A stretch of DNA of 64,000 nt from Nitrososphaeria archaeon (GCA_027078545.1 JALWXN010000004.1:352001-416000); one strand, 5' to 3'. Positions 1-64,000 are shown, counted from the stretch's first letter. Numbers and translations are program-made. The notes: a model not told the origin generated them from the letters alone.

Positions 1-67
1 ATGGTCTGATATACGTCTCTACTCAGGGCTCGGTGGTGATCGTCTCTCCTGATGGGAGGGTGGTTGG

Positions 68-397
68 ATGCGGAGGAATGGATACCTAGGTATCTACCTC
101 GCAGTATTCATCGTTGTGGCTGTGCTCATGGCGGGTACTATCTTCATACTATATAGTGTGGACCCCACTGCTAGGGGGTATGACGAGTATGCCGTCGATG
201 TTGTTGGGGTCTATGCGGCTATGGAGTGTCTAGGTATTGATGGGTATAGGCCGCCATACGGTGATGCCGAGTCGTATGTCGAGGATGGCATGATAGTTGT
301 CGAGGTCAGGGTTGGCCAGTATAGATATGTTGGATATGTGGATCTCCATAGCCCGAACTGTAGGCTTCTTAGGAATTACTCTATGGGTTCGGGCTGA
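68..397 (+). CDS. Small membrane-anchored/secreted hypothetical protein (possible class III signal peptide)
   Basis: MRRNG followed by a ~22-residue hydrophobic stretch; no recognisable domain. Confidence 0.6.
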   Translation: MRRNGYLGIYLAVFIVVAVLMAGTIFILYSVDPTARGYDEYAVDVVGVYAAMECLGIDGYRPPYGDAESYVEDGMIVVEVRVGQYRYVGYVDLHSPNCRLLRNYSMGSG

Positions 398-801
398 TCT
401 GTAGCTGTGGAGTCTTCAGTCTGCTCCTCCTGTATTATCCCGGTCTTGATGGCTAGGTATCTCTCTAGGGGGTCTAGGATCTCCTCGTTATCCTCGTACT
501 CCGCCTCCTCGTCCTGTGACCTCGTGAGTAGTTTATGGACCTTTCTATAGCTTACCCTCTTACCCAGCTCCCTGTCCAGCCTCTCGATGAGCTCCTTCAC
601 CGAGACTATCTCGCCGTTCTTCTTCAGGACTAGGTAGGTCGCCGCTATCAGGACCTCGTATCTGGTTGGGCTGAGGTCTCTCCTATCCAGCTTCACCACA
701 TATTCCTTGACCTCCCTACCCCACCTCTCAGATACTCCTAGCGCCTTTAGCAGCCTGATTATGGTGTCAAGCCTATTGTCAACAAGGCTGTTCTCTAGCA
801 C
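376..801 (-). CDS. Hypothetical protein with a single TFB-like cyclin-fold repeat and acidic tail
   Basis: EVLIAATYLVLKKNGEIVSVKEL resembles the TFIIB repeat (AAxLYxACRxxGxPRTLxEI); start uncertain. Confidence 0.5.
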   Translation of the reverse strand: MLENSLVDNRLDTIIRLLKALGVSERWGREVKEYVVKLDRRDLSPTRYEVLIAATYLVLKKNGEIVSVKELIERLDRELGKRVSYRKVHKLLTRSQDEEAEYEDNEEILDPLERYLAIKTGIIQEEQTEDSTATDQPEPIE

Positions 802-1013
802 CTCTCCCCACCTGTAGCTTTCATTGTTCCAGTGGATGTCTATGGGTGGAGGGTCTAGTCATGGCTTGGCCTGAATACTTTCATCATGGGGGTGGGATAG
901 ATTATCCCCTCCCCAGGGATGTGTGAAAGTGTTTATCGGGTCTCTGTGGCACCGACCCGTTTAAAATAGCCATGTATATAATTCTTTTTACATTCCTGTT
1001 AGGGTGTCCTCCT

Positions 1014-1442
1014 ATGATGCCTGCTAGCCCGCTTATGAGGGAGCTGGATAAGTTCCTGAATAAGGAGGTTGTGGTTGAGCTTAGGGATGGGCGTAGGCTG
1101 AATGGTTTGTTGAGGGCGATTGATCCTAATACGCTTAATATGGTTCTTGGGAATGTGCGGATTGGTAGGGATGAGTATAGCCTCGTGATTATCGGTGGGG
1201 CTGATGTTAGGGCTGTCTTCCTGAGGGCTGTGAAGTTCGATCTGGCTGAGCTTGCCAGGCGTATTGAGAGGCTCTTCCCGTCCCCCGGTATGGTGGTGTA
1301 TAGGCCTTCGGAGAGGGCTATACTGGTTATGAATAGGGTGAGGGTTACCCAGGAGGGGGTTGAGGGGGATAGGGGTGTTATTTATGAGAAGGTTAAGCAG
1401 GTCTTCGATGAGTATATGAGGGAGATTAGGGAGGGTGGCTAG
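1014..1442 (+). CDS. Lsm/Sm-like RNA-binding protein with C-terminal extension (SmAP3 type)
   Basis: Sm1 motif LNKEVVVELRDGRRLNGLLRAIDPNTLNMVL plus ~70-aa C-terminal domain; start moved to ATG 1014. Confidence 0.88.
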   Translation: MMPASPLMRELDKFLNKEVVVELRDGRRLNGLLRAIDPNTLNMVLGNVRIGRDEYSLVIIGGADVRAVFLRAVKFDLAELARRIERLFPSPGMVVYRPSERAILVMNRVRVTQEGVEGDRGVIYEKVKQVFDEYMREIREGG

Positions 1443-2128
1443 GTGTAGATGTCCTTCCCACTCCCCCCTACAAACTCCTCAAACTGACGCATCATCTCAT
1501 TGAGCTCGTTGGCTGCCTGTCTAAGGGTGTCTATGGGTATCTCGTATCCGAAGAGCTCGTTTATCGCCTTTACTGCGTATGAGGCTGCTATTGGGTCTAT
1601 CATCCCGTCGTCTGAGTATGCCAGTATGCCTAGGGCGGGTATCTTTAGGAACTCGCTGTAGGCCAGTGTAGAGGCTAGTGGGCCGAAGATCTTTACGTAT
1701 TTTGGTGGGGGCCTAGCCGTTATCTTCCTCCTCCAGTATCTATTGGTGACTATGCGGTACTCGTCCTCCTCCCCCTCTCTAAGGTTCTTTGTCAATCCTC
1801 CTATCACGATTATCTCTTCTACCCCCTTCTTCTTCACGTATCTTAAGAGGTTCTTGATGAGTATGTTGCCCCTTGGTCCGCGGGGTAGGTTCTCCACCTT
1901 GAGTATTAGGTCGTCTCCATGTCTATAGAACTCTATTGGGTAGGATATCCTCCCGTCGATGTAGGATATTACTGGTGGTATGTAGGGGGAGTCTACTATG
2001 CCTACTAGCTCGACTCCTTCTAGGCTGTCTATCATGTGTTTGATTGTGTATAGGCCTGTGCCTCCTATACCCATGAATCCTGCGAACAGTCTCTTTCCCT
2101 TGAAGCTCTTCTTTACATATATCTTCAC
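1439..2128 (-). CDS. PAC2-family proteasome assembly chaperone
   Basis: LFAGFMGIGGTG, IIVIGG, IFGPLAS, IDPIAA motifs; start reassigned to GTG 2128. Confidence 0.85.
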   Translation of the reverse strand: MKIYVKKSFKGKRLFAGFMGIGGTGLYTIKHMIDSLEGVELVGIVDSPYIPPVISYIDGRISYPIEFYRHGDDLILKVENLPRGPRGNILIKNLLRYVKKKGVEEIIVIGGLTKNLREGEEDEYRIVTNRYWRRKITARPPPKYVKIFGPLASTLAYSEFLKIPALGILAYSDDGMIDPIAASYAVKAINELFGYEIPIDTLRQAANELNEMMRQFEEFVGGSGKDIYT

Positions 2129-2213
2129 GGCTGTCCACCACGTATTGATATGTAAATAATTATTGCGGGTGGGGCCATAATAATTTGGTGTGTCCGGCGG
2201 ATGACCGTGTGGT

Positions 2214-3473
2214 GTGGCTGTTATGTCTGTTAAGATAGCTTTTCTGGGGATGCCTAACAAGGTTGGGAGGTCTGCATATCTGATTAAGGGGTCTAGGAAG
2301 GTTTTGCTTGACTATGGGGTGGATCTTGGTAAGACGCCCCAGTTCCCAGACCCTGTAGATGTTTCTAGCCTTGATCTATTCGTGATTTCCCATTCCCATC
2401 TCGATCATATGGGGGCTGCCCCGATGCTCTATGTCTCGGGGGATGTCCCGGCTATAACTACTCCTCCCTCCATCGAGATCAGTGACCTCTTGATCAGGGA
2501 TTTTATGAAGCTTTCCGGCGAGTATCTACTCTTCGAGTATATCGACTTTATTAGTCTGAGGCGTAACGTCCATCTCCTCGGGTATAGGGAGCCGTTTGTC
2601 TTTGATGGGGTGAGTGTCACTCTCTTTGATGCTGGGCATATCCCTGGTAGTGCCCAGGTACTTGTTGAGATGGATGGTAGGCGTATCCTCTATACTGGGG
2701 ATATAAATACGTATGAGACTATGCTCCAGGGCCCTGCCGATATGGATCTGGGTGTGGAGCTCGACGCCGTGATCATGGAGAGTACCTATGGTAATTCTAG
2801 GCATCCGGATAGGGGTGAGATGGAGCGCCGCTTCGTGGAGCAGGCTATCGAGACTATCGAGTCTGGCGGCACAGTCTTGGTCCCTGCCTTCGCTGTCGCT
2901 AGGAGTCAGGAGATCCTATTGATCCTGGATAAGTATGACTTCCCCTATGAGGTCGTGATGGATGGTATGGCTATTGAGGTGACTAAGATCCTCCTCTCCC
3001 AGCCCGGGTATCTGAAGGATCCTGAGAGGCTTAGGAAGGCTTTCAACGCTGTTAGGAAGATCTATCGTTGGCGTGACAGGAAGAGGGTTGTTAATGAGCG
3101 TTGCCTCATAATTGCTCCTGCGGGTATGCTTGGTGGTGGGGCCGCGGTCTTCTACCTAAACAAGTTGATTGATGATCCTAAGAATAGGATCTTCCTGGTT
3201 GGTTACCAGGCTCCTGGTACGCCTGGTAGGAGCTTGTTGGAGGAGGCTGAGTCTGAGGAGGCTAGGGATAGGGCTGACGTGGTGTATATGAGGTTCTCGG
3301 CCCATGCGGATGTTGATGGCCTGTTTAGGTTTGCCTCTAGTGTTGAGGGTGACCCGACGTTCTATATTGTCCATGGTGATGGGGATGCTCGGATGAATAT
3401 TGGTGAGCTTATCTCTGATAGGCTTGGCTATAGGGTTGTCTATCCTGGGCATAGGGAGGAATATATAGTGTAG
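2214..3473 (+). CDS. beta-CASP metallo-beta-lactamase ribonuclease (aCPSF2-like)
   Basis: SHSHLDH, AGHIPGS, YTGD, MESTYG, FSAHAD, VHGD motifs; no KH domains. Confidence 0.92.
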   Translation: MAVMSVKIAFLGMPNKVGRSAYLIKGSRKVLLDYGVDLGKTPQFPDPVDVSSLDLFVISHSHLDHMGAAPMLYVSGDVPAITTPPSIEISDLLIRDFMKLSGEYLLFEYIDFISLRRNVHLLGYREPFVFDGVSVTLFDAGHIPGSAQVLVEMDGRRILYTGDINTYETMLQGPADMDLGVELDAVIMESTYGNSRHPDRGEMERRFVEQAIETIESGGTVLVPAFAVARSQEILLILDKYDFPYEVVMDGMAIEVTKILLSQPGYLKDPERLRKAFNAVRKIYRWRDRKRVVNERCLIIAPAGMLGGGAAVFYLNKLIDDPKNRIFLVGYQAPGTPGRSLLEEAESEEARDRADVVYMRFSAHADVDGLFRFASSVEGDPTFYIVHGDGDARMNIGELISDRLGYRVVYPGHREEYIV

Positions 3474-3501
3474 CCCCTCCATAACCATTATGTGATGCCT
3501 T

Positions 3502-4074
3502 ATGTATAGGTTCTTCCTCTGGGCTGGTGAGGATGTCTACGAGGCTGTCCGTAGCCTGGAGGGGTCTATCGAGGCTGGTATCAAGATGTTTTTCTGGGAT
3601 GATTACTCCGTCTCCTGGGGTAGGCTCCCGACAGAGATTCTGAGGAGGTCCTTCAATGGTGATAGGAGGCAGGTAAATGTGAAGACGTTTGTGGAGGAGT
3701 TTAGACGTGTATATCAGGCTGAGTCTGGACGGGTGGATATGGTGTTTATCGGGCAGGATCTGTATATCGATGGGATGGAGTATATCTTCAGCGCTACCCA
3801 TATGGTGAGTAAGGTTATCGTTATCTCTGTCTTTAGGCTTGGTAGGGGCTTGTCGCTGTCGGTTGATGAGGAGAGGAACCTCTTTGGTGAGCGTGTGTTT
3901 AAGGAGGTTGTCCATGAGCTTGGGCATCTGATTGGGCTTCAGCACTGTATAAATGATACGTGTGTGATGTCTTTCTCGAGTGATGTCTCCCATCTGGATA
4001 GGAAGTATCCCTTCCTCTGCCGCTCCTGTGTGGAGAAGGCTGAGGCTATGGGGTTTAGGATTGGGCCTGCCTAG
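3502..4074 (+). CDS. amzA: Archaemetzincin Zn metalloprotease
   Basis: HELGHLIGLQHC..CVMSFS..LCRSC. Confidence 0.92.
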   Translation: MYRFFLWAGEDVYEAVRSLEGSIEAGIKMFFWDDYSVSWGRLPTEILRRSFNGDRRQVNVKTFVEEFRRVYQAESGRVDMVFIGQDLYIDGMEYIFSATHMVSKVIVISVFRLGRGLSLSVDEERNLFGERVFKEVVHELGHLIGLQHCINDTCVMSFSSDVSHLDRKYPFLCRSCVEKAEAMGFRIGPA

Positions 4075-4274
4075 TACTCTACTATCTCTGCGTTGGCGTG
4101 TTTGAGTATCTCCTCTACCTCCTCCTCGCTCTGTAGCTTTATTGTGTATAGCCTCCTGGCCGTCCTGGCCTTCACCTTTATGTATTTGGGTGGCCTCCTC
4201 ACCACGATTATCTTCCTTGCATATTTCATCTTCTCTATGAACTCCTGCTTATCCTTTATCTCGTGGGGCATCAT
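4071..4274 (-). CDS. rpl38e: 50S ribosomal protein L38e
   Basis: MPHEIKDKQEF..KVKARTARRLYTIKL matches L38e. Confidence 0.88.
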   Translation of the reverse strand: MMPHEIKDKQEFIEKMKYARKIIVVRRPPKYIKVKARTARRLYTIKLQSEEEVEEILKHANAEIVEY

Positions 4275-4327
4275 TCTCCACCTCCTGGGGGTCTAAATAT
4301 TCATTATGGGTTGTCTATAAATCTAGT

Positions 4328-4873
4328 GTGGTCGGTATGCTGAGGGTTGACCGTAGGTTTAACCTCCTGGCTACCTGTCCCAGGAACCGTGAGTTCTTCG
4401 CTATTAGGGGTCTCGAGTCTATCCTTATGGATCTTGGTGATGAGTCTCCCACTGCTTGGAAGTCGGGTATTAGTGGTGTTGTTCTCGGCCTTACCGGTCT
4501 GGATCAGTATGAGGTTCCCTATAGGGTCCGGGAGCTTCTCAGGTGGAATCCCTGGGTTGTGAGGGATATTAAGAGGCTTGTCCCCATCGAGTTTGTCGTG
4601 GATACTGATCTTGGGGAGTTCTCGAGGGTTGCTGGTGAGCTGGCTAGGCGTATACCTGGGGATGCGTCTTATAAGGTTGAGCTTAGGAGGAGGTATACCC
4701 AGCTTGGGAGGATGGAGATTATCGATGCCTTTGCATCTGCTATTCCTAGGAGGGTTAGTCTGGAGGAGCCTGACTATATTGTCTGGGTCGAGGTCTTGGG
4801 GCCTAAGACTGGGGTCTCCCTCGTTAGGCCTGATGGTGTCTTGAATGTTGAGAGGGAGGTTACACGGCTTTAG
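4328..4873 (+). CDS. Stand-alone THUMP-domain RNA-binding protein (Tan1-like)
   Basis: SYKVELRRR..VSLEEPDYIVWVEVLG. Confidence 0.85.
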   Translation: MVGMLRVDRRFNLLATCPRNREFFAIRGLESILMDLGDESPTAWKSGISGVVLGLTGLDQYEVPYRVRELLRWNPWVVRDIKRLVPIEFVVDTDLGEFSRVAGELARRIPGDASYKVELRRRYTQLGRMEIIDAFASAIPRRVSLEEPDYIVWVEVLGPKTGVSLVRPDGVLNVEREVTRL

Positions 4874-5240
4874 AGCGTGTCCTCTCTATCTCGGCCCTGA
4901 ATACTGCTAGTTCGGATACTCCCTCCAATCCCTTCCCTGGCTGTACCGTGTCTACACCCTCCCTTGCGAGTACTATGAGTATCTTGTCCTTGCCCGGCTT
5001 TGGGAGTCTGTGTATCTGGCTCTCCCTGTAGTAGAGTGCTAGGAATCTTAGTGTGTCGTCCCTTATCCACGTATCTCTTAGGTGGCTCGTCGTTAGGTAG
5101 TGGTATGCCACTGCCTTTATGTATTCCTCTGTGGCGAGTCTCTCCCTGGGTATCTCGGCTATCAGTATTGGGTCCCGTATCTTGTCTAGGTCCTTCTCCT
5201 CTATGACGTAGATGTTTATGTCTGTGTATTCTAGCTTCAA
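4860..5240 (-). CDS. KEOPS subunit Cgi121-like protein
   Basis: IRDDTLRFLALYYRESQI resembles the Cgi121 core; divergent. Confidence 0.55.
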   Translation of the reverse strand: MKLEYTDINIYVIEEKDLDKIRDPILIAEIPRERLATEEYIKAVAYHYLTTSHLRDTWIRDDTLRFLALYYRESQIHRLPKPGKDKILIVLAREGVDTVQPGKGLEGVSELAVFRAEIERTRSKAV

Positions 5241-5797
5241 GTCTCTCTCCCCATTAGGCTTAGCACGAGCCTGAACTCCTCCCTGTCTCGGAACATCTCT
5301 ATGAGTTTCTCGTCCTCCCCCTTCTTACCTAGCTCTTCTAGGATTTCTTTTATCTCCCAGGGGAAGACTATCCATTTGTCTGTCTCTCGGGAGTAGTAGT
5401 CTATCTCGACTTTTCTCCATGGTTTGACGTATAGTGTGGCTATCTCCACCTTTGCGGCTCCCCTCTCGAGTATCATCTGTCTAAGCTCTTTCAATGTCTC
5501 TCCTGTGTCGGCTACGTCGTCGACTATTAGGATGTTTAGGTTCTCTATGTTTCCTATGGGGGTTAGGTCTATTATGGGTTTGTCTAGTGTCTGTCCTGGT
5601 GCTGTGTAGTAGATGCTCCTGATGACTCTGACGTCTTTTATGCCTAGGAAGTCTGATAGGAGTCGGGTTGGTATGAGTCCTCCCCGTGATACTCCTACTA
5701 TGCAGTCGTGTCGCTCACCTTTCTCTAGGATCTTCTTGGCTACGTCTATGGATAGGCGGTAGATGTCTAGTATGGTGGGTGCTTCGTAGCCCGTCAT
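5237..5797 (-). CDS. Purine (xanthine/guanine-type) phosphoribosyltransferase
   Basis: GVSRGGL, ILIVDDVADTGET, WIVFPWE. Confidence 0.9.
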   Translation of the reverse strand: MTGYEAPTILDIYRLSIDVAKKILEKGERHDCIVGVSRGGLIPTRLLSDFLGIKDVRVIRSIYYTAPGQTLDKPIIDLTPIGNIENLNILIVDDVADTGETLKELRQMILERGAAKVEIATLYVKPWRKVEIDYYSRETDKWIVFPWEIKEILEELGKKGEDEKLIEMFRDREEFRLVLSLMGRET

Positions 5798-5833
5798 ACT
5801 AGTTATTTCCCCGGCTTCTTTTCATAAAGCCTG

Positions 5834-6103
5834 TTATCCCCCGTTTACTAGGTGTACTACCTTCAGCTTGTCCGCATATTCGGGTTTTATCTCTTCGTCG
5901 CCTCCCAGACGCCTACCATTTACAACCAACACCAACTGCCGCCTCAACTCATCGATCTTCTCTTTGTCTCCTCCTCGTTTCTCGACGTATTTCTTTGCTA
6001 CTTCGGTTAGTATTTTCTCTGGTGTTGGGTTTTGTATGTCTAGTTCTAGTTGTGGGCCTGTTATGTAGCGTATGGGGCCTACGATTTTTAGTCGGATCTT
6101 CAT
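5834..6103 (-). CDS. MoaD/ThiS/SAMP ubiquitin-like protein
   Basis: 89 aa, LVVNG motif, C-terminal GG. Confidence 0.85.
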   Translation of the reverse strand: MKIRLKIVGPIRYITGPQLELDIQNPTPEKILTEVAKKYVEKRGGDKEKIDELRRQLVLVVNGRRLGGDEEIKPEYADKLKVVHLVNGG

Positions 6104-6134
6104 CGTCTCTATATGGTTTTTTGGTTGTGTGTGG

Positions 6135-6785
6135 TTATATGGGGTTGATAATATTTTTGATGTGTTTCTCTGCTTTTCTGGGTTCGAGTAGTGTGTCTAG
6201 GGGTATGTTTATCTCTGGTGGGTTGATGTTGTGGATGTGTCTGGTGTATTTTGGTGGGTATAGGTAGTTCTTCCTGTGTCTCTGGAGTACTTCTTCCTTG
6301 GTTGGTGGTGGGTATTGTAGGTATGTGTATCCGTTTGGTGCTTGGGGTGTGTGGGTGTAGGCTATTAGTCTGTCTAGGTTGTTCATGTCTATTCTCCGTA
6401 CTGCTTCTGGTGGGTCTTCGGGCTTGATTATTGTTAGTGTTGTCTCTCTTGTCTTGATGATTGGTCTGTTGGTTATTATGGCTTGGGTTGTCTCTACTCC
6501 TCTGGTGTCTATTGATCTGTATATTCTGTACCATGGTGCTATTGTGATGTCTTCGGCTAGGTAGTCTATCTCTATTACTGGTACAGCTTCTGCGCCTATT
6601 GTTCTGAGTATGTGGTATCTGTGGGTTCCGTCTATTATCATTCCTGTCTCCCGGTCTATTAGGATTGGTTTCTTGAGGTGTCTGTCGTGTAGGACTGTTT
6701 TTAGGAGTTTTGTTAGGTGTCTCGGGTTGTGTTCTTCGTGGGGCCTGATTTCTTTTATGTGTCTTATCTCCACTTTTCTGTGCAT
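6135..6785 (-). CDS. ParB/Srx-fold protein, SerK (free serine kinase)-like
   Basis: IRPHEE, PILID..IIDGTHR, C-terminal YPPKYTRH similar to SerK FPPKTTRH. Confidence 0.7.
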   Translation of the reverse strand: MHRKVEIRHIKEIRPHEEHNPRHLTKLLKTVLHDRHLKKPILIDRETGMIIDGTHRYHILRTIGAEAVPVIEIDYLAEDITIAPWYRIYRSIDTRGVETTQAIITNRPIIKTRETTLTIIKPEDPPEAVRRIDMNNLDRLIAYTHTPQAPNGYTYLQYPPPTKEEVLQRHRKNYLYPPKYTRHIHNINPPEINIPLDTLLEPRKAEKHIKNIINPI

Positions 6786-6830
6786 CGTTGTATAAAAATA
6801 TTCATTGATGTAGTTTTTAAATCCTTTGTG

Positions 6831-6894
6831 GGCGTCGGCGGGGTGCGATGCTCATCATCCCTGGGTGTCAGGGCAGATCAGTCTCGTCATCCGC
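6831..6894 (-). ncRNA. C/D box methylation-guide sRNA
   Basis: Minus strand: C ATGACGA (6884-6890), 12-nt guide, D' CTGA, C' ATGATGA (6852-6858), 13-nt guide, D CCGA; intergenic. Confidence 0.85.
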
Positions 6895-6928
6895 AATAAG
6901 TATATTCTGCCTATCCAGGTCTTAATCC

Positions 6929-7708
6929 TTATCCATACTGTATCCTGAATAGCCTCTTGAAGTTCTCCCTGATCATTATGGTGACTTCTATGGGGTCCTC
7001 CTCGTAGAGCTGGGCCAGCTTCTCCACTATGAGCTTTGTATGCATCGGCTCGCCCATCCTGTTCTCTAGGGGGCCGTAGTATCGGACTGGGCCGTCGGAC
7101 TCTGTGAGTACCTGGGTCAGGGGGACTATCTCTGTGAATCTCTGTATCCTCTTAGATGTTAGGAGTGCTGGTGTGAAGCCTACGAAGTATTCCTCCTCCA
7201 CTATCTCCTTTAGGGTCTCCTCGTCGTCGGTGTACCAGTGGAAGTATGCCTCCCTCACGTCGTGCTTCCTGAGGAGTGCTAGGACGTCTTTGGCGGCTCT
7301 CCGGGAGTGTATGTTTAGGGGCTTTAGTAGGTCTTTGGAGAGCTGTATCATTGTCTCGAAGGCCTCCACCTGTTTGTCCCACATCTTCATGCTGTTGTTG
7401 TACTTCCTGTCTAGGCCGACCTCCCCTATGCATATTATTGAGTCGTGGTGCTGGGCTATTAGGTCGACCACCCTCTCCAGGTCGTCGGGGTTGTTTATCG
7501 CTGTGTAGGGGTGTATCCCTATCCCTATGTAGATCTTGTAGTTCTCCCTATACCTCCTTAGGAGCTCTAGGTTCTTGAGGCTTGTCTCGCTGTCCTCCGC
7601 CACGGAGAGTATTAGGTCTACGTCGTTCTCCACCGCCCTCTTCAGGACCTCCTCCCTTACTCCGTCGTACTCCTCTGCGTAGAGGTGGATGTGTGCGTCT
7701 ACATACAT
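6929..7708 (-). CDS. tatD: TatD-family deoxyribonuclease
   Basis: DAHIH, GIHP, IGEVGLD, IHSR, FHWY, TESDGP. Confidence 0.93.
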   Translation of the reverse strand: MYVDAHIHLYAEEYDGVREEVLKRAVENDVDLILSVAEDSETSLKNLELLRRYRENYKIYIGIGIHPYTAINNPDDLERVVDLIAQHHDSIICIGEVGLDRKYNNSMKMWDKQVEAFETMIQLSKDLLKPLNIHSRRAAKDVLALLRKHDVREAYFHWYTDDEETLKEIVEEEYFVGFTPALLTSKRIQRFTEIVPLTQVLTESDGPVRYYGPLENRMGEPMHTKLIVEKLAQLYEEDPIEVTIMIRENFKRLFRIQYG

Positions 7709-7810
7709 CCCGGCGCACCACCTAGATATTCTGGCTTCGCCGAATTAACGGATGGGTATAAACAAATTATTTTCCTGGTTGGTGGATGAATATTTTCTTG
7801 GTGTCCTTCC

Positions 7811-8077
7811 ATGGGTATAGCTAAGTATACTGCTCATCGGGTTATGAAGGCGGCTGCTGGCCGCCGTGTGAGCCTCGAGGCTGCTGACCTGGCTGCTAAG
7901 TACCTGACCTATGTGGCTGGTGAGCTGGCTCTGAAGGCTGCTAGGATCGCTAGGGAGTCGGGGAGGACTGTGATTAAGAAGAGGGATGTGGCTCTCGTCC
8001 TGGAGATCATGGGTATCGATGTGGATCTCCTGGAGAAGGGTATGCTAAGGCCTGGTGGAACCGCCTCTGAGGGGTAG
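7811..8077 (+). CDS. Archaeal histone-fold protein with C-terminal tail
   Basis: RVMKAAAGRRVSLEAA..KAARIARESGRTVIKKRDV histone fold. Confidence 0.85.
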   Translation: MGIAKYTAHRVMKAAAGRRVSLEAADLAAKYLTYVAGELALKAARIARESGRTVIKKRDVALVLEIMGIDVDLLEKGMLRPGGTASEG

Positions 8078-8119
8078 GAGAAATATTTAAGCATCCCGGC
8101 ACCATAATTTGAGTTGGAT

Positions 8120-8213
8120 GCCCCGGTGGTGTAGCCCGGTCAAGCATACCGGCCTCTCGAGCGTCTTGACCGGTGCGAGCCGGTGAACCCGGGTTCAAAT
8201 CCCGGCCGGGGCA
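8120..8213 (+). tRNA. tRNA-Glu(CTC) with 18-nt intron (~8160-8177)
   Basis: Acceptor stem GCCCCGG/CCGGGGC, anticodon stem CCGGC/GCCGG, T loop TTCAAAT; exact intron register ambiguous because of a CGAGC repeat; TATA-like TTTAA upstream. Confidence 0.92.
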
Positions 8214-8215
8214 CC

Positions 8216-8788
8216 TCATATCTCCTTGAATCTCTGGTCTTTCCAGACGTATCCCCGCTCGTGGTATCCAAGGGCCTCCCAGTACCCGTCTATATATCTG
8301 TCGATGAGCTCTATCTCGACTATCCACTTCGCGCTCTTCCAGCCGTATAGGTGTGGTATGAATATCCTTGCTGGGAAGCCGTGCTCCTCTGGTAGGGGCT
8401 CCCCATTCATCTTCAGGACTATCATGGCGTCCTCGCTGGCTAGGTCCTTGTAGGGAACGACCGTTGTGTATCCGTCTGCTGATTTTATGTATCCCCACTC
8501 CACGTTCTCCCTGGGCCTCGCCATCCCGAGTAGCTTCTTCATGCTTACGCCTTCCCACTCGACGTCCTCTACGGTCCAGCCTGTTACGCAGTGGAAGTCC
8601 CTGGTTATCTTCTTGTCCATCATGTTGATCAGGTCGTTGTAGCTTAGGCTTACTGGGTTCTCGACGAGCCCTGTTATGGATAGTCTCCATGTCTTTATGT
8701 CTATCCTGGGCTGGCCTAGGATCCGGTAGATCACGAAGCTTGGGATGCTCCTCTGCCCGGGTGGGAGTCTGTCGGCCATACTAACCAC
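8216..8788 (-). CDS. Sulfite oxidase-like molybdopterin oxidoreductase (YuiH-like)
   Basis: RLPPGQ, DFHCVTGW, HGFPAR, YGWKSAKW, GYWEALGYH. Confidence 0.92.
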   Translation of the reverse strand: MVSMADRLPPGQRSIPSFVIYRILGQPRIDIKTWRLSITGLVENPVSLSYNDLINMMDKKITRDFHCVTGWTVEDVEWEGVSMKKLLGMARPRENVEWGYIKSADGYTTVVPYKDLASEDAMIVLKMNGEPLPEEHGFPARIFIPHLYGWKSAKWIVEIELIDRYIDGYWEALGYHERGYVWKDQRFKEI

Positions 8789-9101
8789 CTATGGTCAAGA
8801 CGGTGAGTATGTGTCTACCCTCCCGGGTGACTACTCTACATCCTATATAGCCCTCCCCCAGTATGTATCTGAATCTATATATCATGTAGTTTGTACCGAT
8901 GTCCTCGTTATCGGTGAAGACTGTCTCAAGTATCTCTATCCCCAGCTCCTCCTCCACTATTCTCCGTAGCCTATTAACGTATACCCATACATCGGTTATG
9001 TCCCGCATAGTCTCGTTGGTCTTGTGGTATGCGACCCTCCTGACCCCCTTCTTGGCTAGGCTGGGGGTATCTAGGAGTATTAGCTGGGTCTCCATGGCCA
9101 T
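8781..9101 (-). CDS. Hypothetical protein
   Basis: Typical codon usage, overlaps the downstream oxidoreductase start. Confidence 0.65.
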   Translation of the reverse strand: MAMETQLILLDTPSLAKKGVRRVAYHKTNETMRDITDVWVYVNRLRRIVEEELGIEILETVFTDNEDIGTNYMIYRFRYILGEGYIGCRVVTREGRHILTVLTIGG

Positions 9102-9134
9102 ATAATAAGGTGTGGCTCCCGATTATATTGCTAG

Positions 9135-10244
9135 GTGTCCTCGATGAAGACGACGGTATCTGTTATCAAGGCCGATATTGGGAGTATAGCTGGCCATGTA
9201 ACGGTCCCGGATGAGTTGAAGGAGTTTACCTCTAGGAAGATGGCTGAGTATGTGGAGACGGGGCTTATAAATAGTTTCTACGTCACCAATGCTGGTGATG
9301 ATCTCCAGCTGATATTCACCCATAACAGGGGTGTGGATAACCCTGAGATACATGAGATGGCATGGAAGGTCTTCAGCGAGGCTACGGAGAAGGTTTCTAA
9401 GAGGCTCAAGCTCTACGCGGCTGGGCAGGACCTCCTGAAGGACGCTTTTAGCGGGAATATCAAGGGTATGGGGCCTGGCGTGGCTGAGATCGAGTTTGAG
9501 GAGCGGAAGAGCGACCCTATAGCGGTCTTCATGGCTGATAAGACTGAGCCTGGTGCCTGGAACATCTATCTATACAAGATATTTGGGGATCCCTTCAACA
9601 CGGCTGGCCTAGTGATAGATCCGAGGATGCATGATGGCTTCGTCTTCAGGGTCCTAGATGTTGTGGAGGGGTTGGAGGCTGATCTCAGCCTGCCTGAGGA
9701 TACCTATGACCTCCTAGCCATCATCGGTACCCAGAGTAGGTATGTGATCAAGGAGGTTAGGAGGAAGTCTGACGGGGAGATAGCTGCCGCTGCATCCACG
9801 ACTAGGCTCTCCCTGATCGCTGGGCGATACGTGGGTAAGGATGATCCTGTCCTCATTGTCCGTGCCCAGAGCGGGTTCCCAGCGATGGGTGAGATACTGG
9901 AGGCCTTCTCTAAGCCATACCTAGTGGCTGGTTGGATGAGGGGTAGCCACTACGGGCCCCTGATGCCTGTTCCCCTGAGGTATTCCAAGGTGACCCGTTT
10001 CGACGGGCCTCCAAGGGTTATAGGCCTGGGCTTCCAGGTGACTGATGGTAAGCTCATAGGGCCTGTGGACCTGTTCGATGATCCGGCCTTTGACAGGGTA
10101 AGGGAATGGGCCTCCGACGTGACTGAGTATATCAGGCTGCATGGACCCTTCATGCCCCATAGGCTGGGGCCTGAGGAGATGGAGTACACCACTCTTCCAC
10201 AGGTCTTGAAGAAGCTTGAGGGTAGGTGGGAGAAGGCTGAGTAG
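9135..10244 (+). CDS. fbp: Fructose-1,6-bisphosphate aldolase/phosphatase (class V FBPase)
   Basis: KADIGS, GDD, LYAAGQDLL, ADKTEPGA, YVGKDDP, GWMRGSH, EMEYTTLP. Confidence 0.97.
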   Translation: MSSMKTTVSVIKADIGSIAGHVTVPDELKEFTSRKMAEYVETGLINSFYVTNAGDDLQLIFTHNRGVDNPEIHEMAWKVFSEATEKVSKRLKLYAAGQDLLKDAFSGNIKGMGPGVAEIEFEERKSDPIAVFMADKTEPGAWNIYLYKIFGDPFNTAGLVIDPRMHDGFVFRVLDVVEGLEADLSLPEDTYDLLAIIGTQSRYVIKEVRRKSDGEIAAAASTTRLSLIAGRYVGKDDPVLIVRAQSGFPAMGEILEAFSKPYLVAGWMRGSHYGPLMPVPLRYSKVTRFDGPPRVIGLGFQVTDGKLIGPVDLFDDPAFDRVREWASDVTEYIRLHGPFMPHRLGPEEMEYTTLPQVLKKLEGRWEKAE

Positions 10245-10253
10245 CCCTACCCA

Positions 10254-11384
10254 CTACCCCAGCCTATACTCCTTTCTCCATACCGTTATCTTCTCGAGGT
10301 ATTCCCAGTCTATCTCCACACCTATACCGGGCTTCTCGGGTGCCCATATCCTGCCCTGGCTATCGACCTCCCACGGCTCCACGACTATGTCCTTCTCATA
10401 GTAGCGGTTACTAGCTGATACGTCTGATGGATACTTAACGTTTGGGAGCGTGGTTAGTGCCACGTTGAATCCCCTGCCGACTCCTGTCTCCAGCATCCCG
10501 CCTATCCAGACTGGGACGCCTCTCTCCATAGCCTCGTCGTGGATCGCTAGGCTCTCGAGTAGGCCGCCCACCCTTCCAGGCTTGATGTTTATCACCTCAG
10601 CCGCCCCTAGATCCATCGCCTCCTGGGCCACGTATCTATTGGTTATGGTCTCGTCTAGGCATATGGGTGTCTCCATGGCCTGGGCCAGCTCTGCATGCCC
10701 CCTTAGGCTCCACCAGGGGTATGGCTGCTCCAGGTAGAGTAGGCCGTACCTATCCAGGCCTGTGAGTAGCTCCTTGTCGCCCGGCATGTAGTCCCCGTTG
10801 GCGTCGGCTGTCAAGGCTATGTCTGGGTATTCCCGTCTTATGGCTCTTAGTATCTCGTGCTCAAGCCCCTTCTCTATCTTGACCTTTATCCTCCTATAGC
10901 CCTGGTCTAGGAAGCTGGCTATCCTCCTTAGGAGCTGGTCTGTGTCGCCCTGTATACCTATGCTTACACCTACCTCTCCATACCTCCTGACACCGCCTAT
11001 ATACCTGTATAGGGGCCTCCCCTCGAGCCTGGCGTTCAGATCCCAGAGCGCCATCTCTATCGAGGCCTTCGCCATGTTATGCCCCTTTATCCAGCCCACC
11101 CTCTCCATGAATGCCTCTGGAGTAGTGACGCTGCTGTCTATGGAGGGTATGATGTATCTATCGAGTACGTAGGCGGCTATGTCTATGGATTCGTAGGAGT
11201 ATCTGGGCTGATATCCAGCTACGCACTCGCCGTAGCCATGCTCCCCACTCCTGGTCTCCACCACGGCTATGTAGGTATACTTCTCCCTCTCCACCCCGAA
11301 GCTGGTCCTGAAGGGGTGTATCAGTGGGAGTCTTATCCCGTAGAGGGTTATCCTCCTAAGCTCCTCACCATGTCGACTCGTCAT
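10254..11384 (-). CDS. menC: o-succinylbenzoate synthase / N-succinylamino acid racemase (enolase superfamily)
   Basis: PFRTSFG, RIKVKI, DAN, EQP, LDE, NIKPGRVGG, GGMLETG, DVSASNRYY. Confidence 0.9.
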   Translation of the reverse strand: MTSRHGEELRRITLYGIRLPLIHPFRTSFGVEREKYTYIAVVETRSGEHGYGECVAGYQPRYSYESIDIAAYVLDRYIIPSIDSSVTTPEAFMERVGWIKGHNMAKASIEMALWDLNARLEGRPLYRYIGGVRRYGEVGVSIGIQGDTDQLLRRIASFLDQGYRRIKVKIEKGLEHEILRAIRREYPDIALTADANGDYMPGDKELLTGLDRYGLLYLEQPYPWWSLRGHAELAQAMETPICLDETITNRYVAQEAMDLGAAEVINIKPGRVGGLLESLAIHDEAMERGVPVWIGGMLETGVGRGFNVALTTLPNVKYPSDVSASNRYYEKDIVVEPWEVDSQGRIWAPEKPGIGVEIDWEYLEKITVWRKEYRLG

Positions 11385-12189
11385 ATGGGTCGAACCCCTG
11401 TGTCAATATATATGCGTAGTGCTCACCCGTCTTTACGAAGTAGCTGGCGACGTAGCCCGTGCTGAAGGCGTCTCTAAACACCTTCCTAAGCGTCAGCTTC
11501 CACCTGATCTTAGCCTGCTGAGTAGCCTCTCCCAGGTTGTCGAAGTCGCGGGGTATCTCGACCGCTAAATACTTGGAGTCGCTGGGCTCCAGTGTCCTGG
11601 GGTAGAGCGTACCATTTATCTCCTCTACCCTGACTAGGTACTCTACATCGTCGAACTCTGATATCCTCCTCTTCCTCGGCCTCTTCTCGATCCATGGCGA
11701 TGCTATGTGCCACTCCGTCATGAACCTGTCGCTGGGGACTCCTCTGTTGAGCTCGTCCTCCATAGTCCCGTAGTGGTTTGGCAGGTATGTCCTGGCTATT
11801 GTCCCTAGCTTATTGATGTTTAGCCATGCGTTCTTCGACCTGGCGGGGTCGAAGGTCCAGATAACGAGGTCATACCCGTTCTCCAGGCTCCACTCCCGCT
11901 GGGCCTGTTTAAGCATGGCCCCTATACCCCTGTCCTGATACTCCGGTAAGACTGCTAGTTGGTGGCTATAGATACAGTACTTCCCGTGGAACCGGCCTAT
12001 GAAGCCGTATACGAAGCCGACCAGCTCCCCATCTACATATGCCCCCTTAACCACTCCGCCGACCTCCTTGATCGCCACTATTATGTGGTGTGGCGTGACC
12101 TCGCTCCCCCAGACCCTCATCTGTATATCGACGAACCTCCGTATCTCGTCGGGATCCACGACGTCCCTAACCACTACATCGCCAGCCAT
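11365..12189 (-). CDS. GNAT acyltransferase of the type linked to NSAR/OSBS genes
   Basis: YSHQLAVLPEYQDRGIG, WTFDP, N..KLG, SDR; overlaps the menC-like gene. Confidence 0.85.
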   Translation of the reverse strand: MAGDVVVRDVVDPDEIRRFVDIQMRVWGSEVTPHHIIVAIKEVGGVVKGAYVDGELVGFVYGFIGRFHGKYCIYSHQLAVLPEYQDRGIGAMLKQAQREWSLENGYDLVIWTFDPARSKNAWLNINKLGTIARTYLPNHYGTMEDELNRGVPSDRFMTEWHIASPWIEKRPRKRRISEFDDVEYLVRVEEINGTLYPRTLEPSDSKYLAVEIPRDFDNLGEATQQAKIRWKLTLRKVFRDAFSTGYVASYFVKTGEHYAYILTQGFDPYDESTW

Positions 12190-12233
12190 TATAGGAAATA
12201 ATATTTCACCATCCAGGCGTAATATCTTAGTCC

Positions 12234-12911
12234 ATGGATAGGCGGACATTCATCATAAACTGTAAGAACTATAGGGAGGGGAGTGGTGAGAAGGCGGCAA
12301 GGCTCCTAGAGTATGCCGAGGCGGCTAGCCACAACTTCGGTGTAGAGGTCTTGGTCGCCCCTCCCCTCCTAGACACCTACTACCTAGCCAGGAGGTACTC
12401 GGGCCACATAATATCCCAGGCCGTCGACACGGTTGGCTATGGATCCTCCACGGGGCATATTCCTATGGAGCGCCTACTAGACATGGGGATAGACATTAGC
12501 CTCCTGAACCACTCGGAGAACAGGGTTCCCCACACCATGATCAGGGACCTATACATTGCGGCGGAGTCTAGGGGCTTCAGGCTCGTCATATGTGTAGCCT
12601 CTGTGGAGGAGCTGGAGGAGCTCCTAAGCATGGATGTGACGCCCTACGCCTATGCCTATGAGCCCCCAGAGCTGATAGGGAGTGGGAGGTCAGTATCGAG
12701 GTATGCCGGGGAGGAGCTGCAACGCTTCACGGAGAGGTGTAGGGAGGCCGGTGTAAAGCCGCTGTGCGGCGCGGGGATAACGAATGAGGAGGATGTGGAG
12801 CTGGCTGTGGAGTATGGCTCCGAAGGCATCCTAGTGGCCAGCGGGATAGTCAAGCACCCCAACCCATTGGAGCCGATAAACAGGTTCAGCCACATACTGG
12901 CTAGGGACTAG
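12234..12911 (+). CDS. tpiA: Triosephosphate isomerase (archaeal type)
   Basis: INCKNY, NHSE, YEPPELIGSG, CGAGI, GILVASG. Confidence 0.95.
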   Translation: MDRRTFIINCKNYREGSGEKAARLLEYAEAASHNFGVEVLVAPPLLDTYYLARRYSGHIISQAVDTVGYGSSTGHIPMERLLDMGIDISLLNHSENRVPHTMIRDLYIAAESRGFRLVICVASVEELEELLSMDVTPYAYAYEPPELIGSGRSVSRYAGEELQRFTERCREAGVKPLCGAGITNEEDVELAVEYGSEGILVASGIVKHPNPLEPINRFSHILARD

Positions 12912-13653
12912 CCACGAGCCTATAGACATTAGCCTCGTCCAAAGGATTGTTAGCCCGGTAGAAGGATATAGCCCTCACATCACTCCTGGTAGGCCTGACA
13001 CCCCTCAAGACCCTTACGACGGATAGATAGTTCTTACCAAGCCTCCTAGCCAGCCTGGCGGCCTCCACGAGTAGCCTCGTACCTATACGCCTCCTCCAGA
13101 AGGGCCTAGCCACGTGTATACCATAGTCCACATTACTACTCACCGGGTTGTAGTATGCAGAGCCCACGGGATCGCCACCCATTTTAGCTATGAGGACATA
13201 AGACTCCCTGGGAGGCGATACATAGAAGCCCCAGCTACTCCTCTGAACCGCCTCAACCATTCGGAGCGGCTCAGCCTCACCAGGCGGATACACCTCCACA
13301 ACAACCTCCCCATTAGGCTGTAGAAACCCTCCATCCACACTATAGATGAAGACCTTGCTCCACCTGTCATACAACCCAGATGGAAGCACATCCCGAGTAA
13401 CCACCAAGACAGCTACACCCTCCCCAGGACCCCTCCCCACACCCTCCAGACAGTTCTCCACTCCATCGAGACAGAGATAGATATAGGCAGCCCTCCACCT
13501 CCTACCACGGCGCCACCTAACAAAGACTACGGGAGGATCACCACCCACAACCTCCACCGAGGCTACACTCCTAGCCCAGAAAACACCAAGATAACCAATC
13601 GAGCCAAGCCACCCAGAAAAACAATCAACAGACTCGAAGGGATAGACACACAA
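12901..13653 (-). CDS. GNAT-family N-acetyltransferase
   Basis: GIHVARPFWRRRIGTRLL, AISFY. Confidence 0.78.
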   Translation of the reverse strand: MCVYPFESVDCFSGWLGSIGYLGVFWARSVASVEVVGGDPPVVFVRWRRGRRWRAAYIYLCLDGVENCLEGVGRGPGEGVAVLVVTRDVLPSGLYDRWSKVFIYSVDGGFLQPNGEVVVEVYPPGEAEPLRMVEAVQRSSWGFYVSPPRESYVLIAKMGGDPVGSAYYNPVSSNVDYGIHVARPFWRRRIGTRLLVEAARLARRLGKNYLSVVRVLRGVRPTRSDVRAISFYRANNPLDEANVYRLVASP

Positions 13654-13858
13654 CCAGACCTCCCCCCCTAATTAACATAATACTTGTTGCACCCCCTCAC
13701 ATTTCAGGCTCTATACTTTAGTGTCTCTACATCGAATCAATGCGTCTCAACGGCTTTATTTTTAGACTCTGCCAAGTCCCATTAGAAAGTATCTCGAGAT
13801 ATGGTTATCTCAAGTTTCCCTGTTTTAAAGTCTGATCAATGCATATTATCATGATCAG

Positions 13859-14500
13859 GTGATCCTGCTGCCAAGGAGGTCTAAGTTGCAGGAAGCAATG
13901 GAAAAGTACGGGAACGAGGTCAGAAGTAAGATAATTAGCAATGAGTTTATTGAAGCGGTTGGAATATTTGATCCGATTCCTAAAAGAAAATGTATAAGAG
14001 TAAAATTAGCCAGGCCTCCCATTAATATTAAAAATCGCCAATTTAGGATTATCAAGGTGGAAGACCTGGAGGATTATGAGGTCTTTATTCAAATTCCGGG
14101 GGAGAAATCCGAATATGACTTTTTCGTGTGGAGAGCTGTATATGATGACGGTAATCTTCAGGATCTCAAGATTCCATCCCATGACGACTTAGGTAGAATG
14201 TACTTAAACTTGAAGGCTGAACATGATTTAATAGAGGAATATCTAATTAATGCAACACTAAGGTTCATAAGGGACAGACAACCTATAAAAACCATAATAA
14301 CTAGATATTTTTCTGAGCTTAACCAACACTTAATCAAGCGTATAAAAGAATTTCTGTTGACATTAAAATGGATAGCGATACAAGAAGATGCTAACTATCC
14401 ACCTCCTAACTTGGGTTCAATATACTCCCTGTCAGTTTATGCTATACTTGAAGTAACTAACGATCTTAAATCCATACGTAGAATAATAAGGTTCCGGTAG
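13859..14500 (+). CDS. Hypothetical protein, putative restriction endonuclease
   Basis: AT-rich gene directly upstream of a DNA methyltransferase; function inferred from context only. Confidence 0.5.
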   Translation: MILLPRRSKLQEAMEKYGNEVRSKIISNEFIEAVGIFDPIPKRKCIRVKLARPPINIKNRQFRIIKVEDLEDYEVFIQIPGEKSEYDFFVWRAVYDDGNLQDLKIPSHDDLGRMYLNLKAEHDLIEEYLINATLRFIRDRQPIKTIITRYFSELNQHLIKRIKEFLLTLKWIAIQEDANYPPPNLGSIYSLSVYAILEVTNDLKSIRRIIRFR

Positions 14501-14545
14501 TGATTCACCCATCGTGGCTAAAAGGGTGAAGACCTTAGAGGTAGT

Positions 14546-15568
14546 GTGAATATGATTAAAATGCGCAAGGTGACATACGAGGAATATCTTAACTACCTAG
14601 AAAAGAATAAAGAGATAGAAATTGAAGGTAGTAGGATTAGTCTTGACCCCATAAATGTTAAGCGAATATATCCATCTATGGTTGAGCTCACAGATGTTTC
14701 TACCACAGTTTGGAGTTTTCCCAAAAGGGGTTCATGGGCTACACACAGGGGTGATTATCGTGGAAACTGGCCTCCGCAGATGGCTCGTGCATTAATATTA
14801 GGATATTCAAAACCTGGAGACACAGTCTTGGATCCTATGATAGGCAGTGGAACTACTTGCATCGAAGCGAAACTCCTTGGCAGAAATTGTATAGGCATAG
14901 ATATAAACTATAACTCGGTTATATTGACATTGCACAGGTTATACTGGCTTGAGAGATATTTAGAAAGAGTAGCTAAATCTGGAGATAACCTTTATAGGTG
15001 GCTTCATAAAAGTACTAATACAGAGAATAACGATGAGAACATAAGCATTCAAGACATGCTTAGAGCAAAAGTGGAAATATACCATGGAGACGCGAGATAT
15101 CTCGATAAAATCTCAAGCAACAGTATTGATTTAGTCGCTACACATCCACCCTATTACAACATCATAAAATACGGTGGTAAATCTAGGACTCCCGGAGACT
15201 TATCAATGGCTAGGAGCTTAGAAGAATATCTTGAGATGATCTGGCAAGTTGCTAGGGAAGCCTACAGAGTACTTAAACCAGGCAAGCATATAGGCATATT
15301 AGTTGGAGATACCCGAAGGTATAAGCACTATGTGCCAATAACTCACTATGTCCTAGATATTCTTCTCAAAACTGGATTCATTCTTAAGGAAGAAGTTGTA
15401 AAAATACAGCATAAAATGAAAACTACAAGAGAAAAGTGGAGGAAGTTGAAAAGTAGGGATTTTCTGTTAATCTATCATGAAAAACTTTTTATACTGAGAA
15501 AACCCTACGGTAATGACGACTACCAGAAGTATAAATACAGCTCAAAGCTGGACTTTAATTTGATCTGA
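14546..15568 (+). CDS. Amino (N4-C/N6-A) DNA methyltransferase
   Basis: SAM motif DPMIGSGTT precedes catalytic THPPY; AT-rich. Confidence 0.85.
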   Translation: MNMIKMRKVTYEEYLNYLEKNKEIEIEGSRISLDPINVKRIYPSMVELTDVSTTVWSFPKRGSWATHRGDYRGNWPPQMARALILGYSKPGDTVLDPMIGSGTTCIEAKLLGRNCIGIDINYNSVILTLHRLYWLERYLERVAKSGDNLYRWLHKSTNTENNDENISIQDMLRAKVEIYHGDARYLDKISSNSIDLVATHPPYYNIIKYGGKSRTPGDLSMARSLEEYLEMIWQVAREAYRVLKPGKHIGILVGDTRRYKHYVPITHYVLDILLKTGFILKEEVVKIQHKMKTTREKWRKLKSRDFLLIYHEKLFILRKPYGNDDYQKYKYSSKLDFNLI

Positions 15569-15617
15569 AGTTATGAATTTCTTATAATCAAAAGAATTTT
15601 GTTCTGAAATGATTATG

Positions 15618-15696
15618 TGGCGGGCCCGCCGGGATTTGAACCCGGGTTCTCCGGCTCCGGAGGCCGGCGCCCTGGTCCTGGCTAGGCTACGGGCCC
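15618..15696 (-). tRNA. tRNA-Arg(CCG), CCA encoded
   Basis: GGGCCCG..CCGGC CT CCG GA GCCGG..TTCAAAT..CGGGCCC GCCA. Confidence 0.96.
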
Positions 15697-15791
15697 GTGT
15701 TGGGTATATCCTCCTTATATTGGATGTTCTTGTTAATTTGTTATTGTTTATCTCTGTATGCCTGGTTTCTCTGGGTGTGTGGTGAGGCTGG

Positions 15792-17684
15792 ATGGATATT
15801 CTCTTGTTGGGGGATCGGGTTAAGGAGGCTATCTATGAGTTTGTTGGTAGGCGGGATGTTGAGGTTACTCTTGAGGTTCCCCAGAGTCCTGAGTATGGGG
15901 ATCTCTCTACTCCCTATGCTTTTAAGGCTGCCCGTGTCTTGGGGCGTAGGCCTCTGGACCTGGCTAGTGATATTAGGGATCATCTCCTCTCCCTAGGGAT
16001 AGACTATATCGCTGATATCCGTGTGGAGGGTGGGGGCTATATAAATATTCATCTGGATAGGAACAGGTTCTACAGCGACTATTTCCGCCGGCTTGTGGAG
16101 GAGGGTCTCGACCTATTCCGCGGCAGGTTTGGCGAGGGCTATGTTAGGATCGAGTATACCAGTGTGAATCCGAATAAGGCTATCCATATTGGGCATGCCC
16201 GTAACATCCTCCTAGGCGTGGCGCTCCACCGCCTCCTGAGTAGCCTGGGCTATAGGGTCCACCTGATGAACTATATCGACGATACCGGGGTGCAGATGGC
16301 TGACCTGATGCTGGGCTTTATAGAGCTTAACTTCCCCCTGGAGCCTCCCAATGGGATGAAGTTTGACAAGTATTGTGGCGATGTGGTCTATGTGGAGAGT
16401 GTTAGGCGGGTTGAGGAGGAGCGTAGGCTTAGGGATGTGGAGCGTAAGATCCTGAGGGCTTTGGAGGAGGGTGACAACCCGATCTACGAGTATTCCCGTA
16501 GGGTTGCGGAGAGGGTTGTCAGGGCCCAGCTGGAGACCTGCTTCAGGCTCGGGGCTAAGTATGACGTCCTGGCCTGGGAGTCCGACCTGGTTAGGAGTGG
16601 CCTCCATAACCATCTATCCAAGGTGATCGAGGCTAGTAGGAAGATTATCAGGGTTGAGGAGGGACGCTACGCTGGGGCCGTCGTTATCAAGGTCTCGGAG
16701 GGTGATGAGATTGATCCTAAGAGGGATGAGGTGATCGTTAGGAGTGACGGTACACTTACCTATGTAGGTAAGGACCTGGTCTTCGCTATGTGGAAGCTGG
16801 GCCTCCTAGATATGCATGTACCGGTAGACGTCTTCGGGGAGAATCCCGACGGCTCCAAGATATTCACTACCCGTGACTCGGGCCTGGGATATAAGCCTGA
16901 CCCGCCGGACATACTCCTCAACGTGATTGGTAGGGAGCAGACGAAGCCTCAGAACGCTATTAAGGAGGTGTTGAGGGAGGTTTATGGGGAGGAGGTGGGT
17001 GGCAAGTATATCCACTACTCTTATGAGTTGGTGAAGCTGTCTGCCGAGTCGGCTAGGAAGTACTTCGGCGTGGAGAGTGAGAAGTCTGCTGTTAAGATGT
17101 CGGGTAGGAGGGGTCTCTACTTCAATGTGGATGATGTCCTGGCGAAGATGGTGGAGATCGTCTATCGCCACATGGTTGAGAATAAGTCGATAGCCTCTGA
17201 ACAGGAGGCTCGCCAGGTGGCTGAGAAGGTGGCTGTGGCCAGCCTGATGTACCAGCTCATAGCTATTGATAGGGATAAGCCAATCGTCTTCGATATTGAT
17301 AAGAGCCTGGACTTCAAGGGTGAGACTGGGGCCTATATCCTCTATAGCTATGTCCGCGCCAACTCCATACTCTCCAATGCTGGGGAGTCGGGTGACTTCA
17401 ATATTGACTATAGCCTCCTCAACATGTATGACCTAGGCCTATCCAGGTTCATTGTCGTTGCACCCATAGTTATCCACTCCGCGGTTAAGTATCTCGAGCC
17501 CAAGTATATCATGACGTATCTCTATAGGCTGGCTAAGAGCTTCAACGACTTCTATGAGAGGTGTCCAGTGCTTAGTAGTACGGATCCTGTTAGGCGTTAT
17601 AGGTTGGCTATTGTGAGGGCCTATGCATCCACGGTTGAGCTTCTAGCGAGGCTTGTGGGCCTACCACTGGTTAAGAAGATGTAG
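15792..17684 (+). CDS. argS: Arginine--tRNA ligase
   Basis: EYTSVNPNKAIHIGHARN, KMSGRRG, YILYSYVRANSIL. Confidence 0.97.
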   Translation: MDILLLGDRVKEAIYEFVGRRDVEVTLEVPQSPEYGDLSTPYAFKAARVLGRRPLDLASDIRDHLLSLGIDYIADIRVEGGGYINIHLDRNRFYSDYFRRLVEEGLDLFRGRFGEGYVRIEYTSVNPNKAIHIGHARNILLGVALHRLLSSLGYRVHLMNYIDDTGVQMADLMLGFIELNFPLEPPNGMKFDKYCGDVVYVESVRRVEEERRLRDVERKILRALEEGDNPIYEYSRRVAERVVRAQLETCFRLGAKYDVLAWESDLVRSGLHNHLSKVIEASRKIIRVEEGRYAGAVVIKVSEGDEIDPKRDEVIVRSDGTLTYVGKDLVFAMWKLGLLDMHVPVDVFGENPDGSKIFTTRDSGLGYKPDPPDILLNVIGREQTKPQNAIKEVLREVYGEEVGGKYIHYSYELVKLSAESARKYFGVESEKSAVKMSGRRGLYFNVDDVLAKMVEIVYRHMVENKSIASEQEARQVAEKVAVASLMYQLIAIDRDKPIVFDIDKSLDFKGETGAYILYSYVRANSILSNAGESGDFNIDYSLLNMYDLGLSRFIVVAPIVIHSAVKYLEPKYIMTYLYRLAKSFNDFYERCPVLSSTDPVRRYRLAIVRAYASTVELLARLVGLPLVKKM

Positions 17685-18627
17685 CTAAGTACTCGGCTAC
17701 ATAGATGGCTATCGCCTTGGATAGTGGTGGTGGGACCGATTCTCCGACCTGGTTGTACTGGTCCTCTATGGGGCCTTGGAAGACGTGGGTGTCTGGGTAG
17801 CCCATCAGCCTCGCCTGCTCCCTAACGGTGAGTAGCCTATCCTCATATGGGTGTATGAATCGGCTCTTCCCCATGACTGTGGGTGCCTGTTTCCTTGGGT
17901 GTAGCCTGATATACTGTTTATACTCCCTGTTGGTCCCGCCTCTGAAGAATTCTAGGGCCTCTCCCCACCTCACCCTTGCTATCCTCCCCTGGAACCTCTT
18001 GGGTGGGTTGATATATCTATGGTTGGGTATCTCGTTGGGTAGCCTCGGGTCTGGGAGGCCGTCTAGTGCCTCCTCCACCGTGGGTGCTCCACCTGTCTTC
18101 CTAGGCTTTATCCTTATGTTTGAGATGAAGATCCTCCTCCTGTGGCTCGGGTTGCCGTAGTCGGCTGCGTTTAGCCTGTTGAAGTATATCTCTGGGTAGC
18201 CCACCCTCTCCAGCTCCATCCTTATATACCTCGGTATCTCGCCGTCCATGATGCCTGGGACGTTCTCGATTATGAATATCCTGGGCCCTATATCGCCTAT
18301 CAGCCTGATCGCCTCTAGGGTTAGCCTCCCCCTGGGGTCTGTATATAGCCTGTCTAGGGGGTCCTCCATGATCCTCCTACTCGCCTTTGTGAAGGCCTCG
18401 CATGGTGGGGAGGCTATCACGACATCTATGCTCCCAAGCCCCTCCATCAGCTCTGCTGAGTGGAGCCTCCTAATATCCATGATGTACATCTTCTCGGGGG
18501 AGATGTTCCTCAGATATGTAGCGGCTGCTGCAGGGTCCTTCTCTACAGCCGCCACTATCTCGAAGCCAGCCTCTTTGAAGCCTAGTGCGTAGCCCCCGCC
18601 ACCCGAGAATAGGTCTATCAGCCTCAT
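17671..18627 (-). CDS. DNA (cytosine-5)-methyltransferase, apparently orphan
   Basis: DLFSGGGG, SPPCE, IENV, RRRIF, TVREQARLMGYPD, QVGESV; start reassigned to ATG 18627. Confidence 0.92.
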   Translation of the reverse strand: MRLIDLFSGGGGYALGFKEAGFEIVAAVEKDPAAAATYLRNISPEKMYIMDIRRLHSAELMEGLGSIDVVIASPPCEAFTKASRRIMEDPLDRLYTDPRGRLTLEAIRLIGDIGPRIFIIENVPGIMDGEIPRYIRMELERVGYPEIYFNRLNAADYGNPSHRRRIFISNIRIKPRKTGGAPTVEEALDGLPDPRLPNEIPNHRYINPPKRFQGRIARVRWGEALEFFRGGTNREYKQYIRLHPRKQAPTVMGKSRFIHPYEDRLLTVREQARLMGYPDTHVFQGPIEDQYNQVGESVPPPLSKAIAIYVAEYLATSS

Positions 18628-18679
18628 GGCCCCCTGTTTAATTCCTAGGTGTCTCCTAAGTAATATGGGGTGGCCTGGG

Positions 18680-19144
18680 ATGCTGGTGGTGGTTCTCCAC
18701 GATGTATATAGTAGTGTGAAGCTTAGTGAGGCGGTTGATGTTATACTCGAGTTTGGCGAGGTAGACCTATTCGTCGTCTCCAAGGCTGTGTCAGCTGCTG
18801 CACAGTCTGGGGTGCCCGAGGCTGAGAAGCGGATCTTCCAGAGGGGTAGGAGGATGCTCTTCGTCCCTGATCTTAAGGACCTCTTCGAGATCCTCCCGAT
18901 AAGTAGGAGGTATTTCTTCGTCCCCTCCCGACTCTCGGCAGATAGGTTCGACCCGGCTAGGGTCTCTGAGGAGCTTGGCAAGGGCTCTGTGGCCCTCGTG
19001 TTCTCGGGTGGGGAGGCCAGTTTCTCCAAGAAGGAGTTGGAGCTGGGTACTCCTGTCACGCTTGGCTTCGGCTCCGTCATGCCCCCAGCTGTAGAGATGG
19101 GTATTGCCCTCTACAGCCTCTTCCCTAGGAGGGGGGAGGCTTAA
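18680..19144 (+). CDS. DUF2122/COG4080-type SPOUT-like protein
   Basis: VVLHDVYS, SKAVSAAAQSGVPE, DLKD..E.L, VFSG. Confidence 0.75.
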   Translation: MLVVVLHDVYSSVKLSEAVDVILEFGEVDLFVVSKAVSAAAQSGVPEAEKRIFQRGRRMLFVPDLKDLFEILPISRRYFFVPSRLSADRFDPARVSEELGKGSVALVFSGGEASFSKKELELGTPVTLGFGSVMPPAVEMGIALYSLFPRRGEA

Positions 19145-19170
19145 TATCCCTATTCCTATCCATATCTTCT

Positions 19171-19238
19171 TGGGATGATGATGTCGTTCCAGGATGACCC
19201 CTGTAGGGGGTGATTACCAACCCTGGGGTATCTGACTA
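19171..19238 (+). ncRNA. C/D box methylation-guide sRNA
   Basis: C ATGATGA (19175-19181), 12-nt guide, D' ATGA, CCCCT/AGGGG hairpin, C' GTGATTA, 15-nt guide, D CTGA (19232-19235); TTAATA ~30 nt upstream. Confidence 0.85.
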
Positions 19239-20327
19239 CAATGCGTTTCTAAGCCTCCTCAGCATCTCCCTCCTTCTCCTGGCCTCCAGCCCACTGTTCT
19301 CCACGGCCTCCCTTATGAAGTCTATGACCCTCCTATAGGTTGGGTAGTCCACGGGGTATGGGACGCCGTCCTTCCCACCCACTGTGAAGGTGTATTTCAC
19401 CGTGTCTCTCCAGCTGGGCCCCTCCCCATATACGAGGCTTGATATGAGTGCTAATGCCCTCACGGTGGCCTTGTTGAAGCCCTTATACCCTATGAGCTCC
19501 TGGTAGTTGGATGGCTTATCCATATAGATCTTCCTAACCTCTCCCCAGTCTATCTTCCGGGGTAGGACTAGCACCTCGCTTGGGACCTTTATCCTCTCCT
19601 CCACGTCTAGCCACTTGTTGAGCCCGGTGTCTGCTCTCTCGATAAGTCTTTGGAGCTCCCTCTTCAGGGCTCCGTCCCTTATTATGTCGAGCATCGTCTT
19701 CTTAGCCTCCTCCGACTCCTTGGCGGTGAGGTTTATGATGCCCTCCTCATACCTCTCAGTCATGATCGCTATGTGGGGCTCCGTCAGGCTTGGGTTAAGC
19801 CCCTCCCTATGGCTCCAGTGATATCTACGGGCATATCCTATGCTGGGGTTCATCCCCTGCTGTATCACGACCCATCTCTCACCGTCTATGTAGAGGAGTG
19901 CGTGGTGGTATATCTCGTAGCCGTCCTGGAGCATGACCGTATCGGTCTTCGCCACGGTCCTACTGATCCTTACCAGGCCTAGCCTCTCCTCCTCGGATAG
20001 GGACTTATCGCCCATCACCTGTTCCGGGACGGATCTACCCTTCCTACCCTTCCCACCAGCCAGTTTAATACCTATCTCGGCCTGGGGGAGGGCCTTCTCG
20101 AGGACACCTGTCAGGACGGTAGTCACTCCTGATGAGTGCCAGTCGAAGCCCAGGGTGGCCCCCAGTGCCTGGAAGAAGAAGGGGTTGGCCAGCCTCTCGA
20201 GGAGCTCCTCCCCACCTATCTCCTCATACATATACCTTAGGAGTGGGGTTGCGAGGCTGACCATATACCTGAACAGCTTCGGAGGCGTATGGCCCCCGTG
20301 TAGGGGTAGGTAGGCTGACCCTGGCAT
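19236..20327 (-). CDS. DUF763-family protein
   Basis: LPLHGG, GFDWHSSGVTT, LQDGY..YHH, QQGMN, ARRYHW, GGKDGVPYPVD. Confidence 0.92.
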   Translation of the reverse strand: MPGSAYLPLHGGHTPPKLFRYMVSLATPLLRYMYEEIGGEELLERLANPFFFQALGATLGFDWHSSGVTTVLTGVLEKALPQAEIGIKLAGGKGRKGRSVPEQVMGDKSLSEEERLGLVRISRTVAKTDTVMLQDGYEIYHHALLYIDGERWVVIQQGMNPSIGYARRYHWSHREGLNPSLTEPHIAIMTERYEEGIINLTAKESEEAKKTMLDIIRDGALKRELQRLIERADTGLNKWLDVEERIKVPSEVLVLPRKIDWGEVRKIYMDKPSNYQELIGYKGFNKATVRALALISSLVYGEGPSWRDTVKYTFTVGGKDGVPYPVDYPTYRRVIDFIREAVENSGLEARRRREMLRRLRNAL

Positions 20328-20397
20328 CCCCAATATATTCACTAACCCCACGCCCCCCTTTTAAGACGAGCCATACCCGGCTTTACGGGTGATACCC

Positions 20398-20802
20398 ATG
20401 GCGTCGAGGCGTGGAATATCCCACTTCCTAGAGGTCGTGATACTCGTGGGCCTCGTGGGTACCCTTGGTATGCTGATCTACAGCGGTGCTCTCGACCTCT
20501 TCGCTGGCTGGGGCGATGTGAAGCAGGTGACTATACAGTCTACATACCTGATCAATGATACGCTGAACATAGTCGTCTCTAACAAGGGCTCGACCACGGT
20601 GGAGATAGACAGTGTTGGTGTATACTTCATAAACGGGACACTACTTGGACAGGCGAGTGGGCCTGGTAAGATAGGCCCTGGGAAGGTCGGTAAGTTCACG
20701 CTCACGGTGCCTCTAGGAGCGTTGCAGGAGGGTGATCTGGTCGACATAGTGATCTCTACTGGCGACGGCTCAGCGTTTAAGTTCAGGGTAGCGGTGCAGT
20801 GA
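20398..20802 (+). CDS. Archaeal type IV pilin
   Basis: Class III signal RRG|ISHFLEVVIL plus hydrophobic helix. Confidence 0.82.
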   Translation: MASRRGISHFLEVVILVGLVGTLGMLIYSGALDLFAGWGDVKQVTIQSTYLINDTLNIVVSNKGSTTVEIDSVGVYFINGTLLGQASGPGKIGPGKVGKFTLTVPLGALQEGDLVDIVISTGDGSAFKFRVAVQ

Positions 20803-20808
20803 TGTGCC

Positions 20809-21219
20809 ATGGCCTCCAACATGCTGGGTGAATCCATCCTCCTCTTTATATCCGTCTCGCTCCTGGGTATGGGGGTGGTCAGCATATACCAGCCTAGCCT
20901 AAACATACTGGGCCTTGGGGCTGAGGAGGAGGTTAGGGACGGCTATTCATATGGATACCATGTCTCGATACTCTTCCTCCGTGACGGCTATCTATACCTC
21001 CTCAACGATGGACGTGGGATAGGTGAGGTATCCATGATATATGTGGATGGCTCTCCACTAGAGCCTCCCTACGAGGTCTATGTAGGGGGTCAGTGGATAC
21101 TCTCCAGCTCACTGCCTAAGGGGGGTATACTGAGGATACCTGTTACCCAGGCCCCAGGTGAGGTTGTCCTACTTGGTGATGGATACGTGATACGTGCCCG
21201 GGGTGATGTGTATGGCTAG
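20809..21219 (+). CDS. Minor pilin-like / FlaG-FlaF-like accessory protein
   Basis: N-terminal hydrophobic helix, LLNDG..IYVDG beta-rich domain, position in pilus operon. Confidence 0.65.
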   Translation: MASNMLGESILLFISVSLLGMGVVSIYQPSLNILGLGAEEEVRDGYSYGYHVSILFLRDGYLYLLNDGRGIGEVSMIYVDGSPLEPPYEVYVGGQWILSSSLPKGGILRIPVTQAPGEVVLLGDGYVIRARGDVYG

Positions 21220-23233
21220 GAGGGGCTTCTCAAACGTCTTGGTGGCTGGTGTGATACTCCTCTTGGCGGCCACTATATTCACGGCCTACATGGTCTATCT
21301 GGACAGTGGGGCATATAGGGTGTCGGAGCTGGGCCGCTCAGTGGAGAGGAGTGTCTATAGGGCTGGGGAGGAGTTGACCGCCTACCTAGATGGTGGGACC
21401 ATTGTTCTGCGCAACAGTGGTGAGACCCCACTCAGGGTTGAGTACCTCGTCGTCCTCAGGAATGGGGAGGTGTCCTTCGAGGAGGTGGGTATTGGGCTGC
21501 CACCGGGTGGTGAGGACTATATACAGGCGCCCATTAGTGGATACCCCCTCTACCTCATAACTGAGAGGGGTAGGGTCTTCCCACTGGGTGGCCAGGACAC
21601 GTCTGGTGGTGGAGGCTCAGGCGGCTTCAACAGCTTCTACACCTCGTGGATAAACGAGACGACCGTGATCATCCATGGGGATCAAGACCCATTCAACCAG
21701 TCTGCATATGATAGGGTTGAGAGGCTTGAGCGTGGCATAGCCCTATTCAGGGGTGACGCGGGCTATGCCGTGATAGACCTGATTGAGAATAGGACTCTCT
21801 ATGAAGGGGTTAGGATGGTCATACCCACTAGGGACGGATTGACACTGGCCACTAGTAGGGGTGTTTTCATCGAGGGTGTATACACCCTGTCTAGTAGGCC
21901 TCCCCTCTATGTTGGCTACGACTACATGGTTCTAGGGGGTGTGAACACGGTCATAGCTGGTGCCAAGATAGGTGTGTTGACCCTCCCATCACCGGGTAGG
22001 CTGATCTTCAATGGGAACAGGACTTACTACATGTGGCTCGAGGGTGAGGTGAATGGGCTTTGGCGCCACGGACTACTCTCTATAGACCCTATGAACATCA
22101 GTCTACGGGAAACATACTATGTAGACCTGCCCATGAAGATACTCTTTGGGGAGGAGTGGTTTAGGCTACACAATTTTAACGGCTACTGGATAGTCGACGA
22201 CGGGTTTAGGCCGGTTAGGATAGTCATCACCGCTAGGGATCCCTCCATAAATGGATGGATGAGTATGGTCGTAACCCTGAGGGAATACCTGCCGGGTGTG
22301 TATATAGCCGATGGGATACGCTACACCGATGACGGGTATGTAGAGGGGATCCAGTATGACCAGGCGTCATCGACGGTGGGTGGTAGTGGCTTCCCCCTAT
22401 TCTTCGCTACAGGCCTACATCAGGGCCAGGATAGGATGGTGTATAACCTGGATGGTGAGGGGAGGATAGGCCTACTCCTACGGTACACCATTGGGGGCTC
22501 GGGACAGGCAACACCTGGTGAGAGCAGCATAGTCCTCCGCCTAGAGTCTCAGCAGGGATATGTAGAGCTACTTTTCAACGCCTCCTGGGACGGTGGCCTC
22601 GAGTGGAGTATAGCCCTGGATACAGGTGGTGGTCTGACCGAGATAAGGAGTGGGGGCGTCGCATCAGGTGGATGGATACTCCTATCCATGTTCCCAGACA
22701 CCTCCCTAGGCATATACACTGCTAATGACCTCGTCGGGCTGTACAGTGTATCACTATCCCCGCCATATCGACTGGTGGTTATGAACAGCTCGGCTGCCAG
22801 CTTCTCGCCATATATTACGGTGGAGGTCTTCATGCTGATGGTTGATCCCGAGTCATGGGTGGTCCATGAAAACTACTATGGATATGCAGTCTCTAACATT
22901 CAGAATAAGCCCACGATCCTACTCCCATACTTCTACGGCGCAGTTGGTATACGCTTCACTGGGGATGTATACTTCTCCAGCTATGGGCCGGTAGCGGTCT
23001 ACAACTACTGGGAGCTCCCCAACGTCTATATGCTTGAACCACCTATACATAGGGTAACCTCCCTCAGGGATGACGATACGGTTGGTGTCTACATCCTAGA
23101 GTCTCCCTATCGTAGGCTCGATGTCTATACTGGGCTGTACATGGACTGGGACGTGATTCCCTACACAGAGTTCTACCTAGTCGTCTCGATACATCCCAAG
23201 GCACTACTCGTTAGGAAGATTCCCTATGCATAG
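21212..23233 (+). CDS. Large pilin-like putative adhesin
   Basis: RRG|FSNVLV class III signal, pilin domain (LRNSGETPL..YLITERGRVF), Gly linker, ~530-aa Tyr/Gly-rich beta region. Confidence 0.72.
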   Translation: MARRGFSNVLVAGVILLLAATIFTAYMVYLDSGAYRVSELGRSVERSVYRAGEELTAYLDGGTIVLRNSGETPLRVEYLVVLRNGEVSFEEVGIGLPPGGEDYIQAPISGYPLYLITERGRVFPLGGQDTSGGGGSGGFNSFYTSWINETTVIIHGDQDPFNQSAYDRVERLERGIALFRGDAGYAVIDLIENRTLYEGVRMVIPTRDGLTLATSRGVFIEGVYTLSSRPPLYVGYDYMVLGGVNTVIAGAKIGVLTLPSPGRLIFNGNRTYYMWLEGEVNGLWRHGLLSIDPMNISLRETYYVDLPMKILFGEEWFRLHNFNGYWIVDDGFRPVRIVITARDPSINGWMSMVVTLREYLPGVYIADGIRYTDDGYVEGIQYDQASSTVGGSGFPLFFATGLHQGQDRMVYNLDGEGRIGLLLRYTIGGSGQATPGESSIVLRLESQQGYVELLFNASWDGGLEWSIALDTGGGLTEIRSGGVASGGWILLSMFPDTSLGIYTANDLVGLYSVSLSPPYRLVVMNSSAASFSPYITVEVFMLMVDPESWVVHENYYGYAVSNIQNKPTILLPYFYGAVGIRFTGDVYFSSYGPVAVYNYWELPNVYMLEPPIHRVTSLRDDDTVGVYILESPYRRLDVYTGLYMDWDVIPYTEFYLVVSIHPKALLVRKIPYA

Positions 23234-23236
23234 GGG

Positions 23237-24592
23237 GTGGTGGAAGTGATTCTGGATAGGTATAAGGTCGTCGCGAGCTATAGGGTGCCTTCTGGTAGGG
23301 AGTATAGGACGTACTTCATGGTGGAGATACATAGGGAGGGTGATAAGGGGTACTACCTAGTCACCGAGCCCTATGAGGACCGCCTCTTAGCGGAGGCTAT
23401 GGATATACTCTCTGAGCTGGAGAACATGATCGGCTATGACGAGTCCTTCTTCGAGGATCCCATGGAGTACTTGATGGGGCTGTATAACGAGAGCTATGTG
23501 GAGGAGGGTGAGGATGGTGTATATGCCCTATCTCTTAGAGGGGTTGTGGAGCACGTCATCATCAAGGAGGTTCTTGGCTACTCCTACCTGACACCCCTAC
23601 TTGCTGATGAGGATGTGGAGGATGTCGTCCTCTCGGCTCCAGACACACCTATCCAGGTCTGGCATAGGCGGTACCCAGAGCTTGGGTGGATAGAGACGAG
23701 TATAACGCCTGGTGAGGAGGAGGTTAACAGGATGGTTAGGCGCCTGGCATTCAGGGCTGGTAAGACGATCAGTATCCTCCAGCCCGTCATGGAGGGTATC
23801 CTCCCGGAGAGGTATAGGGTGACCGCCACTTGGATGGGTGAGGTCTCCCCTAGGGGGAGTAGCTTCACCATTAGGAAGTTCCGCTGGAGCCCGCTTAGAC
23901 TGTCCGATCTAGTGGCGAGTGGCTTCTTACCGGGCTACCTGGCATCCTTCCTCCTCCAGATGATGCTTGATAAGGCCTTCATAATGATTATAGGCCCCTC
24001 TGGGAGTGGGAAGACCACACTCCTCAACGCTCTCCTCCTAGAGATACCTGGTAATAGGAGGATAGTGACGGTTGAGGAGACTCCTGAGATAAACCTTATG
24101 GATAGGCCTGGGTGGAAGCCACTATCGACGAGGTGGGACGCGGATCCCGAGGCTGAGATGGAGCGTCTGCTGAGGACTGTTCTTAGGGAGAGGGCTGACT
24201 ATATAGCCGTTGGTGAGAGCCGTGGGAGGGAAGTGAGGCTAGTCTTCCAGGCGGCTGCCACTGGCCATGGATGCCTGACCACCTTCCACGCCTCCACCCT
24301 TAGGGAGCTACAGTCCCGCCTAGTATCGAGCCCGATAAAGCTTGACAGGGACGTTGTTGGCCTCCTCGACGTAGTGGTCGTCCTGGAGATTGATGGGGAG
24401 AGTAGGAGGTATGTGAAGGAGGTCTATCTCAGGAGGGGTGAGAGGTGGCTCCTCCTCTACAGTAGGGGCATGCCTAGGAAGAGGTTCTACGAGGCTATAG
24501 CTGAGATGTATCCCAAGGAGCTGGTCTCTAGGGTTGAGACTGGTGAGGAGCTGGTGGTGGGTGTGGATGGCTCTCAGGGAGACGGTAGGTAG
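23237..24592 (+). CDS. Type IV pilus / type II secretion assembly ATPase (FlaI/TadA-like)
   Basis: SFTIRKF, GPSGSGKTT, VEETPE, GESRG, TGHG..TFHA. Confidence 0.93.
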   Translation: MVEVILDRYKVVASYRVPSGREYRTYFMVEIHREGDKGYYLVTEPYEDRLLAEAMDILSELENMIGYDESFFEDPMEYLMGLYNESYVEEGEDGVYALSLRGVVEHVIIKEVLGYSYLTPLLADEDVEDVVLSAPDTPIQVWHRRYPELGWIETSITPGEEEVNRMVRRLAFRAGKTISILQPVMEGILPERYRVTATWMGEVSPRGSSFTIRKFRWSPLRLSDLVASGFLPGYLASFLLQMMLDKAFIMIIGPSGSGKTTLLNALLLEIPGNRRIVTVEETPEINLMDRPGWKPLSTRWDADPEAEMERLLRTVLRERADYIAVGESRGREVRLVFQAAATGHGCLTTFHASTLRELQSRLVSSPIKLDRDVVGLLDVVVVLEIDGESRRYVKEVYLRRGERWLLLYSRGMPRKRFYEAIAEMYPKELVSRVETGEELVVGVDGSQGDGR

Positions 24593-26156
24593 GCTATCGA
24601 GGATATTCAGCATTAGCAGGGATGAGAGGCTCTCCCGATACCTAGCCATGGGGGTGGCCAGCAGGAGGGAGATGTACATCCTAGGAATAGTTGTGACACT
24701 CTCATCGATAGCCTCCCTCTTCATAGTGCTGAGGACGCTTGGTGTGGAGCCCCTATACTCTGGGTTGGCCTCGCTCTCCCTGTCGATCCTCCTTCTCCCC
24801 CTCATACCCAGGATGTATAGGTCGGTGGTCAGCGACGTCTATGGTAGGTGGCTGGCTAGGGAGGAGCCGATAACACTCCTGGTATTCACGATATATTCTA
24901 GGAGGCTCTCCCTCGAGAGGATCCTGCAGATGTTTACCGAGGGCTATATAGGTAGGGTGATACCTAGGACCGCTAGGTTCTTCAGATACGTCCTAGCCCG
25001 TAGCTTCGTCTCCCGTGAGACTGTTGACAACGTGTTATCCAGGTCTCTAGACCTGGTTCCCCATGATGGTCTCCGCCGATACATCTTCAACTTTGTCAGG
25101 CTTCGTAGCGTTGGTGGTGATGTGTATAGCTATTCTAGCCAGGCATTGCTAGACCTTTACCAGGAGCTTAGGAGGAGGTGGATAGGTACCTGGTCATCGA
25201 TGGCTGCATACCTCGAGGGTATAATACTGATCTATGGCCTCTTCCCAACGATCCTCTCCAGCCTAGTCTTTGTACTGGGCTATAGGAATACGATTACGGT
25301 CTTCACGGTCATGATGATCTTCTACCCGATATTCACCTTCCTTGTCTACCTACTCTTCGACAGGTATAATGTCCACGACCCGATAGAGACTAGGCATGGC
25401 TTCTCAAGGATCTCCATAGTGATGCTCGCCGGATCCCCAGCAGCTATATATCTGCTCTACAGGTATACTGGTGACATATTCCTCTCCGCCTCACTCGTAC
25501 TGGGCCTATCACTCCTCCCAAGCTTCATCATACAGGCCAGGACGCTCTATAGGGAGGTTGAGGAGGAAGCGGGTCTACTAGCCCTCTCAACCCAGATGGC
25601 CGACCTCATGGAGGGTGGGATGGGTGTTGTAGAGGCTATCAAGAGGATAGACCTGGGAGGTATACCTGAGAGGCTGGCGAGGGAGGTTAGGCGTATGAGG
25701 CATCTGCTTGACAAGGGGCTTGAGCCTAGGGATTATATGGAGGGTGGGAAGGCCTACAGGCTCTTCAGGATAGCCCTCTCAGAGTCGATGGCCTCTGGCG
25801 GTGGGGCCATCGAGCTAGCAACTCTGAGGGAGCTTCTCAAGAGCTTCCTCGACGTGAGCCGTCTGAAGAGGGCTGCCTTCTACATAGCGTTGGCCTCCTC
25901 GATAGCAGTGCTCCTCCTAGGTGGATACTCCCTAAGCATAGTGTTCTCGATCATCACATCTGTGGAGGGGGATCTAGCCCATATCTTCATACCAGGCTCA
26001 GTAGAGACTCTATACACCTATGCAAAGGCATTCCTCCTCATGGGTAGTATCTACATGGGCCTCCTACTAGGGAAGCTGATATTCGGGAGCTTCCGCAACG
26101 TACTGGCACTGACACCACTCCTACTAACATCGGCCGCAGTCTACCTACTAATCTAG
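24567..26156 (+). CDS. Pilus membrane platform protein (TadC/FlaJ-like)
   Basis: Polytopic protein with two cytoplasmic T2SSF-like regions, overlapping the ATPase gene. Confidence 0.78.
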   Translation: MALRETVGRLSRIFSISRDERLSRYLAMGVASRREMYILGIVVTLSSIASLFIVLRTLGVEPLYSGLASLSLSILLLPLIPRMYRSVVSDVYGRWLAREEPITLLVFTIYSRRLSLERILQMFTEGYIGRVIPRTARFFRYVLARSFVSRETVDNVLSRSLDLVPHDGLRRYIFNFVRLRSVGGDVYSYSSQALLDLYQELRRRWIGTWSSMAAYLEGIILIYGLFPTILSSLVFVLGYRNTITVFTVMMIFYPIFTFLVYLLFDRYNVHDPIETRHGFSRISIVMLAGSPAAIYLLYRYTGDIFLSASLVLGLSLLPSFIIQARTLYREVEEEAGLLALSTQMADLMEGGMGVVEAIKRIDLGGIPERLAREVRRMRHLLDKGLEPRDYMEGGKAYRLFRIALSESMASGGGAIELATLRELLKSFLDVSRLKRAAFYIALASSIAVLLLGGYSLSIVFSIITSVEGDLAHIFIPGSVETLYTYAKAFLLMGSIYMGLLLGKLIFGSFRNVLALTPLLLTSAAVYLLI

Positions 26157-26218
26157 CACACAACACCCTTTTTACCAACCCTAGATATCAAGATACTTAT
26201 CGGTGGGAGACCAGCTAT

Positions 26219-26297
26219 GGGCCCGTAGCCTAGCCAGGACTAGGGCGCCGGCCTGCGGAGCCGGAGACCCCGGGTTCAAATCCCGGCGGGCCCACCA
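26219..26297 (+). tRNA. tRNA-Arg(GCG), CCA encoded
   Basis: GGGCCCG..CCGGC CT GCG GA GCCGG..TTCAAAT..CGGGCCC ACCA. Confidence 0.96.
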
Positions 26298-26424
26298 GAA
26301 ATCCAATGGAATATCCTTTGGTAGAACTTGGCAGGTTGGAAGGTAGTTAATATTTCCCGTTACACCAATCAAACCTGATTTTAAAGTGCGGAGGAATGTA
26401 AATTTCTTGGGGGTGCTATGTTGT

Positions 26425-26604
26425 ATGGCCCTTGACGAGGAGGATGTAAGAAGGATAGTAAGAGAGGAGATCAAGAAATTTATGATGGAGGCTCTTGAAC
26501 TCCTCCCATATGTTGACGAAGAAGAGCAGAGGGAGATAGAGAAGATTGCTGGAAAACCATCTGATTATGAAGACGGGGACTTTGTGGAATGGGATGGAGA
26601 ATAA
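26425..26604 (+). CDS. Putative antitoxin
   Basis: Small acidic protein overlapping the downstream RelE gene. Confidence 0.7.
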   Translation: MALDEEDVRRIVREEIKKFMMEALELLPYVDEEEQREIEKIAGKPSDYEDGDFVEWDGE

Positions 26605-26876
26605 CTTTTCATCCAAGGGTTGATAAATTTCTTAAGACATTAAAATATGATTATAAAAGGTATGTCCAGGTTAAGCAAGGGTTAAACCTCCTATTGAAAG
26701 CTCTTGAGAGTGGAGTACTCCCTTATTCAGGACTCGATGTTAAAAAACTTAGAGGTGAGTGGGAAGGCTTCTTCCGTTTACGGATTGGTGATATGAGGAT
26801 TCTATTTACTCTCGACTTCCGGAACGAGATAGTTTATGTATATAACATCCACTTCAGAAGTAAGATTTACAAATGA
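26589..26876 (+). CDS. RelE/ParE-family toxin
   Basis: DVKKLRGEWEGFFRLRIGDMRILF..IHFRSKIYK. Confidence 0.9.
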   Translation: MGWRITFHPRVDKFLKTLKYDYKRYVQVKQGLNLLLKALESGVLPYSGLDVKKLRGEWEGFFRLRIGDMRILFTLDFRNEIVYVYNIHFRSKIYK

Positions 26877-26938
26877 CCTAAGCTTTAGAGCCCCAAATCC
26901 GGATATATTTATTTAAGCAAAATTAACACAATAATTTC

Positions 26939-27586
26939 ATGATGTCTAAAAGGAGGTCTCCAAAGGATGATTCACTTATAGGTAATATTATCAAGCATCG
27001 TGTTAGGAGAGGGCCTATCCTGAAGATAATTAGGGATCAGATCTTTATGGCGGCTACAGAGATCTATAACCCTACTGATTTTGAATCAAAACTCATGAAT
27101 GATATTGAAAATGCTGAGAGATTCGCTATGATTGTATCACCATTTCTGAATCTCAAGAAGGTAAAGAGATTTGTTAGTGAACTTGAGTCTAGGTTATCTA
27201 AAAAATCAGACAGAGAGAGTGACAACAAAGAGAAGTTGAAATATCGTGTTAAAATAATAGTTGTGACCAAAGACCCGGATGAACTTAAATCTATCGGTAT
27301 GGGCAGAGGAAAAAAGAGGGTGGAGTATCATAAAAAGTGTATCGAGGTTCTCGAGAGTGCAGGGATAGATGTTAAAACTTTCCCTAAAGAGAGGAAGCTC
27401 CACTTTAAGGCTGCAATCATAGATGGTAGAATAATTTATGTTGGATCCATAAATTATCTCAGTATAACAACTGAGGAGGTTACTCCTGAGGATTACATGT
27501 TGAGGTTTGAGAGTGAGGCGCTGGTGGCTGAGGTCGTTGATACCGTTTTTGGATGGAATGCATATTCAGATTGGATAAAGCCCTAA
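26939..27586 (+). CDS. Phospholipase D-like (single HKD) nuclease-domain protein
   Basis: IVSPF, LHFKAAIIDGRIIYVGSIN. Confidence 0.82.
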   Translation: MMSKRRSPKDDSLIGNIIKHRVRRGPILKIIRDQIFMAATEIYNPTDFESKLMNDIENAERFAMIVSPFLNLKKVKRFVSELESRLSKKSDRESDNKEKLKYRVKIIVVTKDPDELKSIGMGRGKKRVEYHKKCIEVLESAGIDVKTFPKERKLHFKAAIIDGRIIYVGSINYLSITTEEVTPEDYMLRFESEALVAEVVDTVFGWNAYSDWIKP

Positions 27587-27600
27587 CTCCTATCATCATT

Positions 27601-29205
27601 TTATAGTTGAGTACCTGTCTGAATCTTCCTCTTTAGGATCTCTCTGACCCTCTCTATGCCTATGTCTTTGATTAGTGGGCCTAGCCTGGGGCCTCTGGGT
27701 AGTCCGAGTATTATCATGTAGAGGTTCTTGAAGAATTCCCGGTATGGTATGTTGTGTCTCCTCGCTGTCTCGAAGAGTAGTCCCTGTATCTCCTCTCCAT
27801 CCATCTCCTCCCTTAGGTTCTCCACTATGTCTCTTATGGCGTTAGCCATTTTCTCGTCGATCTCATGGGTGTCCTCGAGCATTGGTGGGCGTCCATAGTC
27901 CCTGACCCAGTTGAGTGCATATCCTATTAGCCTATCCACCTCCTCGTCATCGGTGGTGTAGCCGTATCTCTCAAGCCTCCTCTTTATGAATTCTTCCGCG
28001 TTTTCTGGTGGGGCTACTACGGCTAGGTTCAGAACTATCTCGTAGGGGACCTTGACTGGTGGTACCTCGCCGAGCTTATAGACATATTCTATGAGGCCCC
28101 TCATCCTCGTCTCCTTCAAGGGGTTCCCCAGCTTTATCCTCCCGTGGTAGACGTTCCTATAGTAGTCCAGCTCCCTCATCATCACTACTACTGTGTCGAC
28201 CTTGATCTTCCTGGTGCTGGTCATCCTCTTGAGTAGGAAGAGTATGAGGCTCTCCGGTGAGCCATACCTGTACCATACCTGTGGTGTGTAGACGTTGCCC
28301 CGGGACTTAGCTATCTTCTTCCCAGCCTCGTCTAGGAATAGCTCGTACCTAGCGTGGTGTGGGGGTGGGTATCCTAGGATCTCCTCCGCTATCCTGTCGT
28401 TCACCCTTACGGAGTCGGCTATGTCCTTGCCGTATGCCTCGAACCTTATCCCCTGCCTCCTCCATCGGGCGGCGAACTCGCTCTTCCATGAGAGCTTCCC
28501 CTCCCCCTTGGTTATGTCTGCCCATCCCTCGTAGCCGCATCCTGGGTAGAACTGGCCCCTAACCTCCCCTCCTTCGCATACGTATCGTACACGCCTCTTC
28601 ACAGGGTCGTAATCCTTCGCTACTGTTGTGTATATCCTGCCGCATCCACGGCATACCGGGTAGTAGGGTAGCCTATGGAGATACTTCTCCTGTCCCGTCT
28701 CCTCATAGATGATCTCGCCTATCCTCCTCCAGTTCCTGAGGATTGTGTCTATCTCCTCCGCCAGCTCCCCCCTCCTATACATCTCCGTCCCTGATCTATG
28801 GATAAACTCTATTCCCGCAGTCTCCAGGGCCTCTATCAGCATGCCTGACATGTGCTCCCCATAGGATCTGTGGCATCCGAAGGGGTCTGGGATCATTGAG
28901 ACTGGCTGGAGTAGGTACTCCTCCATCTCCCTTGGTATGCCCTCAGGGACTTTCCTCAGCCCGTCCATATCGTCTGAGAAGGCTATTAGGTGGCTCTCAT
29001 AGCCCATGTCCCTGAGGGCTAGGGTTACTGCGTATGCCCTCACGGCGTCCGCCATGCTCCCCACGTGGGGGAAGCCAGAGGCCCCTAGTCCACTCTCGGT
29101 GTATATCACGTCTAAGGGCCTACCTAGTCTCTTCTCCCTCTCTATTACCTCGTGGGCTATCTTGTCTATCCAGGTGCCTCTACCTATGATCTTCTCCTGG
29201 CTCAT
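27601..29205 (-). CDS. lysS: Lysine--tRNA ligase, class I
   Basis: SGFPHVGS, DDMDGLRKVP, GKLSWK, FEAYGKD, KIAKSRGN, GPRLG. Confidence 0.96.
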   Translation of the reverse strand: MSQEKIIGRGTWIDKIAHEVIEREKRLGRPLDVIYTESGLGASGFPHVGSMADAVRAYAVTLALRDMGYESHLIAFSDDMDGLRKVPEGIPREMEEYLLQPVSMIPDPFGCHRSYGEHMSGMLIEALETAGIEFIHRSGTEMYRRGELAEEIDTILRNWRRIGEIIYEETGQEKYLHRLPYYPVCRGCGRIYTTVAKDYDPVKRRVRYVCEGGEVRGQFYPGCGYEGWADITKGEGKLSWKSEFAARWRRQGIRFEAYGKDIADSVRVNDRIAEEILGYPPPHHARYELFLDEAGKKIAKSRGNVYTPQVWYRYGSPESLILFLLKRMTSTRKIKVDTVVVMMRELDYYRNVYHGRIKLGNPLKETRMRGLIEYVYKLGEVPPVKVPYEIVLNLAVVAPPENAEEFIKRRLERYGYTTDDEEVDRLIGYALNWVRDYGRPPMLEDTHEIDEKMANAIRDIVENLREEMDGEEIQGLLFETARRHNIPYREFFKNLYMIILGLPRGPRLGPLIKDIGIERVREILKRKIQTGTQL

Positions 29206-29241
29206 CAGGATAATTATAGTGCCCGGTATGTTTTAACGGGG

Positions 29242-29862
29242 CTATAGGCCGAGGGCCTCTAGATACTCGAGGCCGGAGTCTAGGGAGGATAGCCTGGCAA
29301 TGGCTCTCTCGCTGGAGTATGAGATTATTATGAATCTTGCCCTTCCATAGGGCTCTGCCTCTCTAAGCTCTCTATAGAGGTCTGGGTGGTACCTCTCAAG
29401 CTCCTCCCCGGACTCTGGGAATACTATCTTGTCTCCCGTCTTCTCCAGGATCAGGGCTGCGTCTCCTCCGTGTCGGATAACGCTGTCCCTCAGCCTTATA
29501 AGCATCTCTCTGTGGAACTCTGTGTTCATGTATGCAGCCCATCCATAGCCCTTTATGCCTCGGGGGACGCTGGCTATCCCGAGCTCTCCGATATGTTTCT
29601 CTAGATACTCCGCTGCTCGCCTGCCATATCTTGTGAGTAGGTGTCCACCCTTGTATGGCTGGAAGAGGCCTAGTGCCACCATCTTCCTCATGAGTGTTCT
29701 TGATGATGCCTCTGTTAGGCTTGCCTCCCTCATGAGGAGGTATCTACTTATCATCCCGCCCCTTCTATGGGCGGTTACCAGGACTATGTATAGGTGTCCA
29801 GGCCTGATGTTAGCCCTTCCCCTAACCCTCTCCAGCTCGCGGGATAGGTGGCTCCACCTCAC
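29242..29862 (-). CDS. Winged-helix protein (DUF4443-like)
   Basis: N-terminal wHTH (LTEASSRTL..GHLLT..G), LRDSVIRHGG; GTG start overlaps the proS stop. Confidence 0.7.
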   Translation of the reverse strand: MRWSHLSRELERVRGRANIRPGHLYIVLVTAHRRGGMISRYLLMREASLTEASSRTLMRKMVALGLFQPYKGGHLLTRYGRRAAEYLEKHIGELGIASVPRGIKGYGWAAYMNTEFHREMLIRLRDSVIRHGGDAALILEKTGDKIVFPESGEELERYHPDLYRELREAEPYGRARFIIISYSSERAIARLSSLDSGLEYLEALGL

Positions 29863-31337
29863 TAGTAGGCCTTCGCCACTAGGACTCGGCTCCTCGCCTC
29901 GCCACCGCATACTATGCATCTCGCCCCCTCTCCAGGCTTCTCGTCTAGGAACCTACCCCTCACCTCGTAGCCCCCTGTTGTGGTCTTGAGCTCCTCCGCA
30001 CATTCCTCTGAGTCGCAGAAGTCTGTCTTGAAGAGGCTGTAGCTCCCCCTCAGCTCCATCAGCTCGTCTATACTCCCTACCGTGGCTATGTTCTTCTCCA
30101 TCTCCTCCCTAGCCCTCCTCTTAAGTGTCTCTGGGATGTCCTCCATGAGGTATGCTATGTACTCCCTCAGCCTCCCGAGGTCTACAATCTCCCTCTCCCG
30201 CTTATCCCTCCTGAAGACTGACACCTTGTTCTGCTCCACCTCTCTGGGGCCTATCTCGATCCTTATTGGTATGCCTAGGAGGTCGTAGTGGTAGAACTTC
30301 TCCCCAGGCGTCTTCTCGCTGAGGTCTGCATATACCCTGTATCCCGCCCCCTCTAGGAGGCTCCTCACCTCCTCTATGTAGTTCTCGAGCCTCTCCCTGC
30401 TGAAGCCTGTCTTTGGTATGGGTATGATGACTATCTGTATGGGTGCCACTCTTGGTGGTAGGACTAGGCCGTAGTTGTCTCCATGTACCAGTATGAGTGA
30501 GGCTAGTATCCTTGATAGCCCTATGCCGAAGCATGTCTGCTCTCCATAGCTGTAGCTCCCGTCTATGTCGTGGAACTTTATCTCGAAGACACGTGAGAAC
30601 TTCTGGCCCAGGTAGTGTGTAGTCCCTATCTGGAGTACCCTGCCGTCGGGGAGTAGGGTGTCGAATGCATATGTGTGCTCCGCCCCTGGGAACTTGTCGA
30701 AGTCCATCCTCATGACGTGGAGGAAGGGTATGCCTAGGACCTCGTAGGTCACCCTGTGGAAGATGTCCTTGTCCTCGACCGTCTGTCTCAGGGCCTCCTC
30801 AGCCGTCCTGAAGACGTCGTGGGTCTCTATCCATAGGAACTCCCTACCCCTGATCAGCGGCCTCGTGGCCTTGGTCTCGTATCGATATACGGCCACTGTC
30901 TGGTATGCCTTTAGTGGGAGGTCTTTGTAGCTGCTTATCCATAGGCTGTAGAGGGGGTAGATCGCTGTCTCGCTGGTTGGCCTGAGTGCGAGCCTCTCCT
31001 CCAGCTTGGTGAGGCCTGCATGGGTTATCCAGAAGACCTCAGCCTCGAACCCCTTTATATGCTCCGCCTCCTTCCTAAGGTTTGCCTCTGGTATGACGAC
31101 TGGGAATAGTATTGGTCTATGCCCAGTCTTTTCGAGCTCCTCCTCGTATAGCTGGATGATCCTCTTCATTATACTCATTCCGTAGGGCATGTAGACGATG
31201 AAGCCCTTCACTCCATACCTTATATCTACTATCCCGGCCTCCTGGAGGACCCGGCTGTACCACTCACTAGTGTTTGTCTTCTTGTCTGGGAGCTTCTCCT
31301 CTACGGTTTTGGAGGAGTCTCTACTCATGTTTACCAA
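29862..31337 (-). CDS. proS: Proline--tRNA ligase (archaeal type)
   Basis: LRPTSET, YRYETKATRPLIRGREF, QIGTTHYLGQKF, C-terminal AKAY. Confidence 0.97.
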   Translation of the reverse strand: MVNMSRDSSKTVEEKLPDKKTNTSEWYSRVLQEAGIVDIRYGVKGFIVYMPYGMSIMKRIIQLYEEELEKTGHRPILFPVVIPEANLRKEAEHIKGFEAEVFWITHAGLTKLEERLALRPTSETAIYPLYSLWISSYKDLPLKAYQTVAVYRYETKATRPLIRGREFLWIETHDVFRTAEEALRQTVEDKDIFHRVTYEVLGIPFLHVMRMDFDKFPGAEHTYAFDTLLPDGRVLQIGTTHYLGQKFSRVFEIKFHDIDGSYSYGEQTCFGIGLSRILASLILVHGDNYGLVLPPRVAPIQIVIIPIPKTGFSRERLENYIEEVRSLLEGAGYRVYADLSEKTPGEKFYHYDLLGIPIRIEIGPREVEQNKVSVFRRDKREREIVDLGRLREYIAYLMEDIPETLKRRAREEMEKNIATVGSIDELMELRGSYSLFKTDFCDSEECAEELKTTTGGYEVRGRFLDEKPGEGARCIVCGGEARSRVLVAKAY

Positions 31338-31377
31338 AAATATTTAGATAGGCCGGAGCCACTATATTTTAATATCA

Positions 31378-32211
31378 ATGAGTAGTCCTCCCGATGACCG
31401 TGTCCTCGAGATTCTTAGGAGGATGGAGTATAGTGATTTTGGTGATCGGGGTAGGCTAGCGGTTATAGGTGGTGGCTACCTCAATGTTAATCCGCCCTTG
31501 ATAGCCGCCTCTACCGCCTCCGCCCTGGGTATAGACTCTCTATACCTCCTCATGCCTGAGAGGCTCCTCAGGCTCAGGTGTTTCGGCTCCCTCACCATCA
31601 GCCTGATACCCCTGCCCGATCATAAGGTTACCCATGGTGTTGTGAAGTGGGTTGAGCGGCTCATCGATCGGCGTAGGCTCAGGGCTGATGTAGTCCATGT
31701 CGGGCCGGGCTTCACTGGTCATAGGGGGTATATCGTGGAGCTGGTTAAGCTCCTCGATAGTAGGGGTATGAACCTGGTAATCGACTCTGGCGCTCTCTAC
31801 CCAGAGGTCTTGAGCCTGGACCTTGACTGGTCATCCACGATACTGGCTCCCCATGAGGGTGAGTATAAGATGCTCTTCGAGGGTGATGACCCGCTCTTCA
31901 AGCTGGAGGAGTACAACGTATTCCTGAAGAGGCTAGGCGGGGCCAGGTATATCTCTATGGGTAGGGTGGTGTATGACGTCTCTGATCCATGCTGGCCTAC
32001 GAGGTATGGCTCTGGCTATGTGGCCACTGGTCTTTTGAGCGGGTCATATGCACTGACTGGTGGGGCATTGGACGCTGCTATGCTCGCCGGGTCGTTACTA
32101 GTGAAAATGATGGGTAAACTACGTGAAAACGGATGTTTTCACGTATCTGTGGAGCGGCTTGTGGAGCTCGCCTCGGAGGTTGTGAGGGAGGTCTCACTGG
32201 GATCCGATTAG
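31378..32211 (+). CDS. NAD(P)H-hydrate dehydratase-like (ribokinase fold), divergent
   Basis: GRLAVIGG, VGPG, VIDSGAL, APHEGE; GxGD motif appears as GSGY. Confidence 0.7.
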   Translation: MSSPPDDRVLEILRRMEYSDFGDRGRLAVIGGGYLNVNPPLIAASTASALGIDSLYLLMPERLLRLRCFGSLTISLIPLPDHKVTHGVVKWVERLIDRRRLRADVVHVGPGFTGHRGYIVELVKLLDSRGMNLVIDSGALYPEVLSLDLDWSSTILAPHEGEYKMLFEGDDPLFKLEEYNVFLKRLGGARYISMGRVVYDVSDPCWPTRYGSGYVATGLLSGSYALTGGALDAAMLAGSLLVKMMGKLRENGCFHVSVERLVELASEVVREVSLGSD

Positions 32212-32913
32212 CCTCCTCAGCTCGGTGGCGTTCCTATACATCTGGATGTTGTTGAACATGATGTATATAGTCTTCTCCCTGTAGGGAGCCAGCTTGGCTA
32301 GGAGCCTCTCCATGTCTCCATGGGTGTATACGTATCCGAGCCCCCCTATGCCGTGGAGCCTCAGGTATAGGACCTCGGGATGGGTATCGATCACTCCGTC
32401 CTTGAAGGGGTCTGTCGTGAATATGTATCCAAGCCTGGAGAGCGTCTTCACTACGTGGGGCTGGAACCAGGACTCGTGCCTAGGCTCTATAGCTAGTAGG
32501 CGGCTAGACATCTCTCTCAGCCTTGTGAGGGTCTCCTTCATATAGCCCTCCCAGGCCAGGCTGGGCGGTAGCTGTATCAGGAGTAGCTTGGCATCCAGGG
32601 CCTCCCCAAGCTCCTCACTTATCCTGAAGGCGTTGTAGACCTCCTCTGTGGGCTGTAGGGCGCCATACTTCTTGGGGTCTCCCTCTAGCCTACCCTTGAA
32701 CCTCCTCCACGTGGGGCTCGTGGTCTTATGGCTGACCCCCTGCCAGACCTTGAGGGTATACTCAACGGTTGGCGGGGTCTCCTCCCTCAGCCTCCTATAC
32801 TTCTCGACGGTCTCGGGCTGGTAGAACGTCCTCTGCACCTCGATAGCATCAACGTTTAGGAATAGCTCCTGCCTCCGCACCGGGAAGCCGCAGACACCGA
32901 CCTTGAAGGGCAT
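32194..32913 (-). CDS. DUF72-family protein
   Basis: EVQRTFY, QLPPS, EPRH, DPF, YLRLHG, FNN. Confidence 0.92.
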   Translation of the reverse strand: MPFKVGVCGFPVRRQELFLNVDAIEVQRTFYQPETVEKYRRLREETPPTVEYTLKVWQGVSHKTTSPTWRRFKGRLEGDPKKYGALQPTEEVYNAFRISEELGEALDAKLLLIQLPPSLAWEGYMKETLTRLREMSSRLLAIEPRHESWFQPHVVKTLSRLGYIFTTDPFKDGVIDTHPEVLYLRLHGIGGLGYVYTHGDMERLLAKLAPYREKTIYIMFNNIQMYRNATELRRLIGSQ

Positions 32914-32994
32914 CTCAAGAAACTTAGATTTGTGGAGACGTATTTTTAACCCGGGCTTTATATTTAGGATATCATCTCCTAGATATAATCAAGG

Positions 32995-33537
32995 ATGCCT
33001 AGGAAGTCACTGGTAATTGGATATGTATCGGTCTTCACGGCCCTTGCCGTGGTGGGTAGGCTCGGCTTCACTGTGCTGCCCAACGTGGCTCCAGTTGCGC
33101 CTCTCAGCATGGTGGCCGGCTATCTAGGTGGCCCCCTGGCCGGGTTTGCTGTTGGGGCTATGTCTATGATTGTCAGCGACGTCTTCATCGGTATGGGGCC
33201 ATGGACGCTCTTCACCTCTTTCTTCATGGGTGTTGTCGGGGTCTTTGGCTGGCTTATCAGGAGGCTCCGTTGCGATGGCTATCTAAGCTTCTTCATTGCA
33301 TACCTGGCTGTGCTTCTCTATGATGTGGGTACCAGCGTGGGTACGGTGATACTCTTCGGCGTCGACCCGCTGATCAGTATACTCAACCTCTTCATACCCA
33401 TATTCTTCCTAGGCATCCCCTACCCGATGGGGCCTGTCCACGAGTTCTCCTCTAGCCTCATGTTCGTCCTCTTGATGGAGAGTCTTAGGAGGTTCGGCTT
33501 TGTGGAGGTGTATAGCTATGGATGGGAAGGTCTTTAA
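32995..33537 (+). CDS. ECF transporter S component (CbrT-like)
   Basis: ALAVVGR..PNV.P..SDVFIGMGPWT; hydrophobic. Confidence 0.85.
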   Translation: MPRKSLVIGYVSVFTALAVVGRLGFTVLPNVAPVAPLSMVAGYLGGPLAGFAVGAMSMIVSDVFIGMGPWTLFTSFFMGVVGVFGWLIRRLRCDGYLSFFIAYLAVLLYDVGTSVGTVILFGVDPLISILNLFIPIFFLGIPYPMGPVHEFSSSLMFVLLMESLRRFGFVEVYSYGWEGL

Positions 33538-34114
33538 GGCTGTGATAGCTGTCTTCTTCATCTGGTCGATACTGGCCTCCGTGGCTGCAGGCTACTTCTA
33601 CAACCTGGCTGTCCAGCTTGAGGAGGAGAATGCCAGGATCTCTGAGGAGCTATCGGCTGCCCAGGATAGTCTTAGCCAGCTCCAGGAGGCTGTGAATAGT
33701 CTGAGGGAGTCGATAGGGAGTCTCAACAGTACTTACCAGGAGCTTCTCCAGAACTATTCAGAGGTTATTGATAGGCTGGCTAGGGATCTTAACAGTGGCT
33801 ACGTCAGCCTCATCATAGACTTTGGTAATGGTACCGTGAAGTATTATAAGCTCCTCGTCGTCTATGGCGAGAACGACACTGTCTTCGACCTCTTGATGGC
33901 TACTGGCCTGGAGATCGACTATACAGAGTATCCCGAGTTCAACGACGTCTTCATCAACTGTATAGCTGGTGTCTGTGGTATGCAGACGAGTGAGAATAGT
34001 GGTATGTACTGGCTCTTCTACGTCAATGCAGAGATGAGTCAGAGGGGTGCTAAGCAGACCACTGTTACCGAGGGGGACGTGGTTGAGTGGGTCTATAAGG
34101 AGGTCTCCTGGTAG
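33518..34114 (+). CDS. Membrane-anchored coiled-coil protein with DUF4430 domain
   Basis: N-terminal TM helix, heptad region, TVFDLL..FINCIAG..YWLFYVN..GDVVEW. Confidence 0.85.
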   Translation: MDGKVFKAVIAVFFIWSILASVAAGYFYNLAVQLEEENARISEELSAAQDSLSQLQEAVNSLRESIGSLNSTYQELLQNYSEVIDRLARDLNSGYVSLIIDFGNGTVKYYKLLVVYGENDTVFDLLMATGLEIDYTEYPEFNDVFINCIAGVCGMQTSENSGMYWLFYVNAEMSQRGAKQTTVTEGDVVEWVYKEVSW

Positions 34115-34173
34115 CCCTCCCAAACCCCTATTTTTTATAGTATCTCAGCCATATTTAGAGTGGTGCTCCTAGG

Positions 34174-34464
34174 ATGCCTGTTAAGCGTAAGAATCGAGGT
34201 AGGAGGAAGGGTAAGGGTAGGAAGGGTAGGGAGGAGTATGTATACTGCTCCAACTGTGGTAAGCGTATACCTAGGGATAAGGCGATCAAGGTTGAGAGGC
34301 GCCTAACACCTGTCGATCCGCAGCTGGCGAAGGAGCTTAGGAAGCAGGGCGCGGTGATAATGTCGACACCCATACTGAAGTACTACTGTGTCTCCTGTGC
34401 CGTCCACTATGGCATTGTCAGGATAGGTGGCTATAGCGAGAGGATGGCTAGGGAGGAGTATTAG
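34174..34464 (+). CDS. rps26e: 30S ribosomal protein S26e
   Basis: KRKNRGR, CSNCGKRIPRDKAIK, YCVSCAVH. Confidence 0.96.
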   Translation: MPVKRKNRGRRKGKGRKGREEYVYCSNCGKRIPRDKAIKVERRLTPVDPQLAKELRKQGAVIMSTPILKYYCVSCAVHYGIVRIGGYSERMAREEY

Positions 34465-34537
34465 TCCTCGACTATAGGCAATAAGCTAACCCTTTTTTAA
34501 GCACCTCCAACCTCCTAATACTTATTAGTGATCGGGG

Positions 34538-35266
34538 ATGTCTGAGGAGTCGATCATAGAGATTAGGAAGAGGATATTCGGGGATATCCTCTCTGCCGAC
34601 GATATCGGCGGGGCGATGAGGAGGTGGAGGATGTTCTTCAAGATCTCCCAGGTGGATCTGGCGAGGTTCATGAACATATCCTCCTCGGTACTGTCGGAGT
34701 ATGAGAATGATCCTAAGAAGTCTCCGGGCGCCAGGTTCATCAAGAGGTATGTCGATGCCCTCCTGGAGATCGATATGAATAGGGGTGGGAAGATCATCAG
34801 TGTACTGGCCAATAGCGACGTCTCTCTACAGGTTGGTAAGGAGATCCTTAAGATGCGTGACTATAAGAAGCCCTTCCCGGCTGAGAAGCTTGTGGAGCTC
34901 CTCGACATCGAGATCCTCTATGGCGAGGAGGCTGTTAGGGATACCCAGCTCTATGGCTATACCGTGCTGGACAGTGTAGCCGCTATACTCTCGATGAGTG
35001 GCCACGTCTACTACAGGATCTTCGGGAGGTCTACTGAGAGGGCGTTGATATTCACCAATGTCTCGACGGGGCGTTCACCCATGGTTGCTGTGAGGGTCTA
35101 TCCATTGAAGCCTAGGATGGTCGTCCTCCACGGGCCTAAGAAGGTGGATAGCCTGGCTGTGAAGATCGCTGAGAAGGAGTCGATCATACTGGGTAGGAGT
35201 AGGCTTAGGTTCCAGCCAGACCTCCTCCAGACCCTTGATGAGATTGACCAGTTGGTAGAGGCTTAA
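34538..35266 (+). CDS. Archaeal HTH transcriptional regulator (COG1709-like)
   Basis: HTH_3 N-terminus, GYTVLDS, ERALIFTNVSTGRSPMVAVRV. Confidence 0.88.
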   Translation: MSEESIIEIRKRIFGDILSADDIGGAMRRWRMFFKISQVDLARFMNISSSVLSEYENDPKKSPGARFIKRYVDALLEIDMNRGGKIISVLANSDVSLQVGKEILKMRDYKKPFPAEKLVELLDIEILYGEEAVRDTQLYGYTVLDSVAAILSMSGHVYYRIFGRSTERALIFTNVSTGRSPMVAVRVYPLKPRMVVLHGPKKVDSLAVKIAEKESIILGRSRLRFQPDLLQTLDEIDQLVEA

Positions 35267-35294
35267 TTTACCTCCCCACACTTTATATAGTAAA

Positions 35295-36083
35295 ATGAGT
35301 ATTTCGGGTGACCCGGCCGTAGATACGGCGCTTAAGCTCGTCGTGCTGGCCGTGGTCTCCATCATATCCTATAGGCTACGCTTCCTCGATGGGAGGGGCT
35401 TTATAGCCTCCCTGGCCATTGGCTCGGCCGTCCTCTTCATTGGTGGGTGGCGCCTCTTCGCCCTCCTCCTACTATTCCTCCTGGTGGGTAGTCTGCTGAC
35501 CAAGGTTTTGAATGGGGGTGGGGGTATCAGGGGTTGGCGCAACGTCTTGGCGAATGGTGCGTGGGCCGCGGCCTCTGCATCTGCCTATGGATTGTCTGGT
35601 AGCCAGGCGGCCCTCCTATTCTTCCTGGGCACCTTGAACGCTATGTTTAGCGATACCGTCTCCACGGAGGTTGGTATGTATCTGGGTGGGAGGCCTAGGC
35701 TTATAACCAAGCCTTGGCTGGAGACTAGGAGGGGCCTCTCCGGAGGAGTTACTGTCCCCGGCCTGCTTGGAGGCTTCTCGGGTGCTATACTCTTCTCATA
35801 CCTATCCCTCTACATGTTTAATGGTGAGCTGGATAGCCCTGCAATGGTCTCAGTCGCCTGTGCAGGTATACTGGCCAATGTCCTCGACAGCTTCCTAGGC
35901 GCTACTCTACAGGCTAAGTATAGATGCGCCTCCTGTGGGGAGGTGGTTGAGGAGGATGTGCACTGTGGCGTGAGGGCGGTCTTGATCTCTGGCTATAGGG
36001 GTGTGGATAACCATATGGTGAATATGGTCTCCAGCCTTGCCGGGGGTCTCCTGGCTATTGGGCTGTACTACCTAGTCTTCTAG
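35295..36083 (+). CDS. DUF92 (TMEM19-like) membrane protein
   Basis: RNVLANG, DTVSTEVG, SGGVT..G, DSFLGATLQ, NHMVN. Confidence 0.92.
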   Translation: MSISGDPAVDTALKLVVLAVVSIISYRLRFLDGRGFIASLAIGSAVLFIGGWRLFALLLLFLLVGSLLTKVLNGGGGIRGWRNVLANGAWAAASASAYGLSGSQAALLFFLGTLNAMFSDTVSTEVGMYLGGRPRLITKPWLETRRGLSGGVTVPGLLGGFSGAILFSYLSLYMFNGELDSPAMVSVACAGILANVLDSFLGATLQAKYRCASCGEVVEEDVHCGVRAVLISGYRGVDNHMVNMVSSLAGGLLAIGLYYLVF

Positions 36084-36706
36084 CCTTTAACGGTTCTTAG
36101 ATGCTCCATAACCGTGTTGTACTCCTCCTCCGTTATCGCCTCGACCCTCCAGAGAGCCTCTATCACCTCTGATATGGTGACTACCCTGTAGACGTTCAGC
36201 CCCTTCTCCACAAGCTTCTCGTAGCCGCCCTCCTCCCTATCCAGTATTACGAGGACGTTCTCCACCTCCACGCCATACTTATCCCTCAGTGCGTCGACCA
36301 CCTTTAGGATCGTCTCGCCGGTGCTTATCATGTCGTCTATGAGTAGAGGGGTCTCGAAGGTGTTTAGCACCCCTATCCTTACCTCGACCTCGTCTGGATC
36401 CACTAGTGAGAAGGGTGTCTTCCGCGCTAGGGCTAGGGGTATGGTTATCACGGCGCCCTTATCCATTATACCGATGAACTTGTCTATCTTCTCCAGCTCG
36501 GGGCTGACTAGGATCTTCCTGTTTATATGGTCTATCAGGGTGTTTAGGAGGTCTATCCTCGAGGATAGGAGGGTGAAGTCGAGGAAGTATGGGGTCTCTA
36601 TGCCGTTTGAGAGCTTGAACCTGCCGAACCTGAGTAGCTTACCCTTCGTTACGAGCTTGGCTATTAGGTGGGTCTCCGGGTCTATCATCCCTATTCTCCC
36701 AGTCAT
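36080..36706 (-). CDS. pyrE: Orotate phosphoribosyltransferase-like protein
   Basis: FGRFKLSNG..PYFLD, LLIDDMISTGET, ILDREEG. Confidence 0.8.
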   Translation of the reverse strand: MTGRIGMIDPETHLIAKLVTKGKLLRFGRFKLSNGIETPYFLDFTLLSSRIDLLNTLIDHINRKILVSPELEKIDKFIGIMDKGAVITIPLALARKTPFSLVDPDEVEVRIGVLNTFETPLLIDDMISTGETILKVVDALRDKYGVEVENVLVILDREEGGYEKLVEKGLNVYRVVTISEVIEALWRVEAITEEEYNTVMEHLRTVKG

Positions 36707-36747
36707 AATATTATGTGGCTATAGGCATTAATGATGTGGTGGTCTAT

Positions 36748-37737
36748 GTGGTCAGGGTCGGTATAAACGGCTTCGGTAGGATAGGTAGGATGGTATTCCG
36801 ACACTCCCTCGGTATCGATGGGGTTGAGGTGGTGGCTGTCAACGACCTATCCGACGTGAAGATGCTGGCCCATCTCCTGAAGTATGACAGTATCCATGGT
36901 AGGCTGGAGGCGGATATAGGGTATGGAGATGGATATATTACGGTCGACGGCTTAGAGGTTAGGGTCTTCAATAGTAAGAGCCCCTCCGAGATACCCTGGG
37001 ACTCCGTGGATGTAGATATCGTCGTCGAGTCTACAGGCCTCTTCAGGGAGAGGGATGCAGCGGCCCTACACCTTGAGAGGGGGGTGGATACCGTGGTTAT
37101 CTCGGCGCCTGGTAAGGGTGTCGACCTCACCGTGATACCCTATATCAATGAGCATCTCTATAGGAGGGGTGAGCATAGGGTCATATCTATGGCCTCATGT
37201 ACGACCAATGCCTTGGCCCCACTGATCAAGGTTCTCCACGACAACCTTGGTATTGTGAAGGGTGGGATGACCACTGTTCATGCCTATACCAATGACCAGA
37301 GGATCCTCGACGGTATTCATAGGGATCCTAGGAGGGCCCGTGCAGCTGCGGTCAACCTTATACCGACGTCTACAGGTGCTGCCAAGGCTATCTTCGAGAT
37401 CTATCCTGAGCTTAGGGGTAGGCTCGACGCCTATGCGATCAGGGCGCCTGTGGCTGATGGCTCGTTGATAGATCTTAAGGTCGTGGTCTCTAGGGAGACT
37501 AGTGTGGAGGAGGTTAATAGGCTGTTTAGGGAGGCCTCTGAGGGTGAGCTCTCCAAGATCCTACAGTATGTGGAGGAGCCTATAGTCTCCTCGGACATAA
37601 TCAACAATACGTATCTATCGATATTCGACAGCCTCTTGACCGAGGTTGTTGACGGGGACTTTGTAAGGGTTGTCAGCTGGTACGACAATGAGTATGGATA
37701 TTCCTACCACCTGGCGAGCCTCCTGGCTAGGCTGTAG
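36748..37737 (+). CDS. gap: Glyceraldehyde-3-phosphate dehydrogenase, type I (bacterial-type)
   Basis: GINGFGRIGR, LKYDSIHG, ESTG, ASCTTN, TTVHAYTNDQ, PTSTGAAKA, WYDNEYGYS. Confidence 0.95.
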   Translation: MVRVGINGFGRIGRMVFRHSLGIDGVEVVAVNDLSDVKMLAHLLKYDSIHGRLEADIGYGDGYITVDGLEVRVFNSKSPSEIPWDSVDVDIVVESTGLFRERDAAALHLERGVDTVVISAPGKGVDLTVIPYINEHLYRRGEHRVISMASCTTNALAPLIKVLHDNLGIVKGGMTTVHAYTNDQRILDGIHRDPRRARAAAVNLIPTSTGAAKAIFEIYPELRGRLDAYAIRAPVADGSLIDLKVVVSRETSVEEVNRLFREASEGELSKILQYVEEPIVSSDIINNTYLSIFDSLLTEVVDGDFVRVVSWYDNEYGYSYHLASLLARL

Positions 37738-37739
37738 AG

Positions 37740-38414
37740 ATGGATAGGTTTATCGAGCTCCTCTGGGAGAGGGGGGAGGAGCTGGCCCGGCTGATAGGGC
37801 CTCCCAGGCCTGGCCAGCCTATGGAGATGTATATCGAGGATGTGGAGTGGCACTTCTCGGGGGATTCCCCCATCTCCCCCCTCGACGTGTATGAGTATAT
37901 GCTTAGGGGTGTAAAGTCTATATCGGCTGGTAGGAGGCCCTATATAGGCCTGGCTGTGGAGGAGGGTGTCGAGATTCTTAGGCCACTCAAGATGTATGCC
38001 TCTCTCCTTGGTATGGAGGCCCTGGTCATGGGGCGTCTGGAGCGTGGGAGGGCCGGGGTATTGATGCCGAGGGCGTCTGAGATACCTGTATACATCGTCT
38101 CGGAGAGGATTATAAGGGGGTATGACTGGGAGCCGGTGGTTAGGGATGGGCTTATACTGGTGGATAGAGAGCACTCACTCCAGCTCCTCATGCATTTTAT
38201 AAGGCCCTATCTCCACCTGGGGCTGGGCACGCCTATGCCTATCCTCACCCCTATTAAGCGTGTAGTCGGTCTTCCACGGGGCTCGATGCTCCTCAATAGG
38301 CTCTTGGAGCCGGTGGATAGTCTTGGGGAGGCCTACTACGTCGCCCTCTCCGATGGTAGGGAGGGGTTTGCGGAGCCCTTAAGGTTTGTAGCTGTCCCTA
38401 GGTATGAGGCCTAG
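37740..38414 (+). CDS. Hypothetical protein
   Basis: Begins 2 nt after gap; typical codon usage. Confidence 0.65.
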   Translation: MDRFIELLWERGEELARLIGPPRPGQPMEMYIEDVEWHFSGDSPISPLDVYEYMLRGVKSISAGRRPYIGLAVEEGVEILRPLKMYASLLGMEALVMGRLERGRAGVLMPRASEIPVYIVSERIIRGYDWEPVVRDGLILVDREHSLQLLMHFIRPYLHLGLGTPMPILTPIKRVVGLPRGSMLLNRLLEPVDSLGEAYYVALSDGREGFAEPLRFVAVPRYEA

Positions 38415-38672
38415 CTGTCTAAGCATGAAGACGGTCTCTCTAAGCTTCTCCCTGGTCTCTATACCCTTCTCGGTGAGTTTGTATAGCTTCCTCCCCTGCT
38501 TCTCATCGACCTCCTCCACGATTAGCCCGTTCTCAATCATTATCTCTAGCTTCTCCCTTAGGCGTGGGATAGGCATGTTTGCGTAGGAGGCTATCCTACT
38601 TATTATCGCCCCATCCTCCCCAATCGCCTCTAGTATGTCCAGTATTATGACGACGTCGGGGCGATACTTCAC
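38379..38672 (-). CDS. Small winged-helix DNA-binding protein
   Basis: IILDILEAI..ISRIASYANM..GLI..YKLTEKG. Confidence 0.85.
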   Translation of the reverse strand: MKYRPDVVIILDILEAIGEDGAIISRIASYANMPIPRLREKLEIMIENGLIVEEVDEKQGRKLYKLTEKGIETREKLRETVFMLRQLGLIPRDSYKP

Positions 38673-39347
38673 CTATCCCTTCACCCTTATCTCGGCCTCC
38701 TTCTTCATGAGGTATAGGAGTAGGAAGGCGACCGTGTCGGTGAGGAATATTAATAGTTCTGAGAAGGGCTTCTCAGGGAGTATGTCGACTCCCCTGGAGA
38801 AGATGATTAGTACTAGGCCTAGGGTCCATAGCTTACCGGTTATCACGCCCTTCTCGGAGTAGAGTATGTACTGTGAGAGGAGGAATGTTCCCTGTAGTAG
38901 GATCACTATGTTAGTGATCAGTATCCCGGTGTCTAGTAGGTCCCTTGAGAGGACTCCCAGGCCTGTCTGTAGTATGGGTATTAGGAGCATCTCTGCTTGG
39001 AGGGTCTCGAGCCTCTCCTCCACGAGCCTCTCACTCGTGGAGAGTAGGAGTATGAAGAGGCCTAGTGAGAATAGGCTGTTGTAGACCAGTACGGAGAGCC
39101 TCCTGTAGTAGTCCAGCTCCTGTATCGGTATGTCGGGGTTGATTATGGATACCCATATGTTGATACTGAGCATCGAGATCGTGGCTGTGATGAATAGTAG
39201 GAATGACAGTGTTATCAGCCTGAGCTGTTTAGACCTTGTTATCTCGTATCCAGTCCTGAAGAGTTGGAAGACGCTGTACTGGACGATCAGTAGGATGGCC
39301 CCCGTGACTAGGTATGTGGAGGCCATCCATAGGTTGATGTTTATCAA
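38673..39347 (-). CDS. Polytopic membrane protein (~6-7 TM)
   Basis: Multiple hydrophobic segments; abuts the wHTH gene. Confidence 0.7.
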   Translation of the reverse strand: MININLWMASTYLVTGAILLIVQYSVFQLFRTGYEITRSKQLRLITLSFLLFITATISMLSINIWVSIINPDIPIQELDYYRRLSVLVYNSLFSLGLFILLLSTSERLVEERLETLQAEMLLIPILQTGLGVLSRDLLDTGILITNIVILLQGTFLLSQYILYSEKGVITGKLWTLGLVLIIFSRGVDILPEKPFSELLIFLTDTVAFLLLYLMKKEAEIRVKG

Positions 39348-39444
39348 TATTTATCACCCTTTGGGAGGGTTTCGAGACCCACATTAATATAGTCTATTAA
39401 GATATCTTATAATGAACCTCTGGACCCCCCTTGGTGGACGCGGC

Positions 39445-40368
39445 ATGGATGACTCCCTCGAGTCCCTAGAGACTATGCTTATGAATGGCTATGTCTCCCC
39501 CGATCTACGGGAGGAGATCCTCCGTATAGGCTACCGTGTGAAGGAGGAGTTCCTCAGGTATCTGTATGAGGTCCCAATATCCTCCTCCCGGCTTAGGAAG
39601 GCTGTTCTACACCTGGCTGGGAGGGGTAAGTTCGTCAGGGGGATATTTACATATGTCTTTGCTAGGGCCCTTGGTGTTGATGAGGATAGGGCTATTATCC
39701 TGGCCGTCTCTACTGAGCTATACCACCTCGCCAGCCTGATCCACGACGACATTATAGATGGGGCTGGGTATAGGAGGGGGGTGGAGACTGTACATAGGAG
39801 GTTTGGCCTGGAGTATGCCATAATCGCGGGGGATCTCCTCATAGTCTATAGCAACCTCCTCCTATCACGGCTTGGGTGTAGGGTGATAAGTATCTATGCC
39901 TATGAGGGGGTCCGTCTAGCTGATGGCGAGGCCCTGGAGCTGGATATGGGGGCTATAAGGGATCTCGAGTCTTACTACCGTGTGATCGACCTGAAGACCT
40001 CCAGTGTCTTCGTGGCTATGCTGGAGTCCTCAGCAGTGTTGGCGGGTATGGATGATATGCTTGACCGGGTGAGGGACCTGGCTAGGGAGGTGGGCTACGC
40101 CTTCCAGATTGGTGATGACATCCTCGATGTGGTGGGTAACTCGTCGGTTACGGGTAAGGATACTGGTATGGATGTGGATGGGATCAATATCGTCAACATA
40201 TTCTTGAGGCAGGGCCTCAGTCCTGAGGAGGCTGTGGCGAGGGCTAGGGAGCTTCTCAGGAGGCATGTTGAGAGTGCCCTCTCGATGCTCAGGCTTTTTA
40301 GGCTTGAGGAGGGTTATACCCGTATATTGACCGCCCTTATCAGGAGCCTGGAGGTCAGGAGGCTATGA
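39445..40368 (+). CDS. Polyprenyl diphosphate synthase (GGPP synthase family)
   Basis: GKFVR, SLIHDDIID..RRG, LKT, FQIGDDILD, GKD. Confidence 0.92.
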   Translation: MDDSLESLETMLMNGYVSPDLREEILRIGYRVKEEFLRYLYEVPISSSRLRKAVLHLAGRGKFVRGIFTYVFARALGVDEDRAIILAVSTELYHLASLIHDDIIDGAGYRRGVETVHRRFGLEYAIIAGDLLIVYSNLLLSRLGCRVISIYAYEGVRLADGEALELDMGAIRDLESYYRVIDLKTSSVFVAMLESSAVLAGMDDMLDRVRDLAREVGYAFQIGDDILDVVGNSSVTGKDTGMDVDGINIVNIFLRQGLSPEEAVARARELLRRHVESALSMLRLFRLEEGYTRILTALIRSLEVRRL

Positions 40369-42194
40369 TTCCCCGGGCAGATATAGAGTCTATCCCATAT
40401 GTAGTGGGTCTCGCCGTCCTTATGCTCTACATCTATCTTCTACAGGTCTATGACGTTAGGAAGCGGTTTATAGAGTATCTTGGCCTAGTCCTCCTGGTTC
40501 TCGGCTCATTGGTTCCTGTGGGCTTCACCCTGTATAACCTGTGGAGCTTCAACCTGGAGTATAGCTATGTATTTAGCTATACCTACTCGGGTATGGAGCC
40601 GTTTGATAGGGCTGTTACCTCCCTATTCTCCATGCCTTGGGACGTGGCTATGCTGGCTGGGGTTTCGCTCTACATCGTGCTGAGGATACTCCTGTCGGGC
40701 TCCATGTATAGATCTGCCGTGAGGTCCGCATTATCGGCGTACCTCTTCTCACTCATGCCTCTCCTACTCGTCCCCATATTCTACCCCCCATTCGAGATCT
40801 ATGAGGATCTCGTGGCCCTGGATGGTATGGGGCTCCACCCCGTGGGTATAGATGGGGTGTTCCTCCTCGAGGCTGTATTGACGTATGTGGTTGTGGCTCT
40901 ACTCCTGGGGGCTGGGGGTCTAGGCCTGTATCTATGGAGGAACCCTGTGGATAGGGTCTACAGGGTCTCGAACACCCTTCTATACCTCGGGATATTCCTC
41001 GTTGCCCTCCTATACTTCCTGAGGATCTGGTTCAACCTCGTCTTTGGGGGTAGGGACAACTTCCTCAACTACACGAGTGTTGATGTGGCTATACTAACCC
41101 TCCTGGCCTCCTCCCTACTAGCCTATCAGGTTAGGCGGATAGCTGGTACGCGTGTCATTGGGGCTTCTGCCGTGGCTTCCTACCTGGTGGTGCTCTCTGC
41201 TATACTGCTTGTAGCGACCATCCATCCCGACGCCTTCTTCCCGTATAACAGTGTCTTGAACACGGGTGTCTACCTGGCTGTTCTCCTCTCCACCCTCTTC
41301 GTGGCGTCGTTCCCCGTTGGTAGGGAGATCTTTAGGAGGAGCTTCCTCCCATGGTTTAGTGAGAAGATGGAGGTCATGGTTAGGAGTGGCTCCGCCCTCC
41401 TCCTACTAGTCATCTCGGGGGCCTTCCTGATAGTCCTATTCAACCTCAGTATCTACTCCACCTTTGGTGAGGGCCTAGTAAGGATCTCAGAGGACTTCCT
41501 GGTCTCATCGGTCTTCCTACTCTCGATCTACCCGATGATCTCGATGATCGGTGAGTTGATAGCGCGTAGGTTCAACTCTATCAACGGCGTCATATTCGGG
41601 GTCTTCGGGATATACGCTGTCTTCGCCGGGGGCTTCAACAATAATATCTGGATTATCAGGGACTATGCCCCATACTTCTTCGTAGCCTCGATCCCGATAG
41701 GGATATTCCTGGGGTGGAGGTATAGGCACTACCCTGTGGCTAGGATCCTATTCTCACTCCTCTTCGGCCTACTACTCATTACCCAGGCCTTCTTCGTCAA
41801 GGGCCCGGCAACCGATGTTACTCAGGAGGAGCCGCTCGCCCTGGATGGGTTTACACTTAGGAATCCCAGCTTCAACGTAACCATTGTTAACGAGACTGTC
41901 TATCTAGAGCCGGGGTCCAACGAGTCTGTTGAGATGCTTAGTATTGAGGAGGCCCGTTTCGATGGTGGTGTTGTCCTGAGGAGATACTCCTTCAACGCTA
42001 GGGAGATAAGGTTTAGCCAAAATCTCCTCGTCGACTCCCCTCCATACATGTATGTCGTGGGGATGATAACGGGGAGTGAGGATAGGGTCTCGGTATATGC
42101 CTCGGAGGCTCTCTGGACTAGGGTCCTCTACCTCTTGATGCCCCTACTCCTCGTGGCCTATCTATACCTCGCCAGGAGGTTTGAGAGGTACTAG
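40365..42194 (+). CDS. Large polytopic membrane protein, divergent CcmF-like
   Basis: ~14-15 TM; FNLEYSYVFSY and PF..DGMGLHP match CcmF landmarks, but HPP and the Trp-rich WWD motif are absent. Confidence 0.55.
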   Translation: MIPRADIESIPYVVGLAVLMLYIYLLQVYDVRKRFIEYLGLVLLVLGSLVPVGFTLYNLWSFNLEYSYVFSYTYSGMEPFDRAVTSLFSMPWDVAMLAGVSLYIVLRILLSGSMYRSAVRSALSAYLFSLMPLLLVPIFYPPFEIYEDLVALDGMGLHPVGIDGVFLLEAVLTYVVVALLLGAGGLGLYLWRNPVDRVYRVSNTLLYLGIFLVALLYFLRIWFNLVFGGRDNFLNYTSVDVAILTLLASSLLAYQVRRIAGTRVIGASAVASYLVVLSAILLVATIHPDAFFPYNSVLNTGVYLAVLLSTLFVASFPVGREIFRRSFLPWFSEKMEVMVRSGSALLLLVISGAFLIVLFNLSIYSTFGEGLVRISEDFLVSSVFLLSIYPMISMIGELIARRFNSINGVIFGVFGIYAVFAGGFNNNIWIIRDYAPYFFVASIPIGIFLGWRYRHYPVARILFSLLFGLLLITQAFFVKGPATDVTQEEPLALDGFTLRNPSFNVTIVNETVYLEPGSNESVEMLSIEEARFDGGVVLRRYSFNAREIRFSQNLLVDSPPYMYVVGMITGSEDRVSVYASEALWTRVLYLLMPLLLVAYLYLARRFERY

Positions 42195-43291
42195 GTTATG
42201 CTGCATATTGGTATCGCCATGTATTCGTGGTAGCCCACCACGACCCTGACTATCCGTGGAAACCTGGTGATCAGTCCTGGGTCGTCCAGGTCTATGTAGA
42301 GGCATCTCACACCTCTCAGTTTGGTTCTGGCCGATACTACTAGCATGTCTACCAGGGGGTCTATCTTGGTTAATACCCTCCCTGTTATGACCTGGTTGCC
42401 CCGGCCCAGGAGGAACCCGGTTCCGCCTACTGGTGATATGACTATCTTGACCCTGCCTTTTTCGGCGTGTCTCAGTATGGTCTCCTCATCTACGTCTCTG
42501 GCGGCTAGCCTGTTATCCCTGATTATGTCGAAGCCTAGGGGTGTATATGGGATCTCGAGTATCTCATGTATCTTCTTGACGGTTCTCCCGGGGCCGGTCA
42601 CGTAGTATGTGCTGGGCTCCATCTCCTCAACCACTGTCTGGGCAATACCCAGTAGCTCCTCCTCAGGCGCCTCTGTGAAGGCCTTCCCACCCTGTATATA
42701 CCCCTCTATCCTGGGGCACCTCACCTCGCAGTATCTACGTATCTCTAGTATGCCTCTCCGGTATAGATCCTCGTCCAGGTCTAGTACCTCGCATATGCCT
42801 ATCTCCGCCTCTCCCCTAGCCATGTATGCAGCTATAGCTGCGGCTGCCTCTGGGGATACGGCGAAGCATGGGCTATACATCTTCACCCCTGAGGGTACAC
42901 CTAGTACCGGTGTATCCCTCTCGAGGCCTCTACACACGTCCCTGGCTGTGCCGTCCCCACCCACGAAGACTATCAAGTCCACTAGGCCTGACAGTATCCT
43001 GGCCGTCTCCACTGTGTCCCTGGGGCTGGTGGGTTCGCCGGGGCTATACACTATCCTGTGGGGCATCCCTGTATCCCTGAGGTAGTCCCCACCCATTACG
43101 CCACTCGCCGTGTATATCTCGGCATCTATCCCGAGCCTGGCCAGCCTATCTATGAATCTCCTGGCCCTAAGGGGTGATACGGGCTTGGCCCCCCTCCTCA
43201 ACGCCTCGTGGTATAGGTTGTCGGTACCCTTTAGACCTACCCGTCCACCCATGCCTGCTATGGGGTTTACTATGAAGCCTATCCTCATCAC
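42191..43291 (-). CDS. ATP-NAD kinase-like protein (COG3199 type)
   Basis: NPIAGMGGRVGLKGTD, GGDGTARD, GVKMYS, GFLLGRGNQ. Confidence 0.9.
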   Translation of the reverse strand: MMRIGFIVNPIAGMGGRVGLKGTDNLYHEALRRGAKPVSPLRARRFIDRLARLGIDAEIYTASGVMGGDYLRDTGMPHRIVYSPGEPTSPRDTVETARILSGLVDLIVFVGGDGTARDVCRGLERDTPVLGVPSGVKMYSPCFAVSPEAAAAIAAYMARGEAEIGICEVLDLDEDLYRRGILEIRRYCEVRCPRIEGYIQGGKAFTEAPEEELLGIAQTVVEEMEPSTYYVTGPGRTVKKIHEILEIPYTPLGFDIIRDNRLAARDVDEETILRHAEKGRVKIVISPVGGTGFLLGRGNQVITGRVLTKIDPLVDMLVVSARTKLRGVRCLYIDLDDPGLITRFPRIVRVVVGYHEYMAIPICSIT

Positions 43292-43378
43292 TACCTAACC
43301 GTCTATGTATCCCCTCTTACCGCTACGTGGCTGGGCCAAATATTTAAATTCGGGGCTCCGCCGTAAATTATGATTGGT

Positions 43379-43492
43379 AGCCCCGTGGTGTAGCGGCCAA
43401 GCATGCCGACCCCCTATATGGGGGGTGTAGGGCTCTGGATCCCGGGGAGGAGATCCCCGGTGACCCCGGTTCGAATCCGGGCGGGGCTACCA
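43379..43492 (+). tRNA. tRNA-Gln(CTG) with two introns (43409-43430 at 29/30; 43439-43454 at 37/38), CCA encoded
   Basis: Removing both inserts restores CCGGG-CTCTGGC-CCCGG; both fold as bulge-helix-bulge; TTTAAA ~30 nt upstream. Confidence 0.9.
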
Positions 43493-43497
43493 GACAC

Positions 43498-44367
43498 CTA
43501 TCTCCTCCTTAGTAGGTGTGAGGCGTCGCAGTACACGTCCTTGTCGTCTAGGTGTTCCAGCCCCTCTCTACAGGTTATGAAGGTCATTTCATATCTATGG
43601 GCTAGGCTCCTCGCCATCCTGAGTATCCCCTCCCTATAGGCGGTGGATGCGTATCTATATCCGTTTATCCTCGGGCCTCTATAGAGATCTCTATACACCT
43701 CTTGGAACCTCGGTATCGACTTAATCATCCTCCCTAGGTTGTCTGGCTTGGCCTTATAGACCGAGGAGACTATGTGTCTAGCGCCCTTCTCAGAGGCGCT
43801 TCTGATCAGCTCCTCCAGGTCTTCTGCCCTGTCGGTGACCCCTGGTATTATAGGGTCTATCCTCACCGCTATTGGTATACCCGCATCTGATAGTCTTGAT
43901 ACTGTCTCTAGCCTCTCCCTGGGGCTTGGGGCTCCTGGCTCCACCGCCCTGGCAATTTCCTCCCTATGGGTCGTGATGGTTATGGATACCGCTGTATCCA
44001 TCTCTGTGAGTATGTCGATATCCCTCTCTACGAGGTTGGACTTCGTCGTTATGAGTACTGGTACGCCATACTCCCTGAGTATCTTGAGTGTCTGCCTGGT
44101 GTAGCCATATATCTTCTCGAGTGGCTGGTATGGATCTGTGCTGAAGGATATTGCTATCGGGAGGCTATCCTCTAGGATCGCGACCTCCTTCTCAAGCCTC
44201 TTTAGGAAGTCTTTCTTGGGCCTTGGGTTGAAGCCCCTCGGTATATAGCTCGTTATGTAGCAGTATCTACACCCGTATTGGCAACCGGTGTATGGGTTTA
44301 GGCTGTACTTGGGTGGGCATGTGCATAGGCTGCTCCTCCACGGATCGAAGGGCTGTATAAGCCTCAT
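43498..44367 (-). CDS. Radical SAM protein (spore photoproduct lyase-like family)
   Basis: NPYTGCQYGCRYCY, TDPYQP, TTKS, EPGAP. Confidence 0.9.
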   Translation of the reverse strand: MRLIQPFDPWRSSLCTCPPKYSLNPYTGCQYGCRYCYITSYIPRGFNPRPKKDFLKRLEKEVAILEDSLPIAISFSTDPYQPLEKIYGYTRQTLKILREYGVPVLITTKSNLVERDIDILTEMDTAVSITITTHREEIARAVEPGAPSPRERLETVSRLSDAGIPIAVRIDPIIPGVTDRAEDLEELIRSASEKGARHIVSSVYKAKPDNLGRMIKSIPRFQEVYRDLYRGPRINGYRYASTAYREGILRMARSLAHRYEMTFITCREGLEHLDDKDVYCDASHLLRRR

Positions 44368-45329
44368 ATGTATTCCTCCCTCCTCACGATGTTCCTAGGC
44401 TGCTCACCCATCAGGAATCTCCTCAGGTTCTCCAGTGCGTGTCTCAGGAGCTTCTCCCTGTAGCCGGGCCATGTACCCGCTACGTGGGGGGTCATAACCA
44501 TGTTCTCGAGTAGGTGGAAGGGGAGGTCCTGGAAGGTCTCCTCCCCCCTCCTCTGGGGGTATACCCACCAGACGTCTAGGGCTGCCCATAGCCTACCCCT
44601 ACTCAGCTCGTCGAAGAGGGCCTCCTCCTCAATCACCGGTCCACGCCCAACATTCACCACCACGGCTCCATGCCTAAGCCTCCTGAGGACCTCCCTGTCT
44701 ATGGCTCCCCTCGTCTCCCTGGTCAGGGGTAGTGCTATTACGAGGAAGTCTGTCTCGTGGAGTATCTCGAGGGCCTCATCAGGCTTAAGTATAGCGTCTA
44801 CATATTCGTCGCTCCCACCGCTCCTCCTGACCCCGTATATCCTCGGCTTGAAGGGCTTTAGACGCCTGGCTATCTCCCTCCCTATGGAGCCGTAGCCCCA
44901 TATCACTACTGTGGAGTCTCTGATTAGCCGGGGGTACTCCACCCTCCAGATGCCCTGCCTCATCTCCCTGTCTAGGAGGACTATCCTTTTCGCGGCTGCT
45001 AGTAGGAGGGCTACTGCGTACTCGGCCACCTCCTCGGCGTTGGCTCCCGAGTTTGAGGCTACCACGGCCTTCTCCGGGAGGTCTTGGAAGGGTATGTTGT
45101 CTACGCCAGCGGCAAGTGTCTGTATGAATCTTAGGTTTCTGGCCCGCCTCAAAATCTCCCTTACCAGTGGGTTCCGGGCCGTTGCTACGAGGGCTGCCAC
45201 TGCCTCCTCGGCCTCATCGCCTATACCGTCGTCTATGTAGAGTGGCTCCGCCAGGCCTCCTATATACTCCTCGACCAGCCTCCTCTCATCCTGGCCGAGT
45301 CTCCTAACGAGTATCAGTACCCTGGGCAT
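44364..45329 (-). CDS. D-isomer-specific 2-hydroxyacid dehydrogenase
   Basis: GYGSIG, LPLT, VNVGRG, LDVW, TPHVAG. Confidence 0.93.
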   Translation of the reverse strand: MPRVLILVRRLGQDERRLVEEYIGGLAEPLYIDDGIGDEAEEAVAALVATARNPLVREILRRARNLRFIQTLAAGVDNIPFQDLPEKAVVASNSGANAEEVAEYAVALLLAAAKRIVLLDREMRQGIWRVEYPRLIRDSTVVIWGYGSIGREIARRLKPFKPRIYGVRRSGGSDEYVDAILKPDEALEILHETDFLVIALPLTRETRGAIDREVLRRLRHGAVVVNVGRGPVIEEEALFDELSRGRLWAALDVWWVYPQRRGEETFQDLPFHLLENMVMTPHVAGTWPGYREKLLRHALENLRRFLMGEQPRNIVRREEYI

Positions 45330-45404
45330 CTCGCCACATATTCCTGATTCCCCTGGGGAGATATATCATGTAGGCTTTATCCCCTGTCCCGGGGTATTCC
45401 TCCT

Positions 45405-46283
45405 ATGATGAGGATAAGTTTCTACTCGGGTGAGAGCCTAGGCACCCGTGGAATGGCCACCCTCGTGGAGACCCGTGGACTGAGGATATTCATCGATCCA
45501 GGTGTGGCCCTGGGGCCTAGGAGGTATGGCCTCCCACCCCATAGGCTGGAGCTTGAGGCTAAGGAGGAGCAGTGGAGACGGATAGTGGAGGCCGCCTCGA
45601 GGGCCGATGTGGTTGTGGTTACACATTATCATTACGACCATCACAACCCGTGGAGCTCTGTGGCGGAGGTATATGGGGATAAGGATGTCTATATCAAGGA
45701 TTATCAGAACAATATTAATCCCAGCCAGATCAGGAGGAGTAGGTTCTTCCTCCATAGGCTTGAGGAGGAGGGTGTGGATATCTCCCGTGTAAGGGTGGCG
45801 GACAATAGTAGTGTGGAGTATGGAGGGGTTAGGATAGTCTTCAGCCCACCCTTCTACCACGGCGACTCACCCAAGCTAGGCTATGTGGTGATGGTCCTGG
45901 TGGATGATGGTGATAGGAGGCTCCTCTACACCAGTGATGTGGAGGGCCCCATGTATAGTGAGCCCCTGAGATACATCCTCTCCACCGAGGCGGATATAGT
46001 GGTGCTTGACGGGCCCCCTACATATCTGGCGAGCTATGACGAGTCGGTGATTGGGGAGGCCCTACGGAATGTCTCGCTCATCCTTAGGCAGGAGTGGCTA
46101 GAGACGCTTATCCTTGAGCACCACTTCCTGAGGGATAAGAGGTATGGGGAGTATCTATCGATGATCGAGGGGTATGGAGAGTATGGATACAAGGTTATGT
46201 GCTTCGCCGAGTATATGGGGTGGGAGCCCAGGTTTTTAGAGATGTATCGTGACGAGTTATATAGTGGGGAGGGTGGAGAGTAA
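45405..46283 (+). CDS. UPF0282-type metallo-beta-lactamase-fold hydrolase
   Basis: ESLGTR, IDPGVALGPRRYGLPP, THYHYDHH, HG, SDVEG, HHFLRD. Confidence 0.88.
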   Translation: MMRISFYSGESLGTRGMATLVETRGLRIFIDPGVALGPRRYGLPPHRLELEAKEEQWRRIVEAASRADVVVVTHYHYDHHNPWSSVAEVYGDKDVYIKDYQNNINPSQIRRSRFFLHRLEEEGVDISRVRVADNSSVEYGGVRIVFSPPFYHGDSPKLGYVVMVLVDDGDRRLLYTSDVEGPMYSEPLRYILSTEADIVVLDGPPTYLASYDESVIGEALRNVSLILRQEWLETLILEHHFLRDKRYGEYLSMIEGYGEYGYKVMCFAEYMGWEPRFLEMYRDELYSGEGGE

Positions 46284-46285
46284 CT

Positions 46286-48019
46286 GTGACCTATGTCAAG
46301 GAGGTCATCCTAGAGAACTTCATGTCCTATGAATATGCCCGTATACCCCTCTCCAGGGGCCTAAACATAATAACTGGGCCCAACGGGGCGGGTAAGTCTA
46401 CCATACTCCTAGGCATATCTATAGCCATGGGTCAGAGCCATACGGAGAGGGGTAGGAGGCTCTCAGACCTTATAAGGATAGGTAGGGATGTGGCCAGGGT
46501 CTCGATAGTTCTCGACAATAGGGAGGTGGATGGGCGCCGACCATTCCCGGGGATCAGGTCTGACGAGGTTGTCTTCACCAGGATTATCAGGAGTGATGGG
46601 AACTATCTTTATGAGGTTAACTATAGGGCCTCCTCCAAGGCCGAGGTTAGGTATCTCCTCGGCTCGGTGGGCATCAATCCTGACAATATACTCATCATAA
46701 TGCATCAGAACATGATCGAGAGCTTCAACTTCATCGATAGTAGGGAGAAGGTTAAGCTGTTTGAGGAGGCCCTGGGGATCTCGGGCCTGAGGAGTAGGAT
46801 TGTGGAGGCTAGGGAACGGCTGGCCAGGATAGCTAGTGAGGAGGAGGCTGTTAGGAGGCGTTTCCGGGACGTGGAGAGCCTTATGGAGAAGTGGAGGGAG
46901 ATGTATAGGAGGTGGGAGGAGAAGAGGGGCCTGATCAATGAGCTGAGCCGTCTAGAGGCTATGTATGCATGGGGCAGGGTCAGGAATATGGAGGCCGAGC
47001 TGAACAGCCTGAGGGATCTCGAGAGTAGGCTGAGGGACGAGAAGGCAGGTCTCGAGGAGGAGGTCTCGAGGCTTAGGCTCAGCCTCAGGGAGCTGGAGGA
47101 GGATCTTAAGCATCTCTACGCCGTGGTTAGGGACTCCTTCAGGGAGCCCGGTGGGAATCCAGGCCTTATAGACGAGTTGATAGGTAGGATTGATGGGCTG
47201 AGGCTTAGGTATGGCGATCTCAGGGCTTCTGAGGCGGTGAAGACCTATAGGATCGAGGTGTTGGAGAGGGAGCTCCATGAGCTTGGGGAGAGGATTAGGA
47301 GGGCTGAGGGGGAGGCGAGGCTACTGAGGATGGAGGCCTCACGATACCCGGAGATATATCCTGAGAAGCCCCTCTCAGAGATCCTCGGGGAGATAAGGGC
47401 GGTGAAGAAGATGTTGGAGAAGTACGGCGATGTAGATGAGACTGCCGCTGCCTCCTACGAGTATTACAGGAGGCTCTATGAGGAGTATAGGGAGAGGCTT
47501 GAGGAGATTGTTGAGAATAGGGATCGGCTGTATAAGGAGCTGGAGAGGCGTGTCAAGAGGTGGAGGGAGGAGCTTGAGAAGTACGTCTCACGGGTCTCCG
47601 ACGAGTTTAACAGGATCCTAGCCAGGTTCGGGGCAACCGGCTATGCCAGGCTGGAGGATCCGGAGGATATTGAGACGGCCCGTCTAGAGATATATGTAGG
47701 CTATGGAGGGGCCACGCCTACGCTACTCGACGCCTATAGGCAGAGTGGTGGTGAGCGTACAGTTGCTGCGATGGCCTTCCTCCTAGCTATGCAGAGGCTC
47801 GTCAAGTCTCCCTTCAGGGCTGTCGACGAGTTCGATGTCCATATGGATCCTAGGAATAGGGCTAGGGTGATGGAGCTCCTCATGGAGTATATGTCGAGTG
47901 TGGGTGGGCAGTACCTAGTCATCACCCCCGGCTATATAGGGGACTATGTCCGTGACGCCCACGTCATAGTTGTCCAGAAGGTTGAGGGTAGGTCTGGGGT
48001 GGCGCTCTACAGTGAGTAG
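46286..48019 (+). CDS. Short SMC-family ATPase (Smc5/6-like head, no evident hinge)
   Basis: LENFMSY, GPNGAGKS, Q-loop MHQ, QSGGE, PFRAVDEFDVHMD, LVITP; ~270-aa coiled coil. Confidence 0.92.
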   Translation: MTYVKEVILENFMSYEYARIPLSRGLNIITGPNGAGKSTILLGISIAMGQSHTERGRRLSDLIRIGRDVARVSIVLDNREVDGRRPFPGIRSDEVVFTRIIRSDGNYLYEVNYRASSKAEVRYLLGSVGINPDNILIIMHQNMIESFNFIDSREKVKLFEEALGISGLRSRIVEARERLARIASEEEAVRRRFRDVESLMEKWREMYRRWEEKRGLINELSRLEAMYAWGRVRNMEAELNSLRDLESRLRDEKAGLEEEVSRLRLSLRELEEDLKHLYAVVRDSFREPGGNPGLIDELIGRIDGLRLRYGDLRASEAVKTYRIEVLERELHELGERIRRAEGEARLLRMEASRYPEIYPEKPLSEILGEIRAVKKMLEKYGDVDETAAASYEYYRRLYEEYRERLEEIVENRDRLYKELERRVKRWREELEKYVSRVSDEFNRILARFGATGYARLEDPEDIETARLEIYVGYGGATPTLLDAYRQSGGERTVAAMAFLLAMQRLVKSPFRAVDEFDVHMDPRNRARVMELLMEYMSSVGGQYLVITPGYIGDYVRDAHVIVVQKVEGRSGVALYSE

Positions 48020-48713
48020 GGAGGAGATATATGGCAGGATAGTGGATCTAGCGGCTAGGGTGGCGCGTGGGGAGCTCGACCCGCTGGAGGTTGAGATATC
48101 CACCCTCCTGGCGAGGATTGAGGAGGTGGATATTGAGAGGCTCCCAGTAGAGGTTTTTAGGCAGGATGTGGAGGCTATACATGGCCTCGCCCTTATCCTA
48201 GCTATGCAGAAGGATAGGATAAAGGCGTCGCTGGAGGGTCTGAGCCTCGACGCTCTGCTGGTTAAGACTATCATCCTCTCCCTGGGGGTGGAGGAGCTGG
48301 CGGACCTGTTGAGGGCTATACATAGGCCTGTCGCCGAGGTCTCGGTGATGACTGAGGAGTATCTTGCGGAGGCCCTGGCCTACTTCAGATCCGTGGTGAG
48401 GCCTGGCGGTCTGGTTGGTGGGGAGCCTGTGGAGGTTGAGCCGGAGGTCTTCCCCGAGGAGGATATTAGGCGTGACATGGAGGAGATGTGGAGGCGCCTC
48501 CTGGAGGAGTATGGTGAGGAGTGGATATCCTATGACGAGGTGGTTGGGGGCGATGTCTATAGGGCCTACCTGGTGAGCCACCTGGTTACCGAGGGTTATA
48601 TGGATATGAGGATGGACCGTGTGGCTGGAGAGGCATATTTACGTCCCCTTAGGAGGCGTCGGGAGCTCCGTAACCCGGCCTCTCTACCGGTGGTGGTTAG
48701 GCGTGGAGGGTGA
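48012..48713 (+). CDS. Kleisin (ScpA/Nse4-like)
   Basis: N-terminal IVDLAARVARGELDPLEV and C-terminal WH AYLVSHLVTEGYMDMRMDRVAGEAYL; GTG start overlaps the SMC stop. Confidence 0.75.
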   Translation: MSREEIYGRIVDLAARVARGELDPLEVEISTLLARIEEVDIERLPVEVFRQDVEAIHGLALILAMQKDRIKASLEGLSLDALLVKTIILSLGVEELADLLRAIHRPVAEVSVMTEEYLAEALAYFRSVVRPGGLVGGEPVEVEPEVFPEEDIRRDMEEMWRRLLEEYGEEWISYDEVVGGDVYRAYLVSHLVTEGYMDMRMDRVAGEAYLRPLRRRRELRNPASLPVVVRRGG

Positions 48714-49269
48714 TAGGAAGCTTCTTAGGGCTGCATATCTACTCCTCGTGAGGCGTAGGAGGTATCCGGGGGTTAGGGAGTGGGAGCTTGAGAAGTATCT
48801 GGGTAGGAATTATAGGGAGGTCCTGGATAGGCTTGGGGAGGAGCTGTCTAGGTTTGGCCTCGAGGTTAGGGAGGTCGTCCTGAAGGAGGGTGGTAGGGAG
48901 GTTAGACACTTCGTCGTAGTACCCGCTAGGACGGCTGTCCATATGGAGCTTGGTGTACCACCCTTCAGGGTTGACGAGGCGGCTGTACTTGCACTGGCTA
49001 TATCCATGATACTTGCGAGTAGTGGTGGCCGGGTCAAGAGGTCCGAGGTCGTGGAGCTGGCTAAGACGAAGCTCCCCGAGTATAGGGTTGAGCGTGCCCT
49101 GAACAAGTTTGTCAGGCTTGGGTATCTGAAGGAGGAGGATGACGACCTGCTGCTAGGCCTGAGGACGTATCTCGAGATGGATCTCGATAGGTTGGCGGCT
49201 ATCCTCGCCGGGAGGGCCGAAGCCTCTCGGCTAGGCGGCGACGCTTCAGCTCGAGAAGGATCTGGGTGA
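48703..49269 (+). CDS. KITE tandem winged-helix protein (Nse1/Nse3-MAGE/ScpB-like)
   Basis: Two WH units; LALAISMIL..GGRV, LNKFVRLGYL, LGLRTYLE similar to Nse1/MAGE GPR..E. Confidence 0.72.
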   Translation: MEGDRKLLRAAYLLLVRRRRYPGVREWELEKYLGRNYREVLDRLGEELSRFGLEVREVVLKEGGREVRHFVVVPARTAVHMELGVPPFRVDEAAVLALAISMILASSGGRVKRSEVVELAKTKLPEYRVERALNKFVRLGYLKEEDDDLLLGLRTYLEMDLDRLAAILAGRAEASRLGGDASAREGSG

Positions 49270-52012
49270 GCCTATCCCCTATCCTAGGCTCCTTCCTCAG
49301 GGCCTCCTCGATGTCGCTCAGTGTTAGTCCCCCCACTACATAGGCGTATATGCCTGGCTTGCCATACCTCCTGTATAGCCTGGAGGTCCTCCTGAGCTCC
49401 CTAAGTATCCTCCCACCCGTCCTCCCCATCCTAGCCATCTCGAGCTCCCTCATCGTCTCGGAGGGTCTCTCCCTGGTTATGCCTACCTCGTCTGAGCCGC
49501 AGACTGGGCAGTGGGGCTGCTCGGGGAGCTCCAACACCCTGGTCTCAACTATGTATTCGCCGCAGGTGAGGCATGCAATCGTTACATATGTCGCTAGGGC
49601 CCTGGCCCTGGTGGCTATCACCTCTAGTAGCTGGTACCTCGGCTTTCTAGGCCCCTCCATGGGGATGTCGCTATACCTGACATACTCCGTCGTCATCCTG
49701 GAGAGGTGTCCGGGGTAGGCTACTAGCCTAATCCCTCCACTGGCTATACCGCGGAGTATCTTCCCAGCCCCTCCCAGGTCGTGGTCCCTCTTCAGGCTCT
49801 CCCTCAGGGCCTCTAGGTATGGTGGCCTACCCCTGTTGTGCTCGATCATGGTGTCGATGAGTTTCTGGGTTATCTCGGCCTCACGTGTTATGAGGCCCAT
49901 CCTCTTCGCGACGTTTAGGAATCTCCACCTGAATATACTGGTTCTGGGGGCGGCCTCCCTCAGAGCCCTCTCTATGTCCCCCGGGTTCCTGAGTATGTCT
50001 ATCACGTGCTCCGGCTCTATGAAGGGGCTCTCAAGTATTATCCTATACTGGTCTGATGAGTGTCTAGCCTGTATAGAGTATCTCTCCTCAAGCTCGTGTA
50101 CCATGTAGGTCTCCAGCGTCCTGTTAGTGTTTGTCCCTCCCAGTATGTTGACGACCAGCCTCGGCCCGTCGGACTCGATGGTTATAACGTCGTCGCTGGG
50201 TATCTCGTAGCCGCTGCCCAGCTCCTCGGCGAATATCTCCAGTGCATGGCTCACCGTCTCAGGGTCTATTGAGTATTCCCTGGATATCGTATCAACAGCC
50301 TCCCTATAGCCAGCCTCTCTATACACTTCTCTGAAGAGCCTTAGTAGCCTCCCCACCTCCTGGGCTATCTCGTAGGGTACTGGTATCTCCTCCCCTATCC
50401 AGTCTGGCACTGCCCCTATAGGGTCGTCCTCGGGCTTGACGAAGACCTTCTCCCCATATATCTGTAGGATCCGCCACGGCCTCCCAGCCAGGATTATCTT
50501 TGTACCCTCCTCCCCAGCCACGGCTAGGAACTCGTCGTCTAGGACGCCTACTATCTTTCCCGATGTGTCGTCGACGACGGGGTACTGCTTGATATCGGGT
50601 ATCATGGATAGGTTCTCGAAGTAGTATCGGTAGAGCCTCTTATGATCCCCTATCTTCAGGGCGTCTCCATCGACCCTCCATATCCTCGTCGCCTCGGCTA
50701 TATACTCCAGGGTCTCCACCAGCTCCTCTATTGATAGGTCTCTATAGTAGACTATGTTTCTCAGGAGCTGGTGTAGCATGGCTATGCTCAGCCTCTTCTC
50801 ACTTATGAGGATCCCCGCCACCTCGTGGACTAGGACGTCTAGGGGCTTGTCTAGGAAGTATATGTCCTCCACCCTCCTGGCGTAGGCGTGGCTCCTGATG
50901 GAGAATGATTCTAGGGCGTCGTAGGGGTCTATAGCCACTATCTCGCCTCTACTCACCTCCTCTATCCAGTGTCCAGCCCTGCCTATCCTCTGTATGAGCT
51001 TCGATACCTGTCGGGGTGAGCCGTACTGGATCACGTATTTTATGTCGCCTATGTCTATCCCCAGCTCCAGGGAGGATGTCGCTACTATCGCCTCTAGCAC
51101 CCCTTTCTTGTAGAGCTCCTCCACCCTTATCCTATACTCCGTACCTATGGAGCTGTGGTGCACAGCTGTCTTCATCTCTTGGGAGTATAGGAGTAGCCTG
51201 TTCCCCAGTATCTCGGCCATGGGCCTGGTGTTGGTGAATATGAGGGTCTTACCCACCTCCCTGATCCTCCCGACTATGTGTCTAACCCTTGCCGCCACTG
51301 CTGGGTATGTATAGAGCTTCTCGGCCAGCTCTACATCCCTCCTGGTGGGCTGTGGATATGATATCCCGACCTCGATCCTCTTCTCCAGGTCGGCCCTGAC
51401 ATAGATACCCTCGCCGTCCAGGCCTGTTATGTACTTCAGGGCCTCCTCGGGATTACCTATGGTTGCTGATAGGCCTATTACCTGTAGATCCCCCTTCCTG
51501 AGCCTCCTAAGCCTCTCGAGGGCTATGGAGAGCTGTACCCCACGCTTGCTGGGTATGAGCTCGTGTAGCTCGTCGACGACTACCCATCTCGCCCTGGCTA
51601 GGTATTGGGAGAAGGTCTTCGTGTTTAGGAGGTATGTGAAGGTCTCGGGCGTGGTGACGAGTATGTCGGGCGGGTTTAGGCCCTGCCTCCTCCTCTCCCT
51701 CTGGGGGGTGTCGCTATGCCTGACGGATATTGAGAGGTCTAGGCGTGAGGCCCACCATATAAGCCTATCAATTATGTCTCTGTTGAGGCTCTTCAGCGGG
51801 GTTATGTAGACTACCTGTATAGGCTCTCCAGGCTCCCTAACCAGCCTGTCGAGTATCGGTATGAATGCGGCCTCGGTCTTCCCACTCCCGGTTGGGGCTA
51901 GTATTAACGTGTCCCTACCGCCTAGGATATGTGGGAGCGCCAGTCTCTGGGGCTCGGTAAGCCTCTCGAAACCCCTCTCCCTTATCAGCCTCTCTATCCT
52001 AGGGTCTAGCAT
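49199..52012 (-). CDS. lhr: Lhr-family SF2 DEAH helicase with C-terminal Zn finger
   Basis: APTGSGKT, TTPET, DELH, KRG, SAT, SSLELGID, QRIGRAGH, P.W.GE, CxxC..CPxC. Confidence 0.93.
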   Translation of the reverse strand: MLDPRIERLIRERGFERLTEPQRLALPHILGGRDTLILAPTGSGKTEAAFIPILDRLVREPGEPIQVVYITPLKSLNRDIIDRLIWWASRLDLSISVRHSDTPQRERRRQGLNPPDILVTTPETFTYLLNTKTFSQYLARARWVVVDELHELIPSKRGVQLSIALERLRRLRKGDLQVIGLSATIGNPEEALKYITGLDGEGIYVRADLEKRIEVGISYPQPTRRDVELAEKLYTYPAVAARVRHIVGRIREVGKTLIFTNTRPMAEILGNRLLLYSQEMKTAVHHSSIGTEYRIRVEELYKKGVLEAIVATSSLELGIDIGDIKYVIQYGSPRQVSKLIQRIGRAGHWIEEVSRGEIVAIDPYDALESFSIRSHAYARRVEDIYFLDKPLDVLVHEVAGILISEKRLSIAMLHQLLRNIVYYRDLSIEELVETLEYIAEATRIWRVDGDALKIGDHKRLYRYYFENLSMIPDIKQYPVVDDTSGKIVGVLDDEFLAVAGEEGTKIILAGRPWRILQIYGEKVFVKPEDDPIGAVPDWIGEEIPVPYEIAQEVGRLLRLFREVYREAGYREAVDTISREYSIDPETVSHALEIFAEELGSGYEIPSDDVITIESDGPRLVVNILGGTNTNRTLETYMVHELEERYSIQARHSSDQYRIILESPFIEPEHVIDILRNPGDIERALREAAPRTSIFRWRFLNVAKRMGLITREAEITQKLIDTMIEHNRGRPPYLEALRESLKRDHDLGGAGKILRGIASGGIRLVAYPGHLSRMTTEYVRYSDIPMEGPRKPRYQLLEVIATRARALATYVTIACLTCGEYIVETRVLELPEQPHCPVCGSDEVGITRERPSETMRELEMARMGRTGGRILRELRRTSRLYRRYGKPGIYAYVVGGLTLSDIEEALRKEPRIGDRLTQILLELKRRRLAERLRPSRRG

Positions 52013-52292
52013 TCCCCCTCTCTACCTTGACGACGTCGACGCTGTGTATCGTCGCTCCATACTCCCTGAGGACCTTCTTTATAACTGCTAGGTCGAGGTC
52101 GTTTCCATACACCTCTACCTTGACGCTCTCTGTGTCCTGGTCTATCTCGACGATCTCGGTCTGTACAGCCTCTATACCATCTACATTCTCGGCCAGGTAT
52201 CTACTCAGCTCCACTATGCTGGGTGTGTGGGGCTTCAGGACGTCTAGGACGAGGTATCTTATCTTTACGCGTTGGTCGGGTGATTCCGCCAC
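51999..52292 (-). CDS. DUF211-family protein
   Basis: LVLDVLKPH.P, GATIHSVD. Confidence 0.9.
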   Translation of the reverse strand: MAESPDQRVKIRYLVLDVLKPHTPSIVELSRYLAENVDGIEAVQTEIVEIDQDTESVKVEVYGNDLDLAVIKKVLREYGATIHSVDVVKVERGNARP

Positions 52293-52345
52293 CCTGTAGT
52301 CTCACCTAATATCTCAATAGTTGTCGGCATAGGTTAAAAGGCTTG

Positions 52346-52942
52346 CTACGTGGGGACTAGGAAGACTGAGACTACTAGGGTGGTCAGTATGCCTATACCC
52401 ACTAGTTTGAGGGATTCTATGAAGATGTTCTTCTTGGCATAGCTCCCTAAGAATAGCCCTAGTATCCCGAGGTAGGCTAGGCAGACAGCTATGGATGTGA
52501 AGAGCGCGGTTGTAAGTTCTAGGAGGCCCATCGTGGATAGGAAGACGGGTATGAGGGCTATCAATACTGAGAGGAAGCTGGATAGCCCGTCCACAAGGCC
52601 TACGTAGAAGATTGCGAATCTCTGGGCCTTCTCATAGATCGTGTTCTTCATATCGGTCAGCATAGAGGCCTCCAGTTCCTGTATAATCCTCTCCCTCTCC
52701 GCCTCCTCCGCTATGCTCGTACCTGTTATCCCCGATATCAATAGGGCTAGGCCGGTGGCTATCCCTACGTCGATCACCTGGGACGCCAGTTTGATATCGG
52801 CTAGTAGGGCGCCCATGACTATGCCTAGGGCGGTCACCGTGCCGTCGAAGCTGTTTATAACGAAGTAGCGTCTAGCCACCTCGTTGGCGTTTGATATCCT
52901 TATGTACTCCAGGTATCTCCTGATCAGTTTGACGAGGGGCAA
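52346..52942 (-). CDS. VIT1/CCC1-like membrane protein (TIGR00267 type)
   Basis: ARRYFVINSFDG, AEEAER..ELE..ML; start approximate. Confidence 0.82.
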   Translation of the reverse strand: MPLVKLIRRYLEYIRISNANEVARRYFVINSFDGTVTALGIVMGALLADIKLASQVIDVGIATGLALLISGITGTSIAEEAERERIIQELEASMLTDMKNTIYEKAQRFAIFYVGLVDGLSSFLSVLIALIPVFLSTMGLLELTTALFTSIAVCLAYLGILGLFLGSYAKKNIFIESLKLVGIGILTTLVVSVFLVPT

Positions 52943-53094
52943 ACCCCCATCCACACCTCCTACGACTCCATAATAATGGCTGGGCCTCCTTTGATAAACC
53001 CCCTCGGCCCTCGGGGTGAATAATATATGTTGTTCCCTATAATTCATCATTAACTAATCAAGCATATACAGTTGGATTGCGAGGTGGTCACTGC

Positions 53095-54354
53095 TTGGCG
53101 GGTATAGACCCATTTGAGGTGGCTGTGGCCCAGCTTGAGAGGGCCGCGGAGTATATGGAGATATCGGATGAGGCGCTGGAGTTCCTCAAGAGGCCGATGA
53201 GGATCCTAGAGGTCTCCGTGCCGGTCAAGATGGATGACGGGAGTGTCAAGGTCTTCCCAGGCTTCAGGGTACAGTATAACTGGGCCCTCGGCCCCACCAA
53301 GGGTGGTATCAGGTTCCACCCGGAGGAGACCCTCAGCACGGTTAAGGCCCTGGCTGCCTGGATGACGTGGAAGACCTCTGTGATGGGCCTCCCATACGGC
53401 GGTGGTAAGGGAGGGGTAGTGGTCAATCCTAAGGAGCTTAGTAGGAGGGAGCTTGAGAGCCTGAGTAGGAGCTATATAAGGGCTATCTACGAGGTTATCA
53501 GCCCCTACACCGATATACCTGCTCCGGACGTCTATACCAATCCACAGATAATGGCGTGGATGCTGGATGAGTATGAATGGATCTCGCGCCGGAGGGATCC
53601 CAGCTTCGGCGTGATCACTGGTAAGCCGCTCTCCATAGGGGGTAGTGTGGGTAGGATCGACGCTACGAGTAGGGGTGCTGTATACACGATTAGGGAGGCT
53701 GCCAAGAGGCTTGGGATGGAGCTAAGGGGCGCCTCGATAGCTATACAGGGCTATGGAAACGCTGGCTACTACCTGGCTAAGCTTGCTCCGGAGATACTGG
53801 GTATGAAGGTCGTGGCGGTGAGCGACTCTAAGGGTGGGATATACATGCCCGATGGGATCGATGCTGATAAGGTATTGGAGTGGAAGCGGGAGACGGGTAG
53901 TGTCAAGGACTTCCCAGGGGCCACCAACATAACGAATGAGGAGCTCCTGGAGCTGGAGGTCGATGTACTAGCCCCTGCAGCGATTGAGAACGTGATAACA
54001 GGTGAGAACGCTGACAAGGTGAAGGCGAAGCTGGTTGCAGAGGTTGCGAATGGCCCAGTCACCCCGGAGGCGGATAAGATCCTCTTCGAGAAGGGTGTGT
54101 TCCAGATACCGGACTTCCTCTGCAACGCTGGTGGCGTGACGGTCTCCTACTTCGAATGGGTCCAGAACATCAATGGGTTCTACTGGGATGAGGAGATGGT
54201 GTATAGCAGGCTGGACATGATGATGACGAGGGCCTTCAACAAGGTATATGAGAAGCACCAGGAGAAGAAGATCCATATGAGGGACGCTGCATACGTGGTT
54301 GCTGTGGAGCGGGTCTACAGGGCTATGCTGGATAGGGGCTGGGTAAGTAAGTAG
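53095..54354 (+). CDS. gdhA: Glutamate dehydrogenase
   Basis: [53 protein letters not shown]. Confidence 0.97.
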
Positions 54355-54407
54355 TGTCTCAGCCCCATAATCTTTAAATTATTCACCTTTTTAATACTAT
54401 TAATGGT

Positions 54408-55175
54408 ATGAATGTCAAGCTACCTAAGGAGCTGGTGGAGAAGTTTAGGAGCCTTGGGCTAAGCCCCAACGAGATAAAGGTGTATCTACTCCTGATTAGC
54501 CAGGGCCCCCTCACTGCTAAGGAGATCTCGGACTATGCGATGGTCCCCTTCAGCAAGATCTATATGATCCTTAATAGCCTGGAGAAGAAGGGGTGGATAA
54601 CCTCCTCGGTGGGGAGGCCGATAAAGTATAGTGCCCGTGCGCCGCAGGAGGCTGTGGAGATTGTCAGGAAGAATCTTGAGAGGAGTATGAATGAGGCTGC
54701 TGAGTACATAGCTAAGGAGCTCCAGCCGATATATGAGAGGATGAGCGTCTCTGTCCAGCCCAACATCCTACTCTTCTACGGCGAGCCGAACATCTCGATG
54801 AAGATGGTGGATGTGATACTCAATAGTAGGAAGGAGTTGATGCTGGCTATCCATCATAGGCTGGATACATTGTTCGAATACTCTTCACGCCTATCGAGCA
54901 TGGCGAATGTCCTTAAGAATAGGCCTAGGATCAGGGTCCTAGTCTCGAAGAACCTCGTCGATGAGGTTATGCCCCTCATTACTATTGGGGCCGAGGTGAG
55001 GTATAGGGAGGAGATGTATGGAGGCGGTGCGATCGCTGATGATAGGGAGGCGATCATCATCCTGGACAAGGGTGATGTATACTCCACGGCTATATGGTCG
55101 ACCCACCACAGCCTGATAGAGCTGGCTAAGGCGTATTTCGATAAGCTCTGGGAGAAGTCTAAGGTCGTCTCGTGA
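54408..55175 (+). CDS. TrmB-family transcriptional regulator
   Basis: LGLSPNEIKVY..KIY..L.SLEKKG..GRP..Y; C-terminal effector domain. Confidence 0.9.
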   Translation: MNVKLPKELVEKFRSLGLSPNEIKVYLLLISQGPLTAKEISDYAMVPFSKIYMILNSLEKKGWITSSVGRPIKYSARAPQEAVEIVRKNLERSMNEAAEYIAKELQPIYERMSVSVQPNILLFYGEPNISMKMVDVILNSRKELMLAIHHRLDTLFEYSSRLSSMANVLKNRPRIRVLVSKNLVDEVMPLITIGAEVRYREEMYGGGAIADDREAIIILDKGDVYSTAIWSTHHSLIELAKAYFDKLWEKSKVVS

Positions 55176-55852
55176 TCCTTATGGCGTTATCGGCCAAGGT
55201 TTTTAGACTGGCGGAGCCCCTCCCCCAGGATGTTATATATGATAAGCTTGTCCACCACAGGGTTGTTGAGGAGGTTGAGGGGGTTAGGCTGGAGAGGTTC
55301 TTCAGGAACGTGGCTAGGGTTGGGGATAGCCTGAGGGCTGAGTATGTCTTTGACGAGCCTGTGGAGATGGATGTGGCTGGGGAGGCTAGGCTCCTCCCAC
55401 GTAGGAGGTATGCCCCCATAGCCTTCGTCGAGTATCAGGGTGTTATGTACCTCATAGTCCTGGAGAAGAGGTTCCGTGCCAATAGGATCGCCCTCGAGAT
55501 TAGTGAGATACTCTTCATATCCCGGGATAGGGTCTTGGAGGCCTATACCACCCATGAGATCCTTAAGAGCCTCCATGAGTCGAGCCCTGAGAGTACCCGT
55601 GTAATTTACTTTGACAACGTGGATATCCCCAATGTTAAGAAGCTTGCCCTGTATGGCGAGGCCTTGGCGGATACTGATCTCTATAGCCAGTATCTTAGGC
55701 ATGGCCTGATATGGTATGTGGTCTTCCAGCATAGGGAGACTGGCTATATAGTGGGTATAACTAGGAACATGATCGTGGTTATGTTTACTAAGGCGACGTC
55801 GGACGAGTTTATAGACTTTATAGTTGACCATGTAATCCCGCTGGTTAGGTAG
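55172..55852 (+). CDS. Hypothetical protein
   Basis: Overlaps the TrmB stop; typical codon usage. Confidence 0.7.
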   Translation: MILMALSAKVFRLAEPLPQDVIYDKLVHHRVVEEVEGVRLERFFRNVARVGDSLRAEYVFDEPVEMDVAGEARLLPRRRYAPIAFVEYQGVMYLIVLEKRFRANRIALEISEILFISRDRVLEAYTTHEILKSLHESSPESTRVIYFDNVDIPNVKKLALYGEALADTDLYSQYLRHGLIWYVVFQHRETGYIVGITRNMIVVMFTKATSDEFIDFIVDHVIPLVR

Positions 55853-55923
55853 GCGGCTTATATAGGTACATATTGGTATATCCATAGTGTTTTCCCCACT
55901 CCCCGCCGTGAAGGGTGTAGTAG

Positions 55924-57144
55924 ATGGTCATCCCACCCTCCTCTAGATATAGGTCTTATAGGGATGTGCTGGATGACCTCCCGGGCAGGAAGGTTCTATG
56001 TAGGATTGATATCAACCTGCCCGTCGGTAGGGATGGGAGGGTAGAGAGTTTCTATAAGGCTAGAAGGCATCTAGAGACGACTATCGAGGTCTTGGGTGAC
56101 TCGGCCCTCGTCCTCATGTCCCACCAGGGGAGGGTGGGTGACGACAACTTCATATCTATGGAGCAGCATGCGGAGTGGTTCTCGGAGAGGCTTGGGGATA
56201 GGTTTAAATATGTGGCCGATGTTATCGGGGAGAAGGCTTTGGAGATGATAAGGGGGCTGAGGCCTGGCGAGGTCCTCCTCCTCGATAATGTGAGGCTGTT
56301 GGCCGAGGAGACTTTGAAGGCTGATGTGGATAAGCTTGGGGAGACGATCTTCGTATCCCGCCTCGCACCGCTCTTCGACTACTTCATCAACGATGCTTTT
56401 GGTGCTCTGCATAGGGCGCATACATCACTGGTGGGCTTCGTGCCTAGGCTCCCCTCCTATATGGGCCCATTAGTGGAGGAGGAGCTTGGGGTCCTGGAGA
56501 CCGTACTCTCTGGGGAGGAGAGCTGCGCCTTCATCCTTGGCGGGGCTAAGCCGGAGACTAAGATCAGGGTTATGAGGAATATCCTAGCCTCCAACCCCAA
56601 CTCCGTCTTCCTTCTCGGCGGTGCCATCGCGAACCTTTTCCTCACGGTGTATGGGAGTATACCCAAGAGTGTGGCTAACGAGATGATGAGGGGTGTTAAT
56701 AGGGGGATCATTAGGGAGTGTATGGAGATTGTGGAGGCCTATGGCGATAGGATCTACCTCCCGAGGGACTTCAGGATGGTTGTCGATGGGGAGGTTGTTG
56801 AGAAGCCTGTCTCTAGGATGAGGCCTGGTGATAGGCCCGAGGATATTGGTTCGGAGACTGTTGAGAGGTATATAGAGGTGTTGAGGGGGTTTGACAAGGT
56901 CATGGTTAATGGGCCGCTAGGCATTATTGAGAATCCTCTCACGAGGTGGGGGACTGAGCAGATACTCCTATTCCTCGCCGGGGAGTCTGGCATGTATAGG
57001 GTGGCTGGAGGGGGGCATATAGTCCTCGCCCTTGAGAGGCTTGGGGTGATTGATAGCTTCAACTATGTCAGTACCGGTGGGGGTAGCCTCCTGACCCTAT
57101 TGTCTGGTGAGGAGCCCCTCGCCCTCAAGCTACTCTCTAGATAG
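55924..57144 (+). CDS. pgk: Phosphoglycerate kinase (archaeal type)
   Basis: RIDINLP, SHQGR, NDAFGALHR, LGGAK, NGPLG, GGGH, STGGG. Confidence 0.96.
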   Translation: MVIPPSSRYRSYRDVLDDLPGRKVLCRIDINLPVGRDGRVESFYKARRHLETTIEVLGDSALVLMSHQGRVGDDNFISMEQHAEWFSERLGDRFKYVADVIGEKALEMIRGLRPGEVLLLDNVRLLAEETLKADVDKLGETIFVSRLAPLFDYFINDAFGALHRAHTSLVGFVPRLPSYMGPLVEEELGVLETVLSGEESCAFILGGAKPETKIRVMRNILASNPNSVFLLGGAIANLFLTVYGSIPKSVANEMMRGVNRGIIRECMEIVEAYGDRIYLPRDFRMVVDGEVVEKPVSRMRPGDRPEDIGSETVERYIEVLRGFDKVMVNGPLGIIENPLTRWGTEQILLFLAGESGMYRVAGGGHIVLALERLGVIDSFNYVSTGGGSLLTLLSGEEPLALKLLSR

Positions 57145-57501
57145 CTCCCTAGCCACTATCTCCTCTGGGAGCCTATCCCTATACTTCTCGATGAACCTCT
57201 TGATAACCTTCTTAGGCCTGTATCTCCCCCGGTGCATGATGGCTATCATGTCTATTATTGGGTACCACTCTCCACACTCTGGGCATGTGTAGTACCCGTC
57301 GATGATCTCTATCTTCATACACTCGTCGCATGGCGGGTCTACTATCTCGCCATTCCTCTTGTCTAGGTAGGCGCAGTATGAGTCGCATGGCTCTACCTTG
57401 ATATCCCTGTCTGGGTATACCCTCTTCTCGAGGATGGTTAGTCTTAGTGGGTGTGCCTTACAGGCGGGGCATATCAGGTAGTTGCTCAGCCTGTGCTTCA
57501 C
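57130..57501 (-). CDS. Trm112-family methyltransferase activator (Zn-containing, long form)
   Basis: LICPACK.HPL..EIIDG..CPECGEWYPIID.I. Confidence 0.85.
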   Translation of the reverse strand: MKHRLSNYLICPACKAHPLRLTILEKRVYPDRDIKVEPCDSYCAYLDKRNGEIVDPPCDECMKIEIIDGYYTCPECGEWYPIIDMIAIMHRGRYRPKKVIKRFIEKYRDRLPEEIVARELSRE

Positions 57502-58381
57502 CAATCCTATTCACCACCGTCTTATATGCTAGGTAGATGAGGTATATCCCGCCTATCGCGAGGGTGGCTATGAAGATTAGGAGTGTATAGAGCGTGACGA
57601 CCGGGTTTACGTTTATCCCCGGCTCTGTGGCGAATCCTATCGATAGGAGGTAGACGTTGAAGAAGGCGTGTCCAAGCACGGCGCTGGAGAATCCATACCT
57701 GATGTATAGGTGGCCGAGGTAGATGCCTGCGAGTGTGGCTGTGGATATCTTCCCCACGTCCCATCCGCTCCCGGCTAGTGGGTGGGCTAGGCCGAATAGG
57801 AATGCCTGGATAGCCACAACCATGTAGAGGATCCTTATCTTGCTGGGGTCTCCATGGGCGGTGTATGGGTGTAGGAGGGCCCTCACGAGGTTCTGCCCGC
57901 CTCCCTGCTCGAGGAGTAGGGCTGATATGACACCTATCACCATCACCCTGAAGCCTATCTCCTCGGCTATCGTGGCCTGCATGGCTGAGAGCATGAATGT
58001 ATAGTTGCTCTCTATCTCGAGCATCCCCGTCTCTATCCCTACGCTTGACTGGAGCCACTCTATGAGGAGCACCGCTACCAAGGTGGCTGAGCCTAGTAGA
58101 AAGACCTTTGTTATGGGCCTGTCCCCGTCCACCTCCCTTACCGTGTCGTATATCGTCATAGCGGCGAATATGCCTATGAGTATTAATGCTAGGCTCGTCC
58201 CGCTCATCGGTATGGGTATGACTATTGGTAGGATGCCTATGTAGACTGGGAAGCCCCTTATGAAGATGTCGGTCATCCCCTCGCTTATCCTGAGGAGGCT
58301 TAGTATGTAGGGTGGGAGTATAGCCACGCCTAAAAAGTATATAGCCCCGAATACGTAGGCGAGTATATCCCTATCCCTCAT
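57458..58381 (-). CDS. CPBP (Abi/Rce1-like) intramembrane metalloprotease
   Basis: EEIGFR, FGLAH, GH..FN. Confidence 0.9.
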   Translation of the reverse strand: MRDRDILAYVFGAIYFLGVAILPPYILSLLRISEGMTDIFIRGFPVYIGILPIVIPIPMSGTSLALILIGIFAAMTIYDTVREVDGDRPITKVFLLGSATLVAVLLIEWLQSSVGIETGMLEIESNYTFMLSAMQATIAEEIGFRVMVIGVISALLLEQGGGQNLVRALLHPYTAHGDPSKIRILYMVVAIQAFLFGLAHPLAGSGWDVGKISTATLAGIYLGHLYIRYGFSSAVLGHAFFNVYLLSIGFATEPGINVNPVVTLYTLLIFIATLAIGGIYLIYLAYKTVVNRIGEAQAEQLPDMPRL

Positions 58382-58544
58382 CCCTCAGCTCCTCCTCATC
58401 TATCTGTAGCTCCATATAGACTGGGCCCTGGTATCCACAGTCCTCGCAGAAATAGTTCTCTGGGAGTAGCCATCCATCGAAGCTGGAGGATCTCCTGATG
58501 TTTGTGGATCCACATATTGGGCAGGCCTTGACCCTGATGACCAT
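58371..58544 (-). CDS. Small zinc-ribbon protein (57 aa), absent from the ORF track
   Basis: MVIRVKACPICGSTNIRRSSSFDGWLLPENYFCEDCGYQGPVYMELQIDEEELRDEG; ATG overlaps the aIF1 stop (TAATG). Confidence 0.85.
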   Translation of the reverse strand: MVIRVKACPICGSTNIRRSSSFDGWLLPENYFCEDCGYQGPVYMELQIDEEELRDEG

Positions 58545-58849
58545 TAGAGCACCTCGATCTGATCCTTTGAGAATCCTAGCTTGACGAGTATGTCTGGGAC
58601 GGTGTCCCTATGATCCCCAAGGAGGATTATCTTGCCATCCTTTACCGAGCCTCCACAGGCCAGGGTCTTCTTCAGCTTCTTAGCTATCTCGTTGAGGTTG
58701 TGGTGCTTCCCATCTATACCCTCGATTATCGTGGCTGGCTTGTTGTAGCGCCTCCTCTCCACCCTGATCTTGATCTTCTCTAGCTCGGTGTCTAGCGTGG
58801 TACATACGCAGAGATCCTTGGGGAGTCCGCATACCGGGCAGTTCTCCAT
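58544..58849 (-). CDS. sui1: Translation initiation factor aIF1 (SUI1)
   Basis: CPVCGLPKDLCVC, KKLKKTLACGGSVKDG.I.L.GDHR. Confidence 0.95.
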   Translation of the reverse strand: MENCPVCGLPKDLCVCTTLDTELEKIKIRVERRRYNKPATIIEGIDGKHHNLNEIAKKLKKTLACGGSVKDGKIILLGDHRDTVPDILVKLGFSKDQIEVL

Positions 58850-58906
58850 AGTCCCCCTTATCACCTTTTGTCAATTATAAATTCGGGATACAGATGATAT
58901 AAATAC

Positions 58907-59755
58907 TTAGCCCGGCCTAGATACACGTATATCCACCACTACCTGGGCCGTCCTGGGGGCTACCTCCCTCACCTCCCTTGCACTCGCCTCTAGGATCCTG
59001 TAGCCATTCTCCTCGGCCCTAGTCCTCACCTTCTCAACAGCCTTGTCTAGGGCCTCCTCCTCATCGCTGGTATAGGCTATGTGGAGGTATACATGTATCC
59101 ACCCGCCCTCCCTAGTCATCTCGAGGGCTGTGGGTAGGTAGTCGAGGGCGAGCTCTGGAAGTGGCATGACCACCCTGTCGATATCCCTGAAGCCATGCTC
59201 CCGACATATCTCTCCAGCGTCGCCTAGATAGGTGTAGACCCTATCACCCACCTTGTTGAGCAGATTGTTTATTACGTGGAGGTCCACGGCATAGGGGTTG
59301 ATATCTATACTGTGTACCTTGGCACCAGCCCTAGCCATCTGTATAGTGAATGTCCCGACCCCTGCGAACATGTTTACAGCGGTCTCCCCGGGCCTGACAA
59401 GCCCGGCTATCCTCCTCCTCTCATAGGAGAGGCGGGGGCTGAAGTATACCCTCGCAACATCTACGAGGAATCTGTATCCATACTCCTTGTAGAGGGTTAG
59501 TGTCCTCTCCTCCCCGGCTAGGTGTTCCAGCCTCCGGACGCGGAAGAGTCCCCCCACCGGGCTGGCCTGCCTATACACGGCCTTGATGTAGCTATGCCTC
59601 CTAATCATCTCCTCCCCGAGGATATACCTCCTATCGTCGAGGAGGTCCTCGGGGATCTTTATGATGGCTATATCCCCTATCAGGTCGTAGCTCCTGACTA
59701 TCCTCTGGTAGTCCTCCCCGTAGATCTCCCGGGCTATCTCCTCTAGGCCGGGCAC
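58907..59755 (-). CDS. tRNA methyltransferase, Trm5/Taw2 family
   Basis: DLIGDIAI, VYFSPRL..ER, MFAGVG, DINP, RVVMPLP. Confidence 0.88.
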   Translation of the reverse strand: MPGLEEIAREIYGEDYQRIVRSYDLIGDIAIIKIPEDLLDDRRYILGEEMIRRHSYIKAVYRQASPVGGLFRVRRLEHLAGEERTLTLYKEYGYRFLVDVARVYFSPRLSYERRRIAGLVRPGETAVNMFAGVGTFTIQMARAGAKVHSIDINPYAVDLHVINNLLNKVGDRVYTYLGDAGEICREHGFRDIDRVVMPLPELALDYLPTALEMTREGGWIHVYLHIAYTSDEEEALDKAVEKVRTRAEENGYRILEASAREVREVAPRTAQVVVDIRVSRPG

Positions 59756-60421
59756 CTATCCAAGGGCCTCCTTTATCCTCCTGAGGAGATAGTCTGGGGG
59801 TACCGCCCCCTCCCACTCGACCTTCTCGTTGACCACCACCTTTGGCACGGCGTATACGCCGTACTCGGAGGCTATGTCTGGGAAGCCGGATACCTCCCAG
59901 CCCTCCGCCTCGATATTCCTGTTTATCATTGCGAACATGTATGAGGTGTGTAGCATCTTGGGGCAGTATGGGCAGGAGGTTGTTACGAAGACCTTTATAT
60001 TGACCTTGTCCTCTATCGCCTCCACCTCCTCAGCCACGTTGCTCGGTAGGTGTACGTCCCCTGTGGAGACGTGTAGGATCGTCTCTAGGAAGGTAGGGAA
60101 CTCTGTCCCCGCTGGTACACCATAGTACTTTATCAGGCCCTTGTTCACCCCCTGTATAATCACTGCCGGGGCCTTTATCACACCAAGCCTCTTCCTGAGC
60201 TCTAGGTCGTTGTCGAAGTCGTACTCCACCACCTCGATCTTGTCGGTGAGCTCTGGGTCGCTTATCTCCATCAGTATCTGCTTGACGAGGTCGCAGTACT
60301 GGCACGAGGGGTCCTTACTGTTGAAGAATACCAGCTTAACAGGGTTCTCCAACTTACTCCAATACTCCTCCTTGAGTATCCTCCTATTCTCGTCGTCTAG
60401 TAGCCTATGCTGGTGCGACAT
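59756..60421 (-). CDS. Protein disulfide oxidoreductase (double thioredoxin fold)
   Basis: CQYC and CPYC motifs, G.P.G.EF, VPK. Confidence 0.92.
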   Translation of the reverse strand: MSHQHRLLDDENRRILKEEYWSKLENPVKLVFFNSKDPSCQYCDLVKQILMEISDPELTDKIEVVEYDFDNDLELRKRLGVIKAPAVIIQGVNKGLIKYYGVPAGTEFPTFLETILHVSTGDVHLPSNVAEEVEAIEDKVNIKVFVTTSCPYCPKMLHTSYMFAMINRNIEAEGWEVSGFPDIASEYGVYAVPKVVVNEKVEWEGAVPPDYLLRRIKEALG

Positions 60422-60460
60422 CTATATACACCCTCGGTCCAAACCTGTTTGAGCCATAAA

Positions 60461-60482
60461 ATAAGGGGGTCGGCCCCCTTAT
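60461..60482. promoter_or_regulatory. 22-bp inverted repeat in a divergent promoter region
   Basis: ATAAGGGGG-TCGG-CCCCCTTAT between the PDO and polB starts. Confidence 0.45.
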
Positions 60483-60529
60483 ATAGGGATGTTTATCCAG
60501 CCGGGTCGTAATAATATTGTTGTGGGGGG

Positions 60530-62836
60530 ATGAGCAGGGCCTCTATATGGATATTCGACGTTACGACGGAGCGTCTAGGCGGGCATGACGCAATAGTCCT
60601 ATGGGGCTTGAGGAGCGACGGTGCTGTGACCCCCCTGGTCGACACCTCCTTCGAGGACCATATCTACGTGGCTGGGCTTGATGTTGGGGAGGTTAGGGAG
60701 AGGGTCTCGGTGGCGGCTGCGGGGAGGGGTAGGATAAGGGTTGAGCCTGTGAGGCGTAGGTATAGGGGTGTCGAGCTCGAGGTAGCCAGGGTCTCCGGTG
60801 AGCAGGAGGCTGTCAAGGCTGTTGCCAAGGCCCTGGATAACGTGGCTGACGTGTTCGAGGCGGATGTCAGGCTCTCCCAGAAGTATATCCTCTACAGGGG
60901 GGTGAAGCCCTCCAGGTGGTACGAGGCGGTATATGAGGAGTTGGATAGGCCCTTCTACCCCGGGGCTGCTAGGCTGGTCGAGCTGGGGGAGGGTGAGGAC
61001 GCCCCTCCACCCAGCCTAAAAACGTTGGCGCTTGAGTTCATAACGCTCTCACGCCTAGGCTCTCCCGACCCGGATAGGGATCCCCTAGTGGCTATCGCAC
61101 TCTACTGGGGCGGGGAGGTTGAGTGGATATCTGGCGGCGATGAGAGGAGCCTTTTTAAGAGGCTCTCGGAGACAGTCTCGAGGCTTGATCCCGACGTGAT
61201 ACTAAGCTTCGGTGGTAATAGGGTCTTCTATCCATACCTGGTTGAGAGGGCTGGTAATCTAGGGGTCTCCCTCAGGCTGGGTAGGTATCCAGGGGAGATA
61301 TACCAGAGCGTCCTCGGACACTTCAGCATTGGGGGTAGGATAAACATCGATCTCTATGAATATGTGGATGACTCGCCCATATTCCAGATGAAGACTCTTG
61401 AGGAGCTTACTGCCTATCTCGGCCTCTCCCAGCCCCGTGTGAGGCTAGACCCTAACCTATATGCCCATTACTGGGAGTCCGACCGTGAGGCGTTGAGGGA
61501 GTATGTGGGGTGGAGGGTAGTATCTATATACAACTCCTTCGAGGTGGTTAGGGAGGAGGTGGTCTCACTATCCGCCATCACGGGTATCCCTATGGACTAT
61601 GTCCTGACTAGCAGCTCTGGGAGGAGGATAGAGTTCTACGTGATGGGTGAGGCGGTTAGGAGGGGTGAGCTCATCCCCCCACAGGTGGAGAGGAGGGTTA
61701 GGAGCTATCAGGGCGGCCTCGTTCTACAGCCTAGGCCTGGGCTCCACAGGGATATAGCGGTTATAGACTTCAAGTCCATGTATCCAAGCATAATGATGAG
61801 GTTCAACATAAGCCCTGAGACGGTGGTGGAGGGGAGGGTTGAGAATGGGGAGTATTTCGAGGAGCTCGGCCTCAGCGTACGTAGGGATATTGAGGGACTC
61901 TTCCCAAGCGTCCTCGGCCTCCTACTCAGTATGAGGGATGAGACGAGGAGATTGATGGAGGGCCTCAGTAGGGATGACCCTATGTACCGTGTCCTCGACG
62001 CTAGGCAGAAGACCCTGAAGATACTGGCCAACACGGTCTATGGATATATGGGGTGGGGAGCCGCTAGGTGGTATAGCGCCGAGGCTGCCTCCCTAGTGAC
62101 CTTCATAGGTAGGAGGATGATTAGTAGGAGTATGGATAAGGCCAGGGAGATGGGTCTCGAGGTTATATATGGGGATACGGATAGCCTCTTCATCCGGCAT
62201 GACCCCGCCAAGGTTGACGAGCTCCTGGGATGGATCTCTGAGTATCTGGGTATGGAGGCGAAGGTGGAGAAGGTTTATAGACGCCTCCTATTCACCTCGG
62301 CTAAGAAGAGGTATGCCGGTATCTATGACGGGGTTATAGATATTGTCGGCCTCGAGTATAACCGCAGGGACTGGTGTGGCTATGCCAGGGAGCTCCAGGG
62401 AGAGGTCGTTGCAGAGGTCCTTAGGGTTGGTGGTGTAGGTAGGAGTCTCGAGATACTTAGGGAGTATGTCTCTAGGCTTAGGAGGGGTGAGGTTCCCCTT
62501 GAGAAGCTTGTTATATGGGAGCAGATCACGAGGCCCCTCGACGAGTATCGTGTAAACGCTCCCCATGTGGAGGTGGCTAGGGAGCTGGCTAGGAGGGGCT
62601 GGAGGATAGGTAGGGGGGTCTTCATAGGCTATGTAGTCACTAGGGGGGAGGGGCCTATCTATAAGAGGGCTGTCCACTACCTCGAGGCGGATCCCAGCAT
62701 GGTTGATGTGAACTACTATATAGAGCATCAGCTCATACCTGTGGTGCATAGGGTGTTGGAGCCTCTGGGCGTGCCTAGGAAGAGGGTTGAGGCCGCGGCT
62801 AGGCATACTGGTCGTGGCCTCGACGCCTTCATGTGA
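60530..62836 (+). CDS. polB: Family B DNA polymerase (PolB3-like) with degenerate 3'-5' exonuclease motifs
   Basis: DFKSMYPS, KILANTVYGY, YGDTDS, KKRY intact; Exo I/II/III acidic residues missing. Confidence 0.93.
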   Translation: MSRASIWIFDVTTERLGGHDAIVLWGLRSDGAVTPLVDTSFEDHIYVAGLDVGEVRERVSVAAAGRGRIRVEPVRRRYRGVELEVARVSGEQEAVKAVAKALDNVADVFEADVRLSQKYILYRGVKPSRWYEAVYEELDRPFYPGAARLVELGEGEDAPPPSLKTLALEFITLSRLGSPDPDRDPLVAIALYWGGEVEWISGGDERSLFKRLSETVSRLDPDVILSFGGNRVFYPYLVERAGNLGVSLRLGRYPGEIYQSVLGHFSIGGRINIDLYEYVDDSPIFQMKTLEELTAYLGLSQPRVRLDPNLYAHYWESDREALREYVGWRVVSIYNSFEVVREEVVSLSAITGIPMDYVLTSSSGRRIEFYVMGEAVRRGELIPPQVERRVRSYQGGLVLQPRPGLHRDIAVIDFKSMYPSIMMRFNISPETVVEGRVENGEYFEELGLSVRRDIEGLFPSVLGLLLSMRDETRRLMEGLSRDDPMYRVLDARQKTLKILANTVYGYMGWGAARWYSAEAASLVTFIGRRMISRSMDKAREMGLEVIYGDTDSLFIRHDPAKVDELLGWISEYLGMEAKVEKVYRRLLFTSAKKRYAGIYDGVIDIVGLEYNRRDWCGYARELQGEVVAEVLRVGGVGRSLEILREYVSRLRRGEVPLEKLVIWEQITRPLDEYRVNAPHVEVARELARRGWRIGRGVFIGYVVTRGEGPIYKRAVHYLEADPSMVDVNYYIEHQLIPVVHRVLEPLGVPRKRVEAAARHTGRGLDAFM

Positions 62837-62845
62837 GGTGTGGGG

Positions 62846-64000
62846 ATGTCGGACAGGGTTAGGAGGTTCGTCGGCCTGGCTAGGGAGCTGGGTGGACATG
62901 TGCTCGGCCTTGAGGAGCCTGTAGCGATAGTCTCGAGCGATGATGCCGACGGCTTATCCGCGGCCTTCCTCATGACCCTCCTACTTGAGGAGGGGGGTAG
63001 GGAGTATGGCGTGGTGATAGTGGATAAGGCTTATCCCGAGCTGGTCAGGGGTATTGGGAAGCTATACTCATCAGCCGTCTTCCTAGACCTGGGTGGCCCC
63101 TTCTACAAGTACTGGGGTGAGGAGGAGCTGGGTAGGTATGTAGTGGTGGACGACCATATGGAGGCTATAAAGCCGCCGGAGGGCCTGGCCTATCTAAATC
63201 CTCATCGGGAGGGTGTTGAGGAGCCCACCCCGAGCAGCGTCATGGCATACCTCATGGCTATGGATCATGTTAAGAATATCGGGAGGTATGCATGGGCAGC
63301 CCTTCTCGGGCTGGGGGAGTCAGGCGCTATACCCACTGGCTACCTTGGCTTAGTCCTGACCCATGCAGTCTCATCGGGGGTGGTGGAGAAGAGGGGGAAG
63401 AGCCTCCGCCTCAGGATACACGACGTGGCTAGGGAGTATAAGTCTCTCTATAAGGATCTGACCCTGGTCTCTACTATGGGCTACTTCGACGAGGCTGGCC
63501 TCGACATAATAGCCTCGATGAAGTTTGGGGGTATGAGGGATGTGCTGGAGAGGGTTGAGGGCTATAGGGAGAGGCGTAAGGAGCTCTTCGACGAGATGTT
63601 CCGCCTAATGGATACTGGTGAGATGGTCTTCCACGGGAGGAGTGTCCAGTGGGTGGAGGATTATAAGGGGCTCTTCTACAACTATAGCCCGAGGGTCTTC
63701 GACACCTATATGTCGACCCTCTCCATGTATGCCCGCTACTTCGACCCTAGGAAGTATATCCTAGGCATAACGAATAGGAACCCCTACATCCCGGGCTATG
63801 GGATGCTGAGTAGTGACTGGGCCTCCATACCGATAAGGACGTCTAGGAAGCTGGCTTTCCGCATCAGGGTTGGCTCTGCCCAGCCGGTATTCGCCCTGGC
63901 GGAGGCCTCGGCCTTCCCACTGGGCGGCCTTGGCTATGGCTACGACGTGATAGGCTCCGTGGTTGTAGAGTCTGGTAGGGTTAGGGAGTTTATAAGGCTC
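62846..64000 (+). CDS. DHH-family (RecJ/GAN/HAN-like) protein, runs off the window end, absent from the ORF track
   Basis: MSDRVRRF..SSDDADGLSAA..FLDLG..VVVDDH..YLNP; frame open to window end. Confidence 0.8.
   Translation, partial: MSDRVRRFVGLARELGGHVLGLEEPVAIVSSDDADGLSAAFLMTLLLEEGGREYGVVIVDKAYPELVRGIGKLYSSAVFLDLGGPFYKYWGEEELGRYVVVDDHMEAIKPPEGLAYLNPHREGVEEPTPSSVMAYLMAMDHVKNIGRYAWAALLGLGESGAIPTGYLGLVLTHAVSSGVVEKRGKSLRLRIHDVAREYKSLYKDLTLVSTMGYFDEAGLDIIASMKFGGMRDVLERVEGYRERRKELFDEMFRLMDTGEMVFHGRSVQWVEDYKGLFYNYSPRVFDTYMSTLSMYARYFDPRKYILGITNRNPYIPGYGMLSSDWASIPIRTSRKLAFRIRVGSAQPVFALAEASAFPLGGLGYGYDVIGSVVVESGRVREFIRL

What the first reader, a model, noticed from the sequence alone, without database searches (positions are those of the whole stretch)
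45405..49269. Minimal Smc5/6-like complex operon: hinge-less half-size SMC, kleisin, Nse1/3-like KITE and an upstream MBL hydrolase
Seen: four co-oriented genes with a 2-nt gap or overlapping stops/starts. The 577-aa ATPase has complete ABC head motifs (LENFMSY, GPNGAGKS, QSGGE, PFRAVDEFDVHMD). Its ~270-aa coiled coil has no room for a ~150-aa hinge and no Rad50 CxxC hook, only a short break (FREPGGNPG). Known: PFR..DEFDV.MD and QSGGE are Smc5/Smc6-like rather than condensin SMC or Rad50 signatures. Archaeal Smc5/6 relatives (coalescin ClsN, arcadin-4) exist, and kleisin plus KITE partners define Smc-ScpAB, MukBEF, Wadjet and Smc5/6. Inference: this is a complete but miniaturised SMC-kleisin-KITE machine that must dimerise without a canonical hinge. 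It may organise the chromosome or sense foreign DNA, and it bears on the origin of eukaryotic Smc5/6-Nse1/3/4.
Basis: partly seen in the sequence, partly recalled or inferred. Interest (0 to 1): 0.88.

Follow-up and report, generated by a model that had tools for sequence, protein, structure and literature searches.

The report
Hinge-less archaeal Smc5/6-like SMC operon
This archaeal operon encodes a relative of the eukaryotic Smc5/6 chromosome-maintenance complex (SMC ATPase, kleisin, kite); such operons are already described, but this SMC is half-size with no hinge or zinc hook, which the papers I could read do not mention.

Summary
Four co-oriented, abutting genes encode an MBL-fold hydrolase, a 577-aa SMC ATPase, a kleisin and a kite.

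- **SMC placement:** the head groups with eukaryotic Smc5/Smc6, apart from canonical SMC (support 99/99), and carries their motifs (PFR..DEFDV.MD, QSGGE, ITP in place of the H-loop His).
- **Partners:** the kite profile hits human Nse1 and an Nse3/MAGE chain. The kleisin model's best fold matches are kleisins.
- **Architecture:** the AlphaFold model is head, about 120-residue antiparallel coiled coil with a joint, and a 5-residue turn. There is no hinge and no cysteine.
- **Not a recent deletion:** SMC-kleisin-kite order is kept in 20/20 sampled genomes. All listed complete frames in 154/301 genomes of the phylum are 551-774 aa.
- **Relatives:** an Asgard relative keeps a hinge. Rare 1016-1071-aa relatives, one cluster with a Bathyarchaeota-labelled member, carry a mid-arm CxxC.
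- **MBL gene:** adjacent only in the window's own family.
- **Dimer:** a fold of two arms supports, but does not show, pairing at a conserved distal-arm motif.
- **Prior work:** SMC5/6-related SMC-kleisin-kite operons in TACK/Asgard archaea are published (Yoshinaga & Inagaki 2021; van Hooff et al. preprint). The text I could read does not mention hinge loss.

Another window of this scan noted the same stretch. Verdict: known kind, new architectural variant.

The parts
45405..46283 (+). MBL-fold hydrolase of the PRK04286 family (called UPF0282 in an earlier scan note). It is first in the gene string but is only a lineage-specific neighbour, not a core subunit.
   Evidence: Pfam Lactamase_B_2 at E 4.8e-8. 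NCBIfam PRK04286 models at 188-238 bits, below their cut-offs. It is adjacent to the SMC gene in the window's own family, where 13/13 genomes carry it. In other families it lies on other contigs or 26-600 kb away, and it was not found in family f4, which does have the SMC.
46286..48019 (+). SMC5/6-related SMC ATPase, 577 aa, with no hinge and no zinc hook
   Evidence: SMC_N at E 2.9e-33. The best PDB sequence hit is yeast Smc5 at 1.7e-33, against Rad50 at 1e-7. Head tree. AF2 model with pLDDT 87.
46286..46780 (+). N-terminal half of the ATPase head (res 1-165): Walker A GPNGAGKS, Q-loop Q141
46781..47143 (+). Ascending arm helix (res 166-286)
   Evidence: A single helix 166-286 in the AF2 model
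47144..47158 (+). Apex: a 5-residue turn (EPGGN) where a hinge or hook would be. This is the only place where family members differ in length (5-110 residues).
47105..47251 (+). Predicted homodimer interface (res 274-322), including the conserved motif Y309-[VG]-D-x-R-[VA]-x-E-A-V-x-x-[YF]321-[KR]
47339..47440 (+). Joint-like interruption of the descending helix (res 352-385)
   Evidence: The best Foldseek hit is 5xei, a Pyrococcus Smc head with coiled coil and joint (E 2.7e-26, TM 0.63/0.69). Its length is fixed at 34-35 residues in 46 homologues.
47624..48016 (+). C-terminal half of the head (res 447-577): signature QSGGE, Walker B/D-loop PFRAVDEFDVHMD, ITP in place of the H-loop His
48012..48713 (+). 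Kleisin (Nse4/ScpA-like), 233 aa: N-terminal helical domain (res 1-104), poorly modelled linker, C-terminal winged helix (res 147-219)
   Evidence: Profile against PDB: ScpA N-domain 6ivh_A at E 0.01, ScpA C-WHD 4i99_C at 0.1, EID3/Nse4 9lwi_D at 0.12. Nse4_C is the commonest Pfam hit among members (3/19). AF2 model. Foldseek. VIA Z 8.6 to 4i99_C. It lies between the SMC and kite genes in 20/20 loci.
48703..49269 (+). Nse1/Nse3-like kite, 188 aa (tandem winged-helix type is inferred; no structure was predicted)
   Evidence: Profile against PDB: human Nse1 5hvq_C at E 5.3e-4, 9lwi_F at 6.1e-4, MAGE-domain chain 7dg2_C at 1.6e-3. Pfam SMC_Nse1 in 6/23 members and MAGE in 2/23, all below threshold. 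The nearest named ESM Atlas clusters are MAGE 0.84 and DUF4194/MksE 0.78 (leads only).

Best explanation
Genes 2-4 encode the archaeal 'SMC5/6-related' SMC complex. It runs in parallel with the cell's canonical Smc-ScpAB and Mre11-Rad50. It consists of a homodimeric SMC ATPase, an Nse4/ScpA-like kleisin and an Nse1/3-like kite. By analogy with Smc-ScpAB the stoichiometry is probably 2:1:2. Unlike every characterised SMC-kleisin-kite complex, the SMC subunit has no hinge and no zinc hook. Each arm is about 120 residues of antiparallel coiled coil (roughly 18 nm, about a third of a canonical arm), with a joint, closed by a 5-residue turn.

Shown here: the family assignment, the hinge-less fold prediction, conservation of the short form and of the gene triad, and intact ATPase motifs.

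Inferred: two SMC chains are held together by ATP-engaged heads, by the kleisin bridging neck and cap, and by an in-register side-by-side contact of the distal arms at a conserved motif (res 309-322). That would give a short rod. ATP binding would clamp DNA on the heads with the kleisin and kites. The complex would then act as a chromosomal DNA clamp, tether or short-step translocase in genome maintenance or repair, rather than as a large-loop extruder. The MBL gene is a co-transcribed neighbour in one family only.
For: - **Family assignment.** The best PDB sequence hits are Smc5 at 1.7e-33 and Smc6 at 1.3e-25, with archaeal Smc at 3e-31 and Rad50 at only 1e-7. In the careful head tree, the clan of this family, eukaryotic Smc5 and putative Smc6 rows splits from canonical SMC with 99/99 support, and the inner clade has 100/98. 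The motifs PFRxxDEFDVxMD, QSGGE and ITP are shared with the Smc5 and putative Smc6 rows, whereas canonical SMC has PFYxFDEIDAHLD and ITH/ISL.
- **Partners.** The triad is conserved in 20/20 loci.
- **Architecture.** The AF2 model has pLDDT 87 and shows helix 166-286, turn 287-291, helix 292-351, joint 352-385 and helix 386-446. The top fold hit is an Smc head with joint, 5xei. There is no CxxC in 120 homologues or in the short representatives. All length variation is at the apex.
- **Conservation.** 58/121 genomes of the class and 154/301 of the phylum carry it, and the pattern is near all-or-none by family. All listed complete frames are 551-774 aa.
- **Second complex.** The genome also has a canonical Smc of 1139 aa, followed by a 214-aa ORF and ScpB, plus Mre11-Rad50.
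- **ATPase residues.** They are invariant across 46 homologues.
- **Arm dimer.** Folding two copies of res 166-446 gave a score of 0.66, against 0.00 for the best of 3 controls. That mark was reached by 20 of 30 proteins solved as pairs of one chain and by 1 of 23 solved as single chains. The runs agree in at least 81% of contacts and partner pLDDT is at least 84. My own alignment was used, so the counts hold only roughly. The model supports binding but does not show it. The interface coincides with the most conserved part of the distal arm.
- **Literature.** Such operons are described in TACK and Asgard archaea (10.1101/2024.01.07.573240; PMC8665677).
Against: - There is no experimental datum on this family.
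- No kite structure was predicted, and its sequence matches are weak (E 5e-4 at best; Pfam hits are below threshold).
- The kleisin Foldseek E-values are all above 1e-3. Its winged helix scores only about 1 Z unit above generic winged helices.
- The arm-dimer prediction may come from the model's memory of solved SMC rod structures. Coiled coils are sticky, and the conserved motif could instead bind another partner.
- Function is inferred only from homology and gene context.
- The best PADLOC hits (mad3 at 115 bits, LmuB at 84 bits) show that short SMC-like ATPases also serve in defence.
Confidence: 0.8

Rival explanations
1. Same complex, but with no arm-arm dimerisation. The two SMC chains meet only through ATP-engaged heads and the bridging kleisin. 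The arms are free levers or docking sites, and the machine is a pure ATP-gated DNA clamp that never forms an SMC ring.
For: The apex is a variable 5-110-residue stretch with no conserved dimerisation module. RecF-type SMC-like ATPases dimerise by heads alone (established knowledge). The arm-dimer score is only a model's confidence.
Against: The distal arm carries a conserved motif with small residues and an invariant aromatic at position 321. The predicted interface falls exactly there, with a score of 0.66 against 0.00 for the controls. Arm lengths between head, joint and motif are fixed to the residue in 46 homologues, which suggests a structural register constraint.
Confidence: 0.3
2. An anti-plasmid or anti-virus defence system of the Lamassu/Wadjet type, in which the short SMC senses foreign DNA and the upstream MBL hydrolase is the nuclease effector.
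For: PADLOC hits to mad3 (E 1.7e-33) and LmuB (E 3e-24). LmuB is also a short SMC-like ATPase of about 600 aa (the PADLOC LmuB profiles are 605-611 positions). The MBL gene abuts the SMC gene with a 2-nt gap. Eukaryotic Smc5/6 restricts viral DNA (PMC10586767).
Against: The MBL gene is adjacent only in the window's own family. In other families its orthologue sits elsewhere, and it was not found in family f4, which has the SMC. Distribution is near all-or-none by family (f1 13/13, f9 15/17, f19 24/25, f27 18/18, f6 0/55), and the gene is single-copy in all but one sampled genome, with conserved order. That looks like vertical inheritance, not a defence island. The neighbours are housekeeping genes: 2-hydroxyacid dehydrogenase, radical SAM, NAD kinase and Lhr. 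The kleisin and kite have no PADLOC hit. The PADLOC scores are at or below those to Smc5 (119 bits) and well below SMC_prok_A (189 bits).
Confidence: 0.1
3. A member of the hinge-less archaeal ASRP (ClsN/Sph) or Rad50/arcadin-4 lineages rather than of SMC proper.
For: Its size (about 600 aa) is similar to the ASRP model length of 593. There is a weak NCBIfam ASRP hit (80 bits) and Rad50 hits (78 bits).
Against: The ASRP score of 80 is far below the cut-off of 300, and SMC_prok_A scores 189. There is no CxxC hook, which most ASRPs and Rad50 carry. The tree puts it with Smc5/6. Kleisin and kite partners are present, whereas the ASRP survey found no consensus in flanking genes. Rad50 with Mre11 is elsewhere in the genome.
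Confidence: 0.03
4. An assembly artefact, or a recently truncated and decaying SMC paralogue.
For: The genome is a draft in 11 contigs with 92% completeness.
Against: The same architecture is found in hundreds of independent assemblies, some of them single-contig genomes. Head motifs are invariant. Domain segment lengths are identical across 46 homologues.
Confidence: 0.01

Closest known systems
Archaeal 'SMC5/6-related' SMC-kleisin-kite complexes (Yoshinaga & Inagaki 2021, PMC8665677; van Hooff et al., bioRxiv 10.1101/2024.01.07.573240)
   Same: Same family by head phylogeny, by Nse4-like kleisin and Nse1/3-like kite neighbours, by TACK distribution and by coexistence with a canonical SMC operon. 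Their Table S3 lists Geothermarchaeales JdFR-13; the closest named homologue here (57% identity) is labelled Geothermarchaeota.
   Different: Nothing differs in kind. However, the main text of neither paper, nor the held supplements of the preprint (zero occurrences of 'hinge'), mentions that these SMCs are half-size and lack a hinge. The supplements of PMC8665677 are not held.
Eukaryotic Smc5/6-Nse1-Nse3-Nse4
   Same: Homologous ATPase head (PFR..DE motif, QSGGE, TP instead of the H-loop His), kleisin and kite.
   Different: Differences seen here: eukaryotic Smc5/Smc6 are 1013-1328 aa, and SMC_hinge is detected in two of the three putative Smc6 rows (one above Pfam's cut-off). This protein is a single 577-aa gene, so it is presumably a homodimer with one kite gene. 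From the preprint: eukaryotes have Smc5/Smc6 heterodimers, two kites, a RING on Nse1, plus Nse2 and Nse5/6.
Canonical Smc-ScpA-ScpB
   Same: Same three-part logic and gene order. The best fold match of the SMC model is a Pyrococcus Smc head with joint. The kleisin C-WHD matches ScpA-C best.
   Different: This is a separate paralogous set: the genome has its own 1139-aa Smc, a 214-aa ORF and ScpB. The canonical form has a hinge (PF06470) and, from general knowledge, arms of roughly 300 residues or more.
ASRP family (coalescin ClsN, Sph1/2)
   Same: Archaeal, about 600 aa, hinge-less SMC-superfamily ATPases.
   Different: ASRPs carry a CxxC zinc hook and form a separate clade. The ASRP survey found no consensus in flanking genes (PMC9389158). 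The NCBIfam ASRP cut-off is not reached here (80 against 300).
Lamassu LmuB, RecN, Rad50 (hinge-less SMC-like ATPases)
   Same: Short or hook-ended coiled coils. LmuB HMM hit at E 3e-24.
   Different: They belong to different clans. They have effector or nuclease partners instead of a kleisin plus kite of Nse type, and Lamassu has a patchy defence-island distribution (general knowledge).
'Hinge-less' SMC variants of marine Actinobacteria (PMC12153180)
   Same: SMC proteins predicted to lack the hinge.
   Different: Those are bacterial and branch with actinobacterial canonical SMC, and the passages I read do not mention partner genes. It is an independent case.

Membership tests
Archaeal SMC5/6-related SMC complex | ATPase head groups with eukaryotic Smc5/Smc6, not with canonical SMC | tested here: met
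   IQ-TREE LG+C20+F+G4, 61 heads by 307 columns: the split has 99/99 support and the inner clade 100/98. Smc5 is the top PDB hit. Shared motifs.
Archaeal SMC5/6-related SMC complex | Adjacent Nse4-related kleisin | tested here: met
   The gene sits between SMC and kite in 20/20 loci. The top Foldseek hits lie in SMC-complex entries, with a chain of the Smc5/6 entry 7qcd first at E 1.4e-3. ScpA-C Z 8.6. Nse4_C is the commonest Pfam hit, though below threshold. Whether it is closer to Nse4 or to ScpA is not resolved.
Archaeal SMC5/6-related SMC complex | Adjacent Nse1/3-like (not ScpB-like) kite | tested here: met
   The profile hits human Nse1 at 5.3e-4 and a MAGE-domain chain at 1.6e-3, and ScpB was not among the 6 chains listed at E up to 10. 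The genome's ScpB is a different gene at C4:60425-60910.
Archaeal SMC5/6-related SMC complex | Coexists with a separate condensin/cohesin-related SMC operon | tested here: met
Canonical SMC protein (architecture) | Central hinge dimerisation domain (PF06470) | tested here: not met
   No Pfam hinge hit. The AF2 model shows a 5-residue turn at the apex. Only 281 residues lie between the head halves, and all are helical apart from the turn and the two joint loops.
Canonical SMC protein (architecture) | Bipartite ABC head with Walker A, Q-loop, signature and Walker B, joined by an antiparallel coiled coil | tested here: met
ASRP (ClsN/Sph) | NCBIfam NF045487 above its cut-off; CxxC zinc hook in mid-arm | tested here: not met
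   80 bits against a cut-off of 300. Zero cysteines.
Rad50/SbcC | Zinc hook; Mre11 partner; Rad50-type head | tested here: not met
   No CxxC. Rad50 models score at most 78 bits against cut-offs of 700 or more. The genome's Mre11-Rad50 is at C4:1082020-1085651.
Lamassu (LmuA-LmuB-LmuC) | LmuB-type ATPase with an LmuA effector and LmuC in one cassette | tested here: inconclusive
   LmuB HMM at 84 bits, with no curated cut-off. The neighbours have no PADLOC hit. The vertical, family-wide distribution argues against it.
Wadjet/MksBEFG | JetC/MukB-like ATPase with JetA, JetB and the JetD nuclease | tested here: not met
   JetC HMMs match only the P-loop at 26-37 bits, and none of the other three proteins has any PADLOC hit. 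The Atlas similarity of the kite to MksE (0.78) is a lead only.

The most novel reading that the evidence does not exclude
In the Thermoproteota sampled here, the Smc5/6-lineage SMC lost the hinge, while an Asgard relative and, on weaker evidence, the putative Smc6 rows kept it. The lineage still works as a complete SMC-kleisin-kite machine. Its two 18-nm arms would be zipped by a conserved distal-arm motif. That would make it a natural minimal SMC motor, showing that neither a hinge nor a hook is needed for the core activity of this lineage. One branch, with a Bathyarchaeota-labelled member, would have re-elongated the arm and gained a Rad50-like CxxC hook.
Probability: 0.45. Interest if true: 0.8.

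Novelty: new variant of a known kind. Interest (0 to 1): 0.62.

Why it matters
Models of SMC action (ring entrapment, segment capture, loop extrusion) give the hinge and long arms central roles. If it is functional, a conserved SMC-kleisin-kite complex with 120-residue arms and no hinge is a natural deletion experiment.

It is also a practical reagent. It has about 1,000 residues of unique sequence, comes from thermophiles, and its SMC is naturally cysteine-free, which suits cross-linking, cryo-EM and single-molecule work.

For evolution, it refines the published picture of an SMC5/6-related complex in the TACK/Asgard ancestor. The TACK versions sampled here are derived hinge-less forms, so hinge-bearing Asgard versions are the better proxies for the ancestor of eukaryotic Smc5/6.

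Tried and rejected
Synteny was obtained instead with the genome search and the fetch from genomes.
- The single genome-contig scan was swamped by the P-loop pattern. It gave only two family members, L029 (Thermofilales) and L030.
- Pfam ScpA (PF02616) found nothing in the window's own genome, which is 92% complete. A 214-aa ORF nevertheless sits between the canonical Smc and ScpB.
- Pfam and NCBIfam gave no hit for the kleisin as a single sequence.
- Foldseek gave no kleisin match at E <= 1e-3.
- Sequencing runs: no RNA holder was listed, and read laying was not used.
- The supplements of PMC8665677 are not held. I therefore could not confirm by accession that this family is their 'SMC5/6-related aSMC'; that rests on taxon range, tree position and partners.
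- Rejected readings: misassembly or recent deletion, ASRP or Rad50 membership, and the MBL hydrolase as a dedicated effector.
- The labels 'Smc6-like' for P0343, P0352 and P0366, and 'Nse4', 'Brn1' or 'RAD21' for chains 7qcd_F, 7tve_G, 7q2y_C and 6wge_C, rest on my knowledge of those entries and on Pfam or length. No tool named them.

Full report
**Observation.** The + strand carries four abutting ORFs.
- 45405-46283: 292 aa.
- 46286-48019: 577 aa.
- 48012-48713: 233 aa.
- 48703-49269: 188 aa.

There is a 2-nt gap and then overlaps of 8 and 11 nt. The internal GTG starts at 48012 and 48703 match the N-termini of orthologues. The 577-aa protein contains no cysteine at all.

**The ATPase.**
- Pfam gives SMC_N at E 2.9e-33.
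- NCBIfam scores are highest for SMC_prok_A (189 bits), far below its cut-off. The ASRP model scores 80 bits against a cut-off of 300, and Rad50 models score at most 78 bits.
- Against PDB sequences the best hits are yeast Smc5 (1.7e-33). Next come Pyrococcus Smc (3e-31), Smc6 (1.3e-25) and human Smc5/Smc6, with Rad50 at only 1e-7.

I built a head-only alignment of 61 proteins and 307 columns. It held 16 short family members and 7 long relatives. It also held 11 named eukaryotic Smc5 and unlabelled representatives. Canonical archaeal and bacterial SMC were included, together with the genome's own Smc and Rad50.

The careful IQ-TREE run (LG+C20+F+G4) gave these results:
- The canonical SMC rows and Rad50 are separated from a clan that holds this family, Smc5 and three putative Smc6 rows, with 99/99 support. 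One of the three is from the choanoflagellate Salpingoeca, and two of the three show a weak or moderate SMC_hinge hit.
- The inner clade has 100/98 support.
- The archaeal short and long forms plus P0300 have 97/92 support.

PFRxxDEFDVxMD, QSGGE and ITP (no H-loop histidine) are shared with the Smc5 and putative Smc6 rows. Canonical SMC reads PFYxFDEIDAHLD and ITH or ISL.

**Architecture.** AlphaFold2 with a 46-sequence alignment gave mean pLDDT 87. The model consists of:
- head halves at residues 1-165 and 447-577;
- one helix at 166-286;
- a 5-residue turn at 287-291;
- a helix at 292-351;
- a joint-like break at 352-385;
- a helix at 386-446.

There is no globular apex. The best Foldseek match is 5xei, a Pyrococcus Smc head with coiled coil and joint (E 2.7e-26, TM 0.63/0.69). 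The protein therefore looks like an SMC cut off about 60 residues beyond the joint. At roughly 0.15 nm per residue the arm is about 18 nm.

In 46 homologues the segment lengths are fixed: 165/61/60 residues, then the turn, then 60/35/61. All length variation (5-110 residues) lies at the turn and looks like extra coiled coil. No CxxC occurs in 120 close homologues or in about 55 representatives of 500 aa or more clustered at 50% identity.

**Is it a recent loss or an artefact? No.**
- In 121 genomes of the window's class, 58 carry the gene. Frames are 566-730 aa apart from a few contig-end fragments and one 787-aa frame.
- The pattern is near all-or-none by family: f1 13/13, f9 15/17, f7 9/10, f4 8/9 and f6 0/55.
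- In 301 genomes of the phylum, 154 carry it (124 of 263 high-quality genomes).
- Every listed complete frame is 551-774 aa.

A search restricted to longer proteins found only about 20 clusters of 1016-1071 aa at 362-418 bits. They lack a Pfam hinge. They carry an invariant C-x-x-C-G-S...Q-W at mid-length, which is a Rad50-like hook. One cluster includes a protein labelled Bathyarchaeota. In the tree they are monophyletic (100/100) and nested among short forms (94/88), so they look like a secondary elongation.

Deeper in the Smc5/6 clan sits an 835-aa protein of the Asgard 'Ca. Freyarchaeum deiterrae'. It has a clear SMC_hinge hit at E 4.6e-11. The hinge was therefore most likely lost on the branch leading to the Thermoproteota forms.

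**Partners.** I cut 20 loci from genomes across the class.
- The SMC gene is followed by a 234-281-aa gene and a 178-204-aa gene in all 20, usually overlapping.
- *Kite.* Its profile hits human Nse1 (5hvq_C at E 5.3e-4, 9lwi_F at 6.1e-4) and a MAGE-domain chain (7dg2_C at 1.6e-3).
  - SMC_Nse1 is the commonest Pfam hit among members, but only 6 of 23 and below threshold.
  - The nearest named ESM Atlas clusters are MAGE and DUF4194/MksE (leads only).
- *Kleisin sequence evidence.* Its profile weakly hits the ScpA N-domain (6ivh_A at E 0.01), ScpA C-WHD (4i99_C at 0.1) and EID3/Nse4 (9lwi_D at 0.12). Nse4_C is its commonest Pfam hit, in 3 of 19 members.
- *Kleisin model.* The AF2 model has pLDDT 75, with confident N- and C-terminal domains and a poorly modelled linker.
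  - Its ten best Foldseek hits all lie in Smc5/6, condensin or cohesin entries. They appear to be the kleisin chains of those entries. The chain names come from my own knowledge, except for the small co-crystal chains, whose titles say so.
  - Every E-value is above 1e-3.
  - VIA-align ranks ScpA C-WHD first (4i99_C, Z 8.6, rmsd 2.3 Å over 63 of 70 residues). Generic winged helices follow at Z 7-8.

**Second complex.** The genome also encodes a canonical Smc of 1139 aa, followed by a 214-aa ORF and ScpB. It also encodes Mre11-Rad50. That matches the published 'two SMC complexes' pattern.

**The MBL gene.** It belongs to the PRK04286 family, which an earlier scan note calls UPF0282.
- It abuts the SMC gene in the window's own family, where 13/13 genomes carry it.
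- In families f5, f7, f8 and f9 its orthologue lies on other contigs or 26-600 kb away.
- It was not found in f4, which has the SMC.

It is therefore a lineage-specific operon neighbour, not a core part or a dedicated effector.

**Dimerisation.** Two copies of the arm (residues 166-446, with alignment A1) were folded with controls.
- The score was 0.66, against 0.00 for the best of 3 controls.
- That mark was reached by 20 of 30 proteins solved as pairs of one chain and by 1 of 23 solved as single chains.
- The runs agree in at least 81% of contacts, and partner pLDDT is at least 84.
- My own alignment was used, so the counts hold only roughly.
- The model supports binding but does not show it, and it may draw on solved SMC rods.

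The interface covers residues 274-322, and the contacts are in register (302:302, 306:306, 313:313, 317:317, 321:321). The arms therefore lie side by side and parallel, as in the SMC rod state.

The interface covers the best-conserved stretch of the distal arm: Y309 (31/46), R/K313 (37/46), E316 (27/46), A317 (27/46), V/L/I318 (46/46), Y/F321 (46/46) and K/R322 (36/46). The motif sits at a fixed distance from the head, not from the apex.

**Function.** Several points favour a housekeeping role in genome maintenance over defence.
- Distribution is family-wide and looks vertical.
- The gene is single-copy in all but one sampled genome.
- The flanks are housekeeping genes: 2-hydroxyacid dehydrogenase, radical SAM and NAD kinase.
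- The kleisin and kite have no PADLOC hit.

An Lhr-type helicase lies tail-to-tail directly downstream here (49199-52012, minus strand). It does so in 11 of 20 sampled loci from three families, which hints at a repair link. The PADLOC hits of the ATPase (mad3 at 115 bits, LmuB at 84 bits) show only general SMC likeness.

**Prior knowledge.**
- Yoshinaga & Inagaki (PMC8665677) defined 'SMC5/6-related aSMC', mostly in TACK metagenomes.
- van Hooff et al. (10.1101/2024.01.07.573240) showed SMC5/6-related SMC, Nse4-related kleisin and Nse1/3-like kite genes co-localised in TACK and Asgard genomes. Their table includes Geothermarchaeales.
- Their main text mentions the hinge only in general descriptions of SMC architecture, and their held supplements never use the word.
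- ASRPs (ClsN, Sph) are a different clade that bears a hook.
- Hinge-less SMC variants have been reported only for marine Actinobacteria (PMC12153180).

**Verdict.** The locus is a member of a known kind. What appears new is its conserved architecture without hinge or hook, the hook-bearing long sister forms, and the inference that these are derived states.

Noticed in passing
window 49199-52012 (- strand): A 937-aa Lhr-type helicase (DEAD, Helicase_C, WH_Lhr, DEAD_assoc) converges on the kite gene and overlaps its 3' end by 71 nt. The same tail-to-tail Lhr neighbour is present in 11 of 20 sampled loci from three families (f1, f8, f4). This could reflect a functional link to DNA repair or simply retained gene order.
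   Followed up: partly
proteins P0133-P0152, P0285 (alignment A4); not in the window: Relatives of 1016-1071 aa from the same SMC5/6-related family carry an invariant mid-arm C-x-x-C-G-S...Q-W, a Rad50-like zinc hook, and no Pfam hinge. One cluster includes a protein labelled Bathyarchaeota. This is a hook on an SMC-clan protein that falls outside ASRP by the NCBIfam cut-off (104 against 300).
   Followed up: partly
G000:C4:56396-60910 (outside the window): The genome's canonical Smc (1139 aa) sits on a very long branch (about 1.8-2.0 changes per column). Its presumed kleisin, a 214-aa ORF between Smc and ScpB, is not recognised by Pfam SMC_ScpA. The canonical complex in this lineage appears to evolve fast.
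   Followed up: no
G030:C17:18055-19713 and G030:C36:8186-9847: One genome of the class has two full-length copies of the short SMC on different contigs, both at about E 1e-121. This could be a duplication or a mixed bin.
   Followed up: no
protein P0317 (WXG40904.1, Ca. Freyarchaeum deiterrae): An Asgard member of the Smc5/6 clan is only 835 aa but keeps a clear SMC_hinge domain (res 341-452). It is an intermediate-length form with a hinge.
   Followed up: partly
window 40365-42194 (+): A 609-aa ORF upstream has no Pfam hit at E <= 1e-3.
   Followed up: no
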